Below are positions 1-26,859 of a stretch of 26,859 bases of DNA, one piece after another (positions within the stretch are counted from its first letter, which is position 1; the number at the start of each line of letters is the position of its first letter). Source of the stretch: Clostridia bacterium (GTDB taxonomy: Bacteria; Bacillota; Clostridia; Christensenellales; Aristaeellaceae). The notes under the pieces are model-generated. The model saw only the letters and a list, made by a program, of their open reading frames with translations. It searched no databases and had not been told where the DNA came from. The stretch covers positions 1-26,859 of the forward strand of contig JAFWBZ010000402.1 of NCBI GenBank assembly GCA_017537105.1, in the 5' to 3' direction. A program made the translations under genes and the position numbers.

Positions 1-684
1 CGCCCGGCGGGGATACCGGTCCGGGGTGGGCGCGACCTTGCGGATCCACGCGGCGCGATGATCCCAGTCCCGCCCGGGGATGGGCAGGGCGACGGTGCGC
101 TCCACCGCGCCGCCCAGCAGCGCGACGGCGTTCGAGCCCTCCCGCAGCTCCTCCTCCAGCCCCGGCCCCTTCATGGCCAGCATCCAGCCGCCGGGCTGCA
201 CGAAGGGCAGCAGGTACTCCGCGAGCACGTTCACCGGGGCCACAGCCCGGGCGCAGGCCAGGTCGAAGCGCTCCCGCAGCTCGGGGCGACGGGCGGCGTC
301 CTCCGCCCGCAGATGCACCGCCGCGGCGTTCAGCCCCAGGTCGTCGATCACGGCCTGCAAAAACTCCACCCGCTTCTGCAGCGCGTCCAGCAGCGTGAAA
401 TGCACGTCCGGAAGCAGGATGGACAGGGGGATCCCCGGGAAGCCCGCGCCGGAACCCACGTCCACCGCGGTCTTCACGGCGGGAAAATCGCGGGACAGGG
501 GGGCGATGCAGTCCAGGTAGTTGCGGTCGACGGCCTCGCGCGGGTCCTCCGGCACCCGGGTCAGGTTCATCCGGGCGTTGGCGGCGGTGAGCAGTTCGTG
601 GTAGCGCGCAAACTGCGCGGCCTGGGCCGGGGTCATGTCGACGCCCATGGCCTGCGCGCCGGAAAGCAGAAGCTCCTTCAGCAT
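1..684 (-). CDS. rsmG: 16S rRNA (guanine(527)-N7)-methyltransferase RsmG/GidB, 3' end truncated by window start
   Basis: Manual translation from ATG at 684: MLKELLLSGAQAMGVDMT...NARMNLTR...DVGSGAGFPGIPL...LLDALQKRVEFL...RAED...FDLACARAVA...LAEYLLP...KG. These are the RsmG SAM-binding and family motifs. The frame is open to position 1, which is probably why it is missing from the ORF track. Confidence 0.95.
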   Translation of the reverse strand, partial: MLKELLLSGAQAMGVDMTPAQAAQFARYHELLTAANARMNLTRVPEDPREAVDRNYLDCIAPLSRDFPAVKTAVDVGSGAGFPGIPLSILLPDVHFTLLDALQKRVEFLQAVIDDLGLNAAAVHLRAEDAARRPELRERFDLACARAVAPVNVLAEYLLPFVQPGGWMLAMKGPGLEEELREGSNAVALLGGAVERTVALPIPGRDWDHRAAWIRKVAPTPDRYPRRA

Positions 685-717
685 GTCAAATCCTCGCTTC
701 GCGGTGATGTCCCCTCC

Positions 718-746
718 ATTATACCCCAAACCGGCGGGAATGCAAA
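718..746 (-). promoter_or_regulatory. Putative sigma-A promoter for rsmG
   Basis: Minus strand reads TTTGCA (746-741), 17 nt, TATAAT (723-718), about 35 nt upstream of the rsmG ATG. Confidence 0.65.
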
Positions 747-766
747 GGCTTTCGCGCCGCGCCGCC

Positions 767-795
767 TTGACCGGCCGGGAGGAATGGGGTATAAT
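767..795 (+). promoter_or_regulatory. Putative sigma-A promoter for the DUF4236-like gene
   Basis: TTGACC (767-772), 17 nt, TATAAT (790-795). It sits back-to-back with the rsmG promoter. Confidence 0.75.
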
Positions 796-827
796 GTTTC
801 CAGCTTCCGCGCGAAAGGATGAGGCAG

Positions 828-1106
828 ATGGGCTTCCGATACAGAAATCCCGGCATCAAGATCGGCGACACCACCATTCGCAAGAACAAGAAGGGCTTCA
901 GCCTGTCCCGGAGGACCAAGCGGGGCGACACCGTGACCTACAACTCCGCCACGGGCAAGACCACCCGCACCCACCGGACGGGCATTCCGGGCCTGTCCTG
1001 GCAGACGGTCCGCGGCGGCAAGGGGCTGTCGGGCTGCCTGGGCTGCTGCGTCTACGTGATCGGCGCGCTGGTCCTGCTGGCGGCGCTGCTGGTGTTGATT
1101 CTATAG
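828..1106 (+). CDS. Small basic DUF4236-like protein with a C-terminal membrane anchor (92 aa)
   Basis: MGFRYRNPGIKIG...GFSLS...TTRTHRTGIPGLSWQT resembles the DUF4236 pattern (MGFRFRKSIK...TT.GIPG.GLSY). The C-terminus is hydrophobic (GCCVYVIGALVLLAALLVLIL). There is a dedicated promoter; the alternative start is at 819. Confidence 0.65.
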   Translation: MGFRYRNPGIKIGDTTIRKNKKGFSLSRRTKRGDTVTYNSATGKTTRTHRTGIPGLSWQTVRGGKGLSGCLGCCVYVIGALVLLAALLVLIL

Positions 1107-1119
1107 CTAAAGACATCCA

Positions 1120-1155
1120 AACGGAGGGCCCCGCGCAATCGCGGGACCCTCCGTT
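1120..1155. terminator. Hairpin between convergent genes, probable bidirectional terminator
   Basis: AACGGAGGG-c-CCCGCG / CAAT loop / CGCGGG-a-CCCTCCGTT, lying between stop codons at 1106 (+) and 1176 (-). Confidence 0.7.
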
Positions 1156-1175
1156 CGTTGGAAAACCCTCCGCCG

Positions 1176-1886
1176 TTACCGGAACGCGCAGTACAGCTTC
1201 TGGTTGACGCTGTGCTTCTTGCCGTCCTCGGTGGTGTAGCTGCTCAGCACGACGCGGGCGTAGGTGCCGTTGTCGAACCAGGTCACCTGCTGGCTGCTGC
1301 CGTCGCTGAACTGGACCGTCCAGCCCTCGGACAGGATCATCGAGGCGGTGTCGTTTTCACCGGTGTCGATGCTGGTCTCCACGGAGTGCTCGGTCCAGTA
1401 TTCGGTGCGCTTCTTCTTGGTGCTGGTGTTCTTCTTGCCGTAAAAGGTGCCCAGCGAGGTCTTGCCGCTGTTGCACTGGTACAGCTTGAAGGAGTAGCCG
1501 GTGATGCGCTTGCGGCCCGTGTTCTTCACGTGGATATTCAGCGTGTGCAGCGGGCTGATGTCGCAGTCCAGCGCGTACAGCAGCACGTCGCTGTCCTTGG
1601 TGGCGGTGTATTCGGCGTAGTGGGAGGCCAGGTATTCCAGCGTCGCGTCGTCGGCGATGCCGGTCTCCTCCAGCCCGGCGTCCGCCTGCACCTGCTTCAC
1701 GGCCTTCTCGGTCTTGCCGCCGAAGTCGCCGTCCGCCCCGCCGGCCAGGTAGTTGTGCTCGATCAGCTGCAGCTGCAGCGCCGCGACCTCGTCGCCCTTG
1801 TCGCCCTTCTTCAGGGGTTCCGCCAGCGCGCCGAGGCTGCCCAGCAGCAGCGCCAGGCAGAGTATGCAGAGTATCCCGCGTCTCAT
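1176..1886 (-). CDS. Secreted peptidoglycan-binding domain protein (PG_binding_1) with an unknown C-terminal domain (236 aa)
   Basis: RBS AAGGAGG precedes ATG 1886. Signal peptide MRRGILCILCLALLLGSLGALA|E, then LKKGDKGDEVAALQLQL...GADGDFGGKTEKAVKQVQADAGLEETGIADDAT, the classic PG_binding_1 motif. Confidence 0.85.
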   Translation of the reverse strand: MRRGILCILCLALLLGSLGALAEPLKKGDKGDEVAALQLQLIEHNYLAGGADGDFGGKTEKAVKQVQADAGLEETGIADDATLEYLASHYAEYTATKDSDVLLYALDCDISPLHTLNIHVKNTGRKRITGYSFKLYQCNSGKTSLGTFYGKKNTSTKKKRTEYWTEHSVETSIDTGENDTASMILSEGWTVQFSDGSSQQVTWFDNGTYARVVLSSYTTEDGKKHSVNQKLYCAFR

Positions 1887-1920
1887 GGTTCGCCCTCCTT
1901 GCCTGTGGTGGTTTACAAGC

Positions 1921-1949
1921 ATTTTACCATAAGGGCGGCCGATGCACAA
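1921..1949 (-). promoter_or_regulatory. Putative sigma-A promoter for the PG-binding protein gene
   Basis: Minus strand TTGTGC (1949-1944), 17 nt, TAAAAT (1926-1921), with TG at the extended -10 position. Confidence 0.55.
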
Positions 1950-1993
1950 GAGCTGTTCCCCAAATCAGGCGGGATTTCTGCGCCAAAATAGAT

Positions 1994-2025
1994 CAGGCAG
2001 CCCATGACATTCCATGGACTGCCTG
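1994..2025 (-). terminator. Hairpin downstream of the 2058..3563 gene, possible terminator
   Basis: CAGGCAG-c-CCATG / 6-nt loop / CATGG-a-CTGCCTG. The U-tract is weak. Confidence 0.45.
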
Positions 2026-2057
2026 TTGCTATTCAATGTTTTTCAGAAAGCGTCCGC

Positions 2058-3563
2058 TCAGACTGCGCTGTGCGCCTCGAAGGTGCTCACGCTGCCCGCG
2101 CCGGACAGGTCGATTTCGGTGGAGAAGCTGTCCACGGTGACGGTGATGCCGCTGTTGCCCTGGACGTACACGGTGCCGTCGCTGCCCGCAATGGTCACGG
2201 AGCCGCCCTCGGCGTCCACGATGGCGCCGGCGCACTCCAGCGCGGTCAGGGTGCTGTCCCCGGTGACGACCCAGGTGGAGGTCTCGTCGATCACCACGCG
2301 GCAGCCGCCGTCGCCGCCATCGCCTGCGCAGGACTCGTCGTCGATCACCGCGCCGGTCAGCACACTGCCCTCGGTGAGGTACAGGTTCAGGTTGGAGATG
2401 CTGTCCCAGAGGATGTCGCCGTCCATGTCCTGCCGGATGGCGGTGAACACGCAGTTCGCGCCGTTTGCGCCGGTGGCGCCCCAGCCGCGCTGGTTGGCGT
2501 TGCCGGTGCAGCGCAGGAAGTACTCGCAGTCCTCGGCCGCCACGATGTCCACGCCGCGGAGGGTGAACACGCTGTCGGTGTTGGTGGTGTAGAACAGGCC
2601 GCCGTTCTGGCTGATCAGCGTGCCGCCGTCCATTTCGAAGCTGCCCTGGCCGACTTCGCTGTCGCCGGACATGGACTGGTAGAGGATCACGGTCCAGGTG
2701 TTGTCATTTTGCGCCTGGTCGGGCATGTCGCCGGTCAGCGTGCAGTTGTACAGCCGCACCGCGTTCCGACCCTCCAGGCACAGCGCCTCGGAGCCGGTGG
2801 CGGTCAGCGCCGCGTCGCGGATGGTGATGTCGGCGGTGACGTAGACCGCGGGGGAGCCGGAACCGTTGGCGGTGTAGTTGCCGCCGTCCACGATCATGGT
2901 CCCGCCGCCCCGGTCGCTGCGGATCGCCGCGGAGGAGCCGCCCTGGGTGGTGACGTCCAGGTTGCTGGCGACCAGCGTGCCGCCGCCCGCCACGTGGATG
3001 CCGCCGGAGGTGCCCTGTTCGGTGGCGATGGTGGAGTCGGAGACGTAGACCACGCCGTCGCCATAGGCGAACACGCCCGCGCCGCCCGCGGCGTCCGTGG
3101 TGATTTCGGTGTTGTCGACGACCAGCGTGCCGCCGGTGGCCAGCAGCGCTGCGCCCACGCCGTAGAAGCTGGCGGCGTCTCCGCCGGTGGAGTCGGAGGA
3201 CGTGCGGGTGACGGTGGCGTCGGTCACGGTGACGGTGCCGCCGGTGACCAGCACCGCGTTTTCGTCCGCGCCGGTGGAGGCGATCTCCCCGGTCACCTCG
3301 GCATCGGCGTCATAGGCGTTCACCGCGTCGTAGTTCTCGGGCTGGCCGGAGCCGCCCATTCCGCCGGGCATGTCGCCGCCGGGCATGCCCTCCGGGGGTT
3401 CGCCGGGTGCGCCACCCTCGGGCAGGTCGGGGGGCGTGTCCATGCCTTCGGGGGGCGTGCCCATGCCGGAGGGCATCTCCGGGGGTGCGGAATTTTCCGC
3501 CAGGGCGCTGAAGCCCAGCGCCAGCATCATGATGACGAGGATCATGCTGAGAGTCTTTTTCAT
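2058..3563 (-). CDS. Secreted acidic protein, probably beta-solenoid or adhesin-like, with a Pro/Gly/Met-rich N-terminal linker (501 aa)
   Basis: RBS AAGGAGG precedes ATG 3563. Signal peptide MKKTLSMILVIMMLALGFSALA|E, low-complexity PPEMPSGMGTPPEGM...PGGMGG, then repetitive Thr/Gly/Asp beta-strand-like segments (DSTGGDAASFYG, IRSDRGGG, GSGSPAVY, LYQSMSGD). The fold is an inference. Confidence 0.75.
   Translation of the reverse strand: MKKTLSMILVIMMLALGFSALAENSAPPEMPSGMGTPPEGMDTPPDLPEGGAPGEPPEGMPGGDMPGGMGGSGQPENYDAVNAYDADAEVTGEIASTGADENAVLVTGGTVTVTDATVTRTSSDSTGGDAASFYGVGAALLATGGTLVVDNTEITTDAAGGAGVFAYGDGVVYVSDSTIATEQGTSGGIHVAGGGTLVASNLDVTTQGGSSAAIRSDRGGGTMIVDGGNYTANGSGSPAVYVTADITIRDAALTATGSEALCLEGRNAVRLYNCTLTGDMPDQAQNDNTWTVILYQSMSGDSEVGQGSFEMDGGTLISQNGGLFYTTNTDSVFTLRGVDIVAAEDCEYFLRCTGNANQRGWGATGANGANCVFTAIRQDMDGDILWDSISNLNLYLTEGSVLTGAVIDDESCAGDGGDGGCRVVIDETSTWVVTGDSTLTALECAGAIVDAEGGSVTIAGSDGTVYVQGNSGITVTVDSFSTEIDLSGAGSVSTFEAHSAV
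3428..3469. repeat. Imperfect 21-bp tandem repeat (2 copies) inside the low-complexity linker
   Basis: CGGGGGGCGTGTCCATGCCTT / CGGGGGGCGTGCCCATGCCGG, encoding the GM(G/D)TPP(E/D) repeat. Confidence 0.7.
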
Positions 3564-3746
3564 TTTCGTGACCTCCTTTATGGTTTGCGCCGCTGCGCGT
3601 CGCAGGGGCAGGAAGGGCTGCGCAGGTTTGCGATCTGTGTGCGGCGGGGATGCGCGTTCCCCGGCTGACAGGTGCATTATACGGAGCAATCCTGAAATGA
3701 AGCTTGAGAAATTTCAGCTTTCCTGAAAAAATGAGCGGCGCCCGGA

Positions 3747-3775
3747 TTGCCGATTTCCGGGCGGTGTGCTATGAT
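3747..3775 (+). promoter_or_regulatory. Putative sigma-A promoter for the ThuA-like gene
   Basis: TTGCCG (3747-3752), 17 nt, TATGAT (3770-3775), with an extended -10 TG. Confidence 0.7.
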
Positions 3776-3801
3776 GGGGAACAGACAGGAGGGATGCATG
3801 C

Positions 3802-4533
3802 ATGAAGCGCGCGTTGATTCTCTGCGGCGGCTGGCCGGGGCACGACCCCGTCGCCGTCGCCGGAAGGTTCCGGGGCCTGCTGGAGGCGCGTGGCTGCGCC
3901 GTGGAGACCATCGGTTCGACCGAGCCCTTTGCCGACGCGGGCTTCCTGCGCGGCTTTGACCTGCTGGTGCCGGTGTGGAGCTACGCCGGGACGCCTGCGC
4001 TGCCGGACGAGTGCGCGGTGCACATCGCGGACGCCGTCAGCGACGGCATGGGCATCGCGGGCTGCCACGGCGGCATGTGCGACGCCTTCCGGGAGAGCGT
4101 GCTGTGGCAGTTCCTCACCGGCGCCCAGTGGGTGGCGCATCCCAGCAATCCCTTCTACCACTGCACGCCCTGCGTGCCCTCACCGGAGGGCGCGTTTTTC
4201 CGGGAGTACACCGTGCACATCGAGGACGTCGATTCGCCCATCACCCTGGGCCTGCGGGACTTCCGCGTGCGCTCCGAGCAGTACTACCTCCACGTGGACC
4301 CGGCGGTGCGCGTGCTGGCCACCACCCGCTTCGCCCGGGAGGGGGACGAATACGCCCCGCACCTGACCGATGGTCCGGTGACGATGCCCGTGGCCTATGC
4401 GCGCCGGTGGGGGCGGGGGCGCATCTTCTACAGCTCCCTGGGCCACTGCGACGCGGAGTTCGACCGCTTTCCCGAGGCGCTGACGCTGATGTGCCGGGGC
4501 CTGCTGTGGGCGCTGGGAGAGGATCCGGAATAG
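3802..4533 (+). CDS. ThuA-like (class I glutamine amidotransferase-like fold) protein
   Basis: MKRALILCGGWPGHDP, G.HGGM.DAFR, GAQWVAHP, SEQYYLHVDP, MPVAYARRWGRGRIFYSSLGH match the ThuA family pattern. RBS GGAGG. Confidence 0.85.
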   Translation: MKRALILCGGWPGHDPVAVAGRFRGLLEARGCAVETIGSTEPFADAGFLRGFDLLVPVWSYAGTPALPDECAVHIADAVSDGMGIAGCHGGMCDAFRESVLWQFLTGAQWVAHPSNPFYHCTPCVPSPEGAFFREYTVHIEDVDSPITLGLRDFRVRSEQYYLHVDPAVRVLATTRFAREGDEYAPHLTDGPVTMPVAYARRWGRGRIFYSSLGHCDAEFDRFPEALTLMCRGLLWALGEDPE

Positions 4534-4617
4534 TACCGCCGGGCCCGGTCCCTGATCCGCCCGGCCCGGACCTCCCTTCGCCGCAAAAAAATATTTTTGA
4601 CAATTTGAATAAAACCC

Positions 4618-4716
4618 TTGACAAATACCGAGCGATTATTGTATGATAATCCTGCAATGTTGAGTTGCTGTTTTTATTGGAATTGAATTCAATCGATTTA
4701 ATTATATAACTATAAT
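4618..4716 (+). promoter_or_regulatory. AT-rich promoter region for the GH78-ABC operon, two candidate sigma-A promoters
   Basis: TTGACA (4618-4623), 18 nt, TATGAT (4642-4647); and TTCAAT (4688-4693), 17 nt, TATAAT (4711-4716). Confidence 0.6.
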
Positions 4717-4811
4717 TTGATCGATTCTTTTTCGGACGCGGGTGCAATCGATTTAATGCCGGGCGGCGGATTGCTCTCGTTTTTCAGCGGGTTGATTAAA
4801 TCGATTTAATG
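4688..4811. promoter_or_regulatory. Four copies of a LacI-type operator with core (A/G)ATCGATT
   Basis: AATCGATTTAAT 4691-4702; GATCGATTC 4719-4727; AATCGATTTAATG 4746-4758; perfect 16-bp palindrome ATTAAATCGATTTAAT 4795-4810. The central CG and A/T flanks are typical of LacI-family operators, and a LacI gene lies in the same operon. Confidence 0.75.
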
Positions 4812-4826
4812 ATTGCGGAGGCGGCT

Positions 4827-7520
4827 ATGTCGATCGTGCCACGCGCGCTGAAGTGCGATTTCAAGGTCAATCCCATCGGCGTCGGCAGCGCCCGGCCCCT
4901 GCTGGGCTGGCAGCTGGCGGAGGACCGCACCGGCGCGGGCCAGACGGCCTGGCGAGTCCAGGTGCGCGAGGAGGCGGGAAGCTGGAGCGCGCCGCTGTGG
5001 GACAGCGGCAGGGTCGAAACCGAGGCGCAGGCCACAGCCTATGCGGGCGCGGGGCTGCAATCCAACGCCACGTATCAATGGCGCGTCATGGTCTGGGACG
5101 AGGCGGGCGAGCCGGGCCCGTGGAGCGAGGCGGCCCGCTGGCGGCAGGGACTCACGCCTGGCGACTGGCGGGGCGCGTGGATCGGCGACGACGAGGGCCG
5201 GGACGGGTATGACCCCAGCGTGCCCTACTACTGCGCGGACGACTTCGACAAGGGCGAAAACCACCCCTTCCTGCCGAAGCCCGCGCTGCTGCGGAGCGAG
5301 TTTTCTGCGGGCGCCGGCGTGGCGTCGGCGGTGCTGTACGTCAGCGCGCTGGGGCTGACGGAGGTCTGGCTGAACGGCGAAAAGGCCACGGTCGGACACA
5401 TGATTCCCGGCATCTGCGACTACCGCAGGCGCGCCTACGCCTTCGCCTATGACGTCACCGGGCTGGTCCGCGACGGCGAAAACGCCCTGGCGGCGGTGCT
5501 GGCGGACGGCTGGTACGCGGGCTACATCGGGCTCAATCCCCGGCAGTGGTGGGGCGCGAAGCCCCGGCTGAACGCGGAGCTGCGCATCGAATACGCCGAC
5601 GGGCGCCGCCAGACGGTGGCGACGGACGCGGGCTGGCGTGCCTGCGTGGGCCCCTGGCTGTACGCCGACATCATGCACGGCGCGGGCTACGACGCCACGC
5701 TGGAGCCGGAGGGCTGGAAGCTGCCCGGCTATGACGACGCGGCCTGGCGGCCCGCGGACACCGGCGCGGAATACGACCACATGCCGGAAATGCACCCCGG
5801 CGTGCCCATCGTGGAGCACGCGCGCTACGCCCCCCGGGAGATCCGCTGGCGGAATGAGGACGAGGCGATCGTGGACTTCGGGCGCTGCTTTGCGGGCGTG
5901 ATCTGCGCGAAGCTGCGCGGGCCGCGGGGCGCGCGGGTGGACTTCTTCCACGCGGAGGAGCTCACCGAGGACGGAGAGGACCTCTACGAGTACGGCAACC
6001 GCTCCGCCCGCTGCCACGACTGCTGCGTGCTGTCCGGCGGGGGAGAGGAGATCTTCCAGCCGGAGTTCACCTACCACGGCTTCCGCTACGCCCGGGTGCG
6101 CGGCCTGTCAAAGGTCGAGCTGCTGTCCATCGAGGGCGTGGCGATCTCCAGCGCGCTGCCGGAGCCCACGGAGCTGGAGACCGGCAGCGATACCGTGAAC
6201 GCCGTCATCCAGCTGATTCGCAACACCGAGCAGTCGAACCTGTACGACATGCCCACCGACGTGTGCGCCCGGGACGAGCGCCTGGGCTGGGGCGCCGACG
6301 GACACTTCTTCATGCACACCGCCTCGACCCTGAACCACATCGCGCTGTTTTTGCGCAAGTGGCTGCGGGACGCCCTGGACGGCCAGGCGGAGGACGGGAG
6401 CCTGTGGGCCATCGCCCCGGCGGTGATGATGAAGGACATCACGCCCTTCGCGGGGGACCTGCAGTCCGACAGCGCGCTGCACTGCGCGTGGCTGCTGATG
6501 CGGCGCTACGGCGACATGGAGCCGGTGCGGCAGGCCTTCCCGGCGCTGGAGCGGTACTTTGCGTATTCCCTGGCCAATTCGGACCGGCTGCTGCGCTTCG
6601 CCACCGCCCACGACTGGCTGGACCTGTGGCCCGACGGCCACTCCGACCGCGACCACGGCTACGGACACTGCGACCCGACGCTGATCGGGACGGCCTGGTT
6701 CGCCCACTCCGCGGACATGATGGCGGACATCGCCGGGGCGCTGGGGGCGGCGGACCGCGCGGCGTACTACCGGGAGATGTACGAAAAGATCCGCACGGCC
6801 TTCCGGACGTTCTTTCTCCGGCGCGACAATCTGCTGCGCGGCGCTACCCAGGGCGGCTACCTGATGGCGGCGGCGTTCGGCCTGATCGGGGGTGAGGAGA
6901 TCGCGGCGGCCCGCGACTGGGTGCAGGCGGACATGCGCGCGTGCGGCGGCATCACCTGGGGCATCACCTCCGCGCCCATCGCGCTTACCGGCCTGTGCAG
7001 GCTGGGCCTGGCCCGGGAGGCGGCGGCGTTTTTGCGGCGCACCCGGTATCCGTCCTTCGGCTACATGCTCTCGCAGGGCGCCACCGCCGTGTGGGAGCGC
7101 TGGGACGGCATCTACGAGGGCAAAAAGTTCCCCCACCCGATGAACGCCTTCGACCACATCGGCCTGGCTTCGGCGGGCGCGTGGATCCTGAGCGGCCTGG
7201 CGGGCATCGAGCCGGCGGCGGACGGCTTTGCCCGGGTGTCGATCCGCCCGGTGATCGATCCCGAAATCGGATCGGTGCGGGCGGTGTACCCCAGCGTCCG
7301 CGGGCCCATCGGGGTCCACTGGCGCTGCGGGGCGGGCGAGGCCCGCGTGGAGGTGGCGCTGCCCGCCGGGGTGACCGGCGCGCTGGCGCTGCCGGTGGAA
7401 GCAAATGAACTTCGGACCATCCGCGGAGCGGAGGGCGTCTCCGGGACCCATTGTGCCGATGGCGTCACGGCGATGGACCTTGCCTCCGGGCGGTACGAAT
7501 TCAGAATAACTCTGCACTAA
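4827..7520 (+). CDS. Glycoside hydrolase family 78 (alpha-L-rhamnosidase family), no signal peptide
   Basis: GGAGG RBS before ATG 4827 (track start 4809). Motifs: YVSALGL.EVWLNG, LADGWYAGYIG, FQPEFTYHGFRY, PTD...RDERLGW..D, HDWL, GATAVWERW, MNAFDH, LAGIEP...GF..V.I.P. Confidence 0.9.
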   Translation: MSIVPRALKCDFKVNPIGVGSARPLLGWQLAEDRTGAGQTAWRVQVREEAGSWSAPLWDSGRVETEAQATAYAGAGLQSNATYQWRVMVWDEAGEPGPWSEAARWRQGLTPGDWRGAWIGDDEGRDGYDPSVPYYCADDFDKGENHPFLPKPALLRSEFSAGAGVASAVLYVSALGLTEVWLNGEKATVGHMIPGICDYRRRAYAFAYDVTGLVRDGENALAAVLADGWYAGYIGLNPRQWWGAKPRLNAELRIEYADGRRQTVATDAGWRACVGPWLYADIMHGAGYDATLEPEGWKLPGYDDAAWRPADTGAEYDHMPEMHPGVPIVEHARYAPREIRWRNEDEAIVDFGRCFAGVICAKLRGPRGARVDFFHAEELTEDGEDLYEYGNRSARCHDCCVLSGGGEEIFQPEFTYHGFRYARVRGLSKVELLSIEGVAISSALPEPTELETGSDTVNAVIQLIRNTEQSNLYDMPTDVCARDERLGWGADGHFFMHTASTLNHIALFLRKWLRDALDGQAEDGSLWAIAPAVMMKDITPFAGDLQSDSALHCAWLLMRRYGDMEPVRQAFPALERYFAYSLANSDRLLRFATAHDWLDLWPDGHSDRDHGYGHCDPTLIGTAWFAHSADMMADIAGALGAADRAAYYREMYEKIRTAFRTFFLRRDNLLRGATQGGYLMAAAFGLIGGEEIAAARDWVQADMRACGGITWGITSAPIALTGLCRLGLAREAAAFLRRTRYPSFGYMLSQGATAVWERWDGIYEGKKFPHPMNAFDHIGLASAGAWILSGLAGIEPAADGFARVSIRPVIDPEIGSVRAVYPSVRGPIGVHWRCGAGEARVEVALPAGVTGALALPVEANELRTIRGAEGVSGTHCADGVTAMDLASGRYEFRITLH

Positions 7521-7539
7521 TTTGAAGGAGGAAAATCCC

Positions 7540-8502
7540 ATGAAAAAGATCCTGGCTCTGGCACTCGCCCTGATGCTCGCCACCGTCGGCCTGACGTTCG
7601 CGATGGCGGAAGAACAGTACTACATCGGCTACTCCAACATGCAGCTGGCCGAGGACTTCTTCATCACCGTTTCCAACGGCCTGAAGAAGGCGGCCGAGGC
7701 GAACAACGTGAAGTTCGAGGAGACCATCGCCAACCGCGACGCCGTGCTGATGGCCCAGAACATCGAGGCCTTCCTGATGAAGGGCGTGGACATGGTCATC
7801 GACTTCAACGTGCTGGCCGAGACCGGCTCCGAGATGGCCGCCCGCTGCGCCGAGCAGAACGTGCCGATGATCTCCATCGACTGCCTGTATGACGGCGCCT
7901 ACTTCTTCGGTGTCGACAACTACGGTGCCGGCACCGCCCTGGGCGAGGGCGTCTGCGAGTTCGTGGACGAGAAGCTCGGCGGCGAGATCGAGTACATCGT
8001 GTCCCTGTGGGATTCCCAGAGCGGCGATACCATCAAGGCCCGCTGCGACGGCGTGGTGGACGTGCTGGCCGAGAAGTACGGCGTGGATGAGGAGCACATC
8101 GTGTGGGTCGACTCCCTGGCGGACGACGTCAAGACCGGCACCATGACCCGCGACTGGCTGAACAGCCATCCGGACGCCCACAAGATCGTGTTCATCGGCC
8201 AGAACGATGACCGCGGCTACGCCATCAACAACGCCGTGGAGACCCTGGGCCGCCGCGACGACTGCATCATCTGCTCCCACAACGCCGACCCGGCTTCCGT
8301 GGAGAACCTGCAGGCCCATCCCGACGGAGACACCGCCTGGGTGTGCACCGCTTCCTACAACTCCCACCTGTACGGCGAGCAGATCATGGACATGGCCCTG
8401 CGCATCCTGAACGGCGAGGAAGTGGCCCAGTCCGAGTACACCAAGGTCTCCGTCGTCTCCTACAAGAACGTCGCCGAGTACGTGGCGTCCCTGGAAGGCT
8501 GA
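7540..8502 (+). CDS. Sugar ABC transporter substrate-binding protein (RbsB / periplasmic-binding protein type 1 family)
   Basis: AAGGAGG RBS before ATG 7540. Signal peptide MKKILALALALMLATVGLTFAMA|E; FFITVSNGLKKAAE, IEAFLMKGVDMVI, GVDNYGAG, IGQNDDRGYA. Confidence 0.9.
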   Translation: MKKILALALALMLATVGLTFAMAEEQYYIGYSNMQLAEDFFITVSNGLKKAAEANNVKFEETIANRDAVLMAQNIEAFLMKGVDMVIDFNVLAETGSEMAARCAEQNVPMISIDCLYDGAYFFGVDNYGAGTALGEGVCEFVDEKLGGEIEYIVSLWDSQSGDTIKARCDGVVDVLAEKYGVDEEHIVWVDSLADDVKTGTMTRDWLNSHPDAHKIVFIGQNDDRGYAINNAVETLGRRDDCIICSHNADPASVENLQAHPDGDTAWVCTASYNSHLYGEQIMDMALRILNGEEVAQSEYTKVSVVSYKNVAEYVASLEG

Positions 8503-8515
8503 TCCCCCAACCCTG

Positions 8516-8543
8516 TCAGAAGCGGGAGCAATCCCGCTTCTGA
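8516..8543 (+). other. Perfect 12-bp stem-loop with a GCAA tetraloop after the substrate-binding protein gene
   Basis: TCAGAAGCGGGA-GCAA-TCCCGCTTCTGA, followed by TCTTT. Likely mRNA-stabilising or a partial terminator that raises binding-protein levels (inference). Confidence 0.7.
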
Positions 8544-8594
8544 TCTTTCGGAACCCACCCCCACGCAACCATGATACGGCAGGTGATAAGGCGC

Positions 8595-10082
8595 ATGAAT
8601 ATTCTTGAGATGAAGGACATTACCAAGGCCTTTCCGGGCATCGTCGCCAATGACCGCGTCAGCCTGACCCTGGAGAAGGGCGAGGTGCTGGCGCTGATCG
8701 GCGAGAACGGCGCGGGCAAGTCCACGCTGATGAAGATCCTCTCCGGCGCGCAGCGCCCGGACAGCGGCACGATCGTCATCGACGGGCAGACTCTGACCGG
8801 CTACAATACCCGCGAGGCCATCGATCTGGGCATCGGCATTGTTTATCAGGAACTGAATTATCTGGGCGCCTTGAGCATTGCCGAGAACCTGTACATCGGC
8901 AGGATTCCCGTGAAGGGAAGGCTGAAGAAGATCGACTATCCCACGCTCTTCGCCAAGGCGAAGGAGATCATGCAGGAGCTGGGCCTGGGGCACCTGGACC
9001 CGGCCACTCCGGTGGAGCAGCTCTCCACCGCGGAAAAGCAGCTGGTGGAGATCGCCCGGGCCTTTACCCGCGAGGTGAAGATCCTGGTGCTGGACGAGCC
9101 CACCAGCGCGCTGAGCGACACGGAGACGGAGGACCTGTTCAAGCTGATCCGCAGCTTCAAGCAGCGGGGCGTCTCCATCATCTACATTTCCCACCGGTTG
9201 AACGAGATCTTTGAGGTGGCCGACTCGGTGATGATCATGCGCGACGGCAAAAACGTCGCCCGCAGGCGCATCGCCGACACCTGCACCGACGAGCTGGTGC
9301 GGGACATGGTCGGCCGCGAGATCAAGGACATGTACCCCAAGCGCCAGGACATCGCCATCGGCAAGGAGGTCTTCCGGGTGAAGAACCTGCGGACGAACTT
9401 CCTGAAGGACGTGTCCTTCGACGTGCGCGAGGGCGAGGTCGTGGGCCTGTTCGGGCTGATGGGCTCGGGCCGCACGGAGATCGCCAACTGCATCATGGCG
9501 GTCCGGAAGTACGACAGCGCCGAGATGACCGTGGACGGCGCGGCCTACGCCCCGAAGAAGCCCCACGACGCGCTGGACAACGGCATCGCCTACGTGCCGC
9601 CCGAGCGCAAGAGCGACGGCATCACCGCGGTGCTGTCCGTGAAGGACAACATCACCATCGCCAATCTCCGCAAGTTCGCGCCCAAGGGCATCATGAACCT
9701 GAAGCAGGAGATGGCGCTGGCCCGGGACTGGGTCGAAAAGCTGAACATCAAGGTGCCCCAGATCCTGGCCCCGGTGGAGACCCTGTCCGGCGGCAACCAG
9801 CAGAAGGTGGTCGTGGCCAAGGAGCTGAACACCGAGCCCAAGGTGATGATCCTGAACGAGCCCACCCGCGGCGTGGATGTCGGCGCGAAGGTGGAGATCT
9901 ACAACCTGATCAACGACCTCTGCGACAGCCGGAAGGCCGTGCTGATGATCTCCTCGGAGCTTCCGGAGATCATGGCCATGGCGGACCGCATCTTCGTGCT
10001 CCACGAGGGGAGGATCACCGCGGAGGTTCCCAAGTCCGAATTCTCGCAGGAGACCCTGCTGAAATACGCAATAGGAGGCTGA
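8595..10082 (+). CDS. Sugar ABC transporter ATP-binding protein (RbsA/MglA type, two ABC domains)
   Basis: MNILEMKDITKAFPG, Walker A GENGAGKSTLMK, LDEPTS, YISHRL, LSGGNQQKVV, NEPTRGVDVGAK, ISSELPE. The start is moved to ATG 8595 (track start 8571). Confidence 0.95.
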   Translation: MNILEMKDITKAFPGIVANDRVSLTLEKGEVLALIGENGAGKSTLMKILSGAQRPDSGTIVIDGQTLTGYNTREAIDLGIGIVYQELNYLGALSIAENLYIGRIPVKGRLKKIDYPTLFAKAKEIMQELGLGHLDPATPVEQLSTAEKQLVEIARAFTREVKILVLDEPTSALSDTETEDLFKLIRSFKQRGVSIIYISHRLNEIFEVADSVMIMRDGKNVARRRIADTCTDELVRDMVGREIKDMYPKRQDIAIGKEVFRVKNLRTNFLKDVSFDVREGEVVGLFGLMGSGRTEIANCIMAVRKYDSAEMTVDGAAYAPKKPHDALDNGIAYVPPERKSDGITAVLSVKDNITIANLRKFAPKGIMNLKQEMALARDWVEKLNIKVPQILAPVETLSGGNQQKVVVAKELNTEPKVMILNEPTRGVDVGAKVEIYNLINDLCDSRKAVLMISSELPEIMAMADRIFVLHEGRITAEVPKSEFSQETLLKYAIGG

Positions 10083-10088
10083 CAGACC

Positions 10089-11060
10089 ATGACGGGCGCC
10101 AAAGAGCAAACCACCATCCAGAGGATACTTCGCAAGCTGATGAAGGGAAACATCTCGACGGTCATCGCGCTGATCATACTGTGCCTGATCTTCGGCTTTG
10201 CCTCCCCCTATTTCTTCACCTTCACCAACATCATGAACATCGGCACCTACGCCTCCATCATGGGCACGATGGCCTCCGGCCTCACGGTGGCCATGCTGCT
10301 GGGCGGCCTGGACGTGTCCCAGTACGCGCTGTCCGCGTTCTGCGGCATGATCCTGGGCATCCTGTATGAGAACGGATGGAACCCGTATCTCACCATGCTG
10401 ATCGTCATCCTGGTCGGCGCGGTGGGCGGCTGCCTGAACGCCTTCATCATCACGAAGATGCACGTCAGCCCCATCATCTGCACCATGGGCACCCAGTTCA
10501 TCTTCCGCGGCGGCGCCTACCTGCTCACGGACGGCCGGTACATCCGCATCAACGACCCGGTGTACAGCTTCATCGGCTCGGGCAAGATCGCGGGCATCCC
10601 CTTCTGCCTGATCGTCATGGCGGTGATCTACGTGGTCATCTGGTATGTGCTGAAGTACACCACCTACGGCCGGCAGGTGTTCGCCACCGGCGGCAACCCC
10701 AACGTGGCGCAGCTGGCGGGCATCGACACCGCGAAGATCCGCTTCATCTCCCACATCCTGGCGGCCATCACCGCGGCGCTGGGCGGCATCATCACCGTCT
10801 CCCAGACGGCGGCGGCCATGGCCAAGCACGGCGCGGGCAACGACATGGACGGCATCGCGGCGGTCATCCTGGGCGGCTCCAGCGTGGGCGGCAAGGGCCA
10901 GGTCACCGGCACGCTGTTCGGCATCCTGCTGCTGTCCGTGCTGGTCAACGGCATGACGCTTCTGAACGTGCAGGCCTACTGGCAGCAGGTCATCAAGGGC
11001 GGCGTGCTGATCTTCGCCGTGTTCATCGATTCCCTGCGCGGCAACGGACTGAGGGCGTGA
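10089..11060 (+). CDS. Sugar ABC transporter permease (RbsC family)
   Basis: Multiple hydrophobic segments; GGLDVS, PIICTMGT, TTYGRQVFATGGNPNVAQLAGI, IAAVILGG, WQQVIKG. RBS AGGAGG. Confidence 0.95.
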   Translation: MTGAKEQTTIQRILRKLMKGNISTVIALIILCLIFGFASPYFFTFTNIMNIGTYASIMGTMASGLTVAMLLGGLDVSQYALSAFCGMILGILYENGWNPYLTMLIVILVGAVGGCLNAFIITKMHVSPIICTMGTQFIFRGGAYLLTDGRYIRINDPVYSFIGSGKIAGIPFCLIVMAVIYVVIWYVLKYTTYGRQVFATGGNPNVAQLAGIDTAKIRFISHILAAITAALGGIITVSQTAAAMAKHGAGNDMDGIAAVILGGSSVGGKGQVTGTLFGILLLSVLVNGMTLLNVQAYWQQVIKGGVLIFAVFIDSLRGNGLRA

Positions 11061-11064
11061 CGAC

Positions 11065-12009
11065 ATGATCGAGAAAGTCAAATATGCCATGCTGTGCATG
11101 GCGCGCCAGTGCTGGGAACAGGGCGCCGCGGCCCAGGCCATGCTGGAGTGCGGGGATGTGCCCGCGCTGCTGCTGCTGGCCCGGGACTGCGTGGTGCGCC
11201 AGCGGGCGGACGGGCGGCTGTGCGACGTGGAGAACACGCCGGCCAGCGTGGACCCCGCCTGCTGCGTCGAGCCGGTGCTGGCGGCGGGCCGCATACTCGG
11301 GGACGAGAGCTATGCCGAGGCGGCCCGGCGAAACATCGACTACCTGCGCCACACCGCGCCCCGCGCGGAGGACGGCGCGCTCTACCACATGCTGGGGGAC
11401 GAGGAGATCTGGGCCGACGGCCTAGCCATGGGCCCCCACGTGCTGATGGCGGCGGGCTACCTCGACGAGGGCTATCGCTATTACCAAGCGATCCGGCGCA
11501 GGCTGCTGGACCCGGAGACGGGCCTGTTCCGCCACAAGTGGCACGAGGGTCGGCAGTGCTTCACGCGCCCCTGCTTCTGGGGCGTGGGCAACGGCTGGGC
11601 GCTGGTGGGCCTGATGCGCATGACGAAGGCGCTGATGGACGCGGGCGATCCCCGGGCGGACGCGCTGGCGGCGGACTATCGCGCCCTGGCGGACGCCATG
11701 CGGCCGCTGCAGGCCGAAAACGGGCTGTTCCACGACATGCTGGACGACGAACACACATTTTACGAGAGCGAGACGGCGGAAATGTTTGCCTATACGCTCT
11801 ACAATATGGTATCATGGAAAAAACTGGATGCGTCGTATCTCGCGGACGCGGACCGCGCCCGGGAAGCCGTCAACCGCCGGCTCACGCCGGACGGGCTGCT
11901 GACCGGCAGCGCCGGATCTCCGCTGTTTGAGACCGAGGGCACCTCCGTGGAGGCGCAGGCGCATTGGATCATGATGGATACCGCCGCGCGGGCGCTGGGC
12001 AGGCCGTAG
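11065..12009 (+). CDS. GH88/GH105-like (alpha/alpha)6-barrel protein, divergent
   Basis: IWADGLAMGP (cf. W.D.L.M), GLFRHKW, FWGVGNGWALVGL (cf. W.RGNGW), QAENGLFHDML, ESETAEMFAY. Confidence 0.75.
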   Translation: MIEKVKYAMLCMARQCWEQGAAAQAMLECGDVPALLLLARDCVVRQRADGRLCDVENTPASVDPACCVEPVLAAGRILGDESYAEAARRNIDYLRHTAPRAEDGALYHMLGDEEIWADGLAMGPHVLMAAGYLDEGYRYYQAIRRRLLDPETGLFRHKWHEGRQCFTRPCFWGVGNGWALVGLMRMTKALMDAGDPRADALAADYRALADAMRPLQAENGLFHDMLDDEHTFYESETAEMFAYTLYNMVSWKKLDASYLADADRAREAVNRRLTPDGLLTGSAGSPLFETEGTSVEAQAHWIMMDTAARALGRP

Positions 12010-12057
12010 CTTTCGCCGCCCGCCCGCTCCGGCGGGGCGCGCGAAAGAGGGGATACC

Positions 12058-13167
12058 ATGGCGAGGGCAAAGGCGGCGGAGACCGGCGAGCGCGGAAAGC
12101 GCCGCAGCACGATCTACGACGTGGCGAAGCGGGCGGGCGTGTCCGCGGGCACGGTTTCCCACGTGCTGAACGGCACCGCGCCGATCTCGCAGGAGACCCG
12201 CGTCCGCGTGCTGGACTCCGTGCGGGAGCTGGGCTACAGCCGCAACGAGAACGCCCGGGCGCTGCGGACCGCCGATTCCAAGATCATCGGCGTGGTGCTG
12301 CAGGACATCTCGTCGGAGTATTACGCCCAGTGCACCGCCTGCATCCTGCAGCGCGCCCAGGAGGAGGGCTACGCCGTGCTGACCACGGACGCGCACTTCT
12401 CCCCGAAGGTGCTGAAGACCGGCGTGTCCGCGCTGGTGAACCGCCGGGTGAACGGCCTGATCTTCGTCGGCGGCTCCCACGACCGGGAGAGCTACGAGCT
12501 GGCCCACGCGGCCGGGGTGCCCATCGTGTTCGGCGACCGCTACGTCGAGGACTTTCCCTGCGTGCAGTTCAACAACCACGAGACGCTGTATCGGCTGGTG
12601 CGCGCCCTCTACCGGCAGGGTTACCGGGAATTCTGCTACTACGGCGAGCAGCTGAGCTCCCAGCAGAACCTGGAGCAGCGCTTCGGCGGCTTCCGGGACG
12701 CGGTGCGGGACTTGGGCGTGCCCGAAGAGAACTGCGAGGTCATCCTGCAGGAGAACCTGGACAGCAGCAAGATGAAGAAGGCCTTCGACTACTTCCACCA
12801 GGGCATGCTGAAGTCCCGGCGGGAGGGCAGCCGGTCGGTCATACTGACCTCCAACGACATGATCGCCCAGGGCGTCATCTCCGCCGTGCGGCGCTCCGGG
12901 CTGCGCGTACCGGAGGACATCGCCGTGTTCGGCTTCGACAACATCAGCATCTCCGCCTACGCGCTGCCATCCATCTCCACGGTGGCGCAGGACCCCTATC
13001 TGCTGGGCGACCGGTGCTTCGAGCTGCTGCTGGAGCGGATGCGCAATCCCCGGGGGCCGGTGGAAAACGTGATGCTGGAGCAGAAGATCGTGCTGCGGGA
13101 ATCCGTCCCGCTGGAGGAGGCATACGTGCGCGGCGAGGGACTGGCCCTGTACGACGGGGCGGATTGA
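12058..13167 (+). CDS. LacI-family transcriptional regulator
   Basis: HTH TIYDVAKRAGVSAGTVSHVLNG, LGYSRNENARAL, and VPEDIAVFGFDN...PSISTV. Confidence 0.95.
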   Translation: MARAKAAETGERGKRRSTIYDVAKRAGVSAGTVSHVLNGTAPISQETRVRVLDSVRELGYSRNENARALRTADSKIIGVVLQDISSEYYAQCTACILQRAQEEGYAVLTTDAHFSPKVLKTGVSALVNRRVNGLIFVGGSHDRESYELAHAAGVPIVFGDRYVEDFPCVQFNNHETLYRLVRALYRQGYREFCYYGEQLSSQQNLEQRFGGFRDAVRDLGVPEENCEVILQENLDSSKMKKAFDYFHQGMLKSRREGSRSVILTSNDMIAQGVISAVRRSGLRVPEDIAVFGFDNISISAYALPSISTVAQDPYLLGDRCFELLLERMRNPRGPVENVMLEQKIVLRESVPLEEAYVRGEGLALYDGAD

Positions 13168-13179
13168 CAGGCAAAAAAC

Positions 13180-13242
13180 GGGTTCTTCATGTTTCCGTGA
13201 AGAGCCCAAAAGCGGCAGGCAGGCGGCCGGGGCCGCCTGCCT
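13180..13242 (+). other. Two adjacent stem-loops between LacI and the aldo/keto reductase
   Basis: GGGTTCTTCA / TGAAGAGCCC (13180-13207) and AGGCAGGCGGCC / GGCCGCCTGCCT (13217-13242). Confidence 0.55.
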
Positions 13243-13272
13243 TTCCACGCGCTTTTTCAGAGGAGGCAGCTT

Positions 13273-14259
13273 ATGGAATCCATCAATCTGGGCAAGACGG
13301 GGCTCCAGATCCGGAGGATCGGTCTCGGCAGCTGGGCGATCGGCGGTCCCTGCATGGACGGCGGCGCCCAGATGGGCTGGGGAGACGTGGACGACGAGCA
13401 GTCCGTGCGCGCCATCCGCCGGGCCGTGGAGCTGGGCGTCAACTACATCGACACCGCCAACATCTACGGCGCGGGCCACAGCGAGGAGGTCGTGGGCCGC
13501 GCGGTCCGGGGCATCCGGGACGAGGTGGTGATCTCCACCAAGTTCGGCATCCTCTGCGATCCTGTCGCGAAGTGCACCACGGGCATCATCCGGGAGGCCG
13601 GCGAGGTGGCCCGCTCCTGCGAGGATTCGCTGCGGCGGCTGGGGACGGACCGCATCGACCTGCTGCTGTTCCACCTGGGCAGCTGCGCGCCGGAGTTTGC
13701 CGCGGAGGTACGCGAGGCGCTGGAGGCGCTGGTGCGCGCGGGGAAGATCCGCGCCTACGGCTGGTCGACCGAGGACGCGGCCTGCGCCCGGATCTTCGCC
13801 GAGGGCGAGCACTGCGCGGCGTTCATGCACATCGGAAACGTGCTGGAGGACTACCCGGACATGATCGCGCTGTGCGAGGAGACGGGCATGATCAGCCTGT
13901 GCCGCTCGCCGCTGTGCATGGGGCTGCTCACGGGGAAGTACGGCACGGACACCCGCTTCGCCGCCAACGATCTGCGGGGCCGGAACGCCCCGGCGTGGAT
14001 GCAGTACTTCGTGGACGGCAAGCCCAACCCGGAGCTGCTGCGCAGGCTGGACGGCATACGGTCCGTGCTCACCTCCGGCGGCCGCACGCTGGCCCAGGGC
14101 TGCCTGGCGTGGCTGTGGGGGCGCAGCCCGCAGACCGTGCCGGTGCCCGGCTTCCGCACGGAGCGCCAGGCCGAGGACAACGCCCGGGCGCTGGAGTTCG
14201 GCCCGCTGACCCCCGCGCAGATGGCCGAGATCGACGGGATCCTGGGAAGGAACGCCTGA
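13273..14259 (+). CDS. Aldo/keto reductase
   Basis: IGLGSWAIGG, GVNYIDTANIYGAGHSEE, ISTKFG, SLRRLGTDRIDLLLFH, GKIRAYG, SPLCMGLLTGK, VPVPG. RBS GAGGAGG. Confidence 0.93.
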   Translation: MESINLGKTGLQIRRIGLGSWAIGGPCMDGGAQMGWGDVDDEQSVRAIRRAVELGVNYIDTANIYGAGHSEEVVGRAVRGIRDEVVISTKFGILCDPVAKCTTGIIREAGEVARSCEDSLRRLGTDRIDLLLFHLGSCAPEFAAEVREALEALVRAGKIRAYGWSTEDAACARIFAEGEHCAAFMHIGNVLEDYPDMIALCEETGMISLCRSPLCMGLLTGKYGTDTRFAANDLRGRNAPAWMQYFVDGKPNPELLRRLDGIRSVLTSGGRTLAQGCLAWLWGRSPQTVPVPGFRTERQAEDNARALEFGPLTPAQMAEIDGILGRNA

Positions 14260-14326
14260 CCGAGAGACGGGAAGAAGAGGGGTTCTTCGCGTTTTCCCGG
14301 GGAGAAAACTGCACTTTTCAACGATT

Positions 14327-14356
14327 TGAGCCCGGAAGCGCTTGCTTCCGGGCTCA
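14327..14356. terminator. Perfect 13-bp hairpin between convergent AKR and VOC genes, probable bidirectional terminator
   Basis: TGAGCCCGGAAGC-GCTT-GCTTCCGGGCTCA. Confidence 0.7.
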
Positions 14357-14370
14357 TGGACGTTTTCCGG

Positions 14371-14751
14371 TCAATACCGCTGGTTGAACTCCAGCTTTTC
14401 GCGGTTGGGACCGAGGATGGTGAAGTACTTCACGCCCCGCTCGAAGAAGGGCAGCGCGCCCTCCTCGATGACCTCGAGGTGCATCGCGTCCGCGATCCTG
14501 CGGGCCTCGTCCACGTCGGTGACGTTGATGGCGATGTGGTCCACCGCGCCCGCGGTCCCCACGGCCTTGAAGTTCTGGTAGGTCTCGATCACCAGGTCGC
14601 CCAGCTGCATGAACGCCACCAGCTCGCCGTTGTTGTCTGCGCGGAAGATCACCTCGAAGCCCAGCGCGGTGTAGAACGCCACGGTGGCCTCGATGTCGTT
14701 GGTGGGCACGCCGATGTGCTGAAGCCCGGTCGCCAGCTTGGAAAATGCCAT
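14371..14751 (-). CDS. VOC / glyoxalase-family protein (126 aa)
   Basis: This is the 3' part of track ORF 14371..15612. RBS GGGAGG before ATG 14751; QHIGVPTNDIEATVAFY..LGF, IETY, DHIAINVTDVD, GPNREKLEF show the paired beta-alpha-beta-beta-beta repeat with His/Glu metal ligands. Confidence 0.88.
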   Translation of the reverse strand: MAFSKLATGLQHIGVPTNDIEATVAFYTALGFEVIFRADNNGELVAFMQLGDLVIETYQNFKAVGTAGAVDHIAINVTDVDEARRIADAMHLEVIEEGALPFFERGVKYFTILGPNREKLEFNQRY

Positions 14752-14786
14752 GGAAATGCCTCCCTTTCGTTGATTCCCGTGCCTCC

Positions 14787-14815
14787 ATTGTAGCACAGAT
14801 CCGGGGAGAAGACAA
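14787..14815 (-). promoter_or_regulatory. Putative sigma-A promoter for the VOC gene
   Basis: Minus strand TTGTCT (14815-14810), 17 nt, TACAAT (14792-14787), with an extended -10 TG. Confidence 0.65.
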
Positions 14816-14822
14816 CGCGAAA

Positions 14823-15818
14823 CTACCGAAATACCTGGCAGGGGATGCCCTCCCGCTCGAAGACGTCGAGGAAGTATTTCGGCGCGGCGGCCTCGTCGAA
14901 CTCCGGCGCGTAGGTCCGCCCCACCATGTCGTACTTCGCCCCGGCGGCCCGCTGGTAGGGCAGCACATCCACCCGCACCAGCGACTTCGCGCCTTTGACC
15001 AGTTCTGCCACGGTTTCGAAGTGCTCTCGTTCGTCGTTGACGCCGGGGATGATGGGCATGCGCAGGATGAAGGGCGTGTCCCCCGCGGCCAGCATCCGGG
15101 CGTGGCGGCGGATGGGGGCCTGGTCCACGCCGGTGTAGCGCCGGTGTGCCTCCGGGTCGGATACCTTCCAGTCCATCATCACCAGGTCCAGCTTCTCCAT
15201 GACCTGCGCGAACACCGCGTCGGTGGTGAAGCCGCTGGTCTCGACGGCGGTGTGCACGCCCGCCAGCCGGTCGAGCACCCCGGAGACGAAGTCCCACTGT
15301 AACAGCGGCTCGCCGCCGGAGAAGGTCACGCCGCCGCCGGTGGCGCGGAACACGTCGGCGTCCTTGTTGAGCCGCGCGGCCAGGTCCTCCGCGGTCCATG
15401 CCGTGCCGGCGATCTTCCGGAAGCCGCCCCGGCACGCCGGGACGCAGGCGCCGCAGGCGGTGCAGCCCTTGGGCTGCCAGCAGCCGCCCGTTGGGACTTC
15501 GGCGCCGAGGGGACACGCCCGTTCGCAGGCCCCGCAGTGCACGCAGGCGGCGGTGGAGACCATCAGCTGCGGCTTTGGCGACAGGCCTTCCGGGTTGTGG
15601 CACCACTGGCACCTGAGCGGGCAGCCCTTCATGAACACCGTGGTCCGGATGCCCGGACCGTCGAACACGGCAAATTCCTTGATGTCGAATACGATGCCCA
15701 CAGCAGTCGCGCCATTACGCGCTTGCGCGGGCGCGGCCAGCCCGCGCTGGAATCCGCAGGATTCGTGCGGCGCTGTCGCCGCTTGCCCTTTGGGCTGTAG
15801 CGGTGATGCGTTACTCAT
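14823..15818 (-). CDS. Glycyl-radical enzyme activating enzyme (radical SAM) with a ferredoxin-like insert
   Basis: FDGPGIRTTVFMKGCPLRCQWCHNPE (CX3CX2C); two CX2CX2CX3C motifs (CVHCGACERAC, CTACGACVPAC); GGVTFSGGEP, HTAVETSG, RMPIIPGVND. The start is uncertain: ATG 15818 overlapping the GRE stop, or GTG 15701. Confidence 0.93.
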   Translation of the reverse strand: MSNASPLQPKGQAATAPHESCGFQRGLAAPAQARNGATAVGIVFDIKEFAVFDGPGIRTTVFMKGCPLRCQWCHNPEGLSPKPQLMVSTAACVHCGACERACPLGAEVPTGGCWQPKGCTACGACVPACRGGFRKIAGTAWTAEDLAARLNKDADVFRATGGGVTFSGGEPLLQWDFVSGVLDRLAGVHTAVETSGFTTDAVFAQVMEKLDLVMMDWKVSDPEAHRRYTGVDQAPIRRHARMLAAGDTPFILRMPIIPGVNDEREHFETVAELVKGAKSLVRVDVLPYQRAAGAKYDMVGRTYAPEFDEAAAPKYFLDVFEREGIPCQVFR

Positions 15819-17839
15819 ACGAGCAGCTCAGCCCTTCGGATGATGTGGTCCTGGTAGCACTTGTCCAGCTCCACGAAGTAGCCGCTCCAGCCCCACACGC
15901 GCACGATCAGGTTGCGGTAGTTCTCCGGGTGTTTCTGGGCATCCAGCATGCGCTCGCGGTTGACGGTGTTCAGCTGCAGCTGGTGGCCGCCCCGCTGCAC
16001 GAACAGCCGCACCAGCTGGGCCACCTTGGTGATGGACTCCTCCTGGCTGAACACGCTGTCGGAGAACTCGATGGTCAGCGGGCCGCCATTGATGGTCCGG
16101 CGCAGGTCGGGCTTGGAGAAGCTCTTGATCAGCGAAACGGGGCCGTTCAGCCGGATGTTCAGCGAGGGCGCGTAGTTGGCCGGCAGCGGCACGCCCGCCT
16201 CCCGGCCGTCCGCGGTGGCGCCCAGCTCGTTGGCGTGGAAGATGTAGAACATGGCCGAGCCCGTGCCCGCGCGAATGATGCCGCCGCGCTCGTTGTGGAG
16301 TCCCTCCACGGCGTCCGCGAAGGTGTCCAGCAGCCAACCCACGAGACCGTCCACCCGGTCGTCGTCGTTGCCGGCCTTGGGGCAGTGGTATTTCAGCTGA
16401 TCCCGCAGCGCGTCGTGGCCCACGAAGTTGTCCGCCATGGCCCGCAGCAGCGCCTCCGGCGCGGTATCGCCGTGGAACACCTCCTGGTCCACCGCCGCCA
16501 GCATGTCCGCCGCCGGGGCGACGCCGGTGCCGTGCAGACCCCAGTTGTTGTATTTGCAGCCCAGGGAGATGTCCCGGCCGCTTTCCAGGCAGCCGTCGAA
16601 GAACAGCGACAGGTAGGGCGAGGGGATGACGTACAGGTTCCTCCGCTCCGCCAGGGTCTTGCGCACGTCGGCGAAGATCGCCTCCCGCACGAGGGCCTTG
16701 ACCTCCTCGAGAGAGCGGCAGGCGGTCAGGTGCTCCCGGAGCACCCGGTCCACGATGTTGGCGAAGGGCAGCGCGCCGATGTTCACGATGTCCATGGCGC
16801 GGCCGGGGATGATGAACTCCCAGCAGGCCGCCATGGCGTAGTTTCGGGCGTCCTCTGTGTCGTAGCCCAGCGCCTCCAGGCCGGGGATGGCCACGTCGTC
16901 GTTCTCGTACTGGGGGAAGCCCAGGCCCAGCTTCGTCAGCTGCGTGCCCAGCTCGTACACCTCCAGCGGCGTGTCCTTATTCACCCGCAGGTTGATCTTC
17001 GGGTCGATCAGCCGAAGCTCCGCGGAGGCCTTCAGACACCACTTCGACAGCAGGTTGAAGCCGTCCGTGCCGTCGGGCAGCATGCCGCCCAGCACGATGC
17101 TCTGGCCGTTGTCGCCCTGCTGCATGCCGGGGTACAGGTCGCTGTCCCGGTTGCAGGCGAGGAAGAAGGCCTCCAGCAGCTCGAAGGCGCTCTCCTCGGT
17201 CTCCCGGCCGGCCTCCAGGTCGGCCCGGAGGTAGGGGATCATGGTCTGGTCGAAGCGGCCCATCGTGTTGTGGTAGTCGCCCTCGCACCACATGGCGTAG
17301 TGCAGTATCCGCAGCGACTGCAGCGCCTCCCGGAAGGTGCGCGGCGGCAGCGCCGGCACCCGGTCCAGCACCTCCGCCAGCGCCTCGTCGCCCTTTGCCC
17401 GGGCGGCGGCGGCGTAGCGCGCCGTCAGCTTTAGCACCGCGTCGATGGAGATGCGCATGGCCCGGTGCAGCTCGCCCTCGCCCAGTTTTTCCCGCCACGC
17501 CAGGAGGCCCACGGAGATCACGGAGGCGTAGTCCGGCGACAGGTTGGACACGTTGCCCAGCTCGTGGATGAAGTGCCCTTCGGTGATGGCGGCCCACTCC
17601 GCGTCGTCGAAGATGCGGGGTAGATTCGGCACCGTGCGGGTGAAGGCGATGATCTCGTTGTCAAACAGGTACGGCGTCTCCATCTCAAGCGCCTGCTTCA
17701 GCCGCAGCGCCGTGCGAAGGGTGTCCGGCAGGGACCGGTCCCGGTAGGTCAATTCGAGGTCCTCCGGCAGCGCGATGCGCGCGGCGTGGTGCAGGCGCTC
17801 CCACTGGAAGTGCATCAGGGCCCGTATGCGTTCCGTCAT
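15815..17839 (-). CDS. Glycyl radical enzyme (PFL superfamily), uncharacterised, 674 aa
   Basis: RBS AAGGAG. GRFDQ, DPKINLRV, Cys loop YAMAACWE (C339/E341), GNDDDRVD, GATADGR.AG.PL, and C-terminal DAQKHPENYRNLIVRVWGWSGYF (glycyl radical site G650). Confidence 0.93.
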   Translation of the reverse strand: MTERIRALMHFQWERLHHAARIALPEDLELTYRDRSLPDTLRTALRLKQALEMETPYLFDNEIIAFTRTVPNLPRIFDDAEWAAITEGHFIHELGNVSNLSPDYASVISVGLLAWREKLGEGELHRAMRISIDAVLKLTARYAAAARAKGDEALAEVLDRVPALPPRTFREALQSLRILHYAMWCEGDYHNTMGRFDQTMIPYLRADLEAGRETEESAFELLEAFFLACNRDSDLYPGMQQGDNGQSIVLGGMLPDGTDGFNLLSKWCLKASAELRLIDPKINLRVNKDTPLEVYELGTQLTKLGLGFPQYENDDVAIPGLEALGYDTEDARNYAMAACWEFIIPGRAMDIVNIGALPFANIVDRVLREHLTACRSLEEVKALVREAIFADVRKTLAERRNLYVIPSPYLSLFFDGCLESGRDISLGCKYNNWGLHGTGVAPAADMLAAVDQEVFHGDTAPEALLRAMADNFVGHDALRDQLKYHCPKAGNDDDRVDGLVGWLLDTFADAVEGLHNERGGIIRAGTGSAMFYIFHANELGATADGREAGVPLPANYAPSLNIRLNGPVSLIKSFSKPDLRRTINGGPLTIEFSDSVFSQEESITKVAQLVRLFVQRGGHQLQLNTVNRERMLDAQKHPENYRNLIVRVWGWSGYFVELDKCYQDHIIRRAELLV

Positions 17840-17884
17840 CTCCGATCAGCTCCTTTTTTCGAGGGCGGAAAGTGCGTTCGTCCG

Positions 17885-17908
17885 GGGGATGTTAACGTTA
17901 ACATCCCC
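17885..17908. promoter_or_regulatory. Perfect 24-bp palindromic LacI-type operator
   Basis: GGGGATGTTAACGTTAACATCCCC lies just downstream of the GRE promoter -10 element. The AACGTT centre is typical of LacI operators. Confidence 0.85.
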
Positions 17909-17916
17909 TCGCTTCC

Positions 17917-17945
17917 ATTATCGCACAGCCGCGCCGGAAAGTCAA
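17917..17945 (-). promoter_or_regulatory. Putative sigma-A promoter for the GRE operon
   Basis: Minus strand TTGACT (17945-17940), 17 nt, GATAAT (17922-17917), with an extended -10 TG. Confidence 0.75.
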
Positions 17946-18000
17946 GCAAAAAGGCGGGGCGCGGCCGCATGAATGTGCGACTGCGGTTCACCTTTTGCAT

Positions 18001-18029
18001 TTGCGCATTTGCCGCGAGTGTGGTATGAT
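18001..18029 (+). promoter_or_regulatory. Putative sigma-A promoter for the divergent LacI gene
   Basis: TTGCGC (18001-18006), 17 nt, TATGAT (18024-18029), with an extended -10 TG. Confidence 0.65.
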
Positions 18030-18082
18030 GGTCCCAACGACGGCGCGCCGGGGCGGACCGGGGCGCGGGGGAGGGCGGCGAA

Positions 18083-19102
18083 ATGCACAACGGGCGCAGA
18101 AAGGTGACGCTGCGGGACCTGGCGGAGGCCACGGGCTTCAGCGTGAACACGGTCTCCCGGGCGCTGCGGGGCGAGAAGCGCATCGCGCCGGAGACGCTCC
18201 AGAAGATCCTGGAGGCCCAGGCCCGCATGGGCTACATCCACAACACGCTGGCCTCCTCGCTGCGGCGCGGCTACACCAACACCATCGCGGTGATCCTGGG
18301 CGACGTGTCCAACCCCCACTTCGGGGTGATGATGAGCGAGATCGAGGCCCGGGCCCGCGCCCGGGGCTACGCCGCCTTTCTGCAGACCACCAGCGAGGAC
18401 GAGGCGCTGGAGCGCGCCGCGATCCAGTCTGCGGTGAACAAGAGCGTGGACGGCATCCTCATCTGCCCCTGCCCGCAGAGCGGGCAGAACCTGCACACGC
18501 TGGCGTCGCTGGGCATCCCCTTCGTGCTGGTCGGGCGGCGCAGCGCCGCGGTGGACGCCGACTACGTGATCTGCAACGACGAGCTGGGCGGCTGGCAGGC
18601 CACCCGGGCCCTGATCGAGCGCGGCCACCGGCGCATACTGATGCTGCAGGGCGATCCGGAGATCTCCAGTGCCCGGGAGCGCCTGGCGGGCTACCGCAGG
18701 GCGCTGGACGAGGCGGGCATCGAATATGACCCGCGCCTGGTGCGGGAGGGCTCCGTCATGGGCAAGGACAACGAGGCGCTCTACGCGCAGATCCTCTCGG
18801 AAGATCTGGGCTTCACCGCCGCCTTCGCCTTCAGCGACCTCATCGCCTGGGACTTCTGGCGCTTCCTGCACGGCCGGGGCATCGAGGTGCCGCGGGATCT
18901 CTCCTTGGTGGGCTTCGACAACATCCAGTCCCGGCTGTCCATCCCCTTCGGGCTCACCTCCATCCGCACCTACAAGGGCCGCATGTCCGTGGAGGCCGTG
19001 GACCTGTTGGTGCGCCGCATGCGCGGCGAGGGCGATCCCGCGCCCGCCCGCGTGGTCATCGACACCGCCCTCGCGCCGGGGGAGACGGTGCGGACCGTCT
19101 AA
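18083..19102 (+). CDS. LacI-family transcriptional regulator, divergent from the GRE operon
   Basis: HTH VTLRDLAEATGFSVNTVSRALRG, MGYIHNTLASSL, and VPRDLSLVGFDN...LTSI. Confidence 0.95.
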   Translation: MHNGRRKVTLRDLAEATGFSVNTVSRALRGEKRIAPETLQKILEAQARMGYIHNTLASSLRRGYTNTIAVILGDVSNPHFGVMMSEIEARARARGYAAFLQTTSEDEALERAAIQSAVNKSVDGILICPCPQSGQNLHTLASLGIPFVLVGRRSAAVDADYVICNDELGGWQATRALIERGHRRILMLQGDPEISSARERLAGYRRALDEAGIEYDPRLVREGSVMGKDNEALYAQILSEDLGFTAAFAFSDLIAWDFWRFLHGRGIEVPRDLSLVGFDNIQSRLSIPFGLTSIRTYKGRMSVEAVDLLVRRMRGEGDPAPARVVIDTALAPGETVRTV

Positions 19103-19151
19103 GGGAATGGAACACAGGGAAGACATGCGCCTGGCCCTCTCCCGGGCCGTC

Positions 19152-19193
19152 CGCCGGCCGCGCCGCACCCCAACGGCGCGGCCGGCGCTTTTT
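19152..19193 (+). terminator. Rho-independent terminator after LacI
   Basis: 14-bp perfect stem CGCCGGCCGCGCCG / CGGCGCGGCCGGCG followed by CTTTTT. Confidence 0.8.
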
Positions 19194-19219
19194 CCGCGCC
19201 CCGAAATACACATTGTCTA

Positions 19220-19248
19220 TTGACTTGATGTGTTTTTTGTGTTATCTT
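19220..19248 (+). promoter_or_regulatory. Putative sigma-A promoter for the metF-like/etfBA/methyltransferase operon
   Basis: TTGACT (19220-19225), 17 nt, TATCTT (19243-19248), with an extended -10 TG. Confidence 0.7.
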
Positions 19249-19306
19249 TGGATGGGACCCAGGGAAAGTCGCGCCGCAGGCGCAAGGCAGGGGGAGTGGA
19301 GTGCGC

Positions 19307-20131
19307 ATGGGAGAAGCCGTCGGGCCGCGAAGCTATCACATTGAAATCATACCGCCCAAGCAGGATTCGCAGAAGCTGGAGGCGGACCTGGAGCTGTTCG
19401 CCGGGAAGTTCGAGCGGGTGATGGAGAGCGGCTTTACCGCCTCCATCACGGACAACGCCATGGGGCTGTTGGCCTTCCAGGGACACGAGTGCATCGAGGA
19501 GCTCGGCCTGCGGGTGCGGCCGGAGCAGGTGCTGATCCACCTGAACACGTTTCACACGAAGCGCAACCTGGACGAGATCCTGGAGGCCTGCGGGCGGCTC
19601 GGCATCCGCTCCCTGCTGGCCATCAGCGGGGACGGCTCGCCCCGGCTGCCGAGGCTGCAGCCCGCGGACGTGGAGGCGGAGGGCGCCCCGGCGGTCACGT
19701 CGGTGGAGCTGATCCGCTATCTCCGCAGGCACTATCCCGAATTTGCGGTGGGCGCGGCGTTCAACCCCTACGAGCCGGAGGCGCACGAATTCGACAAGCT
19801 CGAGCGGAAGCTGGACGCCGGGGCGTCCTTCCTCATCACCCAGCCGATCCTGCGGAAGAACGCCGTGGTGGACCGGCTGCTGGCTGCCCATCCGGAGGTG
19901 CCGACGATCCTCGAGGCGTGGATGTCGAAGAAGCTGTACCTGCTCTCAGACGTGGTGGGCTATCCCATCCCCGAGGACGCGGAATACGACCCCTTCGCCA
20001 CGCTGGAACAGCTGCAGGCGACGTACCCGCAGTGCTCGTTCTACCTGTCGCTGCTGGGATTCAAGACGCAGTATGCCCGGATCGAGGAGATGGCCGGTCC
20101 GGCGCGCGCGGAACAGGAGGAGCGCCTATGA
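19307..20131 (+). CDS. metF: Methylenetetrahydrofolate reductase (MetF/MTHFR)-family flavoprotein, divergent (274 aa)
   Basis: Conserved MTHFR positions are retained: IEIIPPK (cf. S.EFFPPK), IHLNT (cf. PHLTC), LAISGD (cf. LALRGD), VGAAFNP, KLERKLDAGASFLITQP. Start ATG 19307 after GGAG (track start GTG 19301). The symbol denotes the family, not proven orthology. Confidence 0.8.
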   Translation: MGEAVGPRSYHIEIIPPKQDSQKLEADLELFAGKFERVMESGFTASITDNAMGLLAFQGHECIEELGLRVRPEQVLIHLNTFHTKRNLDEILEACGRLGIRSLLAISGDGSPRLPRLQPADVEAEGAPAVTSVELIRYLRRHYPEFAVGAAFNPYEPEAHEFDKLERKLDAGASFLITQPILRKNAVVDRLLAAHPEVPTILEAWMSKKLYLLSDVVGYPIPEDAEYDPFATLEQLQATYPQCSFYLSLLGFKTQYARIEEMAGPARAEQEERL

Positions 20132-20916
20132 AGATCGTGGTGTGCATCAAGCAGGTCCCGGCGACCAGCGACGCCTCCATCGATCCCGTGACCAAGCGGA
20201 TCGTGCGGGAGGGCAGCAAGGCGATGCTCAACCCCTTCGACCTGTACGCGGTGGAGGAGGCCGTGCGCCTGAGGGAGCAGGCGGGCGGCGAGGTCATCGC
20301 CCTCTCCATGGGGCCGGAGAGCGCCAAAAACGCGCTGGTGGAGGCCCTGTCCATGGGCGCGGACCGGGCGGTGCTGTTGAGCGACCGGGCCTTCGGCGGC
20401 TCCGACACCTGGGCCACCAGCTACGCGCTGGCCCGGGCCATCGACACCCTCGGCGGCGTGGACCTGGTGATCTGCGGCAAGCAGGCCGTGGACGGCGACA
20501 CGGCGCAGGTGGGCGCGGGTATCGCCGCGAAGCTGGACCTGCTGCAGGCCGCGAACGTGGGGAAGACCGAGGCGCTGGACGCCGACGGCATCACCGTGCG
20601 GCGGATGCACGAGCGGGGCTGGGACGTGGTCCGGCTCCGGTTCCCGGCACTGATCACTGTGCTGAAGGACATCAACGCGCCCCGGGTGCCCACGCTGCGC
20701 GCCGCCCGGGCCGCAAGGCGGGCGGAGATCCCCGTCTGGCATCCTGCGGACATCGGCGCGGACCCCGGCAGGATCGGCCTGCGGGCCTCGCCCACCCAGG
20801 TGGTCCGAACGGCCCCGCCCGCGGCGAGGAGCGCGGTCACCACGAGGATCGCGGGCGCGCCGGCGGAGGTGGCCGGGGAACTCGTCCGGGAACTGCTGGC
20901 CCGGAAGCTGCTGTGA
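20128..20916 (+). CDS. etfB: Electron transfer flavoprotein beta subunit
   Basis: MKIVVCIKQVP, LNPFDLYAVEEA, SMGP, ALSMGADRAVLLSDRAFGGSDTWATS, GKQAVDGDTAQVG. Its ATG overlaps the metF-like stop (ATGA). Confidence 0.95.
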   Translation: MKIVVCIKQVPATSDASIDPVTKRIVREGSKAMLNPFDLYAVEEAVRLREQAGGEVIALSMGPESAKNALVEALSMGADRAVLLSDRAFGGSDTWATSYALARAIDTLGGVDLVICGKQAVDGDTAQVGAGIAAKLDLLQAANVGKTEALDADGITVRRMHERGWDVVRLRFPALITVLKDINAPRVPTLRAARAARRAEIPVWHPADIGADPGRIGLRASPTQVVRTAPPAARSAVTTRIAGAPAEVAGELVRELLARKLL

Positions 20917-20931
20917 AGGGAGGCGCGACCC

Positions 20932-22005
20932 GTGAAGCTGACAGGAGAACAGGACAGGCAAAACTCCGCGGACGTGTGGGTGCTGGCGGAGATGACGGGC
21001 GGCGCGCTGCATCCCGTGTCCCATGAGCTGCTGGGCGCGGCCCGGCGGCTGGCGGCGGACCGCGGCTGCAGGGTGTGGGCCGTGGCGCTGGGGAGTGACC
21101 TCTCCGACGCGGCGGCGTCGCTGATCGCCCACGGCGCAGACGGCGTCATCCTGGTGGGGGACGGGCGGCTGCAGGCGTTCAACGACGAGCTGGAGTGCAA
21201 CGTGCTGGAGCGGCTGGTGCGCAAGTACCGCCCGGAGATCTTCCTCGGCGCGGCCACAAATCGGGGCCGGGCGCTGATCCCGCGGCTGGCCAGCCGGCTC
21301 TACGCCGGGCTGACCGCCGACTGCACCGGGCTGGCCATCGACCCAGAGACCGGGGATCTGCTCCAGACCCGGCCGGCCTTCGGCGGCAACATCATGGCCA
21401 CCATCCGCAGCGGCGGCTTCCGTCCGCAGATGGCCACGGTCCGCCCCAAGGTGATGCAGGCGCTGCCCGGGGACCGGACCCGGTCGGGCATGGTGGTGCG
21501 GGAATCCGTGGCGCCGGAGGACGCCCTGCACATCAAGCAGATCCTGGAGACCATCGAGCGCCGGGAGAACACGGTCAACCTCAGCGACGCCCGCATCATC
21601 GTCGCCGGCGGCCGGGCGATGAAGGGGCCGGAGGGCTTCGCGCTGCTGGAGTCCTTCGCGCAGCGGATCGGCGGCGCCCTGGGCGCCAGCCGCGCGGCGG
21701 TGGACAGCGGATGGATCGCCTATCCCCATCAGGTGGGGCAGACCGGGCAGACCGTGCAGGCGGACGTCTACATCGCCTGCGGCATCTCCGGCCAGATCCA
21801 GCACCTGATCGGCATGCAGTCCTGCAAGACCATCGTCGCCATCGACATCGACGACACCACGCCCATGATGCAGCTGGCGGACATCGCGGTGAAGGGCGAC
21901 CTGTTTGCGGTGATCCCGGAAGTCATGAAGGCGCTGGATCGGGCGGGCGTCCGCCGGGCCCCCGCGTCCACGGAGGCAGATACAGAGGAGGAAGAGCAAT
22001 GCTGA
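20932..22005 (+). CDS. etfA: Electron transfer flavoprotein alpha subunit
   Basis: GTG start after GGGAGG; GLTADCT, QTRPAFGGNIMATI, QMATVRP, ARIIVAGGR, GASRAAVDSGW, QVGQTG, YIACGISGQIQHLIGM. Confidence 0.95.
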   Translation: MKLTGEQDRQNSADVWVLAEMTGGALHPVSHELLGAARRLAADRGCRVWAVALGSDLSDAAASLIAHGADGVILVGDGRLQAFNDELECNVLERLVRKYRPEIFLGAATNRGRALIPRLASRLYAGLTADCTGLAIDPETGDLLQTRPAFGGNIMATIRSGGFRPQMATVRPKVMQALPGDRTRSGMVVRESVAPEDALHIKQILETIERRENTVNLSDARIIVAGGRAMKGPEGFALLESFAQRIGGALGASRAAVDSGWIAYPHQVGQTGQTVQADVYIACGISGQIQHLIGMQSCKTIVAIDIDDTTPMMQLADIAVKGDLFAVIPEVMKALDRAGVRRAPASTEADTEEEEQC

Positions 22006-22805
22006 TCATCGGTGAAAAGCTGAACGGCGCCATTCCGTCGGTGGCGCAGGCGATACGGGACCGCGACGAGGGCTTCATCCGGGACCTGGCCACCCGGCAG
22101 CTGGACAGTCGGGCGGATTACCTGGACATCTGCTCCGGCGTGCCCGGGCAGGACGCCGAGATCCTTAGGTGGATGATCGAAATGATCCAGGCGGACCACC
22201 CGGACGTGCGCTTCAGCCTGGACAGCCCCGACCCGGAGGTGATTCGGTCGTGCATGGAGCTGTGCAAAAATCCGGGCATGATCAATTCCGTCTCCCTGGA
22301 GGGGAAGAAGATCGAGCTGCTGTTCCCCGTCGCGGCGGAGCAGAAGGGCTGGAAGATCATCGCGCTGCTGCTGGACGGCACGGGCATGCCCACCACGGTG
22401 GAAAAGCGCATGGAGACCTGCCGCACGATCCTGGACCGGGCCGCGGAATACGGCATCCCCGCGGGCCGGCTGTACTTCGACCCGCTGGTGTTCAGCCTGG
22501 CCACCACGCCGGAGGGCTTCCTCAACTTCGTCGGTGCGGCGCGGCAGATCCGGGCGGAGACCCCCGAAGCCCACATCGTCAGCGGGCTCTCCAACATCTC
22601 CTTCGGCCTGCCCTACCGCAAGGCCGTCAACCAGGCCTTCCTCATCGGCGCGATGATGAACGGCATGGACAGCGCCATCATGGACCCCCTCAACCGGGAC
22701 CTGCTGGCCGGCGTGTACGCCGCGGAGGCGCTGCTGGGCCTTGACGAATACTGCATGGAATACCTGACCGCCTACCGCGAGGACCTCTTCGGCCCGAAGA
22801 AGTAG
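21999..22805 (+). CDS. Methyltetrahydrofolate:corrinoid methyltransferase (AcsE/MT2-type pterin-binding TIM barrel, 268 aa)
   Basis: This is the 3' part of track ORF 21195..22805. RBS GAGGAGG; MLIIGEKLNG, ADYLDI, SLDSPD, MINSV, FDPLV, SGLSNISFGLP, GMDSAIMDP match the AcsE / MetH pterin-binding family. It overlaps the etfA stop by 7 nt. Confidence 0.88.
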   Translation: MLIIGEKLNGAIPSVAQAIRDRDEGFIRDLATRQLDSRADYLDICSGVPGQDAEILRWMIEMIQADHPDVRFSLDSPDPEVIRSCMELCKNPGMINSVSLEGKKIELLFPVAAEQKGWKIIALLLDGTGMPTTVEKRMETCRTILDRAAEYGIPAGRLYFDPLVFSLATTPEGFLNFVGAARQIRAETPEAHIVSGLSNISFGLPYRKAVNQAFLIGAMMNGMDSAIMDPLNRDLLAGVYAAEALLGLDEYCMEYLTAYREDLFGPKK

Positions 22806-22823
22806 CGGAACGCCGCAATCTAT

Positions 22824-22855
22824 GGCGCGCCACGGCAACGTGGGGCGCCCTTTTT
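22824..22855 (+). terminator. Rho-independent terminator closing the four-gene operon
   Basis: GGCGCGCCACG-GCAA-CGTGGGGCGCC (one mismatch) followed by CTTTTT. Confidence 0.7.
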
Positions 22856-22972
22856 GATCCCTCGTCCGGGAAGCGGCGCCGGAGAGGTCGCGGCCCTTCT
22901 TCCGGAAAGAATATGAAAGGACGGGCGGATCCCCGCCTGATCTCCACGAGGGCCGGGCGGGCTCCGCCGTGA

Positions 22973-23902
22973 TCAGAGCATCAGGCACGTCTGCCCGTCC
23001 ACCCACGACGCTTGAGGAACATCATGGATGCGGTCTCCCTCCCTGTAGTTCCCGATCAAAAACGGGGATTTGGGGTCGTGAAGCCGACTCTGCGCCAGCA
23101 CCTTTGCGGGCTCCGCGTTTGCGTAGCAATACCTGCAAAGGTGTTTGCAGGTGTTGTATGCGCCGATATCACAGGAAAGGTAGCAGGCGCACTCGGCCCG
23201 CGCGCCCTTCCTCTTTGGGGCGTTCAGGCGTTTGCCGATGGCCTTCTCATAATCGCTGATCCGCATACAGCCGCCGCAGTCTGCGCCGCAGACCGCCAGC
23301 TCATCCCCCTCCGCGCAGGGCTTGACGGTCATGCCGTGGGTCGAGGCGATTTGAATCATTCCCTTCCCCAGGGCCAGCCGCTGTTCCCGGAGAACCTCCC
23401 GCGCTTCCGGGAAATTCCTTCTGACCTTCGGATAGAGGTCAATGAAGCTGATCACTGCGGTTTTTGTGTACCCGTCAAGCGCGGAAGCGATCCGGTCAAA
23501 CGCCCGGAGATGGTAATCAAGGGTATACCGCGCCGAAAGGAAGATCGGATCAAAGCGCCAGCCGATGGAACGGGTGCCAACCGCGTCGGACAGCCTTTTG
23601 AAGTCGTCCAGCAGCCGGTGCTTGTCCGGGACGTTCGGCTCGATATCGCGCCCATAGGGTGTGATCGTGACGAACCAGTACTGGCCGTAATCCTTCAGCA
23701 GATCCATGTGCGGAAACATCGGGGCGGGATTCTTGGTACAGAAGCCGATGACGTCGACGACGGACGGATCGAGGCGGTACCGGCTGACCTGGTTCGGGTC
23801 GTAGGGATTGCGAACGCAGACAAATCCCTCTTTCAGCCGGTTCGCAAACCACTCGGCATAGAAGGCCGGAATATCCGTCCTCTGTCCCGTATTGATGATC
23901 AT
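22973..23902 (-). CDS. DUF1848-like protein with a C-terminal CX3CX2C motif (309 aa)
   Basis: AGGAGG RBS before ATG 23902; MIINTGQRTDIPAFYAEWF, VRNP, FCTKNP, WRFDPI, ISFIDLY, and CACYLSCDIGAYNTCKHLCRYCYAN match the DUF1848 pattern. Confidence 0.8.
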   Translation of the reverse strand: MIINTGQRTDIPAFYAEWFANRLKEGFVCVRNPYDPNQVSRYRLDPSVVDVIGFCTKNPAPMFPHMDLLKDYGQYWFVTITPYGRDIEPNVPDKHRLLDDFKRLSDAVGTRSIGWRFDPIFLSARYTLDYHLRAFDRIASALDGYTKTAVISFIDLYPKVRRNFPEAREVLREQRLALGKGMIQIASTHGMTVKPCAEGDELAVCGADCGGCMRISDYEKAIGKRLNAPKRKGARAECACYLSCDIGAYNTCKHLCRYCYANAEPAKVLAQSRLHDPKSPFLIGNYREGDRIHDVPQASWVDGQTCLML

Positions 23903-24298
23903 ATCGCCGCACCTCCTGTCCTTCTCCGGCTGCGCTTTCATAAGGAGCATGGATCTGATTCCATCCCGGAATCTGCGCAGAGCGGTTCAGCCCGAAAGCC
24001 CTGCCCTTCGCCAATCCCCGGCCGGGCTGTCGGGACGGGACGCCCGGAGAGAGCGATGTCTCCGCCCCCGGTACGCCCATTGAGCACTACGGCTTTCCTT
24101 TGCGAATTCCTCCTTTTGAGAGGTTAACAATTTGTTTTCTTCGCGGGCCCGGCACTGCGGAGCCTCTCCATAAAAGGCCCCGGTATGGCCCTTGGCCACG
24201 GCAAAACACCCCCGGCAGAACTGCTTCCGCCCGCGGCGAAAGCCCTCGAAGAGCGCATTCTCCATTCGTGGGTTTTTCAAAAAATCTCCGCCGGGGTA

Positions 24299-24327
24299 TT
24301 GACAGATCCCCGCCCCGGGAGTATAAT
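24299..24327 (+). promoter_or_regulatory. Consensus sigma-A promoter of the metal-resistance operon
   Basis: TTGACA (24299-24304), 17 nt, TATAAT (24322-24327). Confidence 0.9.
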
Positions 24328-24328
24328 C

Positions 24329-24354
24329 AACATATGAACAGTTGTTCATATGTT
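24329..24354. promoter_or_regulatory. ArsR/SmtB-family 12-2-12 operator
   Basis: AACATATGAACA-GT-TGTTCATATGTT, a perfect inverted repeat over the expected transcription start. This is the canonical SmtB/CadC/CzrA box architecture. Confidence 0.9.
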
Positions 24355-24368
24355 TGGAGGTGAGGCGC

Positions 24369-24725
24369 ATGGAGGAGCGCATCGAGTGCTGTGACGAGCA
24401 CCGCGTGCATCCGGAGATCGTGACGCACGTGAAGCTGGACATGCCGGACGAGGAGCGGCTCTACGACCTGGCGGAGCTGTTCAAGGTGTTCGGCGATTCC
24501 ACGCGCGTTCGCATACTGTACGTGCTGTTCGAGTCGGAGATGTGCGTGTGCGACCTGGCGGAGCTGCTGGGCATGACGCAGTCGGCGATTTCCCACCAGC
24601 TGCGGGTGCTGAAGCAGGCGAAGCTGGTGCGGGCGCGCCGGGAGGGCAAGACGGTGTTCTACTTCCTGGCGGACGATCACGTGCGCACGATCATCGGGCA
24701 GGGCATGGAGCATCTCTGCGAATGA
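24369..24725 (+). CDS. cadC: ArsR/SmtB-family metal-sensing repressor (CadC/ZiaR-like)
   Basis: GGAGG RBS before ATG 24369; CCDEH N-terminus, LFKVFGDSTRVRIL, EMCVCDLAE, TQSAISHQLRVL, and alpha5 site DDHV...EHLCE. Confidence 0.88.
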   Translation: MEERIECCDEHRVHPEIVTHVKLDMPDEERLYDLAELFKVFGDSTRVRILYVLFESEMCVCDLAELLGMTQSAISHQLRVLKQAKLVRARREGKTVFYFLADDHVRTIIGQGMEHLCE

Positions 24726-24772
24726 CGGACCCAATCGGGCGGCGGCCCATGAGAATACAGGAGGGAAGACCG

Positions 24773-24991
24773 ATGAAGAAGACCTACAGGATCGACGTGG
24801 ACTGCGCGAACTGCGCGAATCTGATGGAGGAAGCCGCGAAGAAGACCCCCGGCGTAAAGGACTGCGCGGTGAGCTTCATGACCCTCAGGATGAAGGTCGA
24901 GTTTGAGGACGGCGCGGACGCGGAGCGGGTGATGCAGGACGTGTACGCCAACTGCAAGAAGGTCGAGGCGGACTGCGAAATCGAACTCTGA
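24773..24991 (+). CDS. Stand-alone heavy-metal-associated (HMA) domain protein (72 aa)
   Basis: GGAGGG RBS; MKKTYRIDVDCANCANLMEEAAKKTPGV... carries a CXXC metal-binding motif. Confidence 0.85.
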   Translation: MKKTYRIDVDCANCANLMEEAAKKTPGVKDCAVSFMTLRMKVEFEDGADAERVMQDVYANCKKVEADCEIEL

Positions 24992-25185
24992 ACCATTCGC
25001 GCAAAACCTGTGGATTTTGCGCGAGTGAGGGGGAGCGCGGTTTGCTGAAAACCCTTTGGATTTTCCGGGCGCAAACCTGACAGGCAGGTATTGATTTCCA
25101 GGCGTGACGGACACGATTGGAGCTGCAGCGGCCCCGTCCCCTCGATTCGGACGGGGCCGACCCTTCGACGAAAGGACGATGCGGG

Positions 25186-26859
<1,674 letters not shown>

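Follow-up and report, generated by a model that had tools for sequence, protein, structure and literature searches.

Glycyl radical enzymes (GREs) carry out reactions that lie beyond the polar chemistry of anaerobes, and recently assigned members, acting on choline (to TMA), hydroxyproline, isethionate and anhydroglucitol, have reshaped the view of gut metabolism. The locus described here raises the question of what a compact GRE, encoded next to a sugar-type repressor, acts on and by which chemistry. The window, i.e., the whole stretch of 26,859 nucleotides that was analysed, derives from a rumen bacterium and carries an intact gene for an unusually short, oxygen-sensitive GRE. Knowledge of its substrate would extend the set of reactions by which anaerobes degrade carbohydrates in ruminants and humans, and would give insight into a GRE that lacks the general-acid His and has Trp flanking both radical residues.

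Identity of the enzyme and its activase

The gene (15815-17839, minus strand) encodes 674 aa, recognized from its ORF translation and Pfam domains (PFL-like PF02901, E 2e-83; Gly_radical PF01228, E 9e-21). Both bore out the initial annotation, which had described a 674-aa GRE with a single Cys and a RVWGWSG loop. Within this ORF and on the same minus strand, the Cys loop AACWEF lies at 16814-16831 (C339 codon 16823-16825) and the Gly loop RVWGWSG at 15881-15901 (G650 codon 15890-15892); the translation reads YAMAACWEF (C339, W340, E341) and VRVWGWSGYF (G650). C339 aligns with C433 of glycerol dehydratase (GD) and with the Cys of PflD, and C339-W340-E341 forms the Cys-x-Glu motif of eliminases and isomerases, invariant across the clade of compact GREs described below. 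The AF2 model is of high confidence (pLDDT 92.6, pTM 0.92) and Foldseek matched it to PflD, GD, HypD, CutC and PD with TM values of 0.84-0.88. The fingerprint RVxG[FWY]x6-8[FL]x4Qx2[IV]x2R, as published in the 2026 GRE review, is present in full: R647-V-W-G650-W is followed after six residues by L658, after four by Q663, after two by I666 and after another two by R669. The motif RVWGWSG had been called atypical; it is indeed unusual, yet it satisfies the published fingerprint, Trp included, and so falls inside the canonical pattern.

The activating radical-SAM enzyme (331 aa; 14823-15818, minus strand), assigned from motifs, Pfam and TIGR02494, begins 4 nt within the end of the GRE gene, its start overlapping the GRE stop, so that the two are translationally coupled. 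Its cysteines comprise C66x3C70x2C73 and two Cx2Cx2Cx3C motifs (C92-C102 and C119-C129), and it scores 284 bits against the NCBIfam GRE activase model TIGR02494 (cut-off 174), in agreement with the two-cluster ferredoxin insert noted earlier. Judged by its barrel and glycine domains, fingerprint, Cys and coupled activase, the window protein is a member of the GRE superfamily, PFL-like division.

A deep clade of compact enzymes

None of the NCBIfam GRE models reached its cut-off with the window GRE: the best, TIGR01774, gave 322 against 678 bits, and the equivalogs for HypD, CutC, HpfG, HpsG, IAD and HPAD all scored far below theirs. The initial annotation had proposed an uncharacterised subfamily and had named high identity to a characterised GRE as evidence against it; among solved structures and Swiss-Prot entries the nearest is PflD, at only 25-26% identity, and the June 2026 GRE review describes no enzyme of the ACWE/RVWGWS kind. 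Proteins of this kind form a single monophyletic clade (SH-aLRT 100, stem length 0.65) of 640-710 aa, and every full-length representative has AACWEF and RVWGWSG, even where identity falls to about 39%. Relatives were found in 396 species-representative genomes, and gut and rumen metagenomes hold hundreds of 90%-identity clusters of the clade. By this phylogenetic placement the window GRE sits in a deep, well-supported, large and uncharacterised clade, and the proposal of such a subfamily stands.

Promoter, candidate operator and repressor

A sigma-70-like promoter precedes the GRE operon (17917-17945, minus strand; TTGACT, 17 nt spacer, TG-GATAAT; 10/12 positions match). Its -10 box is directly followed by a putative LacI-type operator, 46 bp ahead of the GRE start codon, the perfect 24-bp palindrome GGGGATGTTAACGTTAACATCCCC (17885-17908; core TGTTAACGTTAACA). 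When up to three mismatches to the 16-nt core were allowed (<=3), one site was found in the window and none in 100 shuffles. The geometry of promoter and palindrome fits repression at a predicted transcription start. Divergent from the GRE gene, the LacI-family repressor LacI_2 (339 aa; 18083-19102, plus strand) is followed by a strong intrinsic terminator (19152-19187, plus strand; 14 G-C pairs, then a T-run). Pfam recognizes a LacI HTH together with a sugar domain of the periplasmic-binding-protein-like kind, so the features of a LacI repressor are assembled here: N-terminal HTH, effector domain and a central-CG palindrome near a promoter. The divergent LacI with a perfect operator-like palindrome, as reported earlier, was thereby recovered. 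Homologues of LacI_2 adjoin the GRE in 12/80 species loci, and distant species whose loci also combine LacI, activase and GRE have related TTAACG(A/T)TAAC sites. A cultured carrier of the clade is Ligaoa zhengdingensis NSJ-31; together with the defined predicted repressor-operator pair, it makes the clade directly testable.

Gene neighbourhoods

In the window, a glycan-use cluster (4809-13167, all on the plus strand) adjoins the GRE genes and comprises a GH78 rhamnosidase (4809-7520), a sugar-binding protein (7522-8502), an ABC ATPase (8571-10082), a permease (10089-11060), a GH88/105-like hydrolase (11065-12009) and a second LacI (12058-13167). It is followed by an aldo-keto reductase (AKR, 328 aa; 13273-14259, plus strand) whose best match, below threshold, is the methylglyoxal reductase YdjG. 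The order GH78, ABC, GH105, LacI, AKR, GRE, activase is colinear in two congeners, where the AKR immediately precedes the GRE and shares its strand; the window shows an inversion relative to them. Within the genus, the AKR has the same distribution as the GRE (3/32). The operon had been described as free of microcompartment, kinase and transporter genes; for transporters this holds only of the GRE-activase pair, since a CUT2 sugar ABC transporter lies nearby at 7522-11060 and is colinear with the GRE in the two congeners.

A small gene of the glyoxalase/VOC superfamily (126 aa; 14371-14751, minus strand; PF00903, E 6.5e-10), overlooked in the initial annotation, follows the activase gene after a gap of 71 bp and shares its strand. 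No homologue was found in other GRE loci, the gene being specific to the window. It has a ribosome-binding site and a promoter-like site ahead of it (14815-14787), and it may be the third gene of the GRE-activase unit.

The GRE-activase pair is the sole constant feature of the loci from 80 species genomes. The genes that recur around it encode arabinofuranosidases (GH51, GH127, GH43), AraA, LacI regulators, monosaccharide ABC transporters and mutarotase. The gene upstream of the GRE, often 1-50 bp away and on the same strand, encodes GH51 in 9/71 loci, LacI in 8, GH127 and an ATG22/MFS transporter in 4 each and AraA in 3, with GH43 also represented. Sugar ABC transporters were found downstream, one group of loci has an MglB-like binding protein, and locus L094 has the order giant GH127+GH43 enzyme, activase, GRE, aldose 1-epimerase. 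As raw counts, uncorrected for any background rate, an arabinose gene lies within 10 kb (<=10 kb) of the GRE in 19/80 loci and any sugar marker in 34/80. The genome-neighbourhood analysis proposed earlier places the pair among functions for liberating, importing or processing free plant monosaccharides, and thus backs the sugar or polyol substrate that LacI control had suggested. Over half of the 80 loci have no recognized sugar gene within 10 kb, and some neighbours are unrelated to sugars (purine genes; TetR with a flavoprotein reductase). The arabinose link is absent from the window, where the sugar genes point to rhamnose or rhamnogalacturonan. AraA coexists with the GRE in three of the four genomes checked, and the GRE is therefore no simple replacement of the classical arabinose pathway.

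Active site and proposed function

About 20 active-site positions are near-invariant in the compact clade, among them Arg523, Gly525, Gly527 and Tyr532, and a motif QQGDNGQS at 240-247 is specific to it. The abundance of polar invariant residues would fit a polyhydroxylated substrate. In profile alignments, GD Asp447 corresponds to Asn353 of the window GRE and GD His164 to Asn99, invariant in the clade. GD His164 is the general acid that protonates the leaving hydroxyl (2026 GRE review); this His of the C-O dehydratases GD, PD and HypD is missing at the GD-164 position, and the reaction may therefore be something other than a simple dehydration.

A large uncharacterised clade that in hundreds of gut anaerobes stands beside plant-sugar genes, mainly those for arabinose, probably performs an undescribed radical reaction on a sugar. 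The reading that we favour, with a probability of roughly one half, is a functional, LacI-repressed two-gene module of GRE and activase in which a thiyl radical would bring about C-O cleavage in a free sugar or alditol, the best candidate being of the L-arabinose type. The activase would install a radical on Gly650, giving rise to a thiyl radical on Cys339, which would abstract H from one of the substrate's carbinol carbons; Glu341 would deprotonate the hydroxyl of the same carbinol, the ketyl radical would expel a neighbouring C-O substituent (water or ring oxygen), and the product radical would regain H from Cys339. The resulting deoxy-keto or ring-opened sugar could be processed by ordinary enzymes, here perhaps by the adjacent AKR and the glyoxalase-like protein. 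The substrate would most likely be a free, unphosphorylated monosaccharide or its alditol, and this sugar or a derivative would release LacI_2 from the palindrome overlapping the transcription start. More tentatively, and as less likely than not, we suggest that a free, unphosphorylated plant monosaccharide or its alditol might itself undergo radical C-O chemistry in this clade, which would open a new oxygen-sensitive entry into pentose or deoxyhexose catabolism in gut and rumen anaerobes through an Asn/His190/Arg523 site that replaces His-based acid catalysis. The substrate of such a direct reaction could be L-arabinose, perhaps in the furanose form released by GH51/GH127/GH43, or a related sugar.

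Relatives are named 'pyruvate formate-lyase' in databases, but a pyruvate or 2-ketobutyrate formate-lyase, as in these public annotations, is hardly credible. The loop A-A-C-W-E has a single Cys, whereas a Cys-Cys pair is found only in PFL and TdcE (2026 GRE review); the PFL equivalog TIGR01255 gives 59 bits against a cut-off of 994, and the TM is 0.68 to PFLs vs. 0.87 to eliminases. The single Cys, the CxE motif and the equivalog score uphold the earlier view that the enzyme is no PFL, a view that had pointed to an eliminase, isomerase or lyase instead. The best match in both sequence and fold is PflD/YbiW (E 2.5e-126 to the family profile, TM 0.87; PDB 8yjo, 8id0, 8id7), GRE 'isomerases' of E. 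coli and Streptococcus that open 1,5-anhydromannitol-6-P and 1,5-anhydroglucitol-6-P; the CxE motif is common to isomerases (2026 GRE review). They share with the window GRE the single Cys-x-Glu loop, the full barrel and presumably a sugar-derived substrate class. However, the window GRE is ~90 residues shorter, mostly N-terminally, and has Trp for Val between Cys and Glu and Trp for Ala before the radical Gly. Ring opening of a phosphorylated anhydro-alditol or sugar phosphate is unlikely: identity is no higher than 25-30%, PflD keeps His where the window GRE has Asn99, PTS, kinase and aldolase genes are absent from the window and from the neighbour Pfam tallies, and the recurrent ABC importers deliver unphosphorylated sugars.

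Lactaldehyde and glycolaldehyde are products of rhamnose and some pentose routes, and an enzyme that dehydrates glycerol or a short-chain diol such as 1,2-propanediol or ethylene glycol could clear such reduced fermentation end products without a microcompartment. GD of C. butyricum (B12-independent, 1r8w) and PD (5i2a, 9rco) are among the closest solved structures (TM 0.87-0.88), share the CxE motif and may share the presumed mechanism of H abstraction, deprotonation and C-O elimination; the window also encodes a rhamnosidase and an AKR resembling methylglyoxal or lactaldehyde-type reductases. We nevertheless consider this improbable. Both His164 and Asp447 of GD are replaced by Asn, the N-terminus is shorter by ~61 residues, QQGDNGQS takes the place of the deleted Tyr339 loop, and GD Tyr640 corresponds to Gly527. 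The many invariant polar residues and Arg523 in the pocket are not needed for a C2-C3 diol, the neighbour Pfam tallies lack aldehyde/alcohol dehydrogenase, phosphotransacylase and shell genes, in keeping with the absence of a microcompartment, and regulators and transporters are of the kind that serves monosaccharides. An anionic substrate (a uronate-derived deoxy-keto acid, an aldonate or a hydroxy-sulfonate) would suit the invariant Arg523, which would sit on the strand that bears a sulfonate-binding Arg in C-S lyases; its distance of 127 residues from Gly650 equals the Arg678/Gly805 spacing of IslA, a likeness of spacing only. The neighbours include GH88/105-like and UxuA genes, but most of the recurrent ones handle neutral sugars, sulfite reductase and uronate isomerase genes are not recurrent, and two positions of the sulfonate-binding Arg/Gln/Arg triad (IslA, IseG, HpsG) have no assigned counterpart, which makes an anion quite improbable. 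C-O cleavage on a free sugar or alditol thus stays our preferred reading.

A sister clade (RVWGFS, (A/G)CWE(P), 690-745 aa) groups with the core clade (SH-aLRT 99) and is likewise uncharacterised. In both, a Trp precedes the radical Gly, another follows the Cys, and position 99 is Asn, but in the sister clade His190 is replaced by Leu, Asn244 by Thr, Arg523 by Lys and Trp651 by Phe, which suggests a different substrate there.

An uncharacterised clade of compact glycyl radical enzymes

The 674-aa glycyl radical enzyme (GRE) encoded at 15815-17839 (-) is genuine and intact, and it falls clearly into a large clade of GREs that has no characterised member. Its open reading frame carries the Pfam PFL-like (pyruvate formate-lyase) barrel (E 2e-83) and the C-terminal glycine-radical domain (E 9e-21), and its translation contains the motifs YAMAAC339-W340-E341-F and VRVW-G650-WSGYF. 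The GRE-activating radical-SAM enzyme is encoded at 14823-15818 (-), with a 4-nt overlap at the GRE stop codon; it exceeds the curated cut-off of TIGR02494 (284 vs 174 bits) and holds the cysteines C66x3C70x2C73 together with two Cx2Cx2Cx3C ferredoxin-type motifs. Domains, motifs, curated score and the palindrome upstream of the GRE thus bear out the initial annotation, which had described a GRE, an activase, a divergent LacI repressor and an operator. Its description of the glycine loop as atypical holds in part: a Trp is unusual ahead of the Gly, but this residue falls on the free 'x' of the published fingerprint RVxG[FWY]x6-8[FL]x4Qx2[IV]x2R, which permits the Trp after the Gly and which the loop matches in full.

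Identity to the query is 75% or more in over 120 of the 90%-identity clusters, most of which are exactly 674 aa long; they derive from gut and rumen metagenomes and are named just generically as 'pyruvate formate-lyase'. Wider relatives were searched among 1.8 billion 50%-identity representatives, where full-length proteins of 640-710 aa reach down to ~39% identity and every one keeps AACWE and R[VI]WGWS. In a maximum-likelihood tree of 105 sequences, the 27 core representatives are monophyletic (SH-aLRT 100, stem 0.65). They group (SH-aLRT 99) with 690-745-aa proteins bearing RVWGFS and (A/G)C(W/Y)E, and the 62 sequences of the classical GCVE/RVAG(Y/F)S type lie apart from them. The groups were set by motif, but very few of the 763 alignment columns belong to the motifs. 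Invariant or nearly so within the core clade are N99, H190, R195, D197, Q240, D243, N244, Q246, A338, C339, W340, E341, F342, N353, R523, G525, G527, Y532 and RVWGWS. The sister of this family is a second, uncharacterised RVWGFS clade (P0159, P0161, P0165, P0170, P0171, P0216, P0237, P0238 and other representatives) of the same 690-745 aa with (A/G)CWE(P), which has Asn at position 99 together with Leu190, Thr244 and Lys523 and likely acts on another substrate.

None of the NCBIfam curated GRE models reaches its cut-off against the GRE. The PFL2/glycerol-dehydratase subfamily model scores 322 (cut-off 678), and the protein lies far below threshold for the equivalogs HypD, CutC, HpfG, HpsG, IAD and HPAD. 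Identity as PFL is rejected on the motifs and on a score of 59 against the PFL equivalog's cut-off of 994, and identity as any curated GRE equivalog is likewise rejected on scores and motifs. The best solved structures, E. coli PflD, Clostridium butyricum glycerol dehydratase (GD), CutC, HypD and propanediol dehydratase, are about equally distant: an AlphaFold2 model built from a 29-sequence family alignment (pLDDT 92.6, pTM 0.92) superposes on them with query-normalised TM of 0.84-0.88 at 24-25% identity, compared with a TM of 0.68 for true PFLs. The earlier proposal of an uncharacterised subfamily is strengthened by these unreached models, by the single clade in the tree and by the closest reviewed UniProt protein being PflD, at 26%. 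A review of the GRE superfamily of June 2026 covers formate lyases, decarboxylases, X-succinate synthases, eliminases (C-O, C-N, C-S), isomerases and aminoacyl radical enzymes and describes whole clades without validation; it includes no enzyme resembling the GRE of the window. Literature searches on glycyl radical enzymes with arabinose, arabinofuranosidase, furanose or anhydroglucitol found no characterised member of the family.

The source assembly (2.57 Mb in 402 contigs, 67% complete) encodes two more full-length GREs on its contig C29 (loci L006 and L007), whose open frames (803 and 825 aa) are 33-34% identical to the GRE of the window. DNA runs containing the window stretch are mostly from bovine gut. 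Public runs labelled as RNA yield near-identical contigs over genes and spacers alike, at low and even depth and mixed with relatives.

Active site and proposed mechanism

In alignment with GD, Cys433 and Glu435 of the dehydratase correspond to C339 and E341. GD His164, which protonates the leaving hydroxyl (June 2026 review), aligns with the invariant Asn99 of the family, a position occupied by His in PflD and by Asp in CutC. GD Asp447 corresponds to Asn353, the loop of GD Tyr339 is shortened with the motif QQGDNGQS in its place, and GD Gln636, Gly638 and Tyr640 are replaced by Arg523, Gly525 and Gly527. The sulfonate-binding Arg678 of IslA presumably has the same spacing to its own radical Gly as Arg523 has to Gly650, which offers a possible lead. 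The shorter chain noticed initially is explained mainly by the loss, relative to GD, of ~61 N-terminal residues (family position 69 aligns with GD 130), with several loop deletions accounting for the rest. Since the N-terminal helices build the conserved GRE dimer interface (June 2026 review), the quaternary structure of the enzyme may differ from that of other GREs.

By analogy with all CxE GREs (June 2026 review), Gly650 would store the radical and Cys339 would be converted into a thiyl radical. The thiyl would take a hydrogen from a hydroxyl-bearing carbon while Glu341 deprotonates that hydroxyl, the neighbouring C-O bond would then break, with water or a ring oxygen as the leaving group, and the product radical would regain a hydrogen from Cys339. 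We infer from this analogy a thiyl-driven C-O cleavage. Asn occupies the place where the general acid normally sits, and the acid's role would have to pass to another residue (His190, Asp243 or Tyr532) or to a better leaving group.

Neighbouring genes and rearrangement within the genus

The initial gene list omitted a glyoxalase/VOC-superfamily gene (14371-14751, -; 126 aa; PF00903, E 6.5e-10), which begins 71 bp after the activase and has its own ribosome-binding site and promoter-like site. The overlapping plus-strand frame of 155 aa at 14326-14793 matches no family and is probably its shadow frame. The statement that no transporter accompanies the enzyme is correct for the GRE-activase pair itself but not for its surroundings, as the genes for a sugar ABC transporter of the CUT2 type (binding protein, 7522-8502; ATPase, 8571-10082; permease, 10089-11060) lie 4.8 kb away. 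The transporter's cluster also holds a GH78 rhamnosidase, a GH88/105-like hydrolase (11065-12009), the second LacI gene of the window (12058-13167, +) and an aldo-keto reductase (AKR; 13273-14259, +). The top NCBIfam match of the GH88/105-like protein is the sub-threshold 'beta-galactosidase BglB' rather than unsaturated glucuronyl hydrolase, that of the AKR, also sub-threshold, is YdjG methylglyoxal reductase, and no close solved relative of the sugar-binding protein was found.

The GRE is patchy in the genus, occurring in 3 of the 25 genomes searched, the window's own included. In the other two carriers (loci L019/L023 in G018 and L020/L091 in G024) the genes lie on one strand in the order GH78, transporter (binding protein, ABC ATPase, permease), GH105, LacI, AKR, GRE and activase, with the AKR 30 bp upstream of the GRE and without the divergent LacI gene. 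Relative to these congeners, the GRE-activase pair is inverted in the window (compared over 13273-17839), which has also gained the divergent LacI with its palindrome; judged from gene order, this is a local rearrangement that would have rewired GRE regulation. An AKR orthologue is present in exactly the three GRE carriers (3/32 genus genomes searched), and a homologue of the glyoxalase-like gene was not found in the other loci examined. As conserved partners of the GRE both are ruled out, the former being genus-specific and the latter specific to the window. Together they give a hint that the GRE product here is a reactive carbonyl compound.

Genomic context across species and the likely substrate

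Relatives turned up in 396 species when one genome per GTDB species was scanned. The 80 best loci belong nearly all to uncultured gut and rumen Clostridia, labelled Christensenellales, Oscillospiraceae, Acutalibacter and Candidatus Ventricola, with Ligaoa zhengdingensis NSJ-31 as the sole cultured organism. Flanking genes were called per locus with codon-usage scoring suited to high-GC DNA, clustered and tallied by Pfam family. No gene other than the GRE and activase is constant across loci. In 71 loci the next gene upstream, which is often on the same strand and 1-50 bp away or overlapping, was a GH51 alpha-L-arabinofuranosidase 9 times, LacI 8 times, a GH127 beta-L-arabinofuranosidase or an ATG22/MFS transporter 4 times each, L-arabinose isomerase (AraA) or a flavoprotein reductase 3 times each and AKR or UxuA twice each; GH43 and a melibiase-like protein also occur. 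CUT2 sugar ABC transporters lie downstream in 4 of 70 loci. As raw tblastn counts, GH51, GH127, GH43 or AraA was found within 10 kb in 19 of the 80 loci, and at least one sugar-related marker in 34.

Individual loci illustrate this association. L094 reads SLH-anchored GH127+GH43 enzyme of 2,264 aa, activase, GRE, aldose 1-epimerase; the Ligaoa locus (L092) reads GH2 giant protein, LacI, activase, GRE, ABC ATPase, permease, binding protein; and in L067-L069 a divergent AraA stands beside the GRE, activase, an MglB-like binding protein and ABC genes. The giant protein of L094 (2165-8956) combines GH127, GH43, ricin-lectin, fn3 and 3-keto-disaccharide-hydrolase-like domains. Binding proteins of the LacI-activase-GRE loci are of the RbsB type, and by homology the MglB- and RbsB-like proteins of these other loci would indicate a monosaccharide or polyol, though not which one.

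Small diols, sugar phosphates and acids would be less plausible substrates than a free sugar or alditol because many invariant residues are polar, and because ABC importers and a mutarotase accompany the enzyme without kinase or PTS genes. The overall interpretation first given to the GRE, that of an enzyme of a sugar-regulated operon with a Cys-X-Glu arrangement unlike that of PFL, is supported. Replacement of AraA by the GRE was considered and rejected: AraA was not found in the window's own 67% complete assembly, but the two coexist in 3 of 4 GRE-bearing genomes tested, so that the GRE acts in addition to the isomerase pathway and not in its place.

Putative regulation by a LacI-operator pair

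The divergent LacI-family gene LacI_2 (18083-19102, +), followed by a strong terminator (19152-19187, +), is separated from the GRE by a spacer with a perfect 24-bp palindrome, GGGGATGTTAACGTTAACATCCCC, at 17885-17908. A search for its 16-nt core with up to 3 mismatches gave one site in the window, and 100 shuffled sequences gave none. A sigma-70-like promoter (17945-17917, -; 10/12 positions, extended TG) stops shortly before the palindrome, so that a bound repressor would cover the transcription start.

LacI_2 homologues adjoin the GRE in 12 of the 80 loci. Sites of the form TTAACG(A/T)TAAC, similar to the core of the window's palindrome and often in tandem, are present in L092, L097, L098, L100 and L101, either ahead of the LacI gene or in the interval from LacI to the activase; an example from L100, ATGTTAACGATAACAT, lies 35 bp upstream of the activase. 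Their recurrence supports a putative pair of regulator and operator that is dedicated to the enzyme and moves with it. The core of the window's palindrome also agrees with the general CcpA cre consensus, and catabolite control might act through the same putative operator site. As for the predicted LacI operator, a search of the whole genome (67% complete) returned a single further site, TGTGAACGTTCACA at C26:4157-4170 (L105), and provided no clue to the substrate. This palindrome has a mutarotase-like DUF4432 gene on one side and a gene for an M24 peptidase-like protein on the other; a different LacI and a CUT2 ABC transporter follow, and the site probably belongs to a separate sugar regulon at an unrelated LacI locus.

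The layout of the Ligaoa zhengdingensis NSJ-31 locus (L092) suggests that its LacI, activase, GRE, ABC genes and binding protein may form one regulon in a culturable strain. Its tandem TTAACG(A/T)TAAC sites, at 7406-7427, 8710-8725 and 14359-14386, precede the LacI gene, the activase and the binding-protein gene.

Follow-up and report, generated by a model that had tools for sequence, protein, structure and literature searches.

An operon joining a divergent methylene-tetrahydrofolate reductase family protein to a bifurcating-type Etf suggests an undescribed enzyme of methyl-tetrahydrofolate metabolism

Organisation of the operon

Four tightly packed genes, metFL, etfB, etfA and MT2, lie on the plus strand of the window, by which we mean the whole 26,859-nucleotide stretch of Clostridia bacterium DNA analysed here. 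A regulator gene precedes them, and candidate transcription signals stand on either side:

18083–19102, plus strand: LacI-family regulator gene (PF00356, PF00532, PF13377), upstream of the operon
19152–19197, plus strand: intrinsic-terminator-like hairpin, 14 GC pairs, 8-nt loop, tail CTTTTTCC
19220–19248, plus strand: sigma-70-like promoter candidate, TTGACT-17-TATCTT, extended TG
19307–20131, plus strand: metFL (PF02219, 52.6 bits, residues 11–184 only)
20128–20916, plus strand: etfB (PF01012, 149 bits)
20932–22005, plus strand: etfA (PF01012 and PF00766)
21999–22805, plus strand: MT2 (NCBIfam PRK07535, 290 bits against a cut-off of 259)
about 22824–22856, plus strand: terminator-like hairpin 3' of MT2, GGCGC.CCACG(GCAA)CGUGG.GCGCC then CUUUUUG

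The first hairpin, with a 14-bp GC stem at 19152–19187 followed by a T-run, is terminator-like and would close the LacI gene and insulate the metFL operon. The regulator may control the operon, or may not. An earlier note on this DNA had assigned the four genes one promoter and one terminator, and there is a candidate for each. The promoter candidate has 9 of 12 matches; two such sites were found, where shuffled sequence would give 0.4. The hairpin at 22824–22856 (MFE −24.6 kcal/mol, z −1.9) drew no call from the consensus terminator scanner and is plausible but weak as the operon terminator. For the RNA evidence on the operon, DNA carry-over was not excluded.

Both gene overlaps described in the earlier note are present. 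The etfB ATG (20128–20130) and the metFL TGA (20129–20131) share an ATGA, by which etfB is predicted to be translationally coupled to metFL. MT2 begins (ATG at 21999) before etfA ends (stop at 22003–22005), the two sharing ATGCTGA, and etfA itself starts 15 nt past the etfB stop, preceded by AGGGAGG.

MetFL and the MTHFR fold

The metFL product has 274 residues from the ATG at 19307, like its database twin P0005, or 276 from an in-frame GTG at 19301. It scores 41 bits against the MetF equivalog, whose cut-off is 294, and the PF02219 match covers only its N-terminal two thirds. Identity to solved methylene-THF reductases (MTHFRs) is 17–22%. Nevertheless, the AF2 model (pLDDT 92, pTM 0.89) has only MTHFRs as its best PDB fold matches (TM 0.61–0.67), and E15, D111 and Q181, corresponding to the catalytic Glu, Asp and Gln, are invariant with canonical MTHFRs. 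Two flavin motifs are changed with respect to canonical MetF, TYGA to TDNA and LRGD to ISGD, so that flavin binding remains unproven. The C-terminal part is divergent and about 25 residues shorter than in MetF, as the earlier note had seen; its remark that this part binds NADH in the E. coli enzyme is imprecise, because NADH there occupies the same place above the flavin as folate does (PMC8760232).

MetFL belongs to a compact, separate subfamily of 24 clusters at 50% identity (E ≤ 1e-30), and the first full-length MTHFR-sized matches appear only at about E 1e-7. A distant homologue with 43% identity closes a glycerol-3-phosphate-dehydrogenase-like/Etf operon. Altogether, sequence and model place MetFL as a short, divergent member of the methylene-THF reductase family that keeps the MTHFR barrel.

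The Etf subunits

EtfB carries GKQAVDGDTAQVG and SDTWAT, and EtfA carries TRPAFGG with R147, all as first noticed; TRPAFGG also occurs in 51 of 51 orthologues checked. The b-FAD motif of EtfB takes the form DGDTAQVG(A/P), and the window's copy, DGDTAQVGA at residues 122–130, ends in A and not P. The best PDB relatives of both subunits are all bifurcating: EtfB scores 211 bits with 6fah_B, 208 with 7qh2_B, 194 with 5ol2_B, 189 with 4kpu_B and 188 with 7koe_A, against 95 with human ETFB, while EtfA scores 297 with 7koe_B and 281 with 6fah_A, against 138 with human ETFA. Over the five solved bifurcating Etfs the range is thus 188–297 bits, compared with 95–138 for human-type ones. EtfA has no N-terminal ferredoxin domain.

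The b-FAD motif has been called diagnostic, although two-FAD Etfs may be non-bifurcating, for instance in C. propionicum (PMC9232219). By sequence this is a bifurcating-type Etf, in line with the earlier note; the second FAD and the coupling to ferredoxin are still inferred.

Recurrence, fusions and candidate partners

The gene order on which the earlier note rested its reading is conserved. Of 80 species loci, 72 have room for etfB, and in 71 of these it comes after metFL; etfA is present in 64 of 65, with a median gap of 30 nt. Where both flanks leave room (45 loci), MT2 is found in 37 and is directly adjacent in 32. The 80 loci are spread over rumen Clostridia, Oscillospiraceae, termite Treponema, Atribacterota and Limnochordia. 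From locus to locus, the identity of MetFL to the window's copy rises and falls with that of EtfB (r = 0.86) and of EtfA (0.83).

Natural fusions, evidence not available to the earlier note, connect MetFL to both Etf subunits: MetFL::EtfB in 12 clusters (525–542 aa) and EtfA::MetFL in about 30 (605–635 aa), one of them with 372 members. The fusion genes lie on long contigs from several sources. An AF2 model of one natural fusion (pTM 0.52) gave no usable interface. In the phylogeny, MetFL-linked EtfB forms one clan of its own (100/99), apart from the Bcd-linked EtfB of the same genomes. The linkage is not chance, and dozens of other anaerobes share the gene order. One carrier (G050, locus L067) has MetFL without an adjacent Etf, and among 31 further species of the same genus none was found to carry the operon.

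The earlier note had taken the MTHFR-family protein for the only candidate flavoprotein partner of the Etf within the unit. Genes for an acyl-CoA dehydrogenase, an LctD-type oxidase, MetV, Rnf or Hdr are absent from the whole window. The MAG to which it belongs, 67% complete, has one Etf pair, and neither a match to PF00441, PF02913 or PF12225 nor a Bcd, LctD or MetV was found in it. Among 26 carrier genomes, the MetFL-linked Etf is the sole Etf pair in 15, and PF00441 (acyl-CoA dehydrogenase) is absent from 17. Seven other Etf pairs that could be paired with a PF00441 match adjoin an acyl-CoA dehydrogenase; five further pairs (G051, G061, G064, G065, G066) were left unpaired or fell outside that comparison.

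MT2 and its genomic context

MT2 scores 268 bits with 4o0q, 4o1e and 4o1f, with 4o0q over its full length, against 135 bits with AcsE-type MeTr (2yci, 1f6y) and 59–63 bits with the pterin domains of MetH. The chain of the former structures has served as template of CdmA for CH3-H4F and H4F (PMC13222342). MT2 is thus predicted to be a pterin-binding methyl-THF:corrinoid methyltransferase, closest to the demethylase-type methylcorrinoid:THF transferase.

The same MAG encodes URO-D/MtaA-CmuA-like methyltransferases and a corrinoid protein, both on contig C112, and a RACo-like fragment. These genes and the type of MT2 fit the earlier inference that methyl groups pass from a corrinoid protein to THF. 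Genes for corrinoid protein, URO-D and RACo also occur near metFL-etf loci elsewhere, and at one locus (L127) MT2-etfB-etfA::metFL stands together with orthologues of the C112 genes. Further neighbours in the 80 species loci are FTHFS (19), FocA (13) and FolD (4); neither FTHFS nor FocA was found in the 67%-complete MAG. Acetyl-CoA synthase, likewise not found there, is present in only 3 of 26 carrier genomes. Directly upstream of 20 loci there is neither a SAM riboswitch nor a T-box; as MetH loci from these genomes lack one as well, the absence carries no weight for or against a role in methionine supply.

Proposed reaction and comparison with known systems

We favour, with moderate confidence, the reading that MetFL and EtfBA make up one dedicated enzyme, an Etf-dependent methylene-THF reductase/methyl-THF dehydrogenase. 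By analogy with Ldh-EtfAB it is probably NAD- and ferredoxin-coupled, here oxidising the methyl-THF that comes from corrinoid demethylation. MetFL would provide the folate-binding catalytic barrel, presumably with its own flavin, in the role of Bcd, CarC or LctD. EtfB would bear the NAD(H)-reactive bifurcating b-FAD, and the mobile domain of EtfA the a-FAD, shuttling single electrons to and from MetFL. The CH2-THF/CH3-THF couple lies at about −200 mV and pyruvate/lactate, the partner couple of the Ldh complex, at about −190 mV. As the two are almost equal, the likeliest reaction would be CH3-THF + reduced ferredoxin + 2 NAD+ <-> CH2-THF + oxidised ferredoxin + 2 NADH, near equilibrium and reversible.

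For this rumen-type Clostridia MAG, we propose that the URO-D-family methyltransferases of C112 would charge the corrinoid protein, that its methyl groups would pass to THF through the co-translated MT2, and that MetFL-EtfBA would then oxidise methyl-THF towards methylene-THF. The physical complex, its ferredoxin coupling, flavin content and direction are inferred, with no biochemical datum, and we found no paper that describes such a complex. The earlier note's sequence observation is confirmed and its reading of the operon supported.

The electron-confurcating lactate dehydrogenase-EtfAB complex LctBCD of Acetobacterium woodii (PDB 7qh2; PMC9232219) shares with the metFL-etf unit bifurcating-type EtfB and EtfA (208 bits between the window's EtfB and LctB), the b-FAD motif and the expected logic, in which reduced ferredoxin and substrate reduce 2 NAD+. 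Its partner, however, is the FAD-linked oxidase LctD and not a TIM-barrel MTHFR-family protein, LctC has an N-terminal [4Fe-4S] ferredoxin domain missing from the window's EtfA, and our unit lacks biochemistry. Etf architecture is also shared with Bcd-EtfAB (5ol2, 4kpu), whose EtfA has no ferredoxin domain either, and with CarCDE (6fah), the nearest solved relatives by sequence (CarD 211 bits, CarE 281 bits). In contrast to MetFL, the partners there have acyl-CoA dehydrogenase folds and high-potential substrates, which makes the reaction strongly exergonic, and the Bcd-linked EtfB of the same genomes falls outside the MetFL-linked clan.

The MTHFRs of anaerobes have been sorted into types I–IV: MetF, MetVF, MetVF-RnfC2 and MetVF-HdrABC-MvhD (PMC8760232; also PMC8515935). 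The same reaction, the MetF-family barrel and the catalytic Glu/Asp/Gln would be common to all, and as in types II–IV, an additional module seems to be needed to feed electrons to MetF. Here that module is an Etf, without MetV, RnfC2, Hdr or Mvh, and MetFL is a separate compact subfamily. The former paper makes no mention of Etf; the latter cites a coupling of EtfAB with MTHFR as a hypothesis put forward before it and grants this only a 'small possibility' in C. ljungdahlii, since free etfAB was not detected in that organism. Corrinoid-dependent demethylase systems, made of an MT1 of the URO-D superfamily, a corrinoid protein, MT2 and a RACo-type activator, resemble the gene set of this MAG, but they feed methyl-THF into the Wood-Ljungdahl pathway and do not have MT2 co-translated with Etf and MTHFR.

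Alternative readings

It is possible, though we hold it unlikely, that EtfBA does not bifurcate and is only an NADH-oxidising module for a MetFL without its own pyridine-nucleotide site, like RnfC2 in type III MTHFRs. The unit would then make methyl-THF for methionine, and MT2, the C112 corrinoid protein and a stand-alone homocysteine S-methyltransferase would form a three-piece methionine synthase. Such a methyltransferase, of about 282 aa, does adjoin a corrinoid protein in this MAG and in rumen relatives. MetFL is the sole PF02219 match in the MAG and in about 15 of 26 carriers, PF02574 proteins occur in 24 of 26, and C. thermosuccinogenes, which is not known to be an acetogen, retains metFL-etfBA without MT2. 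Moreover, transfer from NADH to CH2-THF is exergonic, so that coupling is not needed. Yet MT2 is far nearer the demethylase-type transferase than the MetH pterin domains, and the corrinoid protein nearer the catabolic MtgC/MtbC types (193–194 bits) than MetH (129). Several carriers possess, besides MT2, a fused MetH that includes a pterin domain; genes for RACo, URO-D methyltransferases, FTHFS and formate transporters gather around the module; and a low-flux step would hardly call for a donor as elaborate as a bifurcating-type Etf.

Two further readings concern MetFL itself. We think it improbable that MetFL is a flavin-free, folate-binding barrel over which the mobile-domain a-FAD docks for direct hydride exchange. 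The altered flavin-contact motifs would allow it, FAD-independent MTHFRs are among the fold matches (7wmz, 8qpj), and in the EtfA::MetFL fusion MetFL is attached at the C-terminus of EtfA, part of the shuttle domain (PMC9232219). However, FAD-dependent MTHFRs fit the fold better (TM 0.66) than FAD-free ones (0.51–0.61, mostly about 0.56). R169-K170-x-D-A-G-A of helix-5, G110-D111 and T50 match positions that contact FAD in canonical MetF, and all known Etf partners carry their own flavin. That MetFL acts on another pterin or a non-folate substrate, or that the Etf serves an unlinked partner and adjacency reflects co-regulation only, seems very doubtful. The partial PF02219 match, the low equivalog score, the low identity to solved MTHFRs and the position of the 43%-identity homologue would permit it; against it stand the invariant catalytic residues, the constant company of folate enzymes (MT2, FTHFS, FolD), the many MetH-bearing genomes with MetFL as sole MTHFR-family gene, and the fusions to both Etf subunits, which argue for direct contact.

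Returning to the dedicated MetFL-EtfBA enzyme, in carriers with MetFL as the only MTHFR the same complex would also have to supply methyl-THF reductively. An anabolic, reductive role is thus also likely in many of them, and a plain anabolic role would explain why MetFL is retained there. The operon points to an undescribed enzyme complex that would move electrons into and out of methyl-tetrahydrofolate.

Organization of the metFL operon

The window is contig C293 of a 2.57-Mb metagenome-assembled genome (MAG) that is 67% complete. Its G+C content is 67% across its length, and third-position G+C marks out the real reading frames. On the + strand, positions 19301-22805 hold four genes: metFL, which encodes a short divergent protein of the MTHFR family, the Etf genes etfB and etfA, and the gene of the pterin-binding methyltransferase MT2.

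Features of the metFL-etfB-etfA-MT2 operon
19152-19187: strong hairpin followed by a T-run, which closes the upstream LacI gene
After this hairpin: promoter-like TTGACT-17-TATCTT with an extended TG
Start at 19301 or 19307, + strand: metFL, 276 or 274 aa; PF02219 at 52.6 bits, over residues 11-184 only
ATG at 20128, + strand: etfB, with an ATGA overlap with the MetFL stop
GTG at 20932, + strand: etfA, 15 nt past the etfB stop, with AGGGAGG in front
ATG at 21999, + strand: MT2, 268 aa, its start overlapping the etfA stop
Downstream of MT2: hairpin, then CUUUUUG

The putative transcription signals around these genes fit a single unit. The coupled four-gene operon described in the earlier note is borne out by the reading frames, by the ATGA and etfA/MT2 overlaps and by the signals, and all the EtfB and EtfA motifs quoted there are found in the window proteins. 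Near-identical DNA is frequent in gut metagenomes of cattle and sheep and is also present in RNA libraries, four of which gave contigs that span the operon and all three gene junctions. Transcription of the operon nevertheless remains unproven and DNA carry-over is possible, because the flanking genes and terminator regions are covered equally well.

Conservation and natural fusions of the module

The MetFL subfamily is compact and strongly conserved, with more than 1000 close relatives in the databases. An exhaustive search gave 24 MetFL clusters (50% identity) at E≤1e-30, the earliest full-length matches of MTHFR size appearing at about E 1e-7. When one genome per species was scanned, 215 species had a MetFL relative, and the best 80 of these 215 loci were examined. 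Their hosts are rumen Clostridia, Oscillospiraceae, termite-gut Treponema, Atribacterota, Limnochordia and others. Among these best 80 loci, the metF-etfB-etfA order, whose conservation had been put forward as a check, is kept: etfB comes directly after metFL in 71 of the 72 loci with room for it (median gap, 30 nt), and etfA in 64 of 65. Identity to the window's three proteins co-varies across loci (r = 0.86 and 0.83). Where both sides leave room, MT2 is present in 37 of 45 loci and immediately adjacent in 32.

The single exception, locus L067 of genome G050, has MetFL without adjacent etf genes. G050 encodes a canonical MetF, and the only Etf pair in it is Bcd-linked, adjoining an acyl-CoA dehydrogenase gene. 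Near MetFL, the same locus carries FocA and a URO-D gene.

A search with concatenated MetFL~EtfB as the query found MetFL fused to an Etf subunit in more than 40 protein clusters. MetFL::EtfB fusions account for 12 clusters (525-542 aa, 54-64% identity over the whole query) and EtfA::MetFL fusions for about 30 (605-635 aa), one with 372 member sequences. One example lies on a 480-kb scaffold, with the same arrangement on 6 contigs; a further one is found on 4 contigs from the NCBI, Logan and ENA collections. The fusions are no slips at the ATGA overlap; the EtfA::MetFL form has another gene order. The AF2 model of one natural MetFL::EtfB fusion (P0267, 12-sequence alignment) reached a pTM of 0.52 with low confidence in the linker and the EtfB arm, and no MetFL-EtfB interface was readable in it. 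An apparent triple fusion, Pterin_bind-MTHFR-ETF, occurs in a 735-aa protein of one JGI contig (P0279). Its domain coverage is partial, and either a genuine MT2::MetFL::EtfB fusion or an artefact of assembly or frameshift may lie behind it.

Type and dedication of the Etf

Against solved bifurcating Etfs (CarDE 6fah, LctBC 7qh2, C. difficile 5ol2, A. fermentans 4kpu and T. maritima 7koe), EtfB scores 189-211 bits and EtfA 218-297 bits, versus 64-95 and 94-138 bits against AMP-containing Etfs; these references, the human-type, Paracoccus and Methylophilus Etfs, give roughly half the bifurcating scores. The stretch DGDTAQVGP of EtfB, which recognizes its flavin (b-FAD), is absent from non-bifurcating Etfs (PMC9232219). 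In the window EtfB it reads DGDTAQVGA, an 8/9 match with the final P changed to A, and the full motif is present in 50 of 54 MetFL-linked EtfB orthologues. TRPAFGG is found in 51 of the 51 EtfA orthologues checked. Like that of Bcd-EtfAB, the EtfA has no ferredoxin domain. By its b-FAD motif and its similarity to solved Etfs, the window Etf belongs with the bifurcating, two-FAD group 2 Etfs; a flavin on MetFL, its adjacent putative flavoprotein partner, is presumed, and NADH- and ferredoxin-coupled turnover and the presence of two FAD are inferred.

Placing the Etf in a phylogeny had also been suggested. In a maximum-likelihood tree, the 19 sampled MetFL-linked EtfBs form a clan of their own (100/99, stem length 0.79), apart from the Bcd-linked EtfBs that these genomes also encode. 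Among 26 genomes carrying metFL, 15 have the MetFL-linked Etf pair and no other, and 17 lack acyl-CoA dehydrogenase. Seven other Etf pairs in these carriers were pairable with a PF00441 match, and all seven adjoin an acyl-CoA dehydrogenase gene; five further pairs (in G051, G061, G064, G065 and G066) had no acyl-CoA dehydrogenase pairing made or were unexamined. The MAG of the window has one Etf pair and one MTHFR-family gene. PF00441, PF02913 and PF12225 have no match in it, although its completeness of 67% limits such claims of absence.

Altogether, metFL-etfBA is a real, conserved, Etf-coupled MTHFR module, apparently undescribed. The existence of a dedicated MetFL-Etf complex is well supported, while bifurcation or confurcation, flavin content and physiological direction have yet to be demonstrated.

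Fold and conserved residues of MetFL

The AF2 model of MetFL (pLDDT 92, pTM 0.89) consists of eight strand-helix units in a (βα)8 barrel. Its top 24 Foldseek matches in the PDB are MTHFR-fold entries (TM up to 0.67): MTHFRs of fungi, H. influenzae, Thermus, E. coli and mycobacteria, together with two chains of 3ijd. Solved MTHFRs among the best fold matches, at TM 0.61-0.67, are 17-22% identical to MetFL. The 3ijd entry is the uncharacterised C. thermocellum Cthe_2304, an MTHFR-like barrel crystallised with two 5-methyl-THF molecules; at TM 0.61 and 13% identity, it is a fold match and no sequence relative of MetFL.

PF02219 is matched above its cut-off of 24 bits over part of the protein, and a full-length match to curated MetF models is absent; with TIGR00676, MetFL scores 41 bits and does not reach the cut-off of 293.7. 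Falling short of the curated equivalog cut-offs, MetFL counts within the MetF family merely as a divergent member. In an alignment of 33 MetFL and canonical MTHFR sequences, E15, G110-D111 and T180-Q181 are invariant; we take E15, D111 and Q181 to be the counterparts of Glu28, Asp120 and Gln183 of E. coli MetF. Relative to canonical MTHFRs, MetFL keeps the helix-5 RK-x-DAGA and GD, has TDNA for TYGA and ISGD for LRGD, and has lost about 25 residues after strand 7. The C-terminal part is thus divergent, as the earlier note had said, but its label of 'NADH-binding' is loose, since NAD(P)H and folate use one common site over the flavin in MTHFR (PMC8760232).

It is hard to credit, though conceivable, that MetFL is a flavin-free folate barrel, with the flavin of the mobile EtfA domain (a-FAD) swinging onto the folate for direct hydride exchange. 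FAD-independent mycobacterial enzymes do appear among its fold matches, at lower ranks (TM about 0.56). Were MetFL flavin-free, the Etf would be part of the active site and not a one-electron shuttle to a partner flavin.

A second, different Etf context of the MetFL subfamily was seen at L123:1-6813, where a distant homologue (43% identity) comes last in an etfB-etfA-DAO/Fer2_BFD-Pyr_redox_2-DUF1667-FGGY operon with a glycerol-kinase-like FGGY gene. Two other distant homologues, P0133 and P0144, were set aside as evidence, their contigs being too short to judge.

MT2 and the corrinoid methyl-transfer set

MT2 scores 290 bits with PRK07535 (cut-off 259), and its NCBIfam model is named methyl-THF:corrinoid/iron-sulfur protein methyltransferase. 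By far its closest solved relative is 4o0q/4o1e/4o1f (268 bits, full length), presumably the MT2 of the Desulfitobacterium hafniense O-demethylase; AcsE-type MeTr follows at 135 bits, and the pterin domains of MetH at 59-63 bits. In PMC13222342, 4O1E serves as CH3-H4F-bound template and 4O1F as H4F-bound template for CdmA, a methylcorrinoid:H4F methyltransferase. By sequence comparison, MT2 meets the criterion for the methylcorrinoid:THF methyltransferase of demethylase systems.

Outside the window, contig C112 of the same MAG (L126:424-10620) carries a minus-strand operon, with an AraC gene transcribed divergently at its side. The operon's products are a sugar-type ABC transporter, a URO-D/MtaA-CmuA-like methyltransferase, a RhaM-like protein, an MtgC/MtbC-like corrinoid protein (TIGR02370-like at 194 bits, below the cut-off of 215), a stand-alone PF02574 homocysteine S-methyltransferase, whose gene adjoins that of the corrinoid protein, and a second URO-D methyltransferase. 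We regard it as a candidate system for corrinoid-dependent demethylation of a methylated (deoxy)sugar, the substrate being unidentified. A RACo-like fragment lies on contig C292 (tblastn, 38% identity over 346 of 616 residues, gene completeness unchecked), and PFOR genes are present in the MAG. On scaffold L127, orthologues of the C112 genes (43-66% identity) are clustered with MT2-etfB-etfA::metFL, and the window operon is therefore tied to the C112 methyl-transfer set.

Direction and physiological role

The L127 linkage favours methyl flow from the corrinoid to THF, followed by oxidation. Across the 80 loci, the neighbours of the module include formate-THF ligase (19 loci), a formate/nitrite transporter (13) and FolD (4), with corrinoid proteins, URO-D-family methyltransferases, CobW and RACo recurring nearby. 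A Wood-Ljungdahl context was rejected: acetyl-CoA synthase (PF03598) occurs in only 3 of the 26 carriers and was not found in the MAG of the window. The module therefore resides mostly in genomes without detected acetyl-CoA synthase, beside genes of the folate methyl branch. About 15 of the 26 carriers have no MTHFR-family gene besides metFL, and most of these have homocysteine methyltransferases, some as fused MetH; a reductive, anabolic direction must therefore operate too in many hosts. The E0' of NAD is -320 mV and that of ferredoxin about -450 mV. With the folate couple at about -200 mV (PMC8760232), the confurcating or bifurcating reaction therefore lies near equilibrium, and the thermodynamics of MetFL-EtfBA fit a reversible enzyme, as for Ldh-EtfAB.

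A split MetH was rejected as a general explanation, because MT2 coexists in several carriers with a fused MetH (S-methyl_trans + Pterin_bind); as a side role in the MAG of the window it remains possible. There, MT2 and the C112 corrinoid protein are nearer to catabolic types than to MetH, and the L127 query found no match to a PF02965-like gene. Rfam gave no riboswitch or T-box in the window, and one SAM riboswitch and one T-box in 20 related loci. This test of an anabolic role does not discriminate, because MetH-type loci of the same genomes had no SAM riboswitch or T-box either. The one SAM riboswitch of the 20 loci (L074:3959-4069), in a relative of the same order, lies 3 kb upstream of metFL and precedes three ORFs of the size of metNIQ, the methionine ABC transporter.

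Distribution within the genus

Vertical conservation of the operon within the genus was rejected: close MetFL was not found in 24 congeneric species, nor any DNA match to metFL-etfBA (window 19301-21983) in 31. The downstream flank (22981-26859; DUF1848, ArsR and P-type ATPase) is 77-85% identical in most of the 31 congeners, and MT2 paralogues occur in congeners at about 67% identity. The operon is accessory in the genus and looks like an insertion, possibly transferred. Upstream in the window, the minus strand at 14823-17839 encodes a PFL-like glycyl-radical enzyme of 674 aa, with Gly_radical, and its radical-SAM activase, beside a second LacI gene.

Comparison with known systems

How the methylene-/methyl-THF step is coupled in anaerobes has been debated since 1977. 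Four types of anaerobe MTHFR are recognized, MetF (I), MetVF (II), MetVF-RnfC2 (III) and MetVF-HdrABC-MvhD (IV), with no mention of Etf (PMC8760232). In contrast to types II-IV, genes for MetV, RnfC2 and HdrABC-MvhD are absent from the window, and the genome, 67% complete, gave no PF12225 match; in the absence of MetV, the unit is not of the MetVF type. Coupling of EtfAB with MTHFR was once proposed for C. ljungdahlii and judged unlikely there, because each etfAB set has its own neighbouring dehydrogenase (PMC8515935). By analogy, the same argument applied to metFL-etfBA would point to the opposite outcome. Full-text literature searches, which left out most subscription journals, turned up no account of a metF-etfBA cluster or complex, and novelty is unproven. 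The closest working analogue of MetFL-EtfBA is Ldh-EtfAB.

If true, MetFL-EtfBA would be a fifth type of MTHFR and would bring a new partner class, a TIM-barrel folate enzyme, to the bifurcating Etfs. It would explain how methyl-THF could be oxidized against an unfavourable potential, or reduced ferredoxin gained on methylene-THF reduction. Its three proteins are small and soluble, and the natural fusions could act as ready-made complexes. Such coupling would have its place in the rumen, the termite gut and digesters, in bacteria without detected acetyl-CoA synthase. In the organism of the window, it would let methyl groups released by corrinoid-dependent demethylation, possibly from methylated sugars, enter the folate pool.
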